From an uncultured Thermoleophilia bacterium (GTDB lineage Bacteria; Actinomycetota; Thermoleophilia; UBA2241), in assembly GCA_963702475.1 (NCBI GenBank), contig CAVPCT010000006.1, positions 64,001 through 128,000 on the forward strand: a DNA stretch of 64,000 nucleotides, in the 5' to 3' direction. The position numbers and the translations under genes are program-made. Below the pieces are notes generated by a model. The model did no database searches. It was not told the origin of the DNA and was given only the letters and a program-made list of their open reading frames with translations. Numbering within the stretch: position 1 is the stretch's first letter; the number at the start of each line of letters is the position of its first letter. Shown one piece after another: positions 1-64,000 of this stretch.

Positions 1-1
1 C

Positions 2-157
2 GCCGGCCTGCTGCTGGGCATGCCGTGGTGGGCCTACGCCCTGCTCGGCATCGTCGGCACGATCGTCGCGGCGCTCCTCATGGAGCGGCTCGCCTTCCGG
101 CCGGTGCGCAATGCGAGTCCTCTCACAACGAACAGCGTTCGAGCACACTGCCGGTGA
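2..157 (+). pseudogene. Truncated branched-chain amino acid ABC permease (LivH-like) fragment; 5' part lies outside the window
   Basis: Frame 2 reads ...GIVGTIVAALLMERLAFRPVRNASPLTT, matching the LivH at 7589-8482 (YLMERIAFRPVRNSSETT). Similarity is lost at ~128 and TGA follows at 155-157, well before a LivH C-terminus. Confidence 0.7.
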
Positions 158-263
158 GGCAACGCGCTCGTTGACCGGGACGACCCTGCACGTCGTAATT
201 GACGCTTGGCCTATCATCACTTCCAGTCGCCGACCTACGGACGAACGCTCTACTCAGCCACCC

Positions 264-908
264 ATGAGCACCATTCTGGCCGACATCGCCGCAGCCGTGC
301 GCGACGGAGACCACACTGTCTGCGCCGAGCTGGCAGATCGGGCACTCGAGGAGCACGACGCCCCCGAGATCCTGTCGCAGGGTCTCGTACCCGGAATGCA
401 GGCGCTCGGCGAGCTCTTTCACGACGGCCAGGCGTTCCTGCCCGAGATCCTCATCAGTGCGCGGGCGATGCACGCCGGGCTCGGTCGGCTGCGCCCGTTC
501 CTCGCGCGGGGGGGCGCGGCGATGAAGGGGACGGTGGTCATCGGCACCGTAGCCGGGGACCTGCACGACATCGGCAAGACCCTCGTCGCCCTGGTCCTCG
601 AGGGGAATGGCTTCACGGTCATCGACCTTGGCGTCGATGTGGCCGCCGAGACCTTCGTCGACGCCGCCCGCGCCCACCGTGCCGACGTCGTCGCGCTCTC
701 CGCCCTGCTCACTGCGACGACGCGGCAGTTCCGCACGGTCGTGGAGGCTCTGGAGCGAGCGCAGCTGCGCTCGCACGCGAAGGTGCTCGTCGGCGGAGCG
801 GCCGTTTCCCAGGCCCTCGCCGATGAGGCCGGCGCCGACGCGTTCGCCCCGGACTGCATCTCCGCGGCTGCCGCCGTGGCGGAACTCGTCGCCGACCGGG
901 CATTCTGA
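264..908 (+). CDS. Corrinoid (B12-binding) methyl-carrier protein, MtbC/MttC/MtaC family
   Basis: N-terminal helical cap (FLPEILISARAM), the DLHDIGK DxHxxG motif, SALLT and VLVGGA. ATG at 264 chosen by homology with the paralog at 49645. Confidence 0.92.
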   Translation: MSTILADIAAAVRDGDHTVCAELADRALEEHDAPEILSQGLVPGMQALGELFHDGQAFLPEILISARAMHAGLGRLRPFLARGGAAMKGTVVIGTVAGDLHDIGKTLVALVLEGNGFTVIDLGVDVAAETFVDAARAHRADVVALSALLTATTRQFRTVVEALERAQLRSHAKVLVGGAAVSQALADEAGADAFAPDCISAAAAVAELVADRAF

Positions 909-910
909 GC

Positions 911-2116
911 ATGGCAGCCTTCACGCGAGAGCGGTTCCGAAGCATCTGCCGAGGCGAGCGGCCGGGTGACTTCGGCATCCTCGCCGACGTGTTCACGGTG
1001 CTCTCGTTCGAGAACTGCTTGGCGTGGGTCGCGCAGGGCGCACCCCCCTTCCTGGCGGAGGACTGGCCGGACGCCGGCACGGGGATACCGGAGGCCGTCC
1101 GCAGGTACTTCGATTTCGACGAGTCCCGGCTGCTGTACGAGGTGCACAGCGGCATCAACAGCGGCAGCGCGCGCGTGGGATTCAGGGGCGCCTCGTTCCG
1201 CGACGTCTCCTTCCTCGTCGAGCCGCCGTTCGGTCTCGACGTCGTCGAGGAGGACGACGAGAGCCTGGTGTTCGTGAGTCGCATGGGCTCGCACGAGAAG
1301 GTGAGCAAGGGGTCCGGTTGGGAGCTCACGCTGCCGGTCCAGCGGCCGGTGCGCGACCGTGAGACCTGGTCGCGGTTCAAGGAGCGGCTGGACCCTCAGT
1401 CGCCGACTCGCTATCCCCGAGATTGGGACGCGTATGTCGCCCGGGTGAACGCCCTGGACTGTCCGGTGGGCATGGAGGTGGGCGGGTTCTTTGGGTACCC
1501 CAACATGTGGATGGGCACCCAAGACCTCATGCTGCTCTTCTACGACGACCCGGGCCTCGTCGAGGAGATGATGGAGACGATCCTCCACCTCGAACTGGGC
1601 GTGGTGGCGCGCGTCGCCGCCGACATCGACCTCGACTTCGTCTGCTACTGGGAGGACATGGCGTACCGCTCAGGTCCTATGATTAGCCCGGCCATGACGC
1701 GCCGCTTCATGCTTCCTCGCTACGAGCGCCTCAACGAGGCTGTGCGCGCCGCGGGTTGCGACGTCTTCTTCCTCGACTCGGACGGCGACGTCGACCTGCT
1801 CGTCCCCCTCTGGCGTGAGGCGGGCATCAACCTGTTCTGGCCGCTGGAGTGCGCCGTCGGTATGGATCCGCTGGCGCTGCGCGCCAAGTACGGCAAGGAG
1901 ATCATCCTCGCCGGCGGCTTGGACAAGCGCGTCTTCGGCGCGGGCAGGGAGGCAATCGAGCGAGAGGTCATGGACAAGGTACCGGCACTCGTGCAGTCCG
2001 GCCCGTACTTCCCGGCCCCAGACCACGTGGTGCCGTCGGACACGCCCTTCGAGAGCTTCTGCTTCTACATCAATCTGCTGCGCCGCATCCGCGGAGACGA
2101 ACCGCTCGACCTCTGA
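911..2116 (+). CDS. Uroporphyrinogen decarboxylase-fold protein (UroD/MtaA-like methyltransferase superfamily)
   Basis: Motifs WEDMAYRSGPMISP, DSDGDV, GGLDK and PDHVVP. Starts 2 nt after the corrinoid gene stop. Confidence 0.85.
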   Translation: MAAFTRERFRSICRGERPGDFGILADVFTVLSFENCLAWVAQGAPPFLAEDWPDAGTGIPEAVRRYFDFDESRLLYEVHSGINSGSARVGFRGASFRDVSFLVEPPFGLDVVEEDDESLVFVSRMGSHEKVSKGSGWELTLPVQRPVRDRETWSRFKERLDPQSPTRYPRDWDAYVARVNALDCPVGMEVGGFFGYPNMWMGTQDLMLLFYDDPGLVEEMMETILHLELGVVARVAADIDLDFVCYWEDMAYRSGPMISPAMTRRFMLPRYERLNEAVRAAGCDVFFLDSDGDVDLLVPLWREAGINLFWPLECAVGMDPLALRAKYGKEIILAGGLDKRVFGAGREAIEREVMDKVPALVQSGPYFPAPDHVVPSDTPFESFCFYINLLRRIRGDEPLDL

Positions 2117-2120
2117 ACGC

Positions 2121-4849
2121 CTACTCCTCGGGCGACCGCTCGTCTGCGGCGGCCGCCCGGCCGGAGAAGTCGTAGCGCCCGCTGACCACCTCGAGGATGG
2201 GTCCGCGATCCGTCCACCGCACAGGTCCGAGCCCGTCGGCGGCCGCGATGTCCACTCCGCCCTCCGTGACGGGCGAACCGGGATCGACCGGCAGGCACAG
2301 CGAGGCGGTCAGACCGGGGGGCACCTCCACCTGCCACGCGAAGCGTTCGCCGTCTAGCGACCAGGAGCTCGCCAGGCGCCCGTGCGGCGTTTCGTACGAG
2401 CCACTGGCCCACGTGAGGCCACCTCCGGGCAGGGGAGCGAGCAGGGCGCGCCCGAAACCGGCCGCGCCCTGCTCGTCAACGCCGATGCCGGCGATGACGC
2501 GGTACATCCAGGCGCCCACCGCCCCCAGGACGTGGTGGTTGAGCGAGTTCATGGTGCGGTCCTGGAAGCCGCCCTCGGGCGTCCAGCCGTCCCAGCGCTC
2601 CCACACGGTGGTGGCGCCGTTGAGCACCTGAAAGAGCCAGGACGGGAACTTGGTCTGCAGGAGCACGTCGTAAGCCACGGCGACGTGACCAGCATCCGAC
2701 AGCACGTCGAGGATGTGGGCCGAGCCCAGGAAGCCGGTGCTGAGGCGCGTCCCGCGCCGTCGGAGCAGCTCGACGAGCGCGGCGGCCGTCGGCGCCATAG
2801 CGCCGCGCTCGAGCAACCCAAAACGCAGAGCGAGCACGTGTGCTGTCTGGGAGTACACGGCGAGGACGCCATCTGGGGAGCAGAACCTGGCTCGGAAGAC
2901 ACGCGCCGCGTGTGAGGCGGCGCCGGCGAAGCGGCGCGCGTCGGCCGGCAGGTTGAGCGCCGCGGCGATGCGACTCATGAGGCCGGTCACGTGTGCCAGG
3001 TAGGCGGTGCCGATGAGGTCGAGCGGGGTTTCGACCTCCGCAGCGCCGCCCTCAGGCGCTTGCAGAGCGTCGACCGGCGTCAGCCAGTCACCGAAGCCAC
3101 GGAAGTGCGGCGAGTCGGGGTGCGCCCGCACGCCGCCGACCAGCGTGCGCTCAACGTAGTCGACATAGCGCACCAAGGCGGGATAGTGGCTGCGCAGCAC
3201 TCGCTCATCGCCGTACAGCACGTAGTGCCTCCAGGCGCATATCACGGCGGCGTCCGCCCAGCCCGGCCCGCCGTCGCTCATGCCGAAGAAGCCTATGTCG
3301 GGCGCCACGGGGGGGTAGGAGCCGTCCTCGGACTGGCCCAACTCGAGATCCACGAGCCACTTCTCGAGGAACCGTGAGAGGTCGAACGTGTACGCTGCGG
3401 CAGGCAGCACCAGCTGCAGGTCGCTGGTCCACCCCAGACGCTCGTCGCGCTGGGGGCAGTCGGTCGGCACGTCGACCAGGTTGCCCTCAATCGACCTGAC
3501 GATGTTCGCGTACAGGCGCTCGAGCAGGGGATGCGAACAGGAGAAGTTTCCCGTCCTCTTCAGGTCGGAGCGCAGCACGTGTACGCGAAGCTCGGGCGGG
3601 TCCGCGGCATCCTGCGCCTCCGCCTGTACGTACCTGAAGCCGTGCACCGTGAACGAGGGCTCCCACGCCTCCACCCCCTCCCCGGAGAAGGTGTACGCGT
3701 CCGTCTGGCGCGCGTCGCCGAGGTTGTCGAGGTAGACGCTGCCGTCGGGGTGCAGGGCCTCGCCGTGTCGCAGCACGAGTGTGCTGCCGCGCCTCCCGCG
3801 GCCCCTGACGCCGCAGCGTCCTACGACGTTCGCGCCAACATCGTAGACCCACCAGCTCTCCCACTCGTCGAGGCGCCGGGGAGGAATCTCCGGCCTCAGT
3901 TCGCTCACCACCCGCACGGCTGGGCCGGGAGACGGGACCACGGCGATGCCGCTCACGTCTTGCGCCTGCGCCGGCCCCCACTCTCCGTCATCGAAGCGCG
4001 GCTCGCTCCACCCCCGCACGGCCCGGCGCCCGTCGTAGGCCTCGCCGAGGGCCAGGTCGGCGGCCAGCAGGGGGCCGTAGGTCACGCGGAAGCTGCTGTC
4101 CGTCACGACATCAACGACGGTGCCGTCCGCCAGCTGAACCACGAGGCGCGCCAGCACCAGCGGCCTCTCGCCGTAGTGCTGGCGTCCCACGCGGAAGAGA
4201 TGTCCACAGTACCACCCGTCGCCCAGCACGAAGCCCAACGCGTTTTCTCCCTCGCGCAGCTGCTCTGTGACGTCGTAGGTCTGAGCAAGAACCCGACGAC
4301 GGTAGTCCGTCCAACCGGGTGTCAGCTCACGGTCGCCAACTCGCTTGCCGTTGAGGAACGCGAGGTAGAGTCCCAGCGCCGTCACATACAGGCGAGCGCA
4401 GCGCGCTGGACCGGCGACCGCGAATACGCGGCGCAGGTAGGGCGGGGGGCATGTGGTGCGCGGGCCGCCACTGAGCGGCCCCCCAATCCACCGCGCGCCC
4501 CCCCAGTCGGAGGCCCGCAGCAGGCCGGTCTCCCACCACTCAGGGCCGGCTTGTGCCTGCTCGCCGTCCTTGCCCCAGACCTGCGCAGTCCACCAGACGC
4601 GTTCGGCCGACCCGACACGCGGTCCGCCTACGGCGCCTGCGTGGACCGCCCGGACTCCACGCGGCCGCTGTCCCAGAGCAGGTCCTCGCCGGCTGTGAGA
4701 TCAGCCGGCTCGCGTGCGGCCAGAACGCGGTAGGCGGACTGCCCGGCGCCACGCCCTTCAGCCGCGATCTTCCACGAGAGGCGCGGCCGGGTCTCTGCGA
4801 TGCCGAGCGGCCGCGCCTCACCCTCGCAGCGCAGGTCGTAGACCCTCAC
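2121..4849 (-). CDS. Alpha-L-rhamnosidase (GH78); one frameshift at ~4629
   Basis: N-terminus VYDLRCE..PLGIAETRPRLSW..LLWDSGRV (GTG 4849 overlapping the rhaD stop). After a 1-nt deletion (TAC->TA) it continues to WETGLL..YLRRVF..TALGLY..PTDCPQRDERLGW..GATTVWERWD..SLNH. Confidence 0.9.
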
Positions 4850-5603
4850 AGCTCTTCCAGCTGCGCGCCGCTCAGTCCTTGCGGCTCGACGCCGGCGCCC
4901 TTGACGAGGAAGAAGAGGCGTGCGCACTTGTCGGCGATGTCGACCAAGTCGAACGCTTCGAAGAGGTCCTCGCCCACCGCCACGCAACCATGCTTCTCCC
5001 ACAGCACCAGCCGGTGGTCGCGGAGCTCCTCCACCGTCGCGCGCGCCAGCTCCTCGCTCCCGGGGCGCACGTAGCGCACCAGGCCGACGCCCTCCGGCAC
5101 GACCACCTTCATCTCCGGGTGCATCGACCACAGCAGGTCGGTGAGCGCCCGCCCCGAGGCGTACCGCTCCACGTGCGTCAGGGCGATCAGGTGGTCGGGG
5201 TGGGTGTGCAGCACGACTTTCTTGGCGGGGTCGCTGCGCCTCAGGTGAGCGTGAACGGCGAGGTGGGAGACGAACTCCGACGTCAGGCGCGCGTCCTCTT
5301 GGCCGGCTCGCAAAGGATCTCGTAGCCGTCCGCCTTGTCCCTGATGCGGGCGAGAATGACGTTGTCCTCGGGGCGCTTGGCGATGTCCCTGAAGCGGGAG
5401 CCAGTGATCGTCACGAGGTACGTGCGTCCGGCCACCTCAGGGTATGGGATCGGCTCGATGACCTTTCTCACTGTGGTGGAGCGGGCGCACGACTCGTCCC
5501 CAGTCACGTCAAGCGAGAGGTTGCCGGCGTTGCGCTCGGCCCAGCCAAGCTCCCAGATGACGCGGGCGATGTCGGCGATTTGGGCGAGGGTGTCGTCGAT
5601 CAC
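4846..5603 (-). CDS. rhaD: Rhamnulose-1-phosphate aldolase (class II); frameshift at ~5311
   Basis: GWAERNAGNLS in the first frame; TSEFVSH, HTHP and LWEKHG in the second; located in a rhamnose locus. Confidence 0.85.
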
Positions 5604-5630
5604 TATAGCCTCCGGCCTGCGCCGCGAAGG

Positions 5631-7592
5631 TCAGAGCTCGTCGCCTTCGAGCAGCGGCTCGGACACGGCTAGCTTCTCCCGCTCCCGCGCCGCGCCGCCA
5701 GGGCGCGTCGCCTCGCTGGCCTCTCCCCGAGATACGCCTCGATGACGAGCGGGTCACTCTGCACCTCGGCGGGCGTGCCGGCGGCGATGATCTCGCCGCT
5801 GTTGAGGACGTACACCCACTCGCACAGGGTCATGATGAAGGGCAGGTCGTGCTCGACGATGAGCATGCTGCAGGCGCGCCGCTGTCGCAGCTCACGCAGC
5901 ACCACGAGGAGCTCACGCGTCTCCACGTCGTTCATGCCTGCGGCCGGCTCGTCGAGGAGCAGCAACGACGGGGCAATGGCGATGGCGCGCGCAATCTCGA
6001 GTCTGCGCTGCGAACCGTAAGGGAGTTCGCGCGCCCGCGACTCGGCCCACTCCACCAGGTCGAACTCCTCGAGGATGCCCTCCACCGAGTCCTCCGTCTT
6101 GTCCGTGCGGTGGCGGCCCCCGGCGACGAGGCCCACCTCGATGTTCTCGCGCACCGTCAGCTGTGAGAACAGGCGGATGTTCTGGAAGGTGCGGCCGATG
6201 CCGGCGATCGCCACCCCCCGGGGACCGTGGCGGGTGACGTCGCGGCCGCCGAACTCGATCCTGCCGCTCGTGGCAGGATCGACGCCGGAGATAGCGTTCA
6301 GAAGCACGGTCTTGCCGGCGCCGTTCGGGCCGATAAGGCCGACGATCTGGGCCTCGCCGACCTCGATCGACACGTCGTTGAAGGCCGTGAACCCGCCGAA
6401 CTTCTTGGTCGCCCCCGTCACCACGAGGCGGTGCGTGGCTGGCGGCGCCTCCCACGACCCCACCGTCTCGGGGTCGCGGATCGACCACGGTCGCGGCCGG
6501 CGTGGTGGCGGTCGGCTTCGCCGCGACTCCGCGCCGCCGCACCAGCGCCCAGATACGGACGAGCAGGGTCTCGATTTCGGCGTCGCCAACGAGACCGGTG
6601 GGGTGCCAGATGAGCACCGCCACGAGCACCACCCCGGTGAACAGCTGCGACAGCCCGAGGATGACGGGGACCTGCACCCCGAAGATCACGGGGCCGTCCC
6701 CGAGCACCCTGGTGGCCTCGCGGCCGATGGAGAGGACGACTGCGCCGAGCACCGCACCGCTCACGCTGTACATGCCGCCGAAGACGAGCATCGCGAGGAT
6801 GAGGAACGTGAGGTTGGCGAAGATGTCGCCGGGTGTGATGGTACCGAGGAAGTGGGCGTACAGCACGCCCCCGAGACCGGCCAGAGGAGCGCTCGCGACC
6901 CAGGCCCAGAACTTGGAGCGGGCCACGTGCACGCCCACCGTCTCGGCCGCGAGGTCGTCTTCGCGCGTCGCTTGCACGCGCAAGCCGACCCGCGAGGCGC
7001 GGAACAGCCGGGCCACGACGATGGCCGCGATGGCGCCGACGCAGGCCACCATGAGCGTGGTGGATTGGGGAATGGCGTAGAACGCCTCAGCCCCGCCGGT
7101 TAGCGGTTTCCAGTTGATGAGCACCGCGTTGACGATGACGAGGAACGCAAGGGTGAAGATGGTGGCAGCGAGCTCCTGCAGGCGCGCCACTGCAACGCCG
7201 ACCAGGGCGGCGACCGCGGTGGCTAGGACGATGCCGGCCGCCATCGCGAAGGGCACCGGCAGCTGGACACCGGCGAGACCCCAGGGCGCGTTTGGTATGG
7301 CGAAGTTCTTGACCGTCGGCGGCACGCTCAAGATGGCGCTGGTGTACGCAGCGAGCGCCGCCAGGCTGATGTGACCCAAGCTGATGATGCCGGTGTTGCC
7401 GATGAACATCTGCATCGACACGCTGAGCACCACGGACACGGCGAGGACGATGGAGAAGCGCTCGCCGATGCTGCCGCGCACGCCCGAGTAGGCGAACAGG
7501 CCGGCCATCAGTGCGGCGCCCAGCACCAGACCCCAGAAAGCCCCGCGAACGCCCGGATGGCGGACGCCGAGCAGCAGGGCGTCGCCGCTCAT
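5631..7592 (-). CDS. LivM-LivG fusion (branched-chain-type ABC permease plus ATPase); frameshift at ~6485 and possibly ~5722
   Basis: ATG 7592 overlaps the livH stop. The permease part (GIISLGH, TLAF, LTGG) has no stop before the ATPase part (GPNGAGKT, RTFQ, LPYGSQRRLEIARA, LLDEP) in another frame. The end is TAG 5669 or, with one more indel, TGA 5631. Confidence 0.8.
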
Positions 7593-8482
7593 ACGCGGCT
7601 TGCGCTCGCAGCGCCGAAGAGGCCGTTGGGACGAATGGAGATGACTATCGCGACCACGACGAACACGAAGCCCTGCGTCAGACCCGTCATGCTGGGCGGC
7701 AGCGTCGCGCGCAGGGCGACCTCGATGCCTCCCAGCAGGAACCCGCCGACCACGGCGCCGCCGAGGCGCCCGAACCCTCCGATGACGGTGGCCACGAACG
7801 ACATCAGCAGCACGGACTGGCCCATCATCGAATCCACCGTGGCGCGGCGCCCGACGATGGAGATGCAGGCGAGCGCGGCCAGCACGCCGCTGATGAGAAA
7901 AGCCGCGAGGATGACGCTGTCGGCCTTGATACCCATAAGCCGAGTGGCATCGAAGTCCTCCGCCGCAGCACGCATCGCCCTGCCCAGCGTCGTCCTTCGC
8001 AGGACGAGGGTGAGTACCAGCAGCGCCGTCGCCGTCATGAGGATGGTGGCGATGTTGAGCAAGCTGAACTGGGCAGACAGGACACGCACCGACCGGCCTA
8101 GCCAGTCGGGTGGCGGCAGGGCGCGCACCCGTGTGGAGATGAGCGTCTGGAGCAGGCTGAGGATGATGATGCTCAGGCCGAAAGAGGTGAGCATCATCGT
8201 GGTCTCCGAGGAGTTGCGCACCGGCCGGAAGGCGATGCGTTCCATAAGGTAGGCGACCAAGGCGCCGACGAGGATGGCCGAGAGCGGCGCCAGCAGGAAC
8301 GGGAACGGGATCCCGAAAACCACTAGGGCGTACATCGCGAAGCCGGCCAGCGTGATGATCTCGCTGTGGGCGAAGTTCACGAGTCCCATGATGGAGAAGA
8401 GGATGGCCAGCCCAAGTGCGACGAGAGCGTAGATGCTGCCCAGGCTCAGGGCGTTCACGATTTGCTCGACGACCTCGCGCAC
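7589..8482 (-). CDS. livH: Branched-chain amino acid-type ABC permease LivH
   Basis: GSIYALVALGLAILFSIMGLVNFAHSE; LGRAMRA; IGGFG. Confidence 0.88.
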   Translation of the reverse strand: MREVVEQIVNALSLGSIYALVALGLAILFSIMGLVNFAHSEIITLAGFAMYALVVFGIPFPFLLAPLSAILVGALVAYLMERIAFRPVRNSSETTMMLTSFGLSIIILSLLQTLISTRVRALPPPDWLGRSVRVLSAQFSLLNIATILMTATALLVLTLVLRRTTLGRAMRAAAEDFDATRLMGIKADSVILAAFLISGVLAALACISIVGRRATVDSMMGQSVLLMSFVATVIGGFGRLGGAVVGGFLLGGIEVALRATLPPSMTGLTQGFVFVVVAIVISIRPNGLFGAASASRV

Positions 8483-8536
8483 CCCGGCTCCTCTCCTGCC
8501 CGCATCCCGCTTCGCCGCCGACAGAACGCATCGATG

Positions 8537-8590
8537 TGGACCAATGGTCCAGTTCGCGCGAGTTTAGACCGACGTTTCGGCGAAGGTCAA
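8537..8590 (-). promoter_or_regulatory. Putative sigma70 promoter for the livH operon with a downstream palindromic operator
   Basis: Minus strand TTGACC (8590-8585), 18-nt spacer, TAAACT (8566-8561). Perfect inverted repeat TGGACCA-A-TGGTCCA at 8537-8551. Confidence 0.55.
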
Positions 8591-8733
8591 GAACGCCGTG
8601 CAGAGGTCGCGGGTGGGGTCCGCAAGCCCTCTGCTTGCGGCCCACCGCCAGACGCCTGTACTCTCTCGCCCATGCGCTCCCGAGCTGAGTCGTATGCGGC
8701 CGACGGGCGGGCGCCGAAGGGCCGAGGGACGAC

Positions 8734-10245
8734 GTGAGCGGGCACACCTTCGTCGCCGTCGACCTCGGCGCCGAGAGCGGCCGCGTGGTTGCCGGGCGGT
8801 TCGAGGACGGCGCGGTCGGGCTGGAGGAGGTCCACCGTTTCTCCAACCGTCCCCTGTGGCTTCCCGACGGTCTGCACTGGGACGTGCTGGGGCTGTTCCG
8901 CGAGTGCCTAGACGGCATCGGACGGGCGGGACGGCGATACCGCCTCAGCGGCGTCGCCGTCGATTCGTGGGGCGTCGACTACGGCCTCCTGGACGAGCGC
9001 GGCCGGATACTCGGCCTGCCGTACCACTACCGCGATCCGCGAACAGAGCAGTGGGTGCGGCGGGCCGGGGAGCTGATCTCCCCGGCCGATCTCTACGCGA
9101 GGACCGGCATCCAGACGCTGCGCATCAACACGCTGTACCAGCTGCTCGCCGAACGGGACTCGGCCGCGCTTCGCGAGGCGGCACGCATCGCGATGATCCC
9201 CGACCTCGCGGCGTTCTGGCTTTGCGGCGAGCTCGCCAACGAGCGCACGGTTGCCTCCACTACCGGCCTGCTCGACGCGCGCACCGGGAACTGGGCGCGG
9301 GACGTCGTCACACTGCTGGGCCTGCCCAAGCGGCCGTTCGCCGGGACCGTCGAGCCGGGGGTCGTGCTCGCCCCGCTCCTCGCGCGCCATCGCGAGGCGC
9401 TCGGCCTTCGGCAGCCGCTGCCGGTGATCGCCACCGCGGCGCACGACACCGCAGCTGCGTTTGCGGCCGCGCCGGCCGCCGGCGCGGACGCCGCGGTGCT
9501 CGCATCGGGCACGTGGTCGCTGCTGGGTCTTGTGCTCGACCGGCCGATGCTGGACCAGCGTGCGCGAGCGGCCAACCTCGCCAACGAGCGCGGCATTCTC
9601 GGGACAATCCGACTGCTGCGCAACGTGATGGGCCTGTGGCTGTTGCAGGAGTGCCGCCGCGTCTGGCGCGCCCCCTCAGGCGAGCCCCCGGCCTACGACG
9701 AGCTCGTGCGGGAGGCGAGCGCCGAGACAGACGGAGCGCCAGCCCTGTTCGACCCCGACCATCCCTCACTCGCCGGCCCCTGCGACATGCCGGGGCGGAT
9801 TGCCGAGCTGCTAGTCGCCACAGGTCAGCAGGCGCCCGAGAGCCGCGGCCAGCTCGTGCGCGCAATAGTCGTGTCCCTCGCCTGCGCGTACCGCCGGGTC
9901 CTGGAGCAGCTCGAGAGCGTCTCCGGCAGGACCATCACCACCGTCAACATCATCGGCGGCGGCTCGCGGAATGCCCTGCTCTGCCAGCTGACCGCCGATA
10001 TCAGCCGCCGCCACGTGCTGGCGGGGCCGTCGGAGGCCTCCGCCCTCGGCAACGTGCTCGTGCAGGCCCTGGCGTGTGAGCTGATTGGCGAGGATGAGCT
10101 TGCGACCATCGCCCGCGCTTCTGCGAAGGTGGTGACCTTCTCTCCGGGGCGCGACGATCAGGCGCCGGAGGAGACCTATGGGCGCTTCCTGGCGCTTCTG
10201 CGGTCGAGTGATGCGGTACATCAGCAAACAGGGGAAGGACCATGA
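8734..10245 (+). CDS. rhaB: Rhamnulokinase (FGGY family)
   Basis: AVDLGAESGR, DSWGVDYGLLD, HYRDPRT, SGTWSLLG, NVMGLWLLQEC, EASALGN. Confidence 0.92.
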   Translation: MSGHTFVAVDLGAESGRVVAGRFEDGAVGLEEVHRFSNRPLWLPDGLHWDVLGLFRECLDGIGRAGRRYRLSGVAVDSWGVDYGLLDERGRILGLPYHYRDPRTEQWVRRAGELISPADLYARTGIQTLRINTLYQLLAERDSAALREAARIAMIPDLAAFWLCGELANERTVASTTGLLDARTGNWARDVVTLLGLPKRPFAGTVEPGVVLAPLLARHREALGLRQPLPVIATAAHDTAAAFAAAPAAGADAAVLASGTWSLLGLVLDRPMLDQRARAANLANERGILGTIRLLRNVMGLWLLQECRRVWRAPSGEPPAYDELVREASAETDGAPALFDPDHPSLAGPCDMPGRIAELLVATGQQAPESRGQLVRAIVVSLACAYRRVLEQLESVSGRTITTVNIIGGGSRNALLCQLTADISRRHVLAGPSEASALGNVLVQALACELIGEDELATIARASAKVVTFSPGRDDQAPEETYGRFLALLRSSDAVHQQTGEGP

Positions 10246-11347
10246 GCTCACCACAAGGCACGAGGGTCGAGGACCGGCTGGCCGAGCTGCGCATCGAGAC
10301 GCCCTCCTGGGGCTACGGCGACTCGGGCACTCGCTTCGCCGTGTTCCCTCAGAGGAGGCGGCCCACGATGTGTACGCGCGCGTAGAGGCCGCCGCGGAGG
10401 TGTGGAGGCTGACGGGGAGTGCCGACGCGGTCGCCCTGCACTTCCCGTGGGACGGGGTGGACGACCTGCAGCGGCTGCGGGCGCACATTGAGAGCAGCGG
10501 GCTGCGTGTGGGGGCCGTCAACGCCAACCTCTTCCAGGACCGCGACTACCGCCTCGGCTCGCTGGCCAGCCCCTTCGCCGAGGTGCGGGAGAAGGCCATC
10601 GCACAGCTCCTCGACTGCGTGCGCGTCGCCGCGGAGCTGGGGTCGACGGCGCAGTCGCTGTGGCTCGGCGACGGCACCAACTACGCCGGCCAGGACGACC
10701 TGCGAGGCCGGCGGCAGAGGCTGCTCGACGGACTCTCCCGTGTCTACGCCGCGCTCCCCCTGGAGCAGGAGCTGCTCGTCGAGTACAAGCCGTTCGAGCC
10801 GGCCTTCTACGCCACGGACATCGCCGACTGGGGCTCCGCTATTCTGCTCTGCGCGGCGCTGGGCGACCGGGCGCGTGTGCTCGTCGACATCGGCCACCAC
10901 GCGCCGGGCGCCAACGTCGAGCAGATTGTTGCGCTGCTCTCCGCCGAGGGCCGCCTCGGGGGGATCCATCTGAACGCCCGGCACTATGCTGACGACGACC
11001 TCATCGTCGGCTCCGTGAACCCCTTCGAGCTTTTCCTGGTCTTCACCGAACTCGTCGTCGCCGGCGCACCGCTGCCACGCCTCACCATCGACCAGTCGCA
11101 CAATGTGGAGCCTAAGCGCGAGGCGATGGTGCTGAGCGTCATGAATCTGCAGGAGGCCTACGCCAAGGCTCTGCTCGTCGATAGAGAAGCCCTGCGTCAA
11201 GCCCAGGAGCTTGGCGATGTTCTGCGCGGCCACGAGCTGCTTCGCGAGGCGTTCGCCACGGACGTGCGGGAACTGTGTGCGGCCGTGCGCGTGCGACTCG
11301 GCGGGGTGGCGGATCCCCTGACCGCCGCCCGCCGCCCACGGATCTAG
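10242..11347 (+). CDS. rhaI: L-rhamnose isomerase (RhaI type); frameshift at ~10352
   Basis: ATG 10242 reads IETPSWGYGDSGTRFAVF; the second frame gives LHFPWD, EYKPFEPAFY, DIGHHAPGANVE, YADDDL and IDQSHN. Confidence 0.88.
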
Positions 11348-12436
11348 TGTCCTGAGTCGTTGATCCGCTGACAATACAAAGCGAGGCTCTGGAGGATCTC
11401 ATCGGCGCTCTTGTGCCAGACGAAGGGCCTCGGCTCCTCGTTCCAGAGTCGGGTCCAGGTGCGGATCGAGGCGACCAGCTCCTTGGTCGAGCGGTGCGAG
11501 CCGCGCCGCAGCCAGCGTTCGGTCAGTTCGGCGAACCAGCGCTCGACGAGGTTGAGCCAGGACGAGTAGGTGGGCGTGAAGTGGAAGCTGAAGCGCGGAT
11601 GGCGCAGGAGCCAGCGCTGGATCGCGGGCGTCTTGTGGGTCGAGGAGTTGTCGACGATGACGTGCACCTCGAGCGCCCTCCGGCACGCTGCGGTCCACGA
11701 GGTTCAGGAAGCGGCGGAACTCCTCGGAGCGGTGGCGCGCGGTGAGCTCGCTGATCACGCAGCCCGAGGCGACGTCGAGGGCGGCGTAGAGGTTGGTCGT
11801 GCCGTGGCGGCGGTAGTCGTGCGTGGCCCTGGCCGGCGTCGTCGGCAGCAGCGGCAGGATCGGGGCCGTGCGCTCGAGCGCCTGGACCTGCGTCTTCTCG
11901 TCCACGCAGAGCACGACCGCGGCTTCGGGCGGGTTCAGGTAGAGCCCGACGATGTCCCTCACCTTCTCGATGAACAGCGGGTCGGTGGAGAGCTTGAAGG
12001 ACTCGAGCTGATGGGGCTTCAGGGCGAAGGCGCGCCAGATCCTGCTCACCGCGCTCTGGCTCATGCCGGTCGCCTGGGCCATCGAGCGGGTCGACCAATG
12101 CGTCGCCCGCGGCGGCTCCTCCTCGAGGGTCTTCGTGATCACCCGCTCCACGTCCTCGTCGCTGATCGTGCGCGGCTTGCCCGGCCGCGGCTCGTCGTGC
12201 AGGCCGTCGAGGCGCCTCTCCACGAAACGCGAGCGCCACTTGCCGACCGTGACCTGGTCCACGCCCTCGGCCGCCGCTACCTGCTGGTTGGTGAGCCCCT
12301 CCGCGCAGGCGAGGACGATGCGGCAGCGCTGCGCCAGGGCCTGCGCGCTGGTGGGCCGCCGCGCCCAGCGCTCAAGGGCCTCGCGCTCCTCGCCGGACAG
12401 CGCCAGATGAGCCTTCGGTCGTCCCGTGCCAGCCAT
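11344..12436 (-). CDS. IS630 transposase; frameshift at ~11675
   Basis: HTH region (TVGKWRSRF..DEPRPGKPRTI..THWSTR); DDE motifs CVDEK, VDNSSTHK and SSWLNLVERWF. Confidence 0.92.
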
Positions 12437-12518
12437 GGTCCCTCCCATCATCGCAGACACGGATGATGAGAGCACAAGCCGACCTATCATTCAAGCGAAC
12501 TAACGACTCAGGACACTA
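11345..12518 (-). mobile_element. IS630-family insertion sequence with TA target duplication
   Basis: Terminal inverted repeats CTAGTGTCCTGAGTCGTT (11344-11361) and AACGACTCAGGACACTAG (12502-12519); TA at 11345-46 and 12517-18; IS630 transposase inside. Confidence 0.95.
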
Positions 12519-12645
12519 GCGCTCCTCGTGAGCGACCGAGAGCTCATCGCCGCTTTCTGCGAGGAGGCGCAGGCGGCCGCGTGACACTTGGGCACGTCGG
12601 AGCGGTGGCCCTCCGTCCTCACCCGCAGAGGAGGTGACACCGACC

Positions 12646-12708
12646 GTGAAAGCTGCCGTCCTCCACGGTCGCGGGGTCGTGGAACTGCGTGAGGTCCGGA
12701 AGCGGTAG
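12646..12708 (+). pseudogene. N-terminal remnant of a Zn-dependent alcohol/polyol dehydrogenase
   Basis: Strong RBS GAGGAGGTG, then VKAAVLHGRGVVELREVRKR-stop, a typical MDR-family start; no continuation is recognisable. Confidence 0.5.
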
Positions 12709-12854
12709 CCAAGGCGCCCAACAACGTCACGACATCGATCTTGCCGTGAAGATCCTTCGCCACTCAGCAGCACTCAAAGCACTCATTCTTCCCAGCGCAG
12801 GCTGAGACACCACGTGTGAAGGCTGGTTCGGGCCTCGCTCGCGCGACAGCGGCG

Positions 12855-12885
12855 CATTGACGTCAATGGCATCGCGGTCTAAAGT
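12855..12885 (+). promoter_or_regulatory. Putative sigma70 promoter with a palindrome over the -35 box
   Basis: TTGACG (12857-62), 17-nt spacer, TAAAGT (12880-85). Perfect 14-bp palindrome CATTGACGTCAATG at 12855-12868. Confidence 0.6.
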
Positions 12886-12945
12886 GCCGCCTACCGTACC
12901 ATTCGGTGCGGGTTCTGCTGTGGCGGTTCTCGGGGGAGGTCACTC

Positions 12946-14163
12946 ATGGGTTCACGTTCCGTAGGACGAGCGCTTCTGGCGCTCACGTTGACGGCGGCCC
13001 TGCTGCTCGCCGCCGCCGCTTGTGGCGACTCGTCCTCGCCGTCGGATTCCAGTTCGGAATCGGCGGCGGCGTCCAGCGATCCACTCGTCATCGGCTTCGC
13101 GGCCGGGCTCACCGGCATGGGCGGCGACAACTTCACCCTTCAGGGCGTCGAGTACGAGGTCGACAAGCTCAACGCCGCCGGGGGCGCAGCCGGTCATCCC
13201 ATCACGCTGATCACCAAAGACATGAAGAGCGAGCCAGCTCTCGCCGGCACCGTCACGCAGGAGTTGCTCGACAAGGGCGCGCAGGTCATCATCGGTCCGG
13301 CCTTCCCCTCGCTCGGCGCGAGCGTGATACAGACCGCCGGCAACGCCGGCGTCACAGTAATCTCGGCGCTCTCGACGCAGCCAGAGTACACGGTAGTCGG
13401 CGGCATGCCCGCGTATCTCGCCGCCTTCGGCGACAACACGCAGGCCGCGGCCGCTGCGGAGTACGCCCTGAAGCAGGGGTACAAGACCGCCTTCACACTG
13501 GTCTCGCCCGACCTCTCGTATACGTCGGCCACGCCTGAGTGGTTCATCGAGGCCTTGCAGAACGGCGGCGGCTCCCAGGTCGGTACGGCCAACTTCTCTC
13601 TCGGCCAGACGGACTTCGGCCCGCAGGTCACGCAGATCAGCAACATGTCGCCACAGCCGGACGTCATCTACACCGCTGCGTTTGGCGCCGAGGTCCTCAC
13701 GTTCCTGCGTCAGCTCAGGGAGGCCAACGTCGATGTGCCCGTCATCGGCGCGGACGGCAACGACACGCAGGTGACGATCACGGCCGGAGGCAAGGCCGCC
13801 GAGGGCCTCGTGTTCACGACGCACGGCTACGCGTCGCCGGGCTCTCCCTATTCCGACCTCATCGAGGGCCTCACGAAGAAGCTCGGCAAGCCGCCGGAGA
13901 CGCCGGGATTCTCGGCTCTCGGCGCCACGGCCGTCGACATCATCGCCGCGGCCGTGGCCAAGGCCGGCTCCACCGATCCGGAGGCCATCGGCAAGGCCTT
14001 CGCGCAGCTCGAGAACGTCGCCACGCCGACCGGCAGCGTGACGTACGTGGGCACCGGCGGCGTGCCCATCAAGGCAGTGGCGCTCGTCAAAGTGGAGAAC
14101 GGCGAGTTCGTTCTCGCCGACACCATCACGCCGAGCTGGGTGCCGGAGTACGGCGCGCAGTGA
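12946..14163 (+). CDS. LivK/LivJ-like ABC substrate-binding lipoprotein
   Basis: Signal peptide with lipobox AAAC; NAAGGAAG, TDFGPQVTQI and IGADG motifs of periplasmic binding protein type 1. Confidence 0.88.
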   Translation: MGSRSVGRALLALTLTAALLLAAAACGDSSSPSDSSSESAAASSDPLVIGFAAGLTGMGGDNFTLQGVEYEVDKLNAAGGAAGHPITLITKDMKSEPALAGTVTQELLDKGAQVIIGPAFPSLGASVIQTAGNAGVTVISALSTQPEYTVVGGMPAYLAAFGDNTQAAAAAEYALKQGYKTAFTLVSPDLSYTSATPEWFIEALQNGGGSQVGTANFSLGQTDFGPQVTQISNMSPQPDVIYTAAFGAEVLTFLRQLREANVDVPVIGADGNDTQVTITAGGKAAEGLVFTTHGYASPGSPYSDLIEGLTKKLGKPPETPGFSALGATAVDIIAAAVAKAGSTDPEAIGKAFAQLENVATPTGSVTYVGTGGVPIKAVALVKVENGEFVLADTITPSWVPEYGAQ

Positions 14164-14897
14164 CGCAGCAGGAGGTGGTACTCAAGATCTCCGGCCTCGT
14201 CACACGGTACGGCTCCATCGAGGCGCTGCACGGCGTCTCGTTGGAAGCCCGCCGTGGCCAAATCGTCGCCATCGTCGGGGCCAACGGCGCCGGCAAGACG
14301 ACTCTGCTCGCCTCCATCATGAAGTGGGTGCGGCCCTCGGCGGGTTCGATCGTCTACGAGGGACAGGACATCATGCCGCTGGCCACGGAGAGCATCGTGG
14401 CGCGCGGGCTCACCATGGTGCCGGAGGGACGGAGGATCATCAAGCAGCTGACGGTAAGGGAGAACTTGCAGCTCACCCTCGGCTCACGAAGGGGCCGAGG
14501 GGACCTCGCCGCCGACGAACAGTGGATTTCGGAGCTTTTCCCCATCCTGGGAGAACGGGCCGGCCAGCAGGCCGGCCTGCTCTCCGGGGGGGAGGCGCAG
14601 CAGCTGGCCATCGCCCGCGCCCTCATGGGCAGCCCGCAGACCCTGCTCCTCGACGAGCCGTCATTGGGGCTCGCTCCCAGAATGGTCGAACGGGTCTTCG
14701 ACCTCATCCCACGCCTCCGCGAGCGGGGGATCACCGTGGTCGTCGTCGAGCAGAACGCGTTCAAGGCTCTCGGCGTCGCCGACTACGCCTACGTTATGCA
14801 GACCGGCCGGATCCACACCGAGGGCACGCCCGAGTCCATCCTCGAGGAGGAAGACCTGCTGGCCAGCTACCTTGGCTCGGGCGCGAGGGTCCAGTAG
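14160..14897 (+). CDS. livF: LivF-like ABC ATPase
   Basis: GANGAGKT, VPEGRRI, LSGGEAQQLAIARALM, LDEPSLGLAP, VEQN; GTGA overlap with the upstream gene. Confidence 0.9.
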   Translation: MTQQEVVLKISGLVTRYGSIEALHGVSLEARRGQIVAIVGANGAGKTTLLASIMKWVRPSAGSIVYEGQDIMPLATESIVARGLTMVPEGRRIIKQLTVRENLQLTLGSRRGRGDLAADEQWISELFPILGERAGQQAGLLSGGEAQQLAIARALMGSPQTLLLDEPSLGLAPRMVERVFDLIPRLRERGITVVVVEQNAFKALGVADYAYVMQTGRIHTEGTPESILEEEDLLASYLGSGARVQ

Positions 14898-14916
14898 GCA
14901 CTGAAGGAGGCCACCA

Positions 14917-15768
14917 GTGGTCGCAAACGTCGGGTGTTCCACACTCACGTTCCACATGCTGTCCTTCCGCGAGGCTCTCGAGCGCATCCAGCGGCTGGGC
15001 TTCACTGCAATCGACCTCGCGATGATCGCCGAGTTCTGTCCTCACGCCGACCCGCACGCCGACGAGCAGCAACGGGCGCGCGTAGCAGAGGCCATCGCGC
15101 GGGCCGGACTGAAGGTGACGAGCATCAATGCCTGGTCGCTCGAGTTCGTCAATGACGAGGGCGGAGCCGAGCAAGCGCACATCAGGGGTGCCCTGCGCAT
15201 GGCCGAGGCCGTCGGCGCGCCCGTCGTTACCGTGCAGCCCGGGGGTCCTGTGCAGCCGGAACGATGGGAGGAGTCCGCGCCATGGGTCGCGGAGCTACTG
15301 AACGGCCTCGGGGCGGAGGCGAAAGCCGCTGGCATCTCATTGGCAGTCGAGGCTCCTCACATGGGCACCTTCGCCGAGCAGTTCGAAAGGGCCTGCAGCC
15401 TGGTCGATCTGCTCAGCCGCGACGAGGTGGGCGTGGCCCTGGACACCAGCCACGTGCTGAACGGTGGCGGGACGATCGCCGATGCCCTGCGTCGATACGG
15501 CACCCGGGTCCGTCACGTCCACTTGAGGGACTACCGCAACGGCAGCATCTTCGTGACCCCGGGCGACGGCGTCATCGACTTCGCCGAGGTGGTCGGCGGC
15601 CTCGACTCGCTCGGCTATGCGGGCGGCCTCTCGCTTGAGCTCGAGTACGAGGAGGAATCCACGGAGGTGGCGGAGCGCGAGACGATCCGTGCCCGCCGCT
15701 TCTTCCATCACATGTCTGAGACGCTCTTCGAGCGGGCGCCGGGGGGTGGCGCACATGGGAGGCAGTAG
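14917..15768 (+). CDS. Sugar phosphate isomerase/epimerase (xylose-isomerase-like TIM barrel)
   Basis: LAVEAPH, LDTSH, HVHLRD, PGDGVIDF and LSLELE metal-binding pattern. Confidence 0.85.
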   Translation: MVANVGCSTLTFHMLSFREALERIQRLGFTAIDLAMIAEFCPHADPHADEQQRARVAEAIARAGLKVTSINAWSLEFVNDEGGAEQAHIRGALRMAEAVGAPVVTVQPGGPVQPERWEESAPWVAELLNGLGAEAKAAGISLAVEAPHMGTFAEQFERACSLVDLLSRDEVGVALDTSHVLNGGGTIADALRRYGTRVRHVHLRDYRNGSIFVTPGDGVIDFAEVVGGLDSLGYAGGLSLELEYEEESTEVAERETIRARRFFHHMSETLFERAPGGGAHGRQ

Positions 15769-16765
15769 CGACAGAGTCCGCATTGGCTTCGTCGGCTGCG
15801 GGCAGCACGGCTCAACCATCGTCTATCCGAGCCTGCGCTTCACCGACCTCGAGCTGGTCGCTACCTCGGCGCTGACTGAAGAGGAGGCGCGGCGCAACGC
15901 GCGCCTGTTCGGCGCCGAGCGCTGGCATGTGCGGCATGACCGCCTCTTGGAGCTGGAGACGGACATCGCCGCACTCGTGGTCGTGGTGCAACCCTTCCAA
16001 TACGGCGAGATTGTGCGCGACGCCCTCGCGCGTGGCCTGCCGGTCTACGCCGAGAAGCCGGCGGCTTCTTCGGTGGCAGAAGTGGCCGAACTGATCGAGC
16101 AGGCGCGAGCCACGGGTCTACCGGTGTGCGTCGGCTACATGAAGCGGTTCGCTCCGGCCTACGAGCTCCTGCACACCGCCATCGGCAAGCCCGAGTTCGG
16201 GCGGCCCTCGTTCTTCTCCGGCACCTTCGCCATGGGCGAGGGCGTCTACACGGACGACTACTCCTTCCTCGTCGACAACTCGGTACACATGGTCGACCTC
16301 GCCCGGTACCTGATGGGCGAGATCGCCGAGCTGGCGGTGAAGCGCGCCGAGGGCGCCGGCGGCCGGGTCGCCTACGCCGTGGCCCTCCAGTTCGCGAGTG
16401 GCGCCGTGGGCACGCTGCACCTCTCGACGCTGCAGTCCTGGGAGGCGCACAACGAACGCGTCGAGGTCACCGGCGAGGGCATGGCCGCGGTCGTCGACAA
16501 CGTCGTCAGCTACCGCGAGTACGCCCGCTCTGGGCCGGGAGCCGCCTGGGAGCCCAACTTCACTGTGCCCCTCGACGAGAACCACTTCCTGTCAGTTGCC
16601 GGATATGCGCCGGAGCTGCAGCACTTCGCCGACGTCGTTCGAGGTCGCTGCTCGCCGCGAACGACCATCGAGGACTCGCTGCGCGCCTTGGAGGTCATCG
16701 ATCGCATCTACGTGACCGGCGGCGGGGTGCTGCACGAGGGGCTGCGACCGACCATACGGCAATGA
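15755..16765 (+). CDS. Gfo/Idh/MocA family oxidoreductase
   Basis: IGFVGCG, EKP, GYMKRFAP, DNSVHMVD. Confidence 0.88.
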   Translation: MGGSSDRVRIGFVGCGQHGSTIVYPSLRFTDLELVATSALTEEEARRNARLFGAERWHVRHDRLLELETDIAALVVVVQPFQYGEIVRDALARGLPVYAEKPAASSVAEVAELIEQARATGLPVCVGYMKRFAPAYELLHTAIGKPEFGRPSFFSGTFAMGEGVYTDDYSFLVDNSVHMVDLARYLMGEIAELAVKRAEGAGGRVAYAVALQFASGAVGTLHLSTLQSWEAHNERVEVTGEGMAAVVDNVVSYREYARSGPGAAWEPNFTVPLDENHFLSVAGYAPELQHFADVVRGRCSPRTTIEDSLRALEVIDRIYVTGGGVLHEGLRPTIRQ

Positions 16766-16774
16766 GGCGCTGGC

Positions 16775-17587
16775 GTGACTGAGCCCTCGCACATCGAGGT
16801 GCACCGAGGGGACTGCACACTCCACGTCTCGGTGGAGGGAGAGGGGCCGTCGTTGCTCTATCTGCACGGTCTCACCAGTCTCGCAGCGACGGCCTGTCTA
16901 GAGGCGCCCAAAGGCTTCCGCCTCGCCGTGTTCGACCAGCGGGGCCACGGCTCGGCGACGCACTTCCTCGACTCCGCTGTGTACGCGCTGGACGAGTTCG
17001 CCGCCGACGCCCTCGCCGTGCTGGATGCCTTGGGTTGGGAACAGGCGGCCCTCGGCGGCACGTCGATGGGCTCGGCAGTCGCTCTGCATCTCGCCCTCAC
17101 ACAGGGTCGGCGCGTCCAGGCGCTGCTGCTCGCCGGCCCGGCCATCGGCGGCCGGTGGCCCGACGAGGTGTCGGTCGCCGACATGAACGGGACGGCCGAG
17201 GTGCTCGAGGAGTGGGGCCTGCCGGCCGCGATCGACGTCACCCGCTCGTCCCTCTTGGCGGAGGGCCTGCCCCCGGAGGCTACGGCCTTCCTCGCCACGT
17301 GGTCGCTGCAGGACGCGCGAGCCCTGGCCGTCGCCATCCGCACGGTGATGCGCTGGCGGCCCTTCCCCGACCTCGACGTGCTCTCGCGGCTTACCGTCCC
17401 CGTCGGCGTCGTCGGCTGGCCCGACGACCCGCTGCATCCGCTGCGTCTGGCGGAGGAGGTCGCGCGCATCACGGGCGGGTGCCTCCATACAGTCGAGGGC
17501 CTCGCCGCCGTACTCACGGACCCGGGCGTCGTGTCACAGGGCCTTCTCGAGGCATGGCACGCGGCCACGGAACGGGTGAGCCCGTGA
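16775..17587 (+). CDS. Alpha/beta hydrolase
   Basis: LHG, DQRGHGS, GTSMG nucleophile elbow, DPLH. Confidence 0.85.
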   Translation: MTEPSHIEVHRGDCTLHVSVEGEGPSLLYLHGLTSLAATACLEAPKGFRLAVFDQRGHGSATHFLDSAVYALDEFAADALAVLDALGWEQAALGGTSMGSAVALHLALTQGRRVQALLLAGPAIGGRWPDEVSVADMNGTAEVLEEWGLPAAIDVTRSSLLAEGLPPEATAFLATWSLQDARALAVAIRTVMRWRPFPDLDVLSRLTVPVGVVGWPDDPLHPLRLAEEVARITGGCLHTVEGLAAVLTDPGVVSQGLLEAWHAATERVSP

Positions 17588-18393
17588 GCCGGGCCGCGCG
17601 GGCATCGGGACGGCCCAACCGGGTCTGGGAGGACATTGAGACGCGCGTCTCGGACGACGACAGCGCCCTGTTCCCGGAGGCGGCGAGCGACATGGTCACG
17701 CGCTGGCTGCGTTCGCTCATCTTCTCGGGGGAGCTCGGGCCGGACGACTGGTTCCCGCCCGAGCGCATTCTGGCGGAGAAGCTCGGCATCTCAAGGCTGA
17801 CCCTGCGCACGGCCCTGAAGACGCTGGAGGGTACCGGCTACATCGTCACCGAACGCGGCGTCACGGGGGGTTCCAGGGTCAGTGACGCGGACTCGCTCCT
17901 GAGGTGCTGGACGCAGTGGGTGATCTTCCATTCGGAGGACCTGGACGACATCCTCGAGATGCGGCGCACGATAGAGCCGCGCATGGCAGTGCTCGCTGCA
18001 CGCCGCCGCACCGAGGAGGAACTCAGAGCCATGCAGGAAGCCGTGGCATGCGAACGAGCTGGCAAGACGGACCGTTCTGAGCTCTTCCACACCGACATGG
18101 AGATCCACCGCGCCATCGCCAGGGGCGCCCACAGCAGGCGTCTGGAGCGCGCCATGGTCGCGACGCGCGAGGAACTCTTCCTGCCCGTCGACCAGGCGCT
18201 CTTGGACGGGCGCGAGCTCGAGATGAATGACTCGCACGCGGCCATCGTGGAGGCCATCGCCGGCGGCGACCAGCAGCGCGCCGCCCGTCAGGCCGAGCAC
18301 CACGTCGACCTCGTCGAGGCCCTGCTCCGCCGCGCCTGCCAGATGTCCATCGCCGCGCTCTCCGCGGCGCCGCCGCTAGACCCCGAGAGGTGA
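17584..18393 (+). CDS. GntR/FadR family transcriptional regulator
   Basis: PPERILAEKLGISRLTLRTALKTLE winged HTH followed by an FCD domain. Confidence 0.9.
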   Translation: MSRAARASGRPNRVWEDIETRVSDDDSALFPEAASDMVTRWLRSLIFSGELGPDDWFPPERILAEKLGISRLTLRTALKTLEGTGYIVTERGVTGGSRVSDADSLLRCWTQWVIFHSEDLDDILEMRRTIEPRMAVLAARRRTEEELRAMQEAVACERAGKTDRSELFHTDMEIHRAIARGAHSRRLERAMVATREELFLPVDQALLDGRELEMNDSHAAIVEAIAGGDQQRAARQAEHHVDLVEALLRRACQMSIAALSAAPPLDPER

Positions 18394-18989
18394 CCGTGCA
18401 GCCCTCCACCGACACTGCCCAAGTCGTTTGCCTCACCGTCAACGGGCGCCGTCACGAGCTGCTGCTCGGTCGCGACCTGCTCGTATCGCATACGCTCGCC
18501 GACGTGCTCCGCGAGCGCCTCGGCCTCACCGGCCTCCAGGTGGCCTGCGACGAGGGCGCGTGCGGCGCCTGTACGGTGATCATCGACGGGCAGGCGGTGC
18601 TGTCGTGCATGACCCTCGCCGTGGAGGCTGCGGGCCACGAGATCCTCACCATCGAGGGCCTGCCCGAGGACGACCCGGTGGTGCAAGCTTTCGCCTGCCA
18701 GTGCGAGCCGGGCCACGGCACCGCACTGCAGTGCGGCTTCTGCTCGCCCGGCGCGGTCATGACGGCCAAGGCCTTCCTCGACGAGAACCGCGCGCCCACC
18801 TTGGACGAAGTGAAGGAGGCGCTCGCCGGCAACCTGTGCCGCTGCGGCTGCTATCAGGGCATCGCGCAGGCGGTGCTTAGCGCGGCGGCAGCGCTGCGGG
18901 AGCGGCGCGGCGATGGCGGCGGCGGGGAGACTGCCGGCTTCGCGAAGGCGGTCGGTGGGGCGCGAGCTCCCGGGAGGGCGAGGCAATGA
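18390..18989 (+). CDS. Mo-hydroxylase small (2x[2Fe-2S]) subunit, CoxS/XdhC-like
   Basis: CDEGACGACTV, QCGFCSPG, GNLCRCGCY. Confidence 0.93.
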   Translation: MTVQPSTDTAQVVCLTVNGRRHELLLGRDLLVSHTLADVLRERLGLTGLQVACDEGACGACTVIIDGQAVLSCMTLAVEAAGHEILTIEGLPEDDPVVQAFACQCEPGHGTALQCGFCSPGAVMTAKAFLDENRAPTLDEVKEALAGNLCRCGCYQGIAQAVLSAAAALRERRGDGGGGETAGFAKAVGGARAPGRARQ

Positions 18990-21484
18990 GCCGCCCGTTC
19001 GCGCCCCGCGAGCCGAAGCGCTTTGTCGGCACGTATCGACCCCGCATCGACGCCCTCGAGAAGGCGAGCGGCCGCGCCGAGTATCTGGGCGACGTCGCCC
19101 TCGGCATCAAGCTCCCGGGCATGCTGCATGCGCGCGTGCTCAGGAGCCCCCACCCGCACGCGCGCATCCTCAGCATCGACACCTCACGGGCCGAGGCCCT
19201 GCCCGGCGTGCACTGCGTGCTCACCTACGCCGACCCCGAGGTCGCGGCGCTCAAGCCCACCAACAGCGCCTGGACGAGCATGAACACGGCCGGCTACACG
19301 CAGATGTACTGGCCGAGCCTGCGCGACCGTCGTGTGCTGAGCGACCACGTCACGTGGGTCGGCGACGAAGCCGGCGCCGTGGTAGCCGCCGAGACGGAGG
19401 AGATCGCCGTGGAGGCTCTGCGCCTGCTCGACGTGGAGTGGGAGGAGCTGCCGTTCGCCCTGCGACCGCAGGACGCCCTGGCCGAAGGCGCTCCCGTCAT
19501 CCATCCCGAGATCGACCCGAGCGGCAACCTCTTCCCGGTGGCTAAGGACACACAGGAGGACGTGTTCTACGAACACGGCGACGTGGCCGAGGGGTTCGCA
19601 GACGCGGACGTGATCGTCGAGGTCACCTCGCGCCACCACCGCGCCGATCACGGCTGTCTCGACACGCGCGGCTGCCTGGTGCGTTGGCAGGGCGGCAAAC
19701 TCACCTGCTGGACGAACCTCTACCAGGCCGACCAGACTCGCATGCATATCGCCGAGATGCTGGACATGCCGCTGAACAAGGTCAGGGTCATCTGCCCATA
19801 CCTCGGTGGCTCCTTCGGGCGCGGCAACGTCGGTGACCAGGTGTTCTTCATCTTCACGGCCATCCTCGCACGCCGTACCGGCCGCCCCGTGCGCTTCAAG
19901 CACTCCCGTCGGGAGGACTTCCACGACACGCGGAACGCAGTGGAGTACTGGATGCGGGTGGGCGCGACGTGCGACGGCCGCATGACGGCGCTCGAGACGC
20001 ACGCCCTCGGCGACAGCGGCGCGTATGCCGAGCACACACACGCCGCCGTGAAGATGGTGCTCGAGTTGGATGCGATCGAGGTGCTGCTGCCGCGCATCCC
20101 CGCAGTGCGTCTCAAGGGCCACTCCGTCTACACCAACAGCATCCCGGGCGGCTGTATGAGGGGTATCGGCAACATCCAGTTCAACATGGCCATGGGCCTG
20201 GCCGTGGACGAGCTCGGCGAGCGCCTCGGCATCGACCCGCTCGAGATCGCCGTACACAACTTCAGCCACGAGTGGGAGGAGACGCCTAACGCCAGCCTGC
20301 ACGCGGTGCTCTCCGCCGGCGCCGAGCGCATCGGGTGGAAGCGGAGGGCTGCGCCCGGCGCCGCCGCACCGGGCCCCGACGGCAAGCTTCGCGGCCTCGG
20401 CTTCTCCTTCCACCACGCCTGGCACGCGGCCTGGCAGGAGGAGGCGCGCGGTCGCGTGCAGGTCGGCATCACGCTGAACCCCGACGGTTCGGTCGTGCTC
20501 GACGCACCCCAGGCCGAGACCGGCACCGGTTCCAACACGTGCGCCGTGCTTGCCTGCGCCGAGGCGATGGCGCCCTTCGGCGTGACCCCCGAGGACGTCG
20601 AGTGGGTGGCGAGGGTCGACACCGAGACGGGCCTCAAGGACATGGTGCAGACCGACAGCGCCGTCGCTTACCTGCACGCCGAGGTGATGCACCTGGCCGC
20701 GGCCGACATCCGGACGCAGCTCCGCCGCGCCGCCGCCGCCGTGCTCGGGGTGGACGCGGCGGCCGTCGACCTCCGCGACGGCCTCGTCCTGGTGGACGGT
20801 GCCGAGACCGGCACGAGCGTCAAGGACGTCCTGCGTGCGCCGGACATGCTGCCGCTGCGCGCCATGGCGACGGAGATGCCGCCGCTGCAGAGGACGGGAG
20901 CGCCCTACCTCGCTACCTTCGCTGAGGTGGCCGTCGACCCCGAGACCGGCAAGGTGGACGTGGAGCGACTCATCGTCGTCCATGATGCCGGCACGGTGAT
21001 GTACCCGACCGGCGCCGAGGCGCAGCAGATCGGCGCCCAGGTGCAGGCCGTGGGCGAGGCGCTGTACGAGGAGGTCGTGTACGACGACCTGACGGGCAAG
21101 CCGCTCTCGTTCAACTGGGTCGACTACACAATGCCGACCATGCTCGACATGCCGCAGGTGGAGCCGGTCCTGCTCGAGGTCTGGAAGGGCGCCGGCACCT
21201 ACGGCGCCTGCGGCGTGGGTGAGTCGGCCATCACCTGCACGCCACGCGCCATCCTCAACGCCATCCACAACGCCACCGGCGTGCGCATCAACGAGATCCC
21301 CGCCAAGCCGGAGAGGGTGCTCGAGGCGCTGGCGCGCAAACGCGAAGGGCGGCCGGGGCTCGACGAGGAGCTGACGGCGTCCGTGCGGAGCCGTCTGGCG
21401 GCCGCCGACCGCCTGCGGGCCTCGTCGGGGACCCGTGCCGGCGAATCGACGTCCGCTTTCCCCGCCGCAGAGGTGGGGCCATGA
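18986..21484 (+). CDS. Xanthine dehydrogenase-family molybdopterin-binding subunit
   Basis: LRSPHPHARI, LGGSFG, MRGIG, ETGTG, VDPETGKV, GVGE. Confidence 0.92.
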   Translation: MSRPFAPREPKRFVGTYRPRIDALEKASGRAEYLGDVALGIKLPGMLHARVLRSPHPHARILSIDTSRAEALPGVHCVLTYADPEVAALKPTNSAWTSMNTAGYTQMYWPSLRDRRVLSDHVTWVGDEAGAVVAAETEEIAVEALRLLDVEWEELPFALRPQDALAEGAPVIHPEIDPSGNLFPVAKDTQEDVFYEHGDVAEGFADADVIVEVTSRHHRADHGCLDTRGCLVRWQGGKLTCWTNLYQADQTRMHIAEMLDMPLNKVRVICPYLGGSFGRGNVGDQVFFIFTAILARRTGRPVRFKHSRREDFHDTRNAVEYWMRVGATCDGRMTALETHALGDSGAYAEHTHAAVKMVLELDAIEVLLPRIPAVRLKGHSVYTNSIPGGCMRGIGNIQFNMAMGLAVDELGERLGIDPLEIAVHNFSHEWEETPNASLHAVLSAGAERIGWKRRAAPGAAAPGPDGKLRGLGFSFHHAWHAAWQEEARGRVQVGITLNPDGSVVLDAPQAETGTGSNTCAVLACAEAMAPFGVTPEDVEWVARVDTETGLKDMVQTDSAVAYLHAEVMHLAAADIRTQLRRAAAAVLGVDAAAVDLRDGLVLVDGAETGTSVKDVLRAPDMLPLRAMATEMPPLQRTGAPYLATFAEVAVDPETGKVDVERLIVVHDAGTVMYPTGAEAQQIGAQVQAVGEALYEEVVYDDLTGKPLSFNWVDYTMPTMLDMPQVEPVLLEVWKGAGTYGACGVGESAITCTPRAILNAIHNATGVRINEIPAKPERVLEALARKREGRPGLDEELTASVRSRLAAADRLRASSGTRAGESTSAFPAAEVGP

Positions 21485-23937
21485 CCTTCACCCACCATTC
21501 CGCCGTGACGGTCGACCACGCCGCGGAGCTGCTCTCCACGTGCGGCGACGGTGCCCGCCTCGTGGCGGGCGGCACCGACGTGCTCGGCGTCGTCAAGGAC
21601 CGCGTGCACTCGCAGGGTCCATCGGCCCTCATCGACCTCAAGCGCGTACCCGGCTTGGACGGCATCGAGGAGCGCGAGGGCGGCCTCGTCCTCGGCAGCA
21701 TGGTACGGCTGTGTGAGATCGAGCGACACCCTCTCGTGCGCGAGGGCTACCCTGCCCTCGCCGCGGCCGCTCACGCCGCGGCCTCGCCTCAGCTGCGCGC
21801 GATGGGCACTCTGGGCGGCAACCTCTGCCAGGAGCCGCGCTGCTGGTACTACCGCGCCGCCGATGACAGCTTCCACTGCACGCGCAAGGGCGGACGCTAC
21901 TGCAACGCCTTCACCGGGGACAGCCGCTATCACTCCGTGGCCGGCTCAATGAAGGTGATCACGCGACCCTGCACCGCCGCCTGCCCCGGCGAGGTGGAGA
22001 TCCCCGAGTACCTCGAGCTGCTGCGCGCCGGGGACGCGGACGGCGCGGCGCGGCGCCTGCTCGCGCGCAACGCGCTGCCGGCGGTGACTGGTCGCGTGTG
22101 CCCGCACGCGTGCGAGGGCGACTGCAACCGTGGTCTCTTCGATGAGGCCGTCTCCATCCGCGAGGTGGAGCGGCACCTCGGCGACCGTGTGCTCGAGTGC
22201 GTCGAGCTTCTGGGCGAGCCGGCGCCGCCGTCTGGCCGACGCGTGGCCGTGGTGGGCTCAGGGCCCGCCGGTCTCTCGGCGGCGTACTACCTGCGGTTAC
22301 ACGGTCACGGCGTCACCGTGTTCGAGCGCGCCGACCGACCGGGCGGCATGCTGCGTTACGGCATCCCTGAGTACCGCCTGCCGCGGGAGGTGCTTGAGCG
22401 CACCATCTCGTCGCTCGAGGGCCTCGGCGTGGAGATTCGCACCTGCATGTCCTTGGGGAGCTCGCTGGACCTGGGCGCCCTCCGCGCCGAGTTCGACCGC
22501 GTGTTCATCGGCATCGGGGCTTGGGGCCTGCCGCGCATCGGGCTCGAGACGGAGGATGAGCTGCTCGCCGGCCTCGAGTTCCTCTCGGCTGTAGCCGAGG
22601 GCGAGCGGCGGGTGCCGGGTCCCCGCGTACTCGTCATCGGGGGCGGCAGTGTGGCCATGGACGTGGCCGTCACGGCACGGCGCCTCGGCGCCGAGCAGGT
22701 CACGGTCGCCTGCCTCGAGACCTGCGAGGAGATGCCCGCCCTGCTGGAGGAGCTGGAAGGCGCAGTGGCCGAGGGCATCGAGCTGGTGCCGTCCTGCGGC
22801 CCGTCCAGGGTGCTGCGCCGCGATGCGCGCGTGACCGGCATGGAGCTCGTGCGCTGCACTTCGGTGTTCGACGAACAAGCGTGCTTCGCGCCGACCTTCG
22901 ACGAGAGCAGCCGTTTTGTCATTGAGGCCGACGAGGTGATTCTCGCCGTTGGCCAGCGCGTACAGGGGGACTTGCTTGCGGCCGCCGGTCTGCAGCCGGA
23001 GGGCGGCCGCCTGCTGGCCGACCCCGTCACGCAGCGCACTACGGCCGACGATGTGTACGCCGGCGGCGATGTAGCGACAGGACCGTCCACCGTGATCGCC
23101 GCCATCGGCGCCGGCCGGCGAGCGGCCGAAGCGATCCATGGCGATCTCAGACGTGAGACTGACGGCCGCTGGCACAGCACCCCCGCCCCCGGATCGGCTT
23201 GCCGCGGCGTCGACCCCGACACCGACGACGAGCACTGCTTCCAGCCCTTCGACCCCTCGTGCGCAAGCCCCTTGCCACGCTACGACCCCGCTCTCGTTCC
23301 GCCAGAGGATCGCTCCATCTGCGACGAGGATACCTGCACCGTCGGGGAGCCTGTCGCGCTTGCTGAAGCTGGGCGCTGCTTCAACTGCGGCTGCATCGCC
23401 GTCAGCGCTTCCGACCTCGCGCCGGTCCTTGTCGCGCTCGACGCGAGCGTGGTCACCACCGAGCGCGAGATCGCCGCTGCCGATTTCTTCGCCGTCGGCC
23501 CGACAACGTCGACGGTGCTGCGCCCCGGAGAGGTGGCCCTCGAGGTGCGCCTGCCGGCGCCGAACGCTACACGAGCCGCCTACGAGAAGTATCGCTTGCG
23601 CAACGCGATTGACTTCCCCATCATCTCGGCCGCCGTTGCGCTGCGCGTCGAAGAGAGGAGGGTGGCAGACGCTCGCGTCGTCCTTGGGGCGGCCGCGCCG
23701 GTGCCCCTGCGCGCAGCCGCGATTGAGGACGCTCTCCGTGGGCTCGACGTCTCTCCTGAGGAATTGGCCCAGGCGGCTCGGGTGGCGGCGGCTGAGTGGG
23801 CGGCCGCCTGCGCGCCGCTCCCGGCCAACGCGTACAAGCTGACGATCGCCGCGGCCGTGGTAGCGCGTGCGACGGAACGAGCGGCGCTCCTGCACGATTC
23901 GTCCGGAGCCCTCCCCATGTCGGGCGCAGAGCGGTGA
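21481..23937 (+). CDS. Mo-hydroxylase FAD subunit (PaoB/CoxM-like) with an inserted GltD-like Fe-S/pyridine-nucleotide oxidoreductase module
   Basis: AGGTD..ASPQLRAMGTLGGNLCQEPRCWYYR; then PCTAACP..GRVCPHACEGDC..GSGPAG..YGIPEYRLP..GGGSVAMD..AGGD..EAGRCFNCG; then CIAVSASDLAP..NAYK. Confidence 0.88.
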   Translation: MTFTHHSAVTVDHAAELLSTCGDGARLVAGGTDVLGVVKDRVHSQGPSALIDLKRVPGLDGIEEREGGLVLGSMVRLCEIERHPLVREGYPALAAAAHAAASPQLRAMGTLGGNLCQEPRCWYYRAADDSFHCTRKGGRYCNAFTGDSRYHSVAGSMKVITRPCTAACPGEVEIPEYLELLRAGDADGAARRLLARNALPAVTGRVCPHACEGDCNRGLFDEAVSIREVERHLGDRVLECVELLGEPAPPSGRRVAVVGSGPAGLSAAYYLRLHGHGVTVFERADRPGGMLRYGIPEYRLPREVLERTISSLEGLGVEIRTCMSLGSSLDLGALRAEFDRVFIGIGAWGLPRIGLETEDELLAGLEFLSAVAEGERRVPGPRVLVIGGGSVAMDVAVTARRLGAEQVTVACLETCEEMPALLEELEGAVAEGIELVPSCGPSRVLRRDARVTGMELVRCTSVFDEQACFAPTFDESSRFVIEADEVILAVGQRVQGDLLAAAGLQPEGGRLLADPVTQRTTADDVYAGGDVATGPSTVIAAIGAGRRAAEAIHGDLRRETDGRWHSTPAPGSACRGVDPDTDDEHCFQPFDPSCASPLPRYDPALVPPEDRSICDEDTCTVGEPVALAEAGRCFNCGCIAVSASDLAPVLVALDASVVTTEREIAAADFFAVGPTTSTVLRPGEVALEVRLPAPNATRAAYEKYRLRNAIDFPIISAAVALRVEERRVADARVVLGAAAPVPLRAAAIEDALRGLDVSPEELAQAARVAAAEWAAACAPLPANAYKLTIAAAVVARATERAALLHDSSGALPMSGAER

Positions 23938-25772
23938 GCGCGCCACGGGGCCTCTCACCGGCGCGGGGTCTGAGGGTCGACGTCGGATCGGGACGCGCCG
24001 AGCGTGAGGAGCTGGACCCGGAGGTTGTGAGGAGCTTCCTCGGTGGTCGCGGTTTCGGCGCCTACCTGCTGCTGCGCGAGCGGGCACACGAGGTGGACCC
24101 GCTCTCTCCCGAGAACCCGTTGATCTTCGCGCCCGGGCCGCTGACCGGCACGAGGGCGCCCTCTGCCGGCCGCTACAGCGCCAGCGCCCGGTCGCCGCTC
24201 ACCGGGACGGCCTTCGATGGGAACTCCGGCGGCGCGTTCGGAATCGCCCTGCGCCGCCTCGGCCTCGAGTACCTCATTCTCACCGGCGCCTGCGACACGC
24301 CGTCCTACCTCGTGATCGACGAGCACGGCGCGAAGGTGCTCTCGGCGAAGGCACTGTGGGGTCTCGAGGTGCCGGCCGCCCACGCTCGCATCAAGGAGCT
24401 TCACGGTCGCTGTGAGGCCAGCGTGATCGGGCCGGCCGGGGAGCGAGGCGTGCTGTTCGCCTCCATCGTCAACAACCACGGACGCCATCTGGGTCGCGGC
24501 GGGTTGGGCACGGTCATGGGCGCGAAGCGCCTCAAGGCGATCGTGGCGCTGCCCGGCGAGCATCCACTGCCCGCGCCGGCCGACCCTGAGCTTTTCGACT
24601 TCGTCGTCTACGAGGCGCAGAAGATCCTCAGAGCGAACCCGATCACGAGTCAGGCTCTGCCCCAGTTCGGGACGCCGGTTCTGGTCAACGTGCTCAACGA
24701 GGCCGGAGCGCTGCCCACCCGCAACTTCCGCGAATCGCGCTTCGAGCACGCTCAGTCGGTCAGCGGCGAGGCGCTGCGCGCGGGCTTCGTGGAGAAGCGA
24801 ACGAGCTGCTCCGGGTGTTTCATCGGCTGCACCCGCCGCACGCGCAGCAGCACGAGTCGGGGCGAGGGACCGGAGTACGAGACCATATGGGCCTTCGGCC
24901 CGGCTTGCGGCGTGGGCGACCTTGACGCAATCGTCCGCGCCAACTACGCCTGCAACCGGGCCGGCATCGACACCATCTCCATGGGCTCGACCATCGCGTG
25001 TGCCATGGAACTGACAGAGCTGGGAGTGCTGGAGGGCGGCCCGCGGTTCGGCGACGGGGAGGCGCTGCTGCGTCTCGTCGCCGAGACGGCGGAGCGGCGC
25101 GATCTGGGGGCGGAGCTGGGCGACGGATCGTCACGGTTCGCGCGCCGCTACGGACATCCGGAACTCTCCATGAGCGTGAAGTCCCTCGAAATGCCTGCCT
25201 ACGACCCCCGAGCGATGAGTGGTCAGGGTCTCGCGTTCGCCACGTCGAACCGTGGAGCGTGTCACCTTCGCGCAAACATGCTGGGCCCGGAAGTCCTGGG
25301 CGTGCCCAAGATGATCGATCCGTTCGCGACCCGAGGTAAGGCGGGCCTGCTCATCTACATCCAGCATCTCAACGCCGTGCTCGACTCCCTCGTCGAATGC
25401 AAGTTCACAGCGTTCGCGATCAAGGAGGACTACTTCGCGAGGCTGCTGAGCGCAATGTGGGGCGTCACAGTCGATCCGCAGGAGCTCGTGCGCATCGGCG
25501 AACGCATCTGGCATGCGGAGCGCGTGTTCAACATGCGCGTCGGCTTCGGACGCGCCGACGACACGCTGCCGCCGAGATTGCTCACTGAGCCCGTCTGCGA
25601 CGGTCCAGCCGCGGGACGGGTCGTCGACCTTGAACCCATGCTCGATGAGTACTACACGGCGCGGGGATGGGATGCGGAGGGCGTGCCGGCGGCCCGGAAG
25701 CTTGAAGAGCTGGACCTCGCGTGGGCGGGCACGCCACGTGGCGCCGCGCCGGGGGCAAGGGGGTCCTCGTGA
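23934..25772 (+). CDS. Aldehyde:ferredoxin oxidoreductase family (tungsten-type AOR)
   Basis: LGGRG, GPLTGT, RSPLTG, GRGGLGTVMGAKRLKAI, CSGCFIGC, EGPEYET, DTISMG, AYDPR, RGACH, DDTLPPR. Confidence 0.93.
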   Translation: MSAPRGLSPARGLRVDVGSGRAEREELDPEVVRSFLGGRGFGAYLLLRERAHEVDPLSPENPLIFAPGPLTGTRAPSAGRYSASARSPLTGTAFDGNSGGAFGIALRRLGLEYLILTGACDTPSYLVIDEHGAKVLSAKALWGLEVPAAHARIKELHGRCEASVIGPAGERGVLFASIVNNHGRHLGRGGLGTVMGAKRLKAIVALPGEHPLPAPADPELFDFVVYEAQKILRANPITSQALPQFGTPVLVNVLNEAGALPTRNFRESRFEHAQSVSGEALRAGFVEKRTSCSGCFIGCTRRTRSSTSRGEGPEYETIWAFGPACGVGDLDAIVRANYACNRAGIDTISMGSTIACAMELTELGVLEGGPRFGDGEALLRLVAETAERRDLGAELGDGSSRFARRYGHPELSMSVKSLEMPAYDPRAMSGQGLAFATSNRGACHLRANMLGPEVLGVPKMIDPFATRGKAGLLIYIQHLNAVLDSLVECKFTAFAIKEDYFARLLSAMWGVTVDPQELVRIGERIWHAERVFNMRVGFGRADDTLPPRLLTEPVCDGPAAGRVVDLEPMLDEYYTARGWDAEGVPAARKLEELDLAWAGTPRGAAPGARGSS

Positions 25773-26365
25773 TTGCCGAGTTCGCGCGCATCGGCCGGGA
25801 CCTCTTCGCGGCGAACCTGATCAGTTCACACGGCGGCAACATGAGCATCAGGGTCGGTAGCCGCATCCTCATAACGCGGCGTGGCTGCATGCTGCACCAC
25901 CTGCAGGAACGCGACATCGTAGAGGTGGGGCTGGAAGAGGTAGACTCGGGCGTGGCCATGGCATCGACTGAGACGGTCGTGCACAGGGCCATCTACCAAG
26001 CGACTTCTGCGCTTGCGATCCTCCACGCGCATCCCGTCAACGCGATCGTGCACTCACTGAGCAAGGATGAGATCGTGCCTATCGACTCGGAGGGGAGCTA
26101 CCTTCTGCACCGCGTGCCGGTCGTCGCCTCGGAGCTCACGGCAGGCTCCACGCAAGTGGCCGATCTCATGGCGCATTGGCTCAAGCAATACGACATTGTC
26201 ATGCTGCGCGGACACGGATCGTTCGCGGTCGGTCATCTGCTCGAGGAGGCGTTTCAGTTGACGAGCGCGCTGGAGACGTCGTGCTCGATTCTGACCATCG
26301 CGGAGGGCTTGGGCGTCAGCGTCAAGGAGTACAGGAAGGGCAGCGAGCGGTACCGCAGCTGGTAG
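25769..26365 (+). CDS. Class II aldolase/adducin family protein (FucA-like)
   Basis: GGNMS, ASTETVVHRAIY, HAHP, RGHG. Confidence 0.88.
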   Translation: MIAEFARIGRDLFAANLISSHGGNMSIRVGSRILITRRGCMLHHLQERDIVEVGLEEVDSGVAMASTETVVHRAIYQATSALAILHAHPVNAIVHSLSKDEIVPIDSEGSYLLHRVPVVASELTAGSTQVADLMAHWLKQYDIVMLRGHGSFAVGHLLEEAFQLTSALETSCSILTIAEGLGVSVKEYRKGSERYRSW

Positions 26366-26454
26366 GAAGTCGGCATGCGGCCAGCGGTGGCGGCGTACCG
26401 GCCCTCGCGGGGGCGTGGCCCGCAGGCGGCCGCGGCCCAGGCGGCGCAGCACCG

Positions 26455-26772
26455 CAGAAGCTCGAACGCGTGGCGCCTGTCAGTCAGGCGCTCCCGGTCC
26501 TGTCCGCGGCCGTCGACCTTAGTGTCGAGGACGGCCGCGTCGCGGACGCCCGGGTGGTGCTGGGGGCGGCCGCGCCGGTGCCGTTGCGCGCGGAGGTGGT
26601 GGAGCAGGCCCTGTGCGGACTGGAGGTGAGCGCCGAGACGCTGGGCGCGGCGGCGCGGGCGGCGGCGGCGCGGTGGGCCGCCGCCTGCACGCCCCTCCCG
26701 GCGAACGCCTACAAGGTCAAGGTGGCGGCGGCGCTGCTGGCGCGCGCCGTGGAACGGGCCGCGCGCGCCTGA
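26455..26772 (+). pseudogene. Orphan C-terminal fragment of a CoxM-type FAD subunit, a diverged paralog of ~23600-23890
   Basis: LPVLSAAVDLSVEDGRVADARVVLGAAAPVPLRA...PLPANAYKVKVAAALLARAVERAA versus FPIISAAVALRVEERRVADARVVLGAAAPVPLRA...PLPANAYKLTIAAAVVARATERAA; no N-terminal FAD domain and no clear start. Confidence 0.8.
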
Positions 26773-26779
26773 CCACACG

Positions 26780-27124
26780 TCAGAAGCTCAGGATCCACAG
26801 CGCCTGGTAGACGACCACGGCGGCGAAGATGCCCGCGAGCAGCACCGCCGCGAAAAGGGCCACGCGGTGGCGCCTCAGGCGCCACAGGAGAAGCGTGCCC
26901 ACGGTGACGATGCCGATCTTGAACGCCGTCGACGGCACGGTCCCCGAGCGGAAGAAGTAGTCCATCACCCCGTTGGACTCCTTGGCGAAGCCGAGCCAGA
27001 GCGCATACCGCGTCAGCAGCAGGTCGGCGACGTTGAGGACCCAGAGCTCCACGAGCGTCCACAGAAGGACGGCCTGTCCGAACGGACCGAGGAGCGGCGC
27101 ATGACGGCGCCTCCAGCCGGCCAT
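26780..27124 (-). CDS. Small membrane protein (DUF5658-like)
   Basis: LNVADLLLT..ESNGVM..FK pattern with 3-4 hydrophobic segments; ATG overlaps the upstream stop. Confidence 0.6.
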   Translation of the reverse strand: MAGWRRRHAPLLGPFGQAVLLWTLVELWVLNVADLLLTRYALWLGFAKESNGVMDYFFRSGTVPSTAFKIGIVTVGTLLLWRLRRHRVALFAAVLLAGIFAAVVVYQALWILSF

Positions 27125-28314
27125 CACTCGGCCCCCGTCGTGTGGCGATGGACGGCGGCCGGCGAGCGCCCGCTCGAGACGGCGGGCGACGCGGCGGCGG
27201 ACGTGACGAGAGCGCCGGCGGACGCAGTCGGGCCGGCAGTCACCTCGGCCGTCTGCAGGTAGCTGTCGAACAGGAAACCGGGGCTCACACGCCAGGCGGC
27301 GACGGCCCCGCTCGCGTAGACGTCGGTCGGCGGCGCGCCCGAGAGGATGGCCACCACGAACGGCGCCCTCTCGCTCAGCCGCACCCCCAGTACGCGCGGC
27401 TCTCCTGCCGGCGGGCTCTCGGCCCACACGACGAGGTCGCCTCCGCCGGCCACGCAGAGGACGCCGGCGGTGGACGCGAGCACGTGGGTGGCGCCGGTGT
27501 CCACGTCGAACGCGACGATCTGGCCCGGCGTGCCGGGCCCGGCGTCGCGCGCCCAGACGAGGCGGCGGCCGGCGACGGCGAAGCCCACCAGCCGGGTGCC
27601 GCTCCCGGCCGTGTACGGCGCCATCTGTCGCCGGGCTCCGGAGCGCACATCGGCCACGGTGATGACCGGCGGCTCGGCGGTGGCGGGCCGGCTCAGCCAC
27701 GCCGCCAGATCGCCGCCGGCGACGAGGTCCTCCGCCACGGGGCTCTCAGCGATGACCCTGCGCTCGCCGCTGTCGAGATCGGCGCCCACGATGCGGTACC
27801 CGCCTCCCTGCCCCAGCCCGGTCGCCCAGACGGCGACGGAGCCGGCCAGCACCGGCGAGCGCCCGACGCCCTCCGTCCCCTCGAGCTGCACGCGGCGCTT
27901 GCTCACGGTGTCGTAGACCCACACCACGCTGGGGCCCTGGTAGTGCACGTCCAACCACGTGACGTACCGGGCCGCTATCGACGGTGCTGAGAGGTCGCCG
28001 GCGAACGCCCGGGCTCCGAGCAGCTTGCTGTCGCCGCCGGCGAGGTCGGTGAGGACGGTGAAGGGGCCCGCGTTCCAGACGATGTGGCCGGGCCCCAGAG
28101 CCGCGGCGCCGAGCCCGAGCCCGTGCGACGTGCTGATGCGCCAACCGTCACCCGTCGTGATCACCTGCGGCCGCCACGTCACGCGCGTCTGCTCGAGGGC
28201 GAAGCCGGCGGCGCCCACGGCCGCTCCCACGGCCAGCACCGCGAGGGAGACGATGAGGGCGCGCAGGCGCGACACCCGCCGCCCGGGCGCCGGGCTGCTC
28301 AGCTCGTCCGGCAC
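27124..28314 (-). CDS. Hypothetical membrane-anchored protein, probably with beta-propeller-like repeats
   Basis: N-terminal TM helix; repeated (V/A)W...D..(S/T)G units; good codon usage and operon coupling. Confidence 0.65.
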   Translation of the reverse strand: MPDELSSPAPGRRVSRLRALIVSLAVLAVGAAVGAAGFALEQTRVTWRPQVITTGDGWRISTSHGLGLGAAALGPGHIVWNAGPFTVLTDLAGGDSKLLGARAFAGDLSAPSIAARYVTWLDVHYQGPSVVWVYDTVSKRRVQLEGTEGVGRSPVLAGSVAVWATGLGQGGGYRIVGADLDSGERRVIAESPVAEDLVAGGDLAAWLSRPATAEPPVITVADVRSGARRQMAPYTAGSGTRLVGFAVAGRRLVWARDAGPGTPGQIVAFDVDTGATHVLASTAGVLCVAGGGDLVVWAESPPAGEPRVLGVRLSERAPFVVAILSGAPPTDVYASGAVAAWRVSPGFLFDSYLQTAEVTAGPTASAGALVTSAAASPAVSSGRSPAAVHRHTTGAE

Positions 28315-29447
28315 AGGTGAAGCAGGTCGGCGTACACGCCGTAGGCCGTCTGGGGCAGGAGGGCGTTGCGCTCGCAGACGACCACGTCGCCCATGAGGTC
28401 GGTGTGCAGCACCACGCCGAGCGACTCGCCGGTGAGGGGAGCCAGCGGGTGGTCGATGTCGAGCTCTTCGGCACGGACGCAGGCGCGCACGGGGCCAACG
28501 GGCGTGGTCTCGGCGGCGCCGGCGGGCGAAGCCGGCCCGGCCTCATCCCTCCACACGTGCGTCACCATCCGCAGCCGGCGCCCGGCGGCGCGCGCCGCCG
28601 CCATCCTCGCCGCCGGTACCTCGCGCAGGCGCTGCCGCTCCACCTGCGCGGGCGTGATTCCGGCGTCCATGGCGACGTTCGCGAGGGCGGCCGCCTTGCA
28701 CGCCGCGTCCCAGCCGTCCACATCGTGGGCCGGGTCGGCCTCGGCGTATCCCTCCGCCTGGGCGTGCGCCAGCGCCGCCTCGAACGAGCCTCCCGCGGCC
28801 ATGCTCTCGACGATCACGTTGGTCGTGGCGTTGAACACGGCCTCGAACCCCAGGAGACGGCAGTCCGGCAGAACGAGCTCGAGCAGACTGAAGACCGGCA
28901 GACCGTCCATCACGGTGCTCTCGAAACGCAGGCGGCGGCCCGCGGCGAGCGCCGCCGCCGAGACGCGCCGCCAGTTCCAGGCGATCGGCCCCTTGTTGGC
29001 GGTCACCACATCCATGCCGAGGGCGAACGCTGTCTCGATGTGTCCTGAGGCCGCCGGCGCGAAGTCCTGCTCCATCACCGTGAGCTCGATCAGCACGTCG
29101 GCGCGGGAGGAGGCGAGCAGATCGCCGGCGGCGCGCGGCGGGCTCGGCAGGCCTCCGTCCGCGGCGGCGAGCACGTCCTGCGACGGCACGCCGCCGGGCG
29201 CGACGAACGTTCCGTGCCGCGTTCCGGCTGCGGTCACCAGCACCCGCAGGCCGTGCCGCTCGGCCAGCACCTGTTCCTGGCGCGCGAGCAGCTCGCAGAA
29301 CGCGCGCGCCACACTGCCGAAGCCGAGCAGGCAGAGGCGTACGTCGCGGACGGGGGCAGGGTCGCATGACCACTGCGACTCGCGGTCGCCTGCAGCGCTA
29401 TGCCCCGGCGGTGCGGCCCCCGGCCCCGGACCGCCCGCCTCGCTCAT
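28299..29447 (-). CDS. hom: Homoserine dehydrogenase
   Basis: LGFGSVA, VTANKGP, FESTVMDGLPV, NATTN, GYAEADPAHDVDGWDAACK. Confidence 0.9.
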   Translation of the reverse strand: MSEAGGPGPGAAPPGHSAAGDRESQWSCDPAPVRDVRLCLLGFGSVARAFCELLARQEQVLAERHGLRVLVTAAGTRHGTFVAPGGVPSQDVLAAADGGLPSPPRAAGDLLASSRADVLIELTVMEQDFAPAASGHIETAFALGMDVVTANKGPIAWNWRRVSAAALAAGRRLRFESTVMDGLPVFSLLELVLPDCRLLGFEAVFNATTNVIVESMAAGGSFEAALAHAQAEGYAEADPAHDVDGWDAACKAAALANVAMDAGITPAQVERQRLREVPAARMAAARAAGRRLRMVTHVWRDEAGPASPAGAAETTPVGPVRACVRAEELDIDHPLAPLTGESLGVVLHTDLMGDVVVCERNALLPQTAYGVYADLLHLCRTS

Positions 29448-30714
29448 CTCACCGAGCGCGAGAGCTCGCCCACGGCGGTCACGAGGCGCTCGATCTCGGC
29501 GGCCGTGTTGTACGGGGCGAGGCCTATGCGGATGAGGCCGCCGCGGTCCAGCAGGTTCAGCTTCTGCACGAGGCGAAAGGCGTAGAAGTGCCCGTCCCAG
29601 GCGAAGATGCCGCGGGCGCCGAGGGCCCGGCAGGCCTGCTCGGCGCTGAAGCCGTCCAGCGTGAACGAGACGGTGGATGTGCGCGGGCTCGCCTCCGGCG
29701 GCCCGTACAGCGTGACGCCGGGCACGGCCCGGAGCTGCTCGCGCAGCCGGGCCGCCAGGGGCTGCTCGTACGCCTCCGCCGCCAGCATGCCGGCCACGAT
29801 GTCGCGCCGCCGCCCGCTCAGGCCGGCCGGCACTCTGTCTTGCACGAAGCGCCGTTGCGAGCTCCCACGGCGGCGATGAAGTCGACGGCCGCCGCCGTGC
29901 CGGCGATGCCCTCGTGGTCGAGCGTGCCCGTCTCCCAGATGTACGGCTGCTCCTGCTCCTGCGTGGCCAGACGCACCGGTTCCACGCGGTCGGTCACGGC
30001 TCGGCGCGCGTAGAGCACGCCCACGTGCGGCCCGAAGAACTTGTAGGCGGAGCAGAGCAGGAAGTCGCAGTCGATCGCGCGCACGTCGATCGGGCCGTGC
30101 AGCGCGTAGTGCACCGCGTCGATCACGCTGAAGGCGCCGGCGGAGCGTGCGAGGCGCGCGGCACGAGCCACGTCGTTGACGGTGCCCACGGCGTTGGAGG
30201 CGTACCCGACGGCGACGATCATGGTCTTGCCGGGCCTCACGATCCGCTCGAAGGCGTCCCAGTCGAGCGTGCAGGTGGCGAGGTCGACGGGGACCTCGTG
30301 GATCACGACGTCCCGCTCGGCGAGCCGCAGCCACGGACCCCGGTTGGCTTCGTGGTCGAGTGCCGTGATGACCACCTCGTCGCCGGACTTGAGCTCGCGG
30401 CCGAGGGCGTCCGCGAGGAGGAAGTTGAGCGTGGTCATGTTTGCGCCGAAGCTGACCTCGCTCCAGTCGCAGCCCAGGAAGTCGCCGCAGGCGCGGCGGG
30501 CGCCGTCGATGATCTCGTCGGTCTCGGCGCTGGCGGCGAAGCAGCCGTGCACGTTGCTGTTGTGGCCGAGCAGGTAGCCGGCCACCGCGTCTGCCACGCA
30601 CTGGGGCGTCTGCGTGCCGCCGGGGGCGTCGAAGTAGGCCACGGGGTGGCCGTCGACCGTCCTCTTGAGGGCCGGGAACTGCCTGCGCACGTAGGCGACG
30701 TCGAACTGCGGCAT
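29444..30714 (-). CDS. Cysteine desulfurase-like protein (aminotransferase class V); frameshift at ~29852
   Basis: VRRQFPAL, FDAPGGTQ, LDHEAN, DAVHYA, CSAYKFFGPH, ETGT; the C-terminus (GHFYA, IRIGLAPYNT) is in another frame. Confidence 0.88.
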
Positions 30715-30819
30715 GCTCACCTCTCGGACTCATCCGGGCCCCGCTCCGGTCGCGGCCCTGCCGTCAAGTGTACTCCGCCGTCGTGCAGGACGAGGCCGGA
30801 TAGGGCAGGATGGTAGGGC

Positions 30820-33800
30820 ATGGCCCGTCCGCACGACATCCGCCTCGCGCTCGACCGCGACTTCGCGGTCCTCTGCCTCGAGTGGGACGGCACGGCCGTG
30901 ACCGACCTGCGTGCTCGTGAGGGAGCCTTGCGCGGCCGGCTCGAGCGTCTCACCGCGCTGGGCGTCGACATCGCCGTCATCAGCGACCGCGCTCTCGGGG
31001 ACGTGGACGAGCGACTCCGCGCGCGCCCCGACGTGGAGGGCCGCCTGTTCCTGTTCCTCTCGCGCGGCTCCGAGGTGTACGTGGTGGGCCCCACAGGTCC
31101 GCGCCTGCTGCAGCGGCGCCAGGCCACGCCTGACGAGGAGCAACGGCTGGACGAGGCCGCCGAGCAGCTGCGTGCCCGGCTCGCCGTCGGCGGTATGAAG
31201 GCGGACGTCGTTCGTCTTCTCAACCGTCGCGAGGTTGACCTGGTCCCGCTCGCCTCGGACCCCTCGCGTGCCGGCGCCCTGGCGATGCGTCAGCACGTCG
31301 AGACCACGCTCGAGCGCGCCGGCGTCCACGGCCTCGCCGAGGCGGTGGAGCTGGCCCGGCTGTACGCCGAGGAGGCGGGTCTTCCCCACGCCCGCGTAGG
31401 CACGGACGTCAAGCACGTGGTGATCGGCCTGACCGACAAGAGCGACGCCGCTCGAGAGGTGCTGCGGGCGCTGGTCGACGACCGCGGCCGCGGGCCCGAG
31501 GACCTCCTCGTCCTCGGTGACGAGCTCGGGCCTGCCGCCGGCCCGGACGCCGGCGACGGGTTCACCCTCGTGCCGGAGCTGCGGCGCGCGGTCGTGGTGT
31601 CCGTCGGGCCCGAAGCGGCCGAAACGCCGCCGGTGCTTGCCCTCGGCGGCGGCCCAGACGAGGTCCTCGCGGTCCTGGACGACCAGATCTCGCGCCGCGA
31701 GAAGGTCGCGCTGCGGCAGTTCCCTGTGCCCAGCGACGACCCCGCCTGGCGCTTCGAGGTCAAGGGCTTCGACCCGTTCCGCGAGCGCGAGGTCGAGACG
31801 TGGCTCACGGTGGCCAACGGCGAGAGCGGCACCCGTGGAGCCGTCGAGGAGGGCTCAGCCGTCAGCACGCCGGCCACCTTGGTCGCCGGCGTGTACGGCG
31901 ACGGCACCGACGACCCGCCGTTCCGCCAGCCGGTACCGGCCCCCGACTGGACCGGCCTGCGGCTCAAGGTGGACGGCCGCCTCATCAACCTCTCCACCGG
32001 CGAGCTGCTCGACCACGAACGCGTTCTCGACATGAACGACGGCGTCGTCTACCGCTACTGGCGGCAGCGCGAGGCGGAGGGGCGCACGCTCTCGGTGCGC
32101 ACGGCGCGGTTCGCCTCGCTGGCCGACCGCCAGGTGCTGGCCACGCGCGCCGAGGCGACGCTGGAGGACTTCGCGGGACGCATCAGCTGGGAGGGCGCCG
32201 TGGGCGTCACGCACGCCGGCGGCCCTACGAAGGAGACCGTGTTCGAACGCCTCGACGGCGCCGGCTTCGTGGCCAGGACCAAAGGGCGCAACGGCGGCGG
32301 CCACGCTCTGGCGCTCACCACGCGGGCGGCGCCCGGCTCGCCCGTCGCGCGGCACATGGAGCACGCGCGCGACGTGATCGGCGGTCGCCTGGCGCCCGGC
32401 GACCCGGCCACGGTGGACCGCCTGGCCGGGCTGGTCGCCAACCGCCTGCGCGCGCCCACGGCCGACGCGGCGCGCCGCGTCCTGGCGCGCGCGGAGGAGC
32501 TCGGCTTCGACGAGCTCCTCGCGCGCCACCGCGCGGCGTGGGCCGAGCGCTGGCGCGACGCCGACCTGCGCATCGAAGGCGACGACTCCGACCAGCAAGC
32601 GCTACGCTTCAGCATCTACCACATGATCAGCACCGCGCACCCTACCAAGGACACCGTCTCGGTGGGCGCCCGCGGGCTGGGAGGCATGTCGTACTTCCTG
32701 CACGTGTTCTGGGACACCGAGATCTTCGTGCTGCCCTTCTTCATCTACTCGCACCCCCAGACGGCGCGGACGCTGCTGACCTACCGCTACCGAAACCTGG
32801 ACGGGGCACGGCAGAAGGCCAGGCACATGGGTCACCGCGGGGCTTTGTACCCGTGGGAGTCGGCGGACAAGGGGGTCGAGACCACGCCCCCCTATGGGTA
32901 CGGCCCCGACGGCGAGATGGTCCCCATCCTCTCCGGGCTCATGGAGCACCACATCTCGGGCGACGTGGCCTGGGGCGCGTGGGAGTACTGGATGGGCACC
33001 GGCGACGACGCCTGGATGGCGTCGATGGGCGTGGAGATCATGCTGGAGACGGCGCGTTTCTGGGCCTCCCGCGCCTCAAGGGGCGACGACGACCGCTACC
33101 ACATCCGCATGGTCGTCGGACCCGACGAGTACCACGAAGGTGTGGACGACAACGCCTACACCAACGTGCTGGCGCGCTGGAACATCGGCAAGGCGGTGGA
33201 GGCGCTGGCCTGGCTCGAGCGCGTGGACTCGCCCTACGCCGCCGAGCTTCGCGAGCGGCTCGACCTGAAGGACACCGAGATCTCCGACTGGCTCGAGGTG
33301 GCCTACGGGCTCATCGACGGCTACGACCCCAGGACGAAGCTGTTCGAGCAGTTCTCGGGCTTCTACCAGATGGACGACGTGCCCATCGAGAAGCTGCGGC
33401 CGCGGCCCATGCCGGCCGACCTCCTTCTGGGGCGCGACGTGACGCTGCAGGCCAAGGTCGTGAAGCAGGCCGACGTCGTGATGCTGTGTCACATCCTCTC
33501 GGACGAGCTCGGCGACGAGATCGCGCGCGCCAACTACGACTACTACGAGCCCATCACGTGCCACGGCAGCTCGCTGAGCCCCGGCATCCACGCCGCCGTC
33601 GCGGCCCGCCTCGGCGACGTGCCTACGGCCGTGGAGGACTTCAAGATGGCGGCCGCCATCGACCTGGCCGACAACATGGGCAACGCGGCGCGCGGCTTGC
33701 ACATGGCCACCATGGGCGGCCTCTGGCAGGCCGCGGTCATGGGCTTCGCGGGTCTGCAGCGCCGCCGCGAAGCCCTGCTCATCGACCCGCACCTGCCGCC

Positions 33801-34011
33801 CGACTGGAAGCGCGTGCGGGTCCCGCTGTGGTTCCGCGGCGCCCGAGCGGAGTTCGACCTCCATCGGACGAAGCATGCCGACCATGTGGGTATCACTGTA
33901 GAGCGGGCGGCCCTCACGGTGCTCCTCGACGGCGAGGAGCGCTCCCTGCCGCCCGGGAAGCATCTGCTCCGCCGCTCGGACGGCGGGCCCTGGGAGGTGG
34001 TCGTGCCGTGA
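30820..34011 (+). CDS. GH65 glycoside phosphorylase (trehalose/kojibiose/maltose type) with an N-terminal HAD-like domain
   Basis: HVFWDTE, YPWES, GPDEYHE, DNAYTN, KQADV, HGSSLS; N-terminal LEWDGT..DKSD..GDE. Confidence 0.9.
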   Translation: MARPHDIRLALDRDFAVLCLEWDGTAVTDLRAREGALRGRLERLTALGVDIAVISDRALGDVDERLRARPDVEGRLFLFLSRGSEVYVVGPTGPRLLQRRQATPDEEQRLDEAAEQLRARLAVGGMKADVVRLLNRREVDLVPLASDPSRAGALAMRQHVETTLERAGVHGLAEAVELARLYAEEAGLPHARVGTDVKHVVIGLTDKSDAAREVLRALVDDRGRGPEDLLVLGDELGPAAGPDAGDGFTLVPELRRAVVVSVGPEAAETPPVLALGGGPDEVLAVLDDQISRREKVALRQFPVPSDDPAWRFEVKGFDPFREREVETWLTVANGESGTRGAVEEGSAVSTPATLVAGVYGDGTDDPPFRQPVPAPDWTGLRLKVDGRLINLSTGELLDHERVLDMNDGVVYRYWRQREAEGRTLSVRTARFASLADRQVLATRAEATLEDFAGRISWEGAVGVTHAGGPTKETVFERLDGAGFVARTKGRNGGGHALALTTRAAPGSPVARHMEHARDVIGGRLAPGDPATVDRLAGLVANRLRAPTADAARRVLARAEELGFDELLARHRAAWAERWRDADLRIEGDDSDQQALRFSIYHMISTAHPTKDTVSVGARGLGGMSYFLHVFWDTEIFVLPFFIYSHPQTARTLLTYRYRNLDGARQKARHMGHRGALYPWESADKGVETTPPYGYGPDGEMVPILSGLMEHHISGDVAWGAWEYWMGTGDDAWMASMGVEIMLETARFWASRASRGDDDRYHIRMVVGPDEYHEGVDDNAYTNVLARWNIGKAVEALAWLERVDSPYAAELRERLDLKDTEISDWLEVAYGLIDGYDPRTKLFEQFSGFYQMDDVPIEKLRPRPMPADLLLGRDVTLQAKVVKQADVVMLCHILSDELGDEIARANYDYYEPITCHGSSLSPGIHAAVAARLGDVPTAVEDFKMAAAIDLADNMGNAARGLHMATMGGLWQAAVMGFAGLQRRREALLIDPHLPPDWKRVRVPLWFRGARAEFDLHRTKHADHVGITVERAALTVLLDGEERSLPPGKHLLRRSDGGPWEVVVP

Positions 34012-34778
34012 CGCTGCTCATCGCCGTCGCCGACCCTCTGGCGGACGCCGAGCTGCTGGCCAGCGCCCGCAACTTCGCGGCGGCCGCGCACTGGCGAGCC
34101 ACGGGTGTGCACGTGCATCGGGCCGGCGAGCCGGAGCTGGGAAGCGCCGACGTGGAGGGGCTTGAGGTGGCGGAGGTGGAGGGCGAGCCGGCCGAGTCGC
34201 TGGCGGGGTTCGTCGACAGCGTCGACGCCCAGGCGCTCGCCCTGGGGCTGCGCACCCGTACCGGACCGGGCATCGGGCGCGTGGCCGAGAGGGTCATCGC
34301 GCATCACGGGCTGCCGCTGTTCCTGGTCAGGCCGGGCATGCGCCCCCTCACCGGCCTGCGTCGTCTCGTGGTCCCGCTGGAGGGCAGCCCGTCGGGTTCG
34401 GCGGCCATGAAGCACGCCGACGACGCCCTGTGCAGACGCGGCCGCGAGATCGTGATGCTGCACGTCGTGACTGGCCACAGGCCGGCTGAGGAGGGCAGCT
34501 TCCCGGCGCCGCGCATCGTCGACCAGGAGCACTACGAGTGGAGCGCCTGGCAGGAGGAGTTCACCATGCGCTTCTCGCAGTGCCCCGAGGGCGGCCGACA
34601 CCGCGTGAGCGTGCGCGTCGGCGACCCGGCCAAGCTCATCGTCAAGGAGAGCATCTCGCTGCAGGCCGAGCTCATCGTGCTGAGCTGGCGCGGCAGTTTC
34701 GACGGCGACCGCGGGGCCGTGGTGAAGGAGCTGCTGGCCGCGGCCCCGTGCCCGCTGCTCATCGTGCCGGCCGGCTGA
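34008..34778 (+). CDS. Universal stress protein (tandem USP domains)
   Basis: LVVPLEGS, LHV, GDPAKLI, APCPLLIVP. Confidence 0.8.
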   Translation: MTLLIAVADPLADAELLASARNFAAAAHWRATGVHVHRAGEPELGSADVEGLEVAEVEGEPAESLAGFVDSVDAQALALGLRTRTGPGIGRVAERVIAHHGLPLFLVRPGMRPLTGLRRLVVPLEGSPSGSAAMKHADDALCRRGREIVMLHVVTGHRPAEEGSFPAPRIVDQEHYEWSAWQEEFTMRFSQCPEGGRHRVSVRVGDPAKLIVKESISLQAELIVLSWRGSFDGDRGAVVKELLAAAPCPLLIVPAG

Positions 34779-34991
34779 GCCGCTGCGCGGCGGCGCCGGC
34801 CGCAGCGGCCGACGTGCCGCCCTTGGCCTGCGGGCACGTCTGCGATCCGCCCGGGGGGCCGGCTCAAGTTCGGCGGCGACTCCGTCGACATCGGGACCGC
34901 TGGTCTAGAATCGCAGTGTCGCAGCGGTCGTGGCGACAGCGTCACACGGGGCCGCCGGCGCAGACGGCCTTCATCGCACGGAGGGGGGAGC

Positions 34992-37919
34992 ATGGCCGCA
35001 GCAACCGAAGCTCCCGGCGCGGGGGCTAAGGGATCCGCCGCGCCGGCCTGGTACGCGCAGTCGCCGGATGACGTCACCGCCGAGCTCGGCGCGAACGTGG
35101 CGTCGGGCCTGACCGCCGCCGAGGCGGCCTCGCGGCTCCAGAAGGACGGCCCCAACGCCCTTCCCGCCGAGAAGGCCAAGCCCGGCTGGCTGCGGTTCGT
35201 GGACGAGTACCGCAGCTACATGCAGATCATCCTGCTCGTCGCCGGCATCTTCTCCATGGTCATCGGCCAGTTCCACACCGGCGTCATGGTGCTGATCCTC
35301 ACCGTGATCAACGCCGTGGTCGGCCTGCGCGAGGAGGGCAAGGCCGAGAGCGCCATGAACGCGCTCAAGTCGATGATGAAAGCCACTGCCCGCGTGAGGC
35401 GCGACGGGGCCGAGGCGCAGATCCCGGCGGAGCAGGTGGTGGCCGGGGACACCGTGCTGCTGGCCGCCGGCGACCAGGTGCCGGCGGACGGTCGCATCGT
35501 CCAGGCCGCGGCCCTGCAGATCGACGAGTCGGCGCTCACCGGTGAGAGCGTGCCGGCCTCCAAGGACGCCCAGACCCTGAGCGGCGCCGGCCTCGGCCCG
35601 GGCGACCAGACCGACATGGCGTTCATGAACACGCCGGTCACGCACGGCAGCGGCGTGATGATCGTCACCGGCACCGGCGCCGACACCGAGGTCGGCAAGA
35701 TCGCCGGGATGCTCTCCGCGACCAAGGTGGAACAGACGCCCCTTACCATCCAGCTCAACCGCATGACCCTGTGGATCGGCGCGGCTGCGCTGTTCACCAT
35801 GATCATCATGTTCGTGCTCGGCCTGCAGCGCGGCCAGGAGTGGAGCGCGCTCTTCGTCACCGCCATCGCTCTGGCCATCGCCGCCATCCCCGAGGCGCTG
35901 CCCACCGTGTCCCAGGTCATCCTCTCCATGGGCGCCATGGACCTCGCGAAGCGCAACGCCATCGTCAAGAACCTCTCGTCGGTGGAGACGCTGGGCTCCA
36001 CATCGGCCATCAACTCCGACAAGACCGGCACGCTCACGATGAACCAGATGACCGTGGTCGAGGTGCTGGACCTCACCGATCGCTGGGAGATCACCGGCAC
36101 CGGCTACAGCCTCGACGGCACCGTGAAGCACTCCGTCGGCGCCTCGCCGTCCATCGACGAGGCGATCCTGCCGTTCCTCATCGCCAACGACGCCAAGCTG
36201 GAGGACGGTAAGGTGGTCGGCGACCCCACCGAGGGCGCCATGCTGGTGCTGGCCCACAAGGCCGGCCTCAGCGTGGACGCCACGCGCGACAAGTACCCGC
36301 GCCTCGCCACGCTGCCGTTCGACCCCACCTACAAGCTCATGGCCACGTTCAACGACACCACCGACGCCGAGGGCAAGAAAGTGGTGCGCTGCTTCGTCAA
36401 GGGCGCGGCCCCGGCCGTCGGCAGCCGTTCCACGTGCGTGGAGGCCGGGGGCCAGTGCGTTCCCGTGGACGACGACCTCAAACAGAAGGCCGCGAACGCT
36501 TCGCAGCGGCTGGGCGGCCAGGGACTGCGCGTCATGGCCGCCGCCTACAAGGACATCGACCCCGTCGAGTTCAAGGCCGACGGCGACCTGCTCGGGTACT
36601 GTACCGAGCTCCACCTGGTCAGCGTCATCGGCATGATCGATCCGCCGCGGGCGGAGTCGGCGGCGGCGGTCAAGAGCGCGCAGGACGCCCACATCCGTGT
36701 GCGCATGGTGACCGGCGACGACGTCGTCACCGGGGCCGCCGTGGCCAAGCAGGTCGGCATCCCGGGTGAGGCCATCCTGGGCGCCGACTTCGCCGCCCTC
36801 AGCGAGGACGAGCGCCTCAAACGCATCGACGACATCGGCGTGGTCGGTCGCGTCGCCCCCGAGCACAAGGTGCTCCTGGCGCAGACGCTCAAGAAGAAGG
36901 GCGACGTGGTCGCCATGACCGGGGACGGCGTCAACGACGCCCCGGCCATCAAGGCCGCCGACATCGGCATCGCCATGGGCACCGGCACCGAGGTGGCCAA
37001 GAACGCCGGCCGCATGATCCTCTCCGACGACAACTTCGCGACCATCGTGTTCGCCGTCGAGCAGGGCCGCAAGCTGTTCGACAACCTCAACAAGTACATC
37101 TCCTTCGTACTCATCACCCTGGCCGCGTTCGTGCTCACGTTCCTCGGGGCGACGATCCTCAACATCATGGCCGGGGAGCCGTTCACGGCCACGCAGATCC
37201 TCTGGATCAACTTCCTCGTGGACGCGCCGCTCGGTGTGGCGCTCGGCTTCGACAAGGAGACGCCGGGGCTCATGCTGCGCCGGCCCCGGCCACGCAACGC
37301 CTCCATCCTCACGCGGCAGATGCTCACCACGGTGGGCCTCACCGGTCTGTTCATGGCCGCGTTCCTGCTCTTCCTGCTGAGCCGCGGCACCGCGCACTAC
37401 GGCGACGCCGTCGTCGGCACGACCATGGCCATGACCGCGTTCGCCGCCTTCCGCATCGTGAGCGCCTTCGAGAGCCGCAGCCCCACCGGCACCGTGATCA
37501 CGGTGGCGACCTTCAACAGCAAGCAGATGAACTACATCGTGCTGTTCGAGATCGTGCTGATGATCCTCGTGGTCGGCTTCGACCTGCTCAACCGCTGGCT
37601 GGGCACCGCCGACATGACGTGGGAGCAGTGGGGGCTCTCGTTGGCTCCGGCGGGGATCCTGTTCGTGCTCTGGGAGGCCGGCAAGGCCATCGCGCGGGTC
37701 GTTGAGAAGAAGGAGGAGGGCGCGCAGGCGGCCGGCCCGGCTTCGCCCGCGGGTCCGGCGGCTGCGTCCGGCCCGGCGGGTTCGTCCGACGCCGCGCGGC
37801 CTGACGCTTCTGCTGCGTCCGACACCGCGCCTTCGCCAGGCACTGCGGCCCCGCTCAAGCCCGCGGGTCCAGCAGCCGCCTCCGGCGCGCAGTCGGCGGG
37901 GGAGGGCACCTCGGCCTGA
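34992..37919 (+). CDS. Cation-transporting P-type ATPase (P2A-like) with a Pro/Ala-rich C-terminal tail
   Basis: TGES, PEALP, DKTGTLT, KGA, DPPR, TGDGVND, QILWIN. Confidence 0.95.
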   Translation: MAAATEAPGAGAKGSAAPAWYAQSPDDVTAELGANVASGLTAAEAASRLQKDGPNALPAEKAKPGWLRFVDEYRSYMQIILLVAGIFSMVIGQFHTGVMVLILTVINAVVGLREEGKAESAMNALKSMMKATARVRRDGAEAQIPAEQVVAGDTVLLAAGDQVPADGRIVQAAALQIDESALTGESVPASKDAQTLSGAGLGPGDQTDMAFMNTPVTHGSGVMIVTGTGADTEVGKIAGMLSATKVEQTPLTIQLNRMTLWIGAAALFTMIIMFVLGLQRGQEWSALFVTAIALAIAAIPEALPTVSQVILSMGAMDLAKRNAIVKNLSSVETLGSTSAINSDKTGTLTMNQMTVVEVLDLTDRWEITGTGYSLDGTVKHSVGASPSIDEAILPFLIANDAKLEDGKVVGDPTEGAMLVLAHKAGLSVDATRDKYPRLATLPFDPTYKLMATFNDTTDAEGKKVVRCFVKGAAPAVGSRSTCVEAGGQCVPVDDDLKQKAANASQRLGGQGLRVMAAAYKDIDPVEFKADGDLLGYCTELHLVSVIGMIDPPRAESAAAVKSAQDAHIRVRMVTGDDVVTGAAVAKQVGIPGEAILGADFAALSEDERLKRIDDIGVVGRVAPEHKVLLAQTLKKKGDVVAMTGDGVNDAPAIKAADIGIAMGTGTEVAKNAGRMILSDDNFATIVFAVEQGRKLFDNLNKYISFVLITLAAFVLTFLGATILNIMAGEPFTATQILWINFLVDAPLGVALGFDKETPGLMLRRPRPRNASILTRQMLTTVGLTGLFMAAFLLFLLSRGTAHYGDAVVGTTMAMTAFAAFRIVSAFESRSPTGTVITVATFNSKQMNYIVLFEIVLMILVVGFDLLNRWLGTADMTWEQWGLSLAPAGILFVLWEAGKAIARVVEKKEEGAQAAGPASPAGPAAASGPAGSSDAARPDASAASDTAPSPGTAAPLKPAGPAAASGAQSAGEGTSA

Positions 37920-37959
37920 GCCGGGATCGCGCGGTCGCCGCGAGCGAAGACGAGGCCGC

Positions 37960-39309
37960 CTAGCGCGGCACGTGGCGAGGCCCGGGGCCGCCTTGGCGGC
38001 CCCGGGCCTCGCCGTCTTCGGCCGCGCCGACGTGCCCGTGCCGCAGCCAGAGCGGAACGACCGGCGCCCAGAGCAGGAACAGCACGCCCAGGACCACGAA
38101 GGTGGCCTGCGGGCCGAGCCAAGGCACCAGCGCCACGGCGGCGACGGCGGCGGCAACGCGGGCCGTGTTGAAGGCGAGATCGATGGCCGTCATCACGCGC
38201 CCGCGATAGCGGTCGGGCACGGCCTGCTGGGCCAGGGTGTCCACGGGAACGCGCGTCCATCCGTAGGACGCCCCCAGCAGGAGTGCGCCTGCCGTCAGAC
38301 TGGCAGCATTGAGGGTGACGAATGCGGCCGGGAACAGCCCCGCAGCCGAGAGCACGAACGCCGCGCCGATCAGCAGTGGGCTCGGCAGGCGGCTGCGCAT
38401 GGCGCCGGCCGTCAGGAACCCCAGGAAGACGCCTACGCCACCGGCCGCCACCAGCCCGGAGAAGGTGATCAGCCCACCGCCGAGTTGCTCCTTGATGACG
38501 ACGAGCGCGGCGGCGATCACCAGCACCTGCAGGAACTGGCCGGCGGCCACCGTGAGGATCGGGGCCAGGGCGGCCGGCGTGCGGCCGATGCGGCGGAAGC
38601 CGTCGCCCAGGTCGGAGACCGTCTCCAGCACCTGACCGGCCAGGCTGCAGACCCGCGGCCGCTCGGGAGGCAGGGGGCCGGAGAGACGCGCCGCCAGCAG
38701 CGCGGCGGCCGCCCACACCAGGCCCGTGAAGACGAGGACGGCTCCCGTCCCGGCGGCGCCCGCCACCAGCCCGCCGGCCAGCATGCCCCCGAAGAGGGCG
38801 ATGGTACCGACCACGGCCGCCACCATGTTCGCGGTGAACAGCAGGCCGTGGCCGGGGTGCGGTCGCGATCCGCCTTCCGCGCCGTGCTCATCCCCATCCG
38901 GCGGCACGACGCGCGGGACCACGGCTCCGGCGGTCGCCGTGAACAGCCGGTTCATGGAGAACACCATGAGGGTCCCGGTGTACACGGCGGCGAGTCCGGC
39001 CACACCGGGCAGCGCGAGAACGGCTGCCCCCGCTCGCAGGAGGGGGAGCCCCACCAGGATCGGGCGGCGAGGGTAGCGGTCGACGAACACCCCTGCGATC
39101 GGCTCGAGAAGCGAGAACGGCAGCAGCGTGAGGACGGTGGCGACGGCGAAGCCGCGCACGGTGCTCTGCGATTCGGGCGAGAACACCACGGTGTTGACGA
39201 CCGCCGCCAGGAAGGCGCCCTCCCCCACCTGGCTGGCGAAGCGGGCCGCGATCAGCACGCGGAAGTCGCGGCCCGCAAGCACGATCCGCAACCGCGTGAG
39301 CTCGTCCAC
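37960..39309 (-). CDS. MFS transporter
   Basis: About 12 hydrophobic segments, GVFVDRYPRR motif A, VPDRYRGRV; GTG 39309 follows AGGAAGG. Confidence 0.85.
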   Translation of the reverse strand: MDELTRLRIVLAGRDFRVLIAARFASQVGEGAFLAAVVNTVVFSPESQSTVRGFAVATVLTLLPFSLLEPIAGVFVDRYPRRPILVGLPLLRAGAAVLALPGVAGLAAVYTGTLMVFSMNRLFTATAGAVVPRVVPPDGDEHGAEGGSRPHPGHGLLFTANMVAAVVGTIALFGGMLAGGLVAGAAGTGAVLVFTGLVWAAAALLAARLSGPLPPERPRVCSLAGQVLETVSDLGDGFRRIGRTPAALAPILTVAAGQFLQVLVIAAALVVIKEQLGGGLITFSGLVAAGGVGVFLGFLTAGAMRSRLPSPLLIGAAFVLSAAGLFPAAFVTLNAASLTAGALLLGASYGWTRVPVDTLAQQAVPDRYRGRVMTAIDLAFNTARVAAAVAAVALVPWLGPQATFVVLGVLFLLWAPVVPLWLRHGHVGAAEDGEARGRQGGPGPRHVPR

Positions 39310-39490
39310 GACCCGCGCGCCTTCCTTCCTCGCCGGCGCCTCCAGTATCCGTGCCGTCTCGTCGTCTGACCAGCGGGACAGGAGGAGCCGGACGTCCTGC
39401 GATGGGCGCCGCGGCAGGACATAGCGGCGCCCGCGCACAGACGGGCCCGGCGTTGCGGGTGCACCCCTCGCGCCAGGCACGCGCAGCCGT

Positions 39491-39958
39491 TCAGGCCTCC
39501 GGCCCGGCCAGTCTCTTGCTCATCGCCCGCGGTCGGCAGATGGTGCCGAGCTGGGGGCAGTCGCGGCAGCCGGCGAGCAGCTGCTCCTGCTCCTCGCCGG
39601 CCTCCACCAGTCCATAGCCCATGCTGAGGTAGAAGCCGGGCGCCCTCGCAGTCACCCACAGTGTGCGGATACCGCGGCGCCGTGCCTCGTCCTCGACGGT
39701 CGCCAGCAGCAGCCGGCCGAGACCGCGGCCGCGGGCGGACTCCGCCACGGCGATCCAGCCGATCACGGGCAGGCCGGCATCCTCGTCGAGCGAGACCACG
39801 CCGACCAGCCGCCGCCCGTCGTAGGCCCCCCAGAGCGCGAGCGGCGGCGCCGGGTGTTCAGAGACCTCGAGGCCGGCGCCGACGGCGAGCTCCCGTGCCG
39901 CGGCGTGGTCGGCGGTCGGGTGCACGCGGATCCCATCTGTGCACGGTCCATGGCTCAC
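39491..39958 (-). CDS. GNAT N-acetyltransferase with a C-terminal CxxC..C motif
   Basis: IAVAESARGRGLGRLL motif A, FYLSMGY, CRDCPQLGTIC. Confidence 0.82.
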   Translation of the reverse strand: MSHGPCTDGIRVHPTADHAAARELAVGAGLEVSEHPAPPLALWGAYDGRRLVGVVSLDEDAGLPVIGWIAVAESARGRGLGRLLLATVEDEARRRGIRTLWVTARAPGFYLSMGYGLVEAGEEQEQLLAGCRDCPQLGTICRPRAMSKRLAGPEA

Positions 39959-40052
39959 GTCCAGGGAGTCTACCTGACGAACAGGGCTCTGGCGCCTGGC
40001 CCACAGGCGTGATGGAGTGTGGTGCGGCAGTGTGGGTGACGGGAGGTGCCGC

Positions 40053-41243
40053 ATGGGTGAGTCCCCGCGTGAGCGGACGGTGGTGAACGAGACGGGCGTG
40101 GCCCGCGTGCTCGTCACCAGGGAGCTGCCCGGGAGCCGTTGGCTCGACGTGCTCGTCAAGGCGGAGTGTCGCGTGGAGATCGTCCAGGGTGACCAAGAGC
40201 GCACCTCCGGTCTGCTTCGCGAGGCCATGGGCGCCCGCTGCGCAGCCGTGATCGGCCAGCTCACCGAGCCGTGGGATCGGTCTCTGCTGGAAGCGCTCAG
40301 GGACGCCGGCGGCAGGATCTACAGCCAGTACGCCGCCGGCTTCGACAACGTGGACGTGCCGGCCGCCACCGCACTGGGACTGCCTGTCGGCACCACACCC
40401 GGGGTGCTCACGGAGACCACCGCGGAGCTGGCCGTCGCCCTGACGTTCGCGGCCGCGCGCCGCATCGCGGAGGGCGACCGCCTCATGCGGGCGGAGGGCT
40501 TCGGTGTCTGGTTGCCGCAGCTCCTGCTCGGCGACCTGTTGTACCGGGGCACCGTGGGCGTCATCGGTGCCGGACGCATCGGCACGGCCTACGCGCGGAT
40601 GATGGCCGAGGGCCACAAGATGGACGTCGTCTACCTCGACCCACACAAGAACGCGGCGCTGGAGAGCTCCCTGTGGGACTACTCGGAGCTGCTCGCGGCA
40701 CGCGGGGAGGCTCGCGTGAGCTGCCGGCGCGCCGGCAGCCTGCACGAGCTGCTGGCCGCGTGCGACGTGGTGAGTCTGCACGCCGGGCTCACGCCCGAGA
40801 CGCGGCACCTCATCGGCGCGCCCGAGCTGGCGGTCATGCGTGATGACGCCGTGCTCGTGAACGCCGCCCGCGGGCCGCTGGTGGACGAAGTCGCGCTGGT
40901 GGAGCACTGTCGCACTCACCCGCGCTTCCGCGCCGGCCTGGACGTCTACGAACACGAGCCGGCGCTCACTCCGGGTCTGGCGGAGCTGGACAGCGTGGTG
41001 CTGTCACCTCATCTGGGGTCGGCCGCGCGGTCCACGCGCGAGGGCATGGCGACCCTGGCGGCGGCCAACGTGCGCGCCGCTCTCAACGGCTGGCCGGTGT
41101 GGCCGGCGGCCGACGACCTGGACGACGTGAGGCCGTTCCTCGCCGGAGCGGTGGATGACATGCCGCAGGCCGCGCCCAGCATCGTCAACGCGGCGGAGCT
41201 GGGACTGCGTCGCCTGCCTCGGGCCTGGGCAGAAGGGGCGTGA
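40053..41243 (+). CDS. D-2-hydroxyacid dehydrogenase; hydroxypyruvate reductase/glycerate dehydrogenase, plant HPR1-like
   Basis: VIGQLTE, TPGVLTETTAELA, GAGRIG, NAARGPLVDE, LDVYEHEP, PHLGSA, TREGMATLAA, PSIVNA; RBS GGAGG precedes ATG 40053. Confidence 0.88.
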   Translation: MGESPRERTVVNETGVARVLVTRELPGSRWLDVLVKAECRVEIVQGDQERTSGLLREAMGARCAAVIGQLTEPWDRSLLEALRDAGGRIYSQYAAGFDNVDVPAATALGLPVGTTPGVLTETTAELAVALTFAAARRIAEGDRLMRAEGFGVWLPQLLLGDLLYRGTVGVIGAGRIGTAYARMMAEGHKMDVVYLDPHKNAALESSLWDYSELLAARGEARVSCRRAGSLHELLAACDVVSLHAGLTPETRHLIGAPELAVMRDDAVLVNAARGPLVDEVALVEHCRTHPRFRAGLDVYEHEPALTPGLAELDSVVLSPHLGSAARSTREGMATLAAANVRAALNGWPVWPAADDLDDVRPFLAGAVDDMPQAAPSIVNAAELGLRRLPRAWAEGA

Positions 41244-41362
41244 CGGCCGGTCCGCGGGACGGACTCCGCCCTGACTTACGTCAACGACTTCCGCGCCGTC
41301 CTCGCCGACGATGACTGACAAAGCCGGGTCTCCCGAGGAGTGACGGGCGACCGGTCGGAGGT

Positions 41363-41401
41363 CCGGCGAGGCCGTGTGGCGCTGCCGCACGGCCTCGCCG
41401 G
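41363..41401. repeat. GC-rich inverted repeat (14-bp perfect stem, extendable)
   Basis: CCGGCGAGGCCGTG (41363-76) and CACGGCCTCGCCGG (41388-401), in the intergenic region. Confidence 0.7.
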
Positions 41402-41427
41402 CTCAGCCCGAGACGAGGAGAAGCGAC

Positions 41428-41763
41428 ATGGAGCTGCGCGCAGAGATCGACCCCGGCGTGTGCGGGTATTCCACCGCCGTGACCGCGAGGTCCGACGACG
41501 GCCGGCACGTCGAGTTCACGTTCGAGTGCGACTGCGACCTCATCGCCGCGCTCGCGGACAAGGTCGCGGAGATCCAGCCGGTCGACGCGATCGCCACGCT
41601 GAGCCCGGACGAGAACGCGGTCCTCGCCGAGGCCCGCAAGATCCTGCAGGGCGCCGGCTGCTGCGAGGCGTGCGTGGTGCCGCAGGGAGCGGTGAAGGCC
41701 ATGTACATCATCACCGGTCTGGCGCTTCCGCGGAACGTCTCGATGAAGCTCCGCGACGAGTGA
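41428..41763 (+). CDS. Small Cys-rich protein (DUF6951-like)
   Basis: IDPGVCGY..ECDC..CEACVVP..GLALP; RBS GAGGAG. Confidence 0.7.
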   Translation: MELRAEIDPGVCGYSTAVTARSDDGRHVEFTFECDCDLIAALADKVAEIQPVDAIATLSPDENAVLAEARKILQGAGCCEACVVPQGAVKAMYIITGLALPRNVSMKLRDE

Positions 41764-41859
41764 GCGTCGCCCGATCCTCGAGCGCCTGCGGTAGACTCAG
41801 GGCACCCCACCCGTCCGCCGGCCGCGCTGCGCACGGCCCCGTGCCGAAAGGAGCCCAAG

Positions 41860-42954
41860 GTGCTGTCCAGCGAGGTCTCGCCGCCGTGCCCGGTCAACAC
41901 GTGGAACGAGTGGGACCCGCTCGAGGAGATCGTGGTCGGCATCGTCGAGGACGCCCTCATCCCGCCGTGGGAGACCATCACCCCGGCGGTGGTCCACGAC
42001 CGGACGCAGTGGCCGTTCTTCCAGGCCGAAGGCGGCGCGCGCTGGCCGGCCGAGCTGCTCAAGAAGGCCGAGGCGGACGTCGAGGCGTTCGTGCACATCC
42101 TCGAGGCCGAGGGCGTCACCGTGCGCCGGCCCGAGCGGTTCGCCTGGGACCAGCCGATCGCCGCGCCGGGCTGGTCCCTGCCCAGCTCCTGCTACGCGCT
42201 CATGCCGCGTGACGTGCTGCTCGTGGTGGGCGACCAGATCATCGAGGCGCCCATGGGCTGGCGCAGCCGCTTCTTCGAGCACCACGCCTACAAGAGCCTG
42301 TGCAAGGAGTACTGGCGGGGCGGGGCGCGCTGGGTCTCGGCCCCGCGCCCCGAGCTCACCGACGCCGGCTACGAGCCCGACTTCGTGCCGATGGAGGAGG
42401 GCGAGTCGCAGCGCACCATCGCCACCGAGTACGAGCCGCTCTTCGACGCCGCGGACGCCATCAAGTGCGGCGCCGACCTCTTCATCGCCCAGTCCAGCTG
42501 CTGCAACGCCTTCGGCATCGAGTGGCTGCGCCGTCACCTGGCGCCCGAGATCACCGTGCACGAGGTCGAGGTCTACGACACCCACCCCATGCACATCGAC
42601 GCGACCTTCTACCCGCTGGCACCGGGCAAGCTGCTGGTCCATCCGGAGCGCTGCGCCAAGGTGCCGGACATGTTCGAGAACGCCGGCTGGGACGTCCTCA
42701 CCTGCCCCGAGCCGGACATGTGTGTGGACCACCCGATGTTCAACTGCTCGCGCTGGATCAGCATGAACGTGGTGCTGCTGGACGAGGAGCGCGTGATCGT
42801 GGCCAAGGGCGAGGAGCGCCTCATCAGCGCTTTCAGGCAGTGGGGCTTGACGCCCATCGAGTGCCCGTTCTACGACTTCGAGACCATCGGCGGTGGGTTC
42901 CACTGCGCCAGCGTGGACATCCGCCGGCGGGGGACGCTGCGCTCGTACTTCTGA
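41860..42954 (+). CDS. Amidinotransferase (glycine or inosamine-phosphate amidinotransferase family)
   Basis: NEWDPLEEIVVG, MPRD, FDAAD, MHID, SMN and GGGFHC catalytic Cys. Confidence 0.92.
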   Translation: MLSSEVSPPCPVNTWNEWDPLEEIVVGIVEDALIPPWETITPAVVHDRTQWPFFQAEGGARWPAELLKKAEADVEAFVHILEAEGVTVRRPERFAWDQPIAAPGWSLPSSCYALMPRDVLLVVGDQIIEAPMGWRSRFFEHHAYKSLCKEYWRGGARWVSAPRPELTDAGYEPDFVPMEEGESQRTIATEYEPLFDAADAIKCGADLFIAQSSCCNAFGIEWLRRHLAPEITVHEVEVYDTHPMHIDATFYPLAPGKLLVHPERCAKVPDMFENAGWDVLTCPEPDMCVDHPMFNCSRWISMNVVLLDEERVIVAKGEERLISAFRQWGLTPIECPFYDFETIGGGFHCASVDIRRRGTLRSYF

Positions 42955-42997
42955 TGCCGCGACCGGGGGCCGTCGGGGAATCCGGCGCCGCCGATCC

Positions 42998-44086
42998 CTA
43001 CCTGCCCTTCCAGAGAAGGTACGGGCCCTCTGCGGCCTCCTCCGGCGTGAGCTCCAGGGGGAAGGTGACGGTGCGGCCCTCGGCCGCCGACCGGTACGCG
43101 GCGTAGACCACCTCGAGCGAGACGCGCCCGTCCGCGCCGGTCTCCAGCGGCGGGCGATCGTCGAGCACGCAGTCGGTGAAGTGCTGCATCTCCTGGGGCA
43201 TGCCGTAGTTGTAGTACTCCTCCGCGATGGCGTAGCTGTAGCCGAGGGTGGAGCCTTTCTCCACCGAGTAGCCGTAGCCGACGTCGCTGTAGGCCAAGAG
43301 CGACGACTGCTGCATCATGTCGCCGTGGCAGGTGCCGGCGCTGCCCTGGATGTCGAGGCGGTCGTCCATCCCTCCGGGCTTGGCCCAGCTGCCTTCGATC
43401 ACGCCCAGGCGGTCGCCCGCGAAGCGGATGGTGACCAGGGCGTGGTCCTCCAGGTCGGTGCGGTCGCCGTGCACGAACGTGCCCAGCACCGCCGTGACGC
43501 TCTCGACCGTCGGCTTGTCGTACAGCCACCGGATGACCTCCACGCTGTGGCAGCCCATGTCCATCATCACGCCGCCGCCGGCGAGGCGGCCGTCCCAGAA
43601 CCAGTCCGAGTGCGGCCCGTAGTGGGTCTCGCCGTGCCTGATCTGGAAGACGCGGCCGAAGGCGCCTTCGTCCATCAGGTCCTTGGCGCGCACGTAGCGC
43701 GGCGCGAAGCAGATGAGCTCGGCGTACATGAGCTTGACGCCGGCGCGCCGGGCGGCGGCGATCATCTCGTCCGCCTCCGCCATGGTGCGCGCCAGCGGCT
43801 TCTCGCACACGATGTGCTTGCCCGCCTCGGCCGCTGCAACGGCGATGTCGCGGTGCACGAAGTTGGGCGCGCCGATGCAGACCATGTCGACGTCCGGGCG
43901 CTCGAGCATGCGCCGCGCGTCGTCGTAGGCGGCGTCGAGCCCATACGTCTGGGCCAGCTTGCGGGCCCTGGCCATGTCCGGGTCGGCGACGGCCAGGACG
44001 CGAGCTCCTTTCACGCGTTGGAACGCGAGCGCGTGCTGGTCACTGATGAGCCCGGCTCCGACCAGGCCGACGCCGATCTCGTCCAT
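42998..44086 (-). CDS. Gfo/Idh/MocA family oxidoreductase
   Basis: GLVGAG, HIVCEKP, GGGVMMDMGCH; ATG 44086 follows GAGGAG. Confidence 0.9.
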   Translation of the reverse strand: MDEIGVGLVGAGLISDQHALAFQRVKGARVLAVADPDMARARKLAQTYGLDAAYDDARRMLERPDVDMVCIGAPNFVHRDIAVAAAEAGKHIVCEKPLARTMAEADEMIAAARRAGVKLMYAELICFAPRYVRAKDLMDEGAFGRVFQIRHGETHYGPHSDWFWDGRLAGGGVMMDMGCHSVEVIRWLYDKPTVESVTAVLGTFVHGDRTDLEDHALVTIRFAGDRLGVIEGSWAKPGGMDDRLDIQGSAGTCHGDMMQQSSLLAYSDVGYGYSVEKGSTLGYSYAIAEEYYNYGMPQEMQHFTDCVLDDRPPLETGADGRVSLEVVYAAYRSAAEGRTVTFPLELTPEEAAEGPYLLWKGR

Positions 44087-44118
44087 CGTCTGTCTCCTCG
44101 TTCTTCGCAGGTGGAGGT

Positions 44119-45582
44119 TCAACCCAGGGCCGCGTCGGCCGCGTCCACGATGCGGCGCAACTCGGCCTGGACGTCGGCGGGGAGCGGCTCGGGGCGGTGC
44201 TCGGCCACGACCCGCCGCGCCTCGTCGCGGGCGCGCTGCGCCAGGTCGGTCGCGCCGGCCGCCTGCCAGGCAGCGAGCACGTCACGGTCCCACAGCCTCG
44301 GCTGACTCGCCTCACGCATGTGCCGCAGCGTGTGGTCGGTGGAGATGAACTCGCCGCCCGGTCCTACCTCGTGGATGAGGTCCACCGCCAGCGTCTCGCG
44401 GCTGACCGGCACGCCGCGCACCAGCTGGCGGATGAGCGCGATGGCCTCGTTGTCCATGACCATCTGCCCCAAGTCGCACGTCATGCCCGATTCGAGCATC
44501 CCCGCACCGTAGATCAGGCTGGCCCCTGCCAGCGCTGGCGCAAGTCCGGTGAGGGTCTTCTCGTAGGCCGTCTGCGCGTCGCTCACCTTGGAGTCCGCCT
44601 ACAAGCCGGCGACCCAGCACGGCATCTCGTAGAGGGCGCTGAGTTGCGCGACGCAGGCGTTGAGCAGCGCCGTCTCGGGCGTGCCGACGGAGGCGGTGCC
44701 GAGGCGAAGGTCCATGGCGGTGCTCGATGAGGAGTAGATGACGGGCGCGCCGCGCTCGGCGAGCTGGACCATCACGGTCCCGGCCAGGACCTCGGCGTTG
44801 TGGACGACCAGCGTACCGGCGAGCGTCTGGGGAGTGGTGCCGCCCGACATGCACATCGCGAGGATACTCAGGGGCAGGCCGTTGCGGGCCGCGAAGAGGC
44901 AGACGTCGGTGCCCTGCTCCGTGAGCTGCAACGGGCTCAGCGAGCACATGCCCATGCCGAGGAAGGGTCGTTCGCGCAGCTCGTCGTGGCCGCCGGCCAC
45001 GGCCGCGGCCAGATCGAAGCACGTCGCCTGCTCGGCTTTGCTGAGCGGTCCGAACATCATCGGCTTCGTCACGTGCGGCAACGCCGCCGCCAGGTGATGC
45101 ACGGTGGCCAGCTCTTCGGGGCAGTCGCGCGGGGTGATCGCCGCCTCGTACACGTCGATGTCGCTGGCCCAGTCCACCACCCTGCAGATGTCGGCGACGT
45201 CGGCGGTGCGCGCCGGGCGGTTCTCGCCCGTCTCGAGGTCGTTCACTTTCGGAGCCTCACCGAAGTTCATGAAGGCCAGGCGGCCGTCGCCCAGCATCAG
45301 GTCGTGCCGCGGGTCGCGGCCGCACCAGCGGATCAGCGGCGGCGCCGAGCCGACACAGTCCTCCACCACGCTCGCCGGGATGCGCACGATGCGGCTGTCG
45401 TCGTCGACCACGCAACCGCCGTCGCGGAACACCGCGCGCGCGTCCGCGGCCTCGACGAGGACGCCGGTGCGTTCAAGCACCTCCAGGGTGGAGAGGTGGA
45501 TGTCGTGCAGGTCGCTGCCGCTCAGGGGAGGAGCGGCGATGCCCTGCGTGCGCGGGAGCCCCGCGTACTCGCCTCGTTTCAT
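44119..45582 (-). CDS. mttB: Trimethylamine:corrinoid methyltransferase MttB with an in-frame amber codon (putative pyrrolysine), 487 aa with readthrough
   Basis: The 327-aa ORF and the 155-aa ORF are in the same frame, separated by TAG. The joined protein aligns end to end with my recollection of methanogen MttB: MSGG..P..LAGTLV.HNAEVL, P.(W/Y)VAG.-O-.D.K..D.Q...EKT, ALAGA..IYGAGMLE.GMT, PVS.ETLAV. Confidence 0.9.
44599..44601 (-). other. In-frame UAG, codon 328 of mttB, at the pyrrolysine position
   Basis: Minus strand TGC TGG GTC GCC GGC TTG TAG GCG GAC TCC AAG GTG AGC GAC. Confidence 0.88.
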
Positions 45583-45649
45583 GGTCGTGTGTGCCTCCGT
45601 CGTCTCGGCAGGGCCGCGTGGGCGCTGCGCTCCGCGGCCCTGCGTGTGG

Positions 45650-46933
45650 TCATGCTATCGCCCCGGCCAGCGAGTCCAGGGCGTGGAACGCGCGCGTGAT
45701 CGGGCCTGCCGGCCCGGCGCGCGGCTGGCTCGAGAGCTTGACTACGACGATGCCCGCGCCGGCGTCGACGTAGAGCATCTGCCCGTACATGCCGACCCCC
45801 AGCAGCACCGCACGGCCGGGAGCCGGCTCGGCCACCCAGAAGCCGCCGCGGTAGGAGCCTCCCGGCAGCATGTCAGCGTCGTCCGAGGCGGCGAACACGG
45901 CCCTGTCGCCGTTGCGCCGTGCGTCTTCCAGCCACCAGTCCGGTACGACCTGCCGGCCGTTCCAGCACCCGTCCTTGGCCAGCATCTGGCCGAAGCGCCC
46001 CAGGTCGCGCAGGCTGCTGCAGAGCCCGCCGTCGAGCAGGGCGCTGCCGGCGCCGTCCAGCAGCACGTAGGCGTCGTGCTCCGTGCCGAGCTTGCCCCAC
46101 ACCTCGTCGCGGATGAGACGGGGCACCGGCGCGCCCGAGGCGCGCTCGAGCACCCACCCGAGCACGTCCGTGTTGAGCGACACGTAGTGCAGCGCGGCGC
46201 CGTGCGCGCCGCCGGGCGCGGTGGCCGTCGCGTAGTCGTAGATCGAGCCGGGCTCGTCGGCGGCGCGGCGCGGCTTGAGTCCGCAGAGGCGGTCCAGCCG
46301 GGAGTCCTCGCTGTCGGCGTCCTCGTGGTCCTCCGTGTAGGCGATGCCGACGGTCATGTCCAGGAGGTGACGCACGGTCGCCCCAGCGTACGCGCTGTGC
46401 GCCAGCTCCGGCACGAGGTCTGTCACGACTCGGTCCGGGTCCAGGAGGCCGCGCTCGGCCAGGCAGGCGGCCACGCAGGAGCCGAGCGACTTGGTGATGG
46501 AGTGCCACAGGTGCGGCGTGCCCGGCGCGAGCGTGCCGAAGTAGCGCTCGCAGAGGACCCGCCCGTCAAGCAGCACCAGCACGCCGTCGGTGTCGGTCGC
46601 GGCGAGCATCTCCGCGAACGACCATGTGCCCGGGGGCGCTCCCGCCGAGGCGTCGCCGACGTCCACGAGCTCGAGGTCGTCGAGCGCGGCGGGAGCCGCG
46701 GCCAGCTCGACGACCGGCTCGTGGCGCGTCGAGACGTCGGCGGTGCCGACCACCTCCCGCGCGTGCTGCATGAACCACTGCGTGCGGCGCGGGTCGGCGT
46801 ACACCTGATCGGCCCGCACGCGCCGGCCGGGAGGCGGCGGGAAGCCGCGCATGAGCGTCGCGTCGAACGTGCTCGGCGCCGACGCGCCGGGCTCGCGCGC
46901 GGCTCCGGCCTCGTGCCCGCGCGTCGTGGTCAC
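45650..46933 (-). CDS. Serine hydrolase, beta-lactamase class C-like (6-aminohexanoate-dimer hydrolase NylB-like)
   Basis: MRGFPPP, HSITKS (SxxK), TVRHLLDM, YVSLNTDVLGW, GMYGQ. Confidence 0.88.
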   Translation of the reverse strand: MTTTRGHEAGAAREPGASAPSTFDATLMRGFPPPPGRRVRADQVYADPRRTQWFMQHAREVVGTADVSTRHEPVVELAAAPAALDDLELVDVGDASAGAPPGTWSFAEMLAATDTDGVLVLLDGRVLCERYFGTLAPGTPHLWHSITKSLGSCVAACLAERGLLDPDRVVTDLVPELAHSAYAGATVRHLLDMTVGIAYTEDHEDADSEDSRLDRLCGLKPRRAADEPGSIYDYATATAPGGAHGAALHYVSLNTDVLGWVLERASGAPVPRLIRDEVWGKLGTEHDAYVLLDGAGSALLDGGLCSSLRDLGRFGQMLAKDGCWNGRQVVPDWWLEDARRNGDRAVFAASDDADMLPGGSYRGGFWVAEPAPGRAVLLGVGMYGQMLYVDAGAGIVVVKLSSQPRAGPAGPITRAFHALDSLAGAIA

Positions 46934-46937
46934 GCGC

Positions 46938-47732
46938 TCAGCCGCCGGCCCCCGGCAGAGCCGGTGGCGCCATGCGGGGGTCGGCCCAGAAGCCCTGCAT
47001 GATGCCTCCGTCCACGCGGATCGTGATGCCGGTGACGTACTCCGCCTCGTCCGAGGCCAAGAAGAGGACCACGTTGGCCTGATCGCGGGGCAGCGCCGGA
47101 CGGCGCAGGGGGATCCGCTCCATGTAGCCCCGGTACGTGTCCTGGTCGTCGGTGAAATCCATCATCGGCGTCATCGTCATGCCGGGGGCCACCGCCACGC
47201 AGCGCACGCCGAGGTGCGCCAGCTCGAACGCCATGCTCTGGGTGAGCAGGTTCACGCCGCCCTTGGCGGCGTTGTAGTCGGCGTAGGGCGACTCCACGAT
47301 GAACGAGTTGCACGACGAGATGTTGACGATCACGCCGCCGCCGTGCTGCACCATGTTCCGGGCGGCGGCTTGGCTCGTATAGAAGTAGCCATTCAGGTTG
47401 ATGTCGATGACGCGCTGCCACTGCTCCGGGGTGATGTCGAGGATGCCGACCATAGGGGCGATGGCCGCCGCGTTCACGAGCACGTGGATGTGGCCGCGCC
47501 GCTCGGCGACGCCGTCGACGGCCGCCCGCACCGCGGCGGGGTCGCTCACGTCCAGTGCCGCGGCCTCGATGCGCTCCTCCGGCCCTCCGGCGCACGTCTC
47601 GGCGAGGCCTTTCTCGTTGAGGTCGACCGCAACCACGAAGGCGCCCTCTTCGGCGAAGCGCCAGCTGAACTCCTGGCCCATGCCCTGCGCTGCCCCGGTG
47701 ACGATGACCGTCTTGCCCTGGAACCTTCCCAT
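46938..47732 (-). CDS. Short-chain dehydrogenase/reductase
   Basis: TGAAQGMG, NAA, YNAAK, VDGG. Confidence 0.92.
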   Translation of the reverse strand: MGRFQGKTVIVTGAAQGMGQEFSWRFAEEGAFVVAVDLNEKGLAETCAGGPEERIEAAALDVSDPAAVRAAVDGVAERRGHIHVLVNAAAIAPMVGILDITPEQWQRVIDINLNGYFYTSQAAARNMVQHGGGVIVNISSCNSFIVESPYADYNAAKGGVNLLTQSMAFELAHLGVRCVAVAPGMTMTPMMDFTDDQDTYRGYMERIPLRRPALPRDQANVVLFLASDEAEYVTGITIRVDGGIMQGFWADPRMAPPALPGAGG

Positions 47733-47767
47733 GTCCACCCTCCGATGGCGTAGTGCGCCGTCTCCGC

Positions 47768-48991
47768 CTACCGCCGCGGCGCGCCGGGGAGCCCGAGGGG
47801 CTCGTCGCCGCGGATCTCGCGCAGCAGCTCGATGTACTCGCAGAAGTTCTCGAACGGCATGTCGATGGGGACGAGGTGGTCCGGGCTGGGGAAGTACGGC
47901 CCCGTGTCCGCCAGGGCGCGGACCTTGGTCAGCACCTCGTGGCGCAGCGACGCCTTGTCCTTCATCAGCTCACGCTTGTCGAGTCCCCCAGCGAGGATGA
48001 TCTCCTTGCCGTACTTGCGGCGCAGCGCGAGGGGGTCCGTGCCGGCCGCGATCTCGAGCGGCCAGAACAGGTTGATCCCAGCATCCAGCCAGATCGGCAC
48101 GAGCTCATCGACGTTGCCGTCGCAGTCGAGGTAGAGGACGTCACAGCCGGCGTCGCGGATGACCTTGTTGAGCCGCTCGTAGCGGGGCAGCATGAAGGTC
48201 CGGACCATCTTCGGGCTGATCATCGGCCCGCTCTTGTAGGCCATGTCCTCCCAGTACCACACCCAGTCGAGGCGGATGTCCCTGGTCACCCTCTTCACCA
48301 TGGCCATCTCGAGCTGCAGCACGGTCTCCATCATGTCCTCGACGAGGTCCGGGTCGTCGTAGAAGAGGTACATGAGGTCCTCGGTGCCGACCCACATGTT
48401 GAGGTAGCCGAAGAACCCGCCCACCTCCATCGACACCGGGCAGTCCAGCGCGTTGATCGCGGCCGCGTACGCCTCCCAGTCGGCGGGGTAGCGGCCGGGC
48501 GTGTCGGGGTCGAGCCTCGCCTTCACCCGCGCCCAGGAGCGCCGGTCCTTGACCGGATGGTCGAGCCAGGCGGGCATGTTGAACGCCTTGCCCTTGAGCA
48601 GGCGCTCACTGATGCCGGCGCTGTCCCGCACCACCACGCTCGTCTCGTCCTCCTCCAGTACCTGCGGGGTGAACGGCGGGTTGAGCAGGAAGGAGTGGTC
48701 GTGGGCGACCACCCCGGGCACGTACTCGTACATGCGCGTGCCCGCGTCCATGCCGCTGTGCACCTCGGCCAGCGACCGGGAGGGGTCGAAGCCGAAGAAC
48801 TCGTCGACCGGGCTGGGTGTGCCGTAGTCGAGGTCGTCCACGCCGAGAAAGCCGGCCGGCGCCCCCTGGGCGACCCAGGCCTGGATCGTCTCGGGCCAGA
48901 AGATGTGGATGCCGTTGCCGAGGATGCCGAAGTCGCCCAGGCGTTCTCCCCGGCAGATCTCGCGGAACCGCTGTCTCGTGAATGCCGTCAT
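47768..48991 (-). CDS. UroD/MtaA-fold protein, paralog of 911-2116
   Basis: MTAFTRQRFREICRGE start; WEDMAYKSGPMISP, DCDGNV, GGLDK, PDHLVP; ATGA overlap with the corrinoid gene. Confidence 0.87.
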   Translation of the reverse strand: MTAFTRQRFREICRGERLGDFGILGNGIHIFWPETIQAWVAQGAPAGFLGVDDLDYGTPSPVDEFFGFDPSRSLAEVHSGMDAGTRMYEYVPGVVAHDHSFLLNPPFTPQVLEEDETSVVVRDSAGISERLLKGKAFNMPAWLDHPVKDRRSWARVKARLDPDTPGRYPADWEAYAAAINALDCPVSMEVGGFFGYLNMWVGTEDLMYLFYDDPDLVEDMMETVLQLEMAMVKRVTRDIRLDWVWYWEDMAYKSGPMISPKMVRTFMLPRYERLNKVIRDAGCDVLYLDCDGNVDELVPIWLDAGINLFWPLEIAAGTDPLALRRKYGKEIILAGGLDKRELMKDKASLRHEVLTKVRALADTGPYFPSPDHLVPIDMPFENFCEYIELLREIRGDEPLGLPGAPRR

Positions 48992-49645
48992 GACGCACCT
49001 CCCGCGGCGCCGGCGAGCAGGCGTTCCGCCTCGTCCACGGCGAGGATGCAGTCTTCGGCGAACCCTTCCGCGCCGATCTCGTCCGCCAGCGCGCGGGAGA
49101 CCGGTGCGCCGCCCACCATCACGGCGCACGCTGCCGCGCAGGCCGCGCTCCGCGAGCGCGTCGATGACGCGGCGGAACTGAGGCGTGGTCGTCGTGAGCA
49201 GCGCCGAGAGCGCCACGATGTCGGCGCGATGCTCCTCCGCGGCCGCGGCGAAGCTGTCGGCGCTCACGTCGGTGCCCAGGTCCACGACCTCGAAGCCGTT
49301 GCCTCTCAGCAGCATGCCCACGAGGCGCTTGCCGATGTCGTGGAGGTCGCCCTCCACGGTCCCGAGGACGACGACGCCCCTGCTCGGGCGCGCATCACCG
49401 GTGAGAGACGGCCGGAGCAGCTCCAGGCCGGCCGTCATGGCGCGCACGCTGATGAGGATCTCTGGCAGGTAGGCCTGCCCGTCCTTGAACAGCCGGCCGA
49501 GCTGCTGCAGCCCGGGGGTGAGGCCCTCGGTCAGGACCGCGTGCGGCGCGACTCCTTCTGCGAGCGCCTCGCCGACCAGCCTCACGACCGCGTTGCGGTC
49601 GCCGTCACGGACTCCATCGGAGATGCGCTCGAGCACCTCGTTCAC
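48988..49645 (-). CDS. Corrinoid methyl-carrier protein, paralog of 264-908; frameshift at ~49130
   Basis: YLPEILISVRAM, GDLHDIGK, SALLTTT; the C-terminus VMVGGAPVS..GFAEDC is in another frame. Confidence 0.88.
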
Positions 49646-50374
49646 CTCGGGCCTCCCTCGTCGGGTGACGCGTGCAGGCTCCAGCCGGGGCACGCCGTGA
49701 CATCCGGTCCGGGCGGGGACGGCTGTGGGGGGACAGCGCCCTCCGCCAGCACGCTCGCCACGTCGTCGAAGTCGGTCCAGGGCCGGTAGCGGACGCCCGC
49801 AAGGGAGCACAGCTCCGCGAGCCGGCCCTTGGCGAACACCACGTCCGCGAACAGGGCGCCGTAGCGGTCCGTCATGCCGTCGCCGACGAACGCGGTCCAC
49901 TCCGCGGTCTCGCGCGCGCGCAGCACCGCCTGCGCCTTGCAGGTGCCGCACCCCGCGCACCGCCGGTGCGCGTGCGGGTGGGTGAGGCGAAGGCCGTCCG
50001 CGGTGCGTCTCGACCGCGTTCGCCAGCACGGGCACGTCACCGAGCCCGGCCGCGTCGAGCATGGGGCGCACGTAGAAGCCGAGTCCGTCGCTGACCACAG
50101 TGACCTCGGCCCCCACGTCCCGTGCCCGGCGGATGAGCGCCGGGAACGTGGGGTCGACGGCGAAGCGCTCGAGGACGTAGTCCACCATCTCGACCAGGGA
50201 GGCGCGCAGCATGCGGGTCTGCGCGCCTATCGCGTCCCGCAGCGAGACTCGCCCCGCGTAGGCCTCGTCGTCCAGCGCGCGCCAGTCGCCTTCGGCGAAG
50301 CGGGCGCAGACCGCGTTCCCCACGTCCGTGGGGCAGACGGTGCCGTCGAAGTCGGCGAGGACGGTCGGCATCAC
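49642..50374 (-). CDS. HAD phosphatase, MtnX-like; frameshift at ~50008
   Basis: DFDGT, VSDG; CAGCGTCK, VGDGMTD and ADVVFAK are in the second frame. Confidence 0.82.
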
Positions 50375-50457
50375 GCTTCAGTCCACCTCTCCATGAGGAT
50401 GATGTGCGAATCACTGCCGATGATCTGTTGTTTCACACATTCATTCGTACTTTTCAC

Positions 50458-50486
50458 TTGCGGTCTCACATTACATGACGTACATT
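50458..50486 (+). promoter_or_regulatory. Putative promoter of the deoR operon within an AT-rich divergent intergenic region
   Basis: TTGCGG, 17-nt spacer, TACATT, 9 nt before ATG 50496 (near-leaderless). Repeated T(T/C)TCAC and ACAT words in 50430-50490. Confidence 0.5.
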
Positions 50487-50495
50487 CGCACGGCA

Positions 50496-51257
50496 ATGGA
50501 CGTTCTCTCACGGCGCGAGACCATCATCGAACTGCTCCAGGAGCACGGCGAGGTGACCGTCGCAGAACTGAGCGAGCGCACCGGGGTCTCGCAGATGACC
50601 ATCCGCCGCGACCTCGAGGCGCTCGAGCTCGAAGGAGTGCTGCGGCGCGTGCACGGCGGCGCCATCGACCTCGCCATGCGCGGCTACGCGGCGCCCTACT
50701 CGGTGCGCGCCAAGCAGGCCGCGGACGCCAAGGCGGCCATCGGCAGGGCCGCCGCCGCCATGCTGGGGGAACGCGAGACCGTCGTGCTCGACGTGGGGAC
50801 CACCACGTTGCAGATCGCCCGCGCCCTGCACGACCGCCGCAACCTCACGGTGCTCACGCCCAGCCTGCACATCGCCAACGCGCTGGCCCGCTACCGCGGC
50901 ATCCGTCTCATGCTCACCGGCGGTCAGGTGACGGCCGGCGAGGGTTCCCTGGTCGGGGACATGGCCGAAGGGGCGTTCTCGCGCCTGCGCTTCGACACGT
51001 TCGTCATGGGCATCGGCGGCGTCGACCTCGAGTCGGGGTGCACGGAGTACAGCCTCGAAGACGCTCGGGTCAAGCGCGCGGCGCTCGAGTGCGTGCGCCG
51101 CTGCATCGTCGTCGCCGACAGCAGCAAGCTGGGCAAGGTCACCTTCGCGCAGATCTGCGATCTCGAGAGGGTCGACGTCCTGGTGACAGACAGCGGTGCG
51201 GCCCCCGAGGTCCTGGCCGCGCTGGAGGCTGAGCACGTGGAGGTGGTGGTCGTCTGA
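50496..51257 (+). CDS. DeoR/GlpR family transcriptional regulator
   Basis: VSQMTIRRDL, RVHGGA, LDVGTT, DSSKLG. Confidence 0.93.
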   Translation: MDVLSRRETIIELLQEHGEVTVAELSERTGVSQMTIRRDLEALELEGVLRRVHGGAIDLAMRGYAAPYSVRAKQAADAKAAIGRAAAAMLGERETVVLDVGTTTLQIARALHDRRNLTVLTPSLHIANALARYRGIRLMLTGGQVTAGEGSLVGDMAEGAFSRLRFDTFVMGIGGVDLESGCTEYSLEDARVKRAALECVRRCIVVADSSKLGKVTFAQICDLERVDVLVTDSGAAPEVLAALEAEHVEVVVV

Positions 51258-52078
51258 TGAGACGCATCCAGGAGTTGTTCGGAGACAGAAGACCCCTGAT
51301 AGCCATGGCGCACCTGCGGGCGCTGCCGGGCACCCCACTGTACGACGCCGAAGCCGGGTTGGCCGGGGTGGTCGACGCGCTTCGTGCCGACCTCGACATC
51401 ATCCTCGCCGCCGAGTTCGACGCGGTCCTCTTCTGCAACGAAGGAGACCTTCCCTATTCGTTCAAGGCGGGGTACGAGGGCGTGGCGGCCATGACGAGGG
51501 TGGTAACGGAGCTCGCGCCCAAGGACCGGCCCTTCGGGGTCGACTTCCTCTGGGACCCGCTGGCCGCCCTCAACATCGCCGCGGCCACGGGCGGATCGTT
51601 CATCCGCTGCGTGCCGGTCGGGCGGTACGAATCGGACATGGGGCTGTGGAGCACCGACGTGGCCGGGCTGCTGCGCGAACGGCGTCGCATCGGCGCGGAC
51701 GGCGTGGCCACGTTCATGAACGTCACACCCGAGTTCGCCAGCTCGCTGGGCACGCGCAGCGTCACCGAGGTGGCGCGGTCGGCGGTGTGGTCCAGCCTGG
51801 CCGACGCCATCCTCATCTCCGGCCCACGGCAGGCGACCGAGCCTGACATGACCGTGCTGGCGCAGGTCAAGGAGACGCTGTCGGGCGCCGCGCCCGTCTT
51901 CGCCAACACCGGCGCCAAAGCCGCCAACGTGGCCTCCTTCCTCGAGACGGCGGACGGCATCATCGTCGGCTCCGACCTCAAGCGCGACGGCTACACGTGG
52001 AACGAGGTCTCCGCCGACCGCGTCGCCGCATTCACGGCCGCGGCCGGGCGCCGGGTGAGCCAAGCGGGCGTGGCGTGA
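51257..52078 (+). CDS. BtpA/SgcQ family TIM-barrel protein
   Basis: MAHLRALPGTP, NEGDLPY, PFGVDFLWD, ANTG, DGIIVGS. Confidence 0.88.
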   Translation: MRRIQELFGDRRPLIAMAHLRALPGTPLYDAEAGLAGVVDALRADLDIILAAEFDAVLFCNEGDLPYSFKAGYEGVAAMTRVVTELAPKDRPFGVDFLWDPLAALNIAAATGGSFIRCVPVGRYESDMGLWSTDVAGLLRERRRIGADGVATFMNVTPEFASSLGTRSVTEVARSAVWSSLADAILISGPRQATEPDMTVLAQVKETLSGAAPVFANTGAKAANVASFLETADGIIVGSDLKRDGYTWNEVSADRVAAFTAAAGRRVSQAGVA

Positions 52079-53529
52079 GCGTCCTGCTCGGCATCGACGT
52101 CGGCACCACCGGCACCAAGGCCCTGCTGCTGGATCCCGACCGCGGCGTGGTGGCGGAGGCGGAGCGTCCCAGCACGCTGCACTCACTTCACGCAGGGTGG
52201 GCCGAGGAGGACACGGACGAGTGGTGGGCAAACGTCTGCGCCATCACCCACGAGCTGCTGGACGGGAGCGAGCAGGACGTCCTGGGCATCGGCGTGACCG
52301 GCATGGTGCCGTGCACCATCCCGCTCGACCAGCGCGGTGTGCCGCTCCGCTGGTCGATCCAGCAGAACGACGCCCGGTCAGTCGTCGAGGTCGAGGAGCT
52401 CCGCCGGCGGCTGGAGGGCGCGGAGGTGCTCGAACGGACGGGCTCGGCGATCACGCAGCAGTCCACCGGTCCGCGTCTTCTGTGGCTCGCCGAACACGAG
52501 CCAGACGTGTGGCGCCGCACGCGTACGCTCATGGGGTCGTACGACTTCATCACCATGCGGCTGTCGGGGGCCCGGTCCGTCGAGGCGAACTGGGCCCTCG
52601 AGACAGGGCTGCTGGAGTTCGCGCGCATGGACTGGGCCGACGACGTGCTGGAGGCGTGCGGCGGCCGCAAGGAGCTCCTGCCGCCGATCCGCCGCTGCGA
52701 CGAGGTCGTCGGAGCCGTCACGCGCGAGGCCGCCGTCGCGACGGGCATCCGTGAAGGGGTCCCTGTCGTGGCCGGCACCGCCGACCACATCGGGTCCACC
52801 TTCGCCTCCGGCGTGCTCGACGAGGGCGACCTGCTGGTCAAGCTCGGCGGCGCCGGCGACATCATGCTGGCGGTGGACGCGCCGTTCGTGGACGACAGGC
52901 TCTATCTGGACTTCCACCTGCTGCCCGGCCGTTTCGTCCTGAGCGGCTGCATGGCCACGAGCGGCAGCCTCATCAAGTGGTTCCAGCGCGAGTGCGCCGC
53001 GGGCGCCGGTCTCGCCCAGCTGGACGAGGAGGCCGCGGCCGTGCCGCCGGGGGCGGGCGGCGTCATCTGCCTCCCCTACTTCCTCGGCGAGAAGACGCCC
53101 ATCAACGATCCCGAGGCCACGGGGGCCTTCGTCGGCCTGCGGCTCACGCAGGACCGCGGCCACCTGTTCCGCGCCGTGCTCGAGGGCATCGCCTACGGTT
53201 TTCGCCACCACCAGGAGGTCTTCGCCGACCGCGGTCACCGGCCGCTGCGAGCCCGGGTCACCGACGGCGGCTCACGCTCCCGCGTGTGGACGCAGATCAC
53301 CGCGGACGTCCTGGGACTGCCGCTCGAGAAGGTGACGCTGCGCAGCGGGTCCGCCTTCGCCGCGGCGTTCTGCGCCGGGATGGGTGTGGGCGTGTTCACC
53401 GGGTGGCGCGACGTCGACCGCTTCGCCTCAGTGGACGAAGTCATCGAACCGCAGCACTACGACGTGTACGACCGCGGCTACCGGGCGTACCGGGAGCTGT
53501 ACCCGATGCTCAAAGGGGTCCTGCCATGA
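52075..53529 (+). CDS. FGGY carbohydrate kinase (xylulokinase-like)
   Basis: GIDVGTTGTK, NDAR, LPYFLGEKTP, RAVLEG, DGGSRS. Confidence 0.9.
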   Translation: MSVLLGIDVGTTGTKALLLDPDRGVVAEAERPSTLHSLHAGWAEEDTDEWWANVCAITHELLDGSEQDVLGIGVTGMVPCTIPLDQRGVPLRWSIQQNDARSVVEVEELRRRLEGAEVLERTGSAITQQSTGPRLLWLAEHEPDVWRRTRTLMGSYDFITMRLSGARSVEANWALETGLLEFARMDWADDVLEACGGRKELLPPIRRCDEVVGAVTREAAVATGIREGVPVVAGTADHIGSTFASGVLDEGDLLVKLGGAGDIMLAVDAPFVDDRLYLDFHLLPGRFVLSGCMATSGSLIKWFQRECAAGAGLAQLDEEAAAVPPGAGGVICLPYFLGEKTPINDPEATGAFVGLRLTQDRGHLFRAVLEGIAYGFRHHQEVFADRGHRPLRARVTDGGSRSRVWTQITADVLGLPLEKVTLRSGSAFAAAFCAGMGVGVFTGWRDVDRFASVDEVIEPQHYDVYDRGYRAYRELYPMLKGVLP

Positions 53530-54278
53530 GTGTGCTCGTCACCGGCGCCGGCAGCGGCATCGGCGAGGCCACCGCCCGCCTGCTGGCGCAGCGCGGCCAC
53601 GACGTGGCCGTCACCGACATCGACGAGGCGGCCGCCGCCAGGGTGGCCGGCGAGATAGGCGGCCTCGGGATGCGGCTCGACGTGACCAGCCGGGCCTCCA
53701 TCCGCGAGGCCATCGCGGCGACCGAGGCCGCGCTCTCGCCGCTCGAGGGCTGGGTGTCCAACGCCGGCGTGTCGTCGATGATCTCCTTTCTCGACATGCC
53801 CGACGAGGAGTGGCACCGCATGCTCGCCGTCAACGAATCGGGCGTCTTCTACTGCGGGCAGGAGTTCGCCCGTCACCTCGTGGCCGCCGGTCGGCCGGGC
53901 GCGATCGTCAACGTCGCCTCCATGGCCGCCAAGCAGGGCAACGTGCCGTACCTGTCGCACTACATCGCCTCCAAGTTCGCCGTGGTCGGGCTCACGCAGG
54001 CCATGGCGTACGAGCTGGGCCCCCACGGCATCCGCGTGAACAGCGTGTGCCCCGGGTGGGTGGCGACGTCCATGCAGGAGCGCGAGCTTGTGTGGGAGGG
54101 GGAGCTTCGCGACATGACGCCCGACGAGGTCAGGCAGTCGTTCATCGACAACACGCCGCTGGGACGTATCGAGACCGGCGACGACGTGGCGCGCACCATC
54201 GTGTTCTTGCTGGGACCAGACGCGGTGTTCGTGACCGGAGAGGCGCTGAACATCAACGGCGGCGCCTTCATGGACTGA
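53526..54278 (+). CDS. Short-chain dehydrogenase/reductase
   Basis: TGAGSGIG, NAG, YIASK, INGG. Confidence 0.92.
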   Translation: MSVLVTGAGSGIGEATARLLAQRGHDVAVTDIDEAAAARVAGEIGGLGMRLDVTSRASIREAIAATEAALSPLEGWVSNAGVSSMISFLDMPDEEWHRMLAVNESGVFYCGQEFARHLVAAGRPGAIVNVASMAAKQGNVPYLSHYIASKFAVVGLTQAMAYELGPHGIRVNSVCPGWVATSMQERELVWEGELRDMTPDEVRQSFIDNTPLGRIETGDDVARTIVFLLGPDAVFVTGEALNINGGAFMD

Positions 54279-54295
54279 GACAGGGGGACGGGGAC

Positions 54296-55891
54296 ATGGG
54301 TGAAGAAAGAGAGAAGTCGATCCTCCGCCGCGGGCTCACGCGGCGGGACGTACTGAAGGGCGCAGCCCTGGCGGGCGCGGCCTACACCGTGGGCGGCACG
54401 CTCCTCGCCTGCGGCGGCGGAGACGAGGAGCCCGCGAGCTCGCCCTCCGCGTCGGCCGCGGCCACGCCGAAGAGCGGCGGCACCATCAACGCGGGCATCA
54501 CCGGCGGCTCCAACTCCAACACGCTCGACGTGACCGCCGAGATCACCAACTCCGACGCGGCGCGCACCGTGATGTGCTACGAGGCGCTCGTGGAGATCAA
54601 GGCCGACGGCACCATGGAGTTCCTCCTGGCCGAGGACATGATCCCCAACGCCGACGCCAGCGAGTGGACCATCAAGCTGAAGCCCGACATCACGTGGCAG
54701 GACGGCAAGCCGTTCACCGTCGACGACGTGATGTACACGTACAACTACATCGCCAAAGAGGGTAAGAACGGCTCCGGCTTCCTCTCGGTCGTCGACCTGC
54801 CCGCCATGAAGAAGGTCGACGACCTGACGCTCTCGGTGCCGATGCTGCAGCCCAACAGCATCTTCATCCAGGTGCAGCCCACCTGGTTCCTCCCGATCGT
54901 GCCGGTCGACTGGGACCCCAACACGCCCAACGGCACCGGGCCGTTCAAGATCACCAGCTTCTCGCCGCAGCAGACCATCTTCGAGCGCAACGAGAACTAC
55001 TGGAACCAGCCGCTGCCGTACGTCGACAAGGTCGTCCTCAGCGAGTACGCCGACATCACGGCCCAGGTCAACGCGCTCCTCGGCGGCCAGGTCGACACCA
55101 TCAGCCTCATCACCTCCAACGAGATCGGCTCGCTCGAGAGCCAGGGCAAGAAGCTCGTCATCTCGCCCGGCGGCGGCATGAACCCGTTCACCATGAACAC
55201 CCAGGTCGCGCCGTTCGACGACGTCCGCGTGCGGCAGGCGATGCGGCTCATCATCGACCGTCCCCAGATGCTCGACCTGGTGTTCAAGGGCAACGGCACC
55301 CTGGGCAACGACGTCTTCTCCCGCTGGGATCCCGCGTACGACACGTCCATCCCGCAGCGCGAGCAGGACATCGAGCAGGCCAAGTCGCTGCTCAAGCAGG
55401 CGGGGCAGGAAGGCCTCACCGTGGAGCTCGTGACCGCCGACATCGCCATGGGCGTGGTCTCGTCGGCGCAGGTGTTCGCGGAGCAGGCCAAGGCGGCCGG
55501 CGTCACCGTGAACGTGCGCAAGACGACGGTGACCGACTTCTTCGGGCCCGAGTACCTGAAGTACCCGTTCGCCTTCGACTACTGGGGCTTCCAGTACTAC
55601 CTGCCCCAGGTGCAGTCGGAGCTGCTGCCCACGTCGCCGTACTGGGAGACCCACTGGGACGACCCGCGCACGCAGAAGCTGTACAAGCAGGCGCTGGCCA
55701 CCCCCGACGAGACGCAGCGCACGGAGATCTGCCACGAGATGCAGCTCATCGACCACGAGGAGGGCGGGCTCATGATCCCGTTCTTCCCGCCCGTCATCGA
55801 CGCCTCCATTCCCACGATCAACGGCACCCAGCAGAGCAAGGTCGGCGCCGCCTGGAACAACTTCGACTTCAAGAGCTACTGGCTGAGCTGA
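54296..55891 (+). CDS. Peptide/nickel-type ABC substrate-binding protein (family 5), Tat lipoprotein
   Basis: TRRDVLK twin-arginine motif, LLAC lipobox, GTGPF, PFDDVRVRQA. Confidence 0.9.
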   Translation: MGEEREKSILRRGLTRRDVLKGAALAGAAYTVGGTLLACGGGDEEPASSPSASAAATPKSGGTINAGITGGSNSNTLDVTAEITNSDAARTVMCYEALVEIKADGTMEFLLAEDMIPNADASEWTIKLKPDITWQDGKPFTVDDVMYTYNYIAKEGKNGSGFLSVVDLPAMKKVDDLTLSVPMLQPNSIFIQVQPTWFLPIVPVDWDPNTPNGTGPFKITSFSPQQTIFERNENYWNQPLPYVDKVVLSEYADITAQVNALLGGQVDTISLITSNEIGSLESQGKKLVISPGGGMNPFTMNTQVAPFDDVRVRQAMRLIIDRPQMLDLVFKGNGTLGNDVFSRWDPAYDTSIPQREQDIEQAKSLLKQAGQEGLTVELVTADIAMGVVSSAQVFAEQAKAAGVTVNVRKTTVTDFFGPEYLKYPFAFDYWGFQYYLPQVQSELLPTSPYWETHWDDPRTQKLYKQALATPDETQRTEICHEMQLIDHEEGGLMIPFFPPVIDASIPTINGTQQSKVGAAWNNFDFKSYWLS

Positions 55892-55917
55892 GCCGTCGAT
55901 GATGGAATGACGGCGGG

Positions 55918-56937
55918 ATGAGCACCAACGGCCAGGTGGCGGCCGCGCCCGAGACCCGGGCGCGGCCCAAGAAGGCGCACCCCTTCGCTGCGCTCATCGG
56001 GCGCCGCCTGGCCTTGGGCGTGGTCACGCTCTTCCTCGTCTCCATCGTCATCTTCGCGGCCACGACCGTGCTGCCCGGCAACGCCGCGTACGCGGTGCTG
56101 GGGCAGCACGCCACCCCCGAGCGTGTGGCCGCGCTCGAGGCCGAACTGGACCTGGACAAGCCGGTGGTGGTGCAGTACTGGAACTGGATCTCCGGCGTTC
56201 TGCAGGGAGATCTGGGCGAGTCGTTCGCCAACGGCGATCCCGTGGCCAAGCTCGTGGTGCCGCGGATCGCCAACTCCCTGGTGCTCGTCCTCCTGGCCGG
56301 CGCCATCGGCACGCTTATCGGCGTGGGCCTCGGCATCCTCGCCGCGGCTCGACGTGACGGCTGGCTCGACACCACCCTCTCGGTGATCGCGCTGGCCGTC
56401 ACGTCGCTGCCCGAGTTCGTCGTGGCCATCGGGCTGGTGATGCTGCTCGCCTCGCTGGTGCTCCACTGGCTCCCGGCGGTGTCGTTCATCCCGCCGGGCC
56501 AGTCGCCGTGGGCCGAGCCCGCGCTGCTCGTGCTGCCGGTGGCCACGCTCGTCGTCGTCATCGTGCCGTACATCTTCCGTATGATGCGAGGCGCCATGAT
56601 CGAGGCGCTCGAGAGCGACTACGTTGAGATGGCCAAGCTCAAGGGCGCCCGCCGCCGCCGCGTGCTCCTCGTCCACGCCCTGCCCAACTCCATCGCCCCG
56701 ACGATCCAGGTGATCGGACTCAACCTGCTGTACCTGGCGGGGGGCATCGTGGTGGTCGAGTACGTCTTCGCGTACCCCGGCATCGGCGCGGGGCTCGTGG
56801 ACGGCGTCTCGGCGCGGGACATCCCCGTGATCCAGTTCATCACGCTGGTGCTCGCCGCCTTCTACGTGTTCATGAACATCCTGACGGACGTGGTGGCGCT
56901 GCTCGCCTCACCGCGGCGAAGGCTGCCACGCTCGTGA
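55918..56937 (+). CDS. ABC permease (DppB/OppB)
   Basis: GDLGES, SLPEF, SDYVEMAKLKG EAA loop, PGIG. Confidence 0.92.
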   Translation: MSTNGQVAAAPETRARPKKAHPFAALIGRRLALGVVTLFLVSIVIFAATTVLPGNAAYAVLGQHATPERVAALEAELDLDKPVVVQYWNWISGVLQGDLGESFANGDPVAKLVVPRIANSLVLVLLAGAIGTLIGVGLGILAAARRDGWLDTTLSVIALAVTSLPEFVVAIGLVMLLASLVLHWLPAVSFIPPGQSPWAEPALLVLPVATLVVVIVPYIFRMMRGAMIEALESDYVEMAKLKGARRRRVLLVHALPNSIAPTIQVIGLNLLYLAGGIVVVEYVFAYPGIGAGLVDGVSARDIPVIQFITLVLAAFYVFMNILTDVVALLASPRRRLPRS

Positions 56938-57905
56938 AGCCGGCCGAAACGGCACCCGCGGCGCCCTCCGGCGCACGGACCGGCGACGGCACGAGCGCGC
57001 GCCTGCGCCGCCGCGAGTGGCTCGCGGTGCTCGCCGCCGCGGCGCGGAGCCGGCGCGGCAAGATAGGCCTCGGCGTCGGCCTCGCGGTGGTCGCCATCGC
57101 CGTGATCGGGCCGTTCGTGGCACCGTACTCGGCCACGGAGTTCGTGAGCTCCACGTTCGCACCGCCCTCCGGCGAGTACTGGCTGGGCACGGACGTCCTC
57201 GGCCGCGACGTGCTCACGCGCGTGCTGTGCGGCGGCTGGCTGCTCCTCATCGTGGCCGCCGCCTCGACCGCGCTCGGGGTGACCGTCGGCGCCCTCGCCG
57301 GCGTCATGGCGGCGTACTACCGGGGCTGGCGGGACGGCCTGATCATGCGCATAGTCGACATCGTCCTGGCCTTTCCCGCTATCGTCTTCGCCCTGCTGCT
57401 GGTCAGCATCGCCGGACCCAAGCTGTGGCTGGTCGTGGTCGCCGTGGCGGCCACGCACGCTCCCCAGGTGGCCAGGGTCATGCGCTCAGCCGCCCTGGAC
57501 ATCTGCGAGAAGGACCATGTGAAGGCCATGGAGCTCATCCGCCTGCCGTCCCTCAAGATCATCCGCGGCGAGATCGTCCCCAACCTGGTCACGCCGCTCA
57601 TGGTCGAGACCGGCCTGCGCATGACCTGGTCCATCGTGATCATCGCCGGTCTGAGCTTCATCGGGTTCGGCCTGCAGCCGCCGGCTCCCAACTGGGGCCT
57701 CATGCTCAACGAGAACCGCATCGGCCTCGTCAGCAACCCGTGGGGTGTGGCGGCGCCCGCAATCCTCATCGCGCTCCTCACCATCGGTCTCAACACCTTC
57801 ACCGACGCGGTGGCCCGCGTCTCCATCGGCGTGGAGCGGCCGGTCGGCGAGAAGGAGCTCCTGCAGGAACGGCTCATCGGGCGCCCGCTCGACTCTGTGG
57901 ACTGA
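56934..57905 (+). CDS. ABC permease (DppC/OppC)
   Basis: LGTDVLGRDVLTR, LSFIGFG..PNWGLML. Confidence 0.92.
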   Translation: MKPAETAPAAPSGARTGDGTSARLRRREWLAVLAAAARSRRGKIGLGVGLAVVAIAVIGPFVAPYSATEFVSSTFAPPSGEYWLGTDVLGRDVLTRVLCGGWLLLIVAAASTALGVTVGALAGVMAAYYRGWRDGLIMRIVDIVLAFPAIVFALLLVSIAGPKLWLVVVAVAATHAPQVARVMRSAALDICEKDHVKAMELIRLPSLKIIRGEIVPNLVTPLMVETGLRMTWSIVIIAGLSFIGFGLQPPAPNWGLMLNENRIGLVSNPWGVAAPAILIALLTIGLNTFTDAVARVSIGVERPVGEKELLQERLIGRPLDSVD

Positions 57906-57906
57906 C

Positions 57907-59748
57907 GTGCCGGGCTCACCCCGCATCGTCGTCCAGGGTCTGCGCGTGGTGCTCGCCGGCACGGCCGTGGACGTGGTCGACGCCGTCGACCTTTCCGTGG
58001 ACGCGGGGGAGGTGGTGGGACTCGTCGGCGAGTCCGGTTCGGGCAAGACCACGGTGGCGCTCACCCTTCTCGGCCACTGCCGCCGCGGTCTGTCGGTGGT
58101 CGCCGGCACCGTGGAGCTCGAGGGGCGCGACCTGCTCACGCTCGGTGAGGAGGAGTTGCGGCGCCTCCGCGGGCGCCGCGTCGCCTACGTGCCGCAGGAC
58201 CCCGCCAGTGCCCTCAACCCGTCTCTCAAGGTCGGCTACCAGTTGCGCGAGGCGCTCACGGTGCACGCCGGCGACGACCCCGGCCTGCCGGGCGCGGACG
58301 AGCGCATGGCGCAGGTCCTCGCCGAGGTCAACCTCGGCGCCGGCCCGGAGATCCTCGACCGCTATCCCCACCAGCTCTCGGGGGGCCAGCAGCAGCGCAT
58401 CGCCCTGGCGATGGCCTTCTCGTGCCGCCCCGAGCTCATCGTCCTGGACGAGCCCACCACCGGCCTGGACGTGGCCACGCAGCGCCACGTCCTCGATACG
58501 GTCCGCGGGCTGTGCAGCTCCTATGGCGTCGCCGCGCTCTACGTGACCCACGACCTGGCGGTCGTGGCCGAGATCGCCGACCGCGTGGCCGTCATGTACG
58601 CCGGTCAGCTCATCGAGCTCGGTACCACGAAGGAGGTGTTCGACACCCCCGGCCACCCGTACACCGACGGGCTCCTCAGGGCCATCCCCTCGCCCGAGAT
58701 CTGTCACGTGCTCGAGGGCATGGAGGGCCAGCCGCCGAGCCCGGGACGAAAGCCTGCCGGGTGCTTCTTCGAGCCGCGGTGCGGCTATGCCATCCCCGAC
58801 TGCGGAGCCGCGCCGCCGCCGATGGTGGCGCTTGGCGACGGCGGCCACAGCTCGCGCTGCATCCGCGCGCGGGAGCTTGTGCGCGTCTCCACGGGCGTGG
58901 AGAAGCTCGCCGCCGACCGCGAGTCGGCCGTGGGCAGAGCGGGCGGGGCACCGCTCCTCGACGTCACCGGCCTGGACGCGTTCTACAACGACGTGCCCGT
59001 GCTGTTCGACGTCGCGCTGACGGTGCCACGCACGTCGTGTGTGGCCGTGGTGGGCGAGTCCGGCTCGGGCAAGACCACGCTCGCACGCTGCGTGATCGGC
59101 CTGCACGGCAACTGGACCGGGCAGGTGAGCTACGACGGCGCGGAGCTGGGACCCCTCGCCAAGGACCGCGCCATGGACGTGCTGCGCTCGGTGCAGTACA
59201 TCTTCCAGAACCCGTACACCTCGCTGAACCCGCGCAAGACGGTGGGTCAGCTCGTCGAGCAGCCGCTGGCGCACTTCTTCAAGCTCTCCGTGCGCGAGCG
59301 CACGGAGCGTGTGGTGGCCACACTGGAGGCGGCCGCGCTGAGCGGGGACTTCCTCGGCCGCTATCCCGACCAGCTCAGCGGCGGCGAACGCCAGCGCGTC
59401 GCCATCGCCCGGGCGCTCGTGGTCGAGCCGAGCCTGCTCGTCTGCGACGAGGTGACCTCGGCTCTCGACGTCTCCGTACAGGCCGCGATCGTCGAGCTGC
59501 TCCGCCGGCTTCAGGAGGAGCGCGGCCTGAGCTTACTCTTCATCACGCACAACCTGGCCCTGGTCCGCAGCATCGCCCAGGAGGTGGTCGTGCTGCACGA
59601 GGGCCGCGTGGTCGAACGCGGCCCCACCGACACAGTGCTGTCGCACCCCGTGGACGAGTACACCATCAGGCTGCTCGAGGACGTGCCCAAGCTCACCTCG
59701 CTCGCCGAGACGACACCCGCTGCCTGCGTCACGCCTGCACCGGGCTGA
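57907..59748 (+). CDS. Double-domain ABC ATPase (DppD-DppF fusion)
   Basis: Two GESGSGKT Walker A motifs, two LSGG signatures, internal CFFEPRC..C..C motif. Confidence 0.92.
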   Translation: MPGSPRIVVQGLRVVLAGTAVDVVDAVDLSVDAGEVVGLVGESGSGKTTVALTLLGHCRRGLSVVAGTVELEGRDLLTLGEEELRRLRGRRVAYVPQDPASALNPSLKVGYQLREALTVHAGDDPGLPGADERMAQVLAEVNLGAGPEILDRYPHQLSGGQQQRIALAMAFSCRPELIVLDEPTTGLDVATQRHVLDTVRGLCSSYGVAALYVTHDLAVVAEIADRVAVMYAGQLIELGTTKEVFDTPGHPYTDGLLRAIPSPEICHVLEGMEGQPPSPGRKPAGCFFEPRCGYAIPDCGAAPPPMVALGDGGHSSRCIRARELVRVSTGVEKLAADRESAVGRAGGAPLLDVTGLDAFYNDVPVLFDVALTVPRTSCVAVVGESGSGKTTLARCVIGLHGNWTGQVSYDGAELGPLAKDRAMDVLRSVQYIFQNPYTSLNPRKTVGQLVEQPLAHFFKLSVRERTERVVATLEAAALSGDFLGRYPDQLSGGERQRVAIARALVVEPSLLVCDEVTSALDVSVQAAIVELLRRLQEERGLSLLFITHNLALVRSIAQEVVVLHEGRVVERGPTDTVLSHPVDEYTIRLLEDVPKLTSLAETTPAACVTPAPG

Positions 59749-59780
59749 GGCCCGGGCGCGCCGAAGAGGAGGGAGACCCG

Positions 59781-61217
59781 ATGCCGTCGCCGCGACTCGC
59801 CATGCTCGGCCCGGCCGACCGCGACAGGATCCACGAGAGTACTCTGCACGTTCTCGAACGCGTCGGCGTGCGCTTTCAGAGCGCGGCCGCGCGCGCTGTC
59901 CTCGCGGGGGCCGGCTGCGCCGTGGACGACGACCGCGGTCTGGTGCGGATCCCGCGGCGAGTGGTGGAGTGGGCGCTCGACCAGCTGCCTCGCGACGTGG
60001 TGCTCGCGGGTCGCGACCCGGCGCGCGATGCGATGCTCGACGGGTCGCGCACGTTCGCGACGGTGGCCGGCATCTGCCCGTTCATCGTCGACCTCGACAC
60101 GGGCCTGTACCGGGAGCCGCGGCTCGAGGACCTCGAGATGGTGACGCGGGTCGCCGACGCGCTCGACGCCTACGGCATCGTGTGGTACTCGGTGAGCCCA
60201 ACCGGCGGCGTCCCCGCGGTCCTCGTCGATCTCGCCGCCACCGCGTGCATGCTGCAGAACACCGGCAAGCACGTGATGGGTCAGGTGCTCCGCCCCGAGC
60301 AGGTCCCGTACGCTCTCGAGCTCGTGCGCCTTCTGGGAGGCGCCCGTAACGGCGAGGCGCCTCCGGTGTTCTCCGTGATCTACTGTCCCGTGGCGCCGCT
60401 GCAGCACGACGGGCCGGCGCTCGAAGCCGCCATGGCCTTGGCAGCGCAGCGCGTGCCGATCGACATCTTCAGCCTCGCGCTGGCGGGCGCGACGGCGCCG
60501 GTCCCCCTCGCCGCCACCGTCATGCAGACGAACTGCGAGGTGCTGAGCGCCGTCGTCCTGCTCCAGCTCACGGCGCCCGGCTGCCCGTTGATCTACTCCG
60601 CCAACGCCGCTCTCATGGACATGAAGACGTCGCGCATCGCGGTGTCCACGCCGGAGACGCTGCTCATGAACGTGGCGCAGACCGAGCTCGCCCACTCCTA
60701 CGGCATGCCGGCCCTGAGCGTCGGCTACGTCCCGGACTCGAGCGAGCTGGGGTTCCGCGCGGGTGTCGAGGACATGGCCCTGGCGCTGCTCACGAGGCTC
60801 GGTCGCCCGGACATCATGACCGGGCTCGGCACGCTCGAGTCGGGTCAGGCGGTCTCGCTGCCCAAGATGATGCTCGACGCGGAGCTCGTCTCGTACCTCG
60901 AGCACGTCGGCGGCGGGTTCGCGGTGGACGACGACAGCTTGTGTGTCGACGCCATCGCCCGGACAGGGCCGGGCGGGCAGTTCCTGAGCCTGAAAGAGAC
61001 GCGGACACGGCTGCGCGCCGGCGAGCACTGGCAACCCGCCCTGCTGCGGCGGGCGTCGTACGCCGACGTGCGCAAGGGATCGCCGGACGAGGCGGAGCGA
61101 GCTCGCGAGGCCGTGCTCGAGCTGCTCGCGAGCCACCGGCCGCCGGAGATGGGGCCGGGAGTCGCCGAGGACGTCGCGGCGCTCCTGGCTGCGGCCGAGA
61201 TGGAGCTGTCTTCCTGA
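59781..61217 (+). CDS. MttB-superfamily methyltransferase, non-pyrrolysine type
   Basis: IHESTLHVLERVGV, PVAPL, GATAPV.LA, NCEVL, GPGGQFL. The Pyl-equivalent segment reads MPALSVGY-V-PDS with no stop. Confidence 0.88.
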   Translation: MPSPRLAMLGPADRDRIHESTLHVLERVGVRFQSAAARAVLAGAGCAVDDDRGLVRIPRRVVEWALDQLPRDVVLAGRDPARDAMLDGSRTFATVAGICPFIVDLDTGLYREPRLEDLEMVTRVADALDAYGIVWYSVSPTGGVPAVLVDLAATACMLQNTGKHVMGQVLRPEQVPYALELVRLLGGARNGEAPPVFSVIYCPVAPLQHDGPALEAAMALAAQRVPIDIFSLALAGATAPVPLAATVMQTNCEVLSAVVLLQLTAPGCPLIYSANAALMDMKTSRIAVSTPETLLMNVAQTELAHSYGMPALSVGYVPDSSELGFRAGVEDMALALLTRLGRPDIMTGLGTLESGQAVSLPKMMLDAELVSYLEHVGGGFAVDDDSLCVDAIARTGPGGQFLSLKETRTRLRAGEHWQPALLRRASYADVRKGSPDEAERAREAVLELLASHRPPEMGPGVAEDVAALLAAAEMELSS

Positions 61218-61242
61218 GCCTGGCCGGCGGTCGCCGATCGGC

Positions 61243-62067
61243 TCAGGCGGCGGCGCGACGCGGCTTGCCCGCCGCCGGCGGCCCCGGCACGGGGGCGGCG
61301 TTCGCCAGCACGGCGCGCTTCTTGCCGAACACCCAGATCAGCGCGACGCCGATGAGCACGCTCACGATGGCCACCCACTGCGGCTGCGTGAGCCCGGCGA
61401 ACCAGACCGGATTGCGCCGCAGGAACTCCACGAAGAAGCGCTCGACGGCCGACAGCACGAGGAACCAGCCGAACGTCCACCAGCCGGACTTGTCGTAGCG
61501 CGTCGCGAGGCGCCAGAGGATCCAGACGACGAACGCCATGATGATGATCTCGTAGATCGGCGTGGGGTGGACGCGCACACCCGGCGGGGTCGGCACCGTG
61601 CCGTCGGGGTAGCCCATCGCCCACGGCAGGTCCGACGGCTTGCCGTAGTCGCCGTCGCCGGCGAGCTGGCAGCCGATGCGGCCGATGAGGTAGCCGAACG
61701 CAGTGGCGGGCGCCATGGCGTTGGCGATGATGTCCAGCGGCACCTTGCGGATGAGCGTCCAGCCGACGACGCCCACGAACCCGCCGATGAGGCCGCCGTA
61801 CCAGGTGAAGCCGATGCCGCCGAACAGCGTCCCCCAGAAGTCGGCCTGCACGGTCGACCAGTTCTCGAACATGTAGTAGATGCGGGCGCCGACGAAGCCG
61901 CCGATGCCGGCGGCGACGATGAGCTCGTAGGCGAAGTCGCCGCTCAGGCCGCGCCGCCGCACGAGCGGACGGACGATGGTGATGCCCGGCACGATGAGCG
62001 CGAGCGCGGCCATCAGCCCAAAGCTGTAGACCTTGAAGTTGCCTATCTGGAAGAGGAGCGGTCGCAT
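61243..62067 (-). CDS. lgt: Prolipoprotein diacylglyceryl transferase
   Basis: GARIYY, WYGGLIGG, GRIGC, HPTPIYE, RFFVEFLR. Confidence 0.93.
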   Translation of the reverse strand: MRPLLFQIGNFKVYSFGLMAALALIVPGITIVRPLVRRRGLSGDFAYELIVAAGIGGFVGARIYYMFENWSTVQADFWGTLFGGIGFTWYGGLIGGFVGVVGWTLIRKVPLDIIANAMAPATAFGYLIGRIGCQLAGDGDYGKPSDLPWAMGYPDGTVPTPPGVRVHPTPIYEIIIMAFVVWILWRLATRYDKSGWWTFGWFLVLSAVERFFVEFLRRNPVWFAGLTQPQWVAIVSVLIGVALIWVFGKKRAVLANAAPVPGPPAAGKPRRAAA

Positions 62068-62068
62068 C

Positions 62069-63448
62069 TCAGCGCTTCACGTGAAGGTAGCCTCTGTTGT
62101 CCTTGATCGTGACGGCGGTACCCAGATCCGCTGAGAGGCTCTTCACCCGTTTCAGGATGCTGAGCCCGGTGCTGCCTCTCGCCACGGCGGGGATGCCTGA
62201 GCTGCTGATGGTCACGGGGATGAGCTTGGCGTCGATGGAGTCCTTCTTCATGGATGCCTTCACGAGGACGGTCTGCGCGGTCTCGCCGGAGAATCCGCTG
62301 AACACGAGGTTCCCCAGGCTGTAGAAGATGAGTCCACCGTGGTAGGCCTGTACGCCGTCGAGGAGGTGCGGGTGGTGGGCGAACACGAGGTTGGCGCCGG
62401 CGTCGATGGCGGCCCTTCCCTCGCTCGACTCGAGCGGGCTGGGCGCGCGCTTGTACTCGAAGTTCCAGTGCCAGCCGACGACGACGAAGTCGGACTTCTT
62501 CGCCGCGTTGCGGATGCTGGTCTTGACGGCGTTGAGGTTGGAGCGGCCCGGCGACGTGCCCGGGCTGGACGCCGTCGCCGGGTAGCCGGCCGGCAGCACA
62601 TCGGTGAAACCAAGAAAGGCCGTCTTCGTACCGTTCTCGCTGAGCACGGCGCCGGCCTGGGCCTGCTTCAGCGTCTTGCCGGCGCCGACCACGGTGATGC
62701 CGGCCTTCTCGCAGTACCTGACCGAGTCGAGAAGGCCGGAGTCGCCGTAGTCGCCGGCGTGGTTGTTGGCCATGGTCACCGCGTCGATGCCGCTGCCGGC
62801 CATGGCCTTGGCCAGCGCCGGGTTGCCCTTGATGATGACGTCCTTCCAGCCCTGTGGGTCGCCGCCGTGGGTGAGCGGAGACTCGAGGTTCACGAAGCCG
62901 TGGTCGCTGGCCTCGAAGAAGGGCGCGATGTCCTTGAACAGCCCCGCGCCCATGCTGCCCACGACCGAGGAGACGCCGAAGCCGCCGATGACGTCGCCGC
63001 CGGCGGTGACGGTGGCGGCTTTGGGGGATGGCGTGGGCGTCCGGGTGCGGGTCGGGCTGGGCGACGGCGATGCTGCGGTTGCGGAGGCGGCGTCACCGGC
63101 GGGCTGCACGGAGCCGGACGCGGCGGTCGCCTTGGTGCCGGCGGCCGCGTCGTTGCTGAAGGGCCGCACGACCGCCACGGCCGCCGTGGCCAGGACGACC
63201 ACGAGGATCAGAAGGGCGAGTGCGACGAGCCTGCCGCGGCCGCGCCGCCGCCGGCTGCCTCCGGCGTTCGGCCGGTGCGGGCCGCTCGGCGGACGGGTCC
63301 CGCTGCCGTGTGGCGCTGCGGAGCCGCGGATCCCAGCGCTCGGATGGGCATCCGGGCGCTCGCCCCGCCCGGCATCCGAGCCGCCGGGCGGCCCGCCGGC
63401 CTCGCCGGCGCGGTATCTGGTGTACGGTTTTGGATCTCCGGGCGTCAT
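62069..63448 (-). CDS. CapA/PGA_cap family metallophosphatase-like membrane-anchored protein
   Basis: GDV, NLESP, ANNHAGDYG, HWNFEY, HHPH, YSLGNLVF; one TM helix. Confidence 0.9.
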   Translation of the reverse strand: MTPGDPKPYTRYRAGEAGGPPGGSDAGRGERPDAHPSAGIRGSAAPHGSGTRPPSGPHRPNAGGSRRRRGRGRLVALALLILVVVLATAAVAVVRPFSNDAAAGTKATAASGSVQPAGDAASATAASPSPSPTRTRTPTPSPKAATVTAGGDVIGGFGVSSVVGSMGAGLFKDIAPFFEASDHGFVNLESPLTHGGDPQGWKDVIIKGNPALAKAMAGSGIDAVTMANNHAGDYGDSGLLDSVRYCEKAGITVVGAGKTLKQAQAGAVLSENGTKTAFLGFTDVLPAGYPATASSPGTSPGRSNLNAVKTSIRNAAKKSDFVVVGWHWNFEYKRAPSPLESSEGRAAIDAGANLVFAHHPHLLDGVQAYHGGLIFYSLGNLVFSGFSGETAQTVLVKASMKKDSIDAKLIPVTISSSGIPAVARGSTGLSILKRVKSLSADLGTAVTIKDNRGYLHVKR

Positions 63449-63552
63449 CGTTCTGGCGAGGATACACTCGGGTCGGGTCGGGAGCCATTCGGCCCACACC
63501 GGTCAGAGGTCGGGCCGGCGCGGACGTCCCCTTCAGGTACTACACTCGAGAG

Positions 63553-64000
63553 GTGACACCTGCCGCCCGTTTCGCGCGCATCGTGCGCAACCCGTCGCTG
63601 TATCCCGGCGTCGCCGAGGCCCTCGGTCCGGGCTTCCCGTGGCACACGCACGCTGCAAGCCCTCGGTCGTCCCAGGCGCTCTGCCTCAGCGCCTGGGCGC
63701 CGCTGGCCGGCCTGGAGGTCCGTCACGAGGTGATCGAGCGTCTGCTCACGGAGTGGCTGCCGGACCCGGCGGCGCAGGGCGCCGGCGCGCGGCGCTGGAG
63801 CATCGCGCTGGAGGTCTCGGACCCCGCCGTCCTCGGCGAGCGGGGCGGGCGCCCGAGCGCCATCGACGTCGTGCTCGAGTCCCGCGACGCGGTCGTCTGC
63901 GTCGAGTCGAAGTTCCTGAGAGACGCCCTGGCCGGTTTCCGCGGCTGCGACCAGTTCCCGCAGGCGTGCCGCGGGTTCCACGGGCCGGGCTCGGACCGCG
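63553..64000 (+). CDS. Putative PD-(D/E)XK restriction-endonuclease-like protein, 3'-partial
   Basis: Open frame absent from the ORF track: ..WHTHAASPRSSQALC..LEVSDPAVLGE..PSAIDVVL..VCVESKF. TACACT 6 nt before the GTG suggests a leaderless start. Confidence 0.65.
   Translation, partial: MTPAARFARIVRNPSLYPGVAEALGPGFPWHTHAASPRSSQALCLSAWAPLAGLEVRHEVIERLLTEWLPDPAAQGAGARRWSIALEVSDPAVLGERGGRPSAIDVVLESRDAVVCVESKFLRDALAGFRGCDQFPQACRGFHGPGSDR

What the first reader, a model, noticed from the sequence alone, without database searches (positions are those of the whole stretch)
44119..45582. Hidden pyrrolysine-type mttB: in-frame amber codon at the exact Pyl site in a high-GC, probably actinobacterial genome
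Seen: two ORFs in one frame joined by a single TAG (44599-44601), giving a 487-aa protein ...EMPCWVAGL-TAG-ADSKVSDAQTAYEKT...IYGAGMLESGMT. Established: Methanosarcina MttB carries pyrrolysine in the equivalent context (..PSYVAGS-O-SDAKVPDDQAGHEKT..), encoded by UAG and needed for catalysis. This protein also has Pyl-clade features (MSGG..P..LAGTLV.HNAEVL, IYGAGMLE.GMT). The other lesions in the window are indels, whereas this is a clean codon at the one position where UAG is expected, and both halves are intact. Inference: the organism decodes UAG as the 22nd amino acid. Bacterial Pyl use is best known from Firmicutes and Deltaproteobacteria, so a case in this lineage would be notable. Standard annotation would call the gene split or pseudogenised.
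Basis: partly seen in the sequence, partly recalled or inferred. Interest (0 to 1): 0.92.

Follow-up and report, generated by a model that had tools for sequence, protein, structure and literature searches.

The report
Pyrrolysine-type mttB in a Thermoleophilia genome
This is a real trimethylamine methyltransferase gene whose internal TAG codon almost certainly encodes pyrrolysine, the 22nd amino acid, in an uncultured high-GC actinobacterium that carries the full pyrrolysine machinery and about twenty more such genes; this use in Actinobacteria has already been noted in print.

Summary
On the minus strand, 45582→44119 is one 487-codon frame with a single TAG (codon 328, window 44599-44601). 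It passes NCBIfam's equivalog cut-off for Pyl-type MttB, and the TAG aligns with the pyrrolysine of solved MttB (7XCL).

The genome (4.3 Mb, 9 contigs, 70% GC) carries pylB, pylC, pylD, a CUA-anticodon tRNA-Pyl, pylSn and pylSc. It also has 13 full-length mttB paralogues with TAG in the same column, 7 mtbB and 1 mtmB with TAG. In 24 of 25 related loci the TAG sits at the same place. All TAG-bearing rows fall in one clade.

The closest syntenic relatives are MAGs titled Thermoleophilia. PylSc was found in 23 of 25 congeners but in only 1 of 400 other genomes sampled from the phylum. TAG still ends about 16% of crude gene calls and RF1 is present, so the codon has two meanings.

Two papers already report this trait in Actinobacteria: PylRS in "two Actinobacteria", and Actinobacteriota MAGs expressing Pyl-mttB and mtbB. 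This is therefore a new member of a known kind.

One unexpected lead: the codon before the Pyl-TAG is the rare Leu codon TTG in three unrelated enzyme families.

The parts
44119..45582 (-). mttB, Pyl-type trimethylamine:corrinoid methyltransferase. 487 codons plus a TGA stop.
   Evidence: Pfam MTTB 4.2e-93. NCBIfam TIGR02369 trimeth_pyl scores 609.3 bits against a cut-off of 525. PDB 7xcl/7xcm MttB match at E 1e-104 over residues 5-485.
44599..44601 (-). In-frame TAG, codon 328, the proposed pyrrolysine codon.
   Evidence: Aligns with X (Pyl) of 7xcl_A. Same column in 13 own paralogues and in 24 of 25 related loci. Present in public contig X2 record 19.
44602..44604 (-). TTG (Leu) codon immediately 5' of the TAG, a rare codon in this genome.
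   Evidence: TTG is 3.5% of Leu codons in 2669 crude gene calls. It precedes the Pyl-TAG in 11 of the 12 own Pyl genes that have Leu there. Among congeners it does so in 29 of 30 mtbB loci and 8 of 8 mtmB loci.
48988..49645 (-). Methyltransferase-cognate corrinoid protein gene (mttC-like), frameshifted in this assembly near 49123.
   Evidence: Pfam B12-binding_2 and B12-binding. TIGR02370 pyl_corrinoid scores 161 bits over profile positions 2-169 of 197. The window has one extra base compared with the intact L014 orthologue.
47768..48991 (-). URO-D / MtaA-CmuA-like methylcorrinoid methyltransferase (MT2 candidate). Ends in an ordinary TAG stop.
   Evidence: Pfam URO-D 1.5e-10. TIGR01463 mtaA_cmuA match is weak, 31.9 bits. 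The L014 orthologue is a separate 405-aa ORF. Coordinates.
46938..47738 (-). Short-chain dehydrogenase gene in the same conserved gene run.
   Evidence: Pfam adh_short_C2 1.7e-59. Colinear with L015 and L016.
45650..46933 (-). Beta-lactamase-family serine hydrolase gene directly upstream of mttB.
   Evidence: Pfam Beta-lactamase 2.5e-34. Colinear with L015 and L016.
42998..44086 (-). GFO/IDH/MocA oxidoreductase gene directly downstream of mttB. Ends in an ordinary TAG stop.
   Evidence: Pfam GFO_IDH_MocA 4.4e-31. Stop codon TAG.
59787..61193 (+). Second MttB-superfamily gene in the window, non-Pyl (no TAG). It serves as an internal control.
   Evidence: TIGR02369 scores 352.9 bits, below the 525 cut-off. 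It has Val at the Pyl column and lies outside the Pyl clade.

Best explanation
The gene is a functional Pyl-dependent trimethylamine:corrinoid methyltransferase (MttB) of an uncultured anaerobic Thermoleophilia bacterium (Actinomycetota).

Shown by sequence:
- One intact 487-codon frame with a single UAG at the catalytic Pyl position.
- A complete genomic Pyl system: pylBCD make pyrrolysine from lysine, and the split synthetase PylSn + PylSc charges tRNA-Pyl(CUA).
- Many sister Pyl genes in the same genome.

Inferred:
- During translation, Pyl-tRNA(CUA) competes with RF1 at UAG-328 and yields the full-length enzyme. Termination there would give an inactive 327-residue fragment.
- MttB then moves a methyl group from trimethylamine to the Co(I) corrinoid protein.
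- A URO-D-type MT2 passes the methyl on, probably to tetrahydrofolate, feeding a Wood-Ljungdahl pathway.

UAG is not reassigned genome-wide. It still ends about one gene in six, so the codon is ambiguous, as it is in other Pyl bacteria and in Methanosarcina.
For: Gene identity:
- TIGR02369 scores 609 bits against a 525 cut-off, while the non-Pyl paralogue in the same window scores 353.
- The TAG aligns with Pyl of 7XCL.

Machinery, all on contig C3:
- pylB 438 bits (cut-off 348), pylC 324 (cut-off 248), pylD 209 (cut-off 150), pylSn 126 (cut-off 51), pylSc 315 (cut-off 178).
- ARAGORN finds tRNA-Pyl(CUA) 50 nt after pylD, with a 6-bp anticodon stem, a short D-loop and a 3-nt variable loop.

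Sister genes:
- 13 of the 52 near-full-length MttB paralogues have TAG, all in the same column.
- 7 full-length mtbB and 1 mtmB each have one TAG.
- Pyl-type genes lie on 7 of the 9 contigs, and all contigs are 69.5-70.9% GC.

Conservation:
- TAG is kept in 24 of 25 related loci.
- All 37 TAG rows lie in one clade of 39 (SH-aLRT 98), with two Leu-bearing derivatives nested inside.
- The locus is colinear with Thermoleophilia MAG contigs at 75-79% nt identity over 5.6 kb.
- PylSc is found in 23 of 24 congeners.
- mtbB with TAG, and trimeth_pyl over its cut-off, are each found in 26 of 26 genus genomes.

Contrast case: a TAG inside an epimerase gene of this genome is TAC in the one congener orthologue found. 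That is what a non-conserved nonsense codon looks like here.

Pathway: an AcsB/CdhC domain and formate-THF ligase are present.

Dual use: TAG ends 433 of 2669 crude gene calls, and RF1 scores 477 bits against a 423 cut-off.
Against: - There is no RNA or protein evidence for this gene. No listed run holding the stretch is on record as RNA.
- The neighbouring cognate corrinoid gene is frameshifted in this assembly. This is either an assembly error or a sign that the operon is decaying.
- The bin is 93.8% complete and 6.5% contaminated, so linkage of contig C6 (the gene) to C3 (the pyl genes) rests on composition, on the spread of Pyl genes over contigs, and on congeners.
- This paralogue is among the lower-scoring Pyl-type copies (606.8 bits, against up to 731). 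It sits among an SDR, a serine hydrolase and a sugar-type oxidoreductase, an unusual setting for a TMA operon, so the substrate is not certain.
- No stable RNA structure follows the TAG (z = 0.09), so nothing shown here explains how it is told apart from a stop.
- PylSc was not found in 2 of 25 congeners (G004, G381).
Confidence: 0.9

Rival explanations
1. The enzyme is a working Pyl protein but not trimethylamine-specific. With 13 Pyl-type paralogues in one genome, this copy may have shifted to another methylated amine, perhaps one released by the adjacent hydrolase and dehydrogenases.
For: - G000 has 13 TAG-bearing paralogues spread over several subclades, with branch lengths of 0.1-0.5.
- This copy scores 607-609 bits, towards the low end of the genus range of about 539-740.
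- A conserved gene run places an SDR, a beta-lactamase-family hydrolase and a GFO/IDH/MocA oxidoreductase around it.
Against: It passes the curated equivalog cut-off for the TMA enzyme and keeps the Pyl-flanking motifs of MttB. No Pyl-MttB with another substrate is known to me (recalled, not searched).
Confidence: 0.15
2. The TAG is a plain nonsense mutation or sequencing error, and the gene is a dead relic.
For: The assembly does carry frameshifts in two neighbouring genes. At least one other gene has a private TAG where a relative has TAC.
Against: - TAG falls exactly at the Pyl column in 13 paralogues and in 24 of 25 related loci across three phyla.
- An independent contig carries it.
- Both halves align end to end with solved MttB and keep the coding GC3 signature of 0.91-0.92.
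- The full Pyl machinery is present.
Confidence: 0.02
3. Binning artefact: the pyl cluster on contig C3 belongs to another organism, so this bacterium cannot read its own TAG.
For: CheckM-type contamination is 6.49%. The gene and the pyl genes are on different contigs.
Against: - All nine contigs are 69.5-70.9% GC.
- TAG-bearing methyltransferase genes lie on C2, C3, C4, C5, C6, C7 and C9.
- C3 itself carries Pyl-type mttB and mtbB genes.
- 23 of 24 separately assembled congeners have PylSc, and 26 of 26 have TAG-bearing mtbB.
Confidence: 0.03
4. UAG is fully reassigned to pyrrolysine in this genome, as reported for some archaea, rather than being ambiguous.
For: The number of Pyl genes is very high: 21 full-length.
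Against: - TAG ends 433 of 2669 crude gene calls, or 16.2%. These include ordinary genes beside mttB: the GFO/IDH/MocA, MT2 and MFS genes.
- RF1 is present over its cut-off.
- Of 49 further candidates with a TAG followed by a long coding-like extension, none with Pfam hits on both sides had a domain split by the TAG. They are neighbouring genes in one frame, apart from two private nonsense cases.
- Distances to the next in-frame stop do not differ between TAG- and TGA-ending calls (Mann-Whitney p = 0.51).
Confidence: 0.02

Closest known systems
Methanosarcina barkeri MttB (PDB 7XCL, 7XCM, 7XCN)
   Same: Same family and length. The alignment runs over residues 5-485 at E 1e-104, with the UAG at the Pyl residue and the same flanking motifs: VAG-x-O-xDxKxxDxQxxxEKT, MSGG..P..LAGTLV.HNAEVL, IYGAGMLE.GMT.
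   Different: The host is bacterial and high-GC. The residue before Pyl is Leu (codon TTG) rather than Ser. In bacteria the downstream methyl acceptor is presumably tetrahydrofolate rather than coenzyme M (inference).
Bacterial Pyl systems with a split synthetase (Desulfitobacterium hafniense; delta1 symbiont of Olavius algarvensis)
   Same: pylSn and pylSc are separate genes, with pylBCD and pylT also present. UAG is still used as a stop. The delta1 symbiont likewise has several mtbB and mttB genes with UAG (PMC1976440, passages read).
   Different: - The phylum is Actinomycetota.
- pylSc lies about 15 kb from pylSn and on the opposite strand.
- There are far more Pyl genes here: 21 full-length, against 8 reported for delta1 in 2007.
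Actinobacteriota MAGs of Stordalen Mire expressing Pyl-encoding mttB and mtbB (Ellenbogen et al. 2023, PMC10805028); PylRS in 'two Actinobacteria' (Guo et al. 2022, PMC9630628)
   Same: The same trait in the same phylum. One related locus here (L038) comes from a record titled 'Actinomycetota bacterium isolate fen_672', and its orthologue keeps the TAG.
   Different: In the passages I read, those papers give only a sentence each. Pyl status was called from gene truncation, and no pyl machinery, paralogue counts, genus-wide conservation or codon context are described. I did not read their supplements or whole texts.
Non-Pyl MttB superfamily (e.g. glycine betaine methyltransferase MtgB, PDB 2QNE / 9YCE)
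   Same: Same fold family, E 1e-62. This genome has 39 near-full-length non-Pyl members.
   Different: Those have a sense codon at the Pyl column and fall outside the Pyl clade. The window gene does not.

Membership tests
Pyl-dependent MttB (NCBIfam TIGR02369, trimeth_pyl) | MTTB-family sequence over its full length | tested here: met
   Pfam PF06253 4.2e-93, residues 19-481 on profile positions 33-494 of 500.
Pyl-dependent MttB (NCBIfam TIGR02369, trimeth_pyl) | Score over the curated equivalog cut-off | tested here: met
   609.3 bits against 525. The non-Pyl paralogue in the same window scores 352.9.
Pyl-dependent MttB (NCBIfam TIGR02369, trimeth_pyl) | In-frame UAG at the position of the catalytic pyrrolysine | tested here: met
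   Query residue 328 aligns with X of 7xcl_A, and with K of the 7xcm variant.
Pyl-dependent MttB (NCBIfam TIGR02369, trimeth_pyl) | Falls in the Pyl clade, apart from non-Pyl MttB | tested here: met
   Tree of 76 rows: all 37 TAG rows lie in one clade of 39 (SH-aLRT 98). No archaeal row was available for the tree.
Pyl-dependent MttB (NCBIfam TIGR02369, trimeth_pyl) | Cognate corrinoid protein and MT2 encoded nearby | tested here: inconclusive
   Both lie 3.4-4 kb upstream on the same strand. However, the corrinoid gene carries a 1-nt frameshift in this assembly, and the MT2 match is weak (31.9 bits).
Pyl-dependent MttB (NCBIfam TIGR02369, trimeth_pyl) | Trimethylamine:corrinoid methyl transfer activity | not testable with these tools
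   Needs an enzyme assay.
Pyrrolysine-decoding organism | tRNA-Pyl with a CUA anticodon and its unusual structure | tested here: met
   ARAGORN calls tRNA-Pyl(cta) at C3:641046-641118, with a 6-bp anticodon stem, a short D-loop and a 3-nt variable loop.
Pyrrolysine-decoding organism | Pyrrolysyl-tRNA synthetase (bacterial PylSn + PylSc) | tested here: met
   TIGR03912 scores 126.2 against 51.15. TIGR02367 scores 314.6 against 178.15. Neither has a stop inside.
Pyrrolysine-decoding organism | Biosynthesis genes pylB, pylC and pylD | tested here: met
   Scores are 438.1 against 348.2, 323.8 against 248.3, and 209.1 against 150.05. The three genes are adjacent at C3:637885-640975.
Pyrrolysine-decoding organism | Pyl detected in a protein by mass spectrometry | not testable with these tools
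   No proteome is available.
Genome-wide UAG-to-Pyl code (archaeal 'Pyl code', Kivenson et al. 2025, seen only as cited in PMC13695967) | UAG no longer used as a stop | tested here: not met
   TAG ends 16.2% of 2669 crude gene calls. RF1 is present. Same-frame extensions past TAG are separate genes.

The most novel reading that the evidence does not exclude
In this high-GC lineage, the codon just before a Pyl-UAG may be a cis cue that tips the ribosome towards Pyl insertion rather than RF1 termination.

- When that residue is Leu, it is almost always encoded by the rare TTG rather than CTG or CTC. This holds in three non-homologous enzyme families (MttB, MtbB, MtmB).
- When it is Ala, the codon is GCG in 28 of 28 cases.

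The apparent rule is UUG-UAG-G, or more loosely NNG-UAG. It becomes visible only because strong GC pressure would otherwise erase TTG. If true, it would be the first simple sequence context found for Pyl decoding, which the passages I read describe as unknown in any organism (PMC12626013).
Probability: 0.25. Interest if true: 0.75.

Novelty: new member of a known kind. Interest (0 to 1): 0.5.

Why it matters
Standard annotation splits this gene, and about twenty others in the genome, into fragments. That hides the fact that a widespread soil, sediment and wastewater actinobacterial genus is built around methylamine demethylation.

- This genome has 75 MttB-family matches and 21 full-length Pyl genes.
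- TAG-bearing mtbB was found in 26 of 26 genus genomes.

Such bacteria compete with methylotrophic methanogens for methylamines, so the finding bears on methane budgets.

Within the phylum, PylSc was found in only 1 of 400 other genomes sampled, which makes this genus a clean case of a genetic-code expansion acquired and then amplified.

The high GC content also exposes synonymous-site constraint around the UAG, the TTG-TAG pattern. This offers a cheap, testable handle on the old question of how UAG is read as Pyl rather than as stop.

Tried and rejected
- **RNA evidence.** No RNA holder is listed among the public runs. The runs I laid are contigs only, so nothing can be said about expression.
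- **PYLIS-like element.** The 120 nt starting at the TAG fold no better than shuffles (-44.5 kcal/mol, z = 0.09). I made no alignment-based structure test.
- **tRNAs in the window.** None found.
- **Earlier findings of this scan.** Nothing to show.
- **Search for new Pyl protein families.** From 433 TAG-ending crude calls, 70 had an in-frame coding-like extension of at least 50 codons.
  - 21 were the known methyltransferases and 49 were others.
  - A first Pfam call on the 49 read-through translations failed on size.
  - Scanning the two halves of each separately showed complete, different domains on either side, such as S6|SSB, SecY|Adk and PlsX|ACP. These are neighbouring genes in one frame.
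  - The screen cannot see genes under 120 codons upstream of the TAG, extensions under 50 codons, or proteins without Pfam hits.
  - Two exceptions (L072, L078) proved to be private nonsense codons.
- **Back-up stops after TAG-ending genes.** No difference from TGA-ending genes (p = 0.51).
- **Taxonomy from a marker gene.** The ESM Atlas hit for SecY gave only 'commonest Actinomycetota' for the first cluster and Bacillota for the next two, which is weak. Taxonomy therefore rests on the record titles of syntenic relatives.
- **Archaeal rows for the tree.** None could be fetched, so the tree says nothing about the donor of the bacterial genes.
- **Literature.**
  - 'pyrrolysine' + 'Thermoleophilia' gave 1 unrelated paper.
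  - 'mttB' + 'Thermoleophilia' gave 2 papers, which I did not open.
  - My query was badly framed and returned soil surveys.
- Searches had wrong frames and were corrected. One search aligned the wrong part of L014 and was corrected.
Full report
**Observation**

The feature lies on the minus strand. Read from 45582 down to 44119, the DNA gives one frame of 487 codons. The only internal stop is TAG at codon 328 (window 44599-44601, CTA on the + strand), and the frame ends in TGA at 44119-44121.

**What the gene is**

- Pfam places residues 19-481 on the MTTB profile at 4.2e-93.
- NCBIfam's equivalog model for the pyrrolysine-type enzyme, TIGR02369 trimeth_pyl, scores 609.3 bits against a curated cut-off of 525.
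- A second MttB-superfamily gene in the same window (59787-61193, +) has no TAG and scores only 352.9 bits, so the model does separate the two kinds.
- Against solved structures the best matches are MttB entries 7XCM and 7XCL (E 1e-104, residues 5-485). Query residue 328 aligns with the X that marks pyrrolysine in 7xcl_A, and the flanking motifs are shared. Non-Pyl relatives such as glycine betaine methyltransferase match far more weakly, at 1e-62.

**Is the TAG readable in this organism?**

The window is part of contig C6 of a 4.31-Mb, 9-contig genome of about 70% GC. It is 93.8% complete and 6.5% contaminated. Contig C3 carries the pyl genes, each over its curated cut-off and without internal stops:
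- pylB (438 bits), pylC (324) and pylD (209), side by side at 637885-640975;
- pylSn (126 bits) at 642228-642485;
- pylSc (315 bits) at 657647-658372, on the other strand.

ARAGORN finds a tRNA-Pyl with anticodon CUA 50 nt after pylD. It shows the expected odd structure: a 6-bp anticodon stem, a short D-loop and a 3-nt variable loop. A tRNA-Sec is also present.

**The gene is one of many**

The genome has 75 matches to the MTTB family. I aligned the 52 that cover most of the profile and left out 23 shorter pieces, two of which also hold TAG. Thirteen of the 52 have a single TAG, and all 13 have it in the same column as the window gene. The other 39 have sense codons there.
- Seven full-length dimethylamine methyltransferase (mtbB) genes each have one TAG, and 9 further pieces exist.
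- One monomethylamine methyltransferase (mtmB) gene has a TAG, and four more distant homologues do not.
- These Pyl-type genes lie on 7 of the 9 contigs. Together with the uniform GC content, this argues against a binning artefact.

**Relatives**

A scan of species-representative genomes returned 25 related loci.
- In 24 of them the TAG sits at the aligned position. The 25th (L019) is not in one frame in my straight translation.
- The three closest (73-80% protein identity) are MAGs titled Thermoleophilia or Actinomycetes. Two of them are colinear with the window over 5.6 kb at 75-79% nucleotide identity, so this is a conserved chromosomal locus of that lineage.
- In a maximum-likelihood tree of 76 rows (52 own paralogues plus 24 loci), all 37 TAG-bearing rows fall in one clade of 39 (SH-aLRT 98).
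- The two exceptions inside that clade are own paralogues with Leu at the Pyl column, which is a secondary loss.
- The tree has no archaeal rows.

**Distribution**

- PylSc was found in 23 of 24 same-genus genomes and in 1 of 16 other same-class genomes.
- In an even draw of 400 other genomes of the phylum, it was found in 1. That was the same out-of-genus genome (G032), and the one further congener in the draw lacked it.
- TAG-bearing mtbB genes were found in 26 of 26 genus genomes, including this one. All 150 listed matches hold a TAG.
- Matches over the trimeth_pyl cut-off were found in 26 of 26. This genome has the most, 15, of which 13 have TAG; the others have 2-9.
- Pyl-type mtmB was found in 7 of 26.

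**Reads**

Public runs holding the stretch are sediment, wastewater and freshwater-sediment metagenomes from 9 studies. I laid contigs of four runs. Record 19 of run X2 spans 44570-44930 with three differences, all listed elsewhere, so it carries the same TAG. Other contigs cover the site with no listed difference there, but not every difference is printed.

**Is UAG still a stop?**

Yes.
- In 2669 crude gene calls (ORFs of at least 120 codons with the coding GC pattern), stops are TGA 2150, TAG 433 and TAA 86. The TAG count includes the upstream halves of the Pyl genes.
- Ordinary genes next to mttB end in TAG: the MT2 gene, the GFO/IDH/MocA gene and an MFS gene.
- RF1 is present.
- A screen for other read-through genes found none beyond the methyltransferases, apart from two private nonsense codons:
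  - a TAG in one of three tandem repeats of a surface protein, where the sister repeats have TGG;
  - a TAG inside an epimerase gene, where the only congener orthologue found has TAC.
- These two show what a non-conserved TAG looks like in this genome, in contrast with the mttB codon.

**Setting and likely mechanism**

On the same strand upstream lie, in order:
- a corrinoid-protein gene (49645→48988; TIGR02370, 161 bits);
- a URO-D/MtaA-like MT2 candidate (48991→47768);
- an SDR gene;
- a beta-lactamase-family hydrolase gene.

A GFO/IDH/MocA oxidoreductase gene follows mttB. The corrinoid gene has one extra base near 49123 compared with its intact orthologue in L014, and a HAD-like gene changes frame near 49990. 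I could not tell assembly error from real decay.

The genome also has an acetyl-CoA synthase domain and formate-THF ligase. The likely flow, inferred from the known chemistry of these families, is TMA → MttB(Pyl) → Co-corrinoid → MT2 → methyl-THF → Wood-Ljungdahl pathway.

**Comparison with print**

- Guo et al. 2022 (PMC9630628, passage read) list PylRS genes in 'two Actinobacteria'. A 2025 review repeats this (PMC11764691, passage read).
- Ellenbogen et al. [quoted passage not shown] Pyl status was called from gene truncation. They name genus RBG-16-64-13 among the most active bacterial methylotrophs.
- I cannot match that name to the unnamed genus here.
- Full-text searches for pyrrolysine with Thermoleophilia, Actinobacteriota or Actinomycetota gave no paper devoted to the trait in this lineage.
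- In 2007 the record for a bacterium was 8 Pyl genes (PMC1976440, passages read). I did not check later counts.

The finding is therefore a well-supported new member of a known kind, not a first.

**An unexpected lead**

In the 21 full-length Pyl genes of this genome, 12 have Leu before the Pyl codon. Eleven of those 12 use TTG and one uses CTG.
- TTG is only 3.5% of Leu codons genome-wide and 4.5% (40 of 893) of the other Leu codons in these same genes.
- The pattern occurs in MttB, MtbB and MtmB, which are unrelated families.
- In congeners, 29 of 30 mtbB loci have TTG (one has ATG) and 8 of 8 mtmB loci have TTG.
- The top-scoring mttB class has GCG (Ala) in 28 of 30, never GCC.
- Neighbouring synonymous sites do vary: the +1 codon is GTG, GTC or GTA.
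- Orthologues in Desulfobacterales and Bacillota show no such rule.
- Avoidance of CTAG could explain the final G, but not TTG over CTG.
- The loci are related, so the counts are not independent events.
- A 2025 paper states that no mechanism for targeted Pyl insertion is known (PMC12626013, passage read).

This context is a cheap hypothesis to test.

Noticed in passing
window 44602-44604 (-); G000 Pyl genes; loci L090-L157: The rare Leu codon TTG (3.5% of Leu codons) sits immediately 5' of the Pyl-TAG in 11 of the 12 own Pyl genes that have Leu there. Among congeners it does so in 29 of 30 mtbB loci and 8 of 8 mtmB loci. Where the residue is Ala, the codon is GCG in 28 of 28. The pattern spans three non-homologous families.
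   Followed up: partly
window 48988-49645 (-), near 49123: The corrinoid-protein gene next to the MT2 gene has one extra base compared with its intact orthologue in L014, which breaks the frame before the VMVGGAP motif. This is either an assembly error or a real frameshift.
   Followed up: partly
window about 49700-50371 (-), near 49990: The HAD-like hydrolase gene changes frame midway. Its C-terminal half continues in the +1 frame.
   Followed up: no
G000:C5:869152-870192 (-) = L078: An NAD-dependent epimerase gene has an in-frame TAG at codon 135. The Pfam domain spans the TAG when it is read through. The only congener orthologue found (G003, 61% identity) has TAC (Tyr) there. This is a private nonsense codon, possibly tolerated because UAG is partly suppressed.
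   Followed up: yes
G000:C5:889589-892894 (-) = L072: A large surface protein has three tandem repeats of about 181 residues. One repeat has TAG where the other two have TGG (Trp).
   Followed up: partly
G000, whole genome: The MttB superfamily is very large here: 75 Pfam matches, 52 of them near full length, and many clustered on contig C4. Only 13 are Pyl-type, so most are presumably quaternary-amine or other methyltransferases. G000 has more Pyl-type mttB copies (15 over the cut-off) than any of the 25 congeners searched (2-9).
   Followed up: partly
G000:C4:42533-43942 (+) and C4:59973-61373 (-): Two paralogues nested inside the Pyl clade have Leu instead of TAG at the Pyl column (VAGG-L-GDGK / SDGK). 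This is a secondary loss of pyrrolysine in an otherwise Pyl-type enzyme. One congener (G020) has a similar copy without a stop.
   Followed up: no
G000:C3:640190-640996 (+): pylD itself ends in TAG, and the tRNA-Pyl gene starts 50 nt downstream.
   Followed up: no
G000:C3:167171-167268: A tRNA-Sec (UCA) gene is present, so the genome probably expands its code twice, with selenocysteine as well as pyrrolysine.
   Followed up: no
G004 and G381 (same genus): No PylSc match was found in these two fairly complete congeners (93% and 98%). Yet G004 has TAG-bearing mtbB and mttB genes.
   Followed up: no
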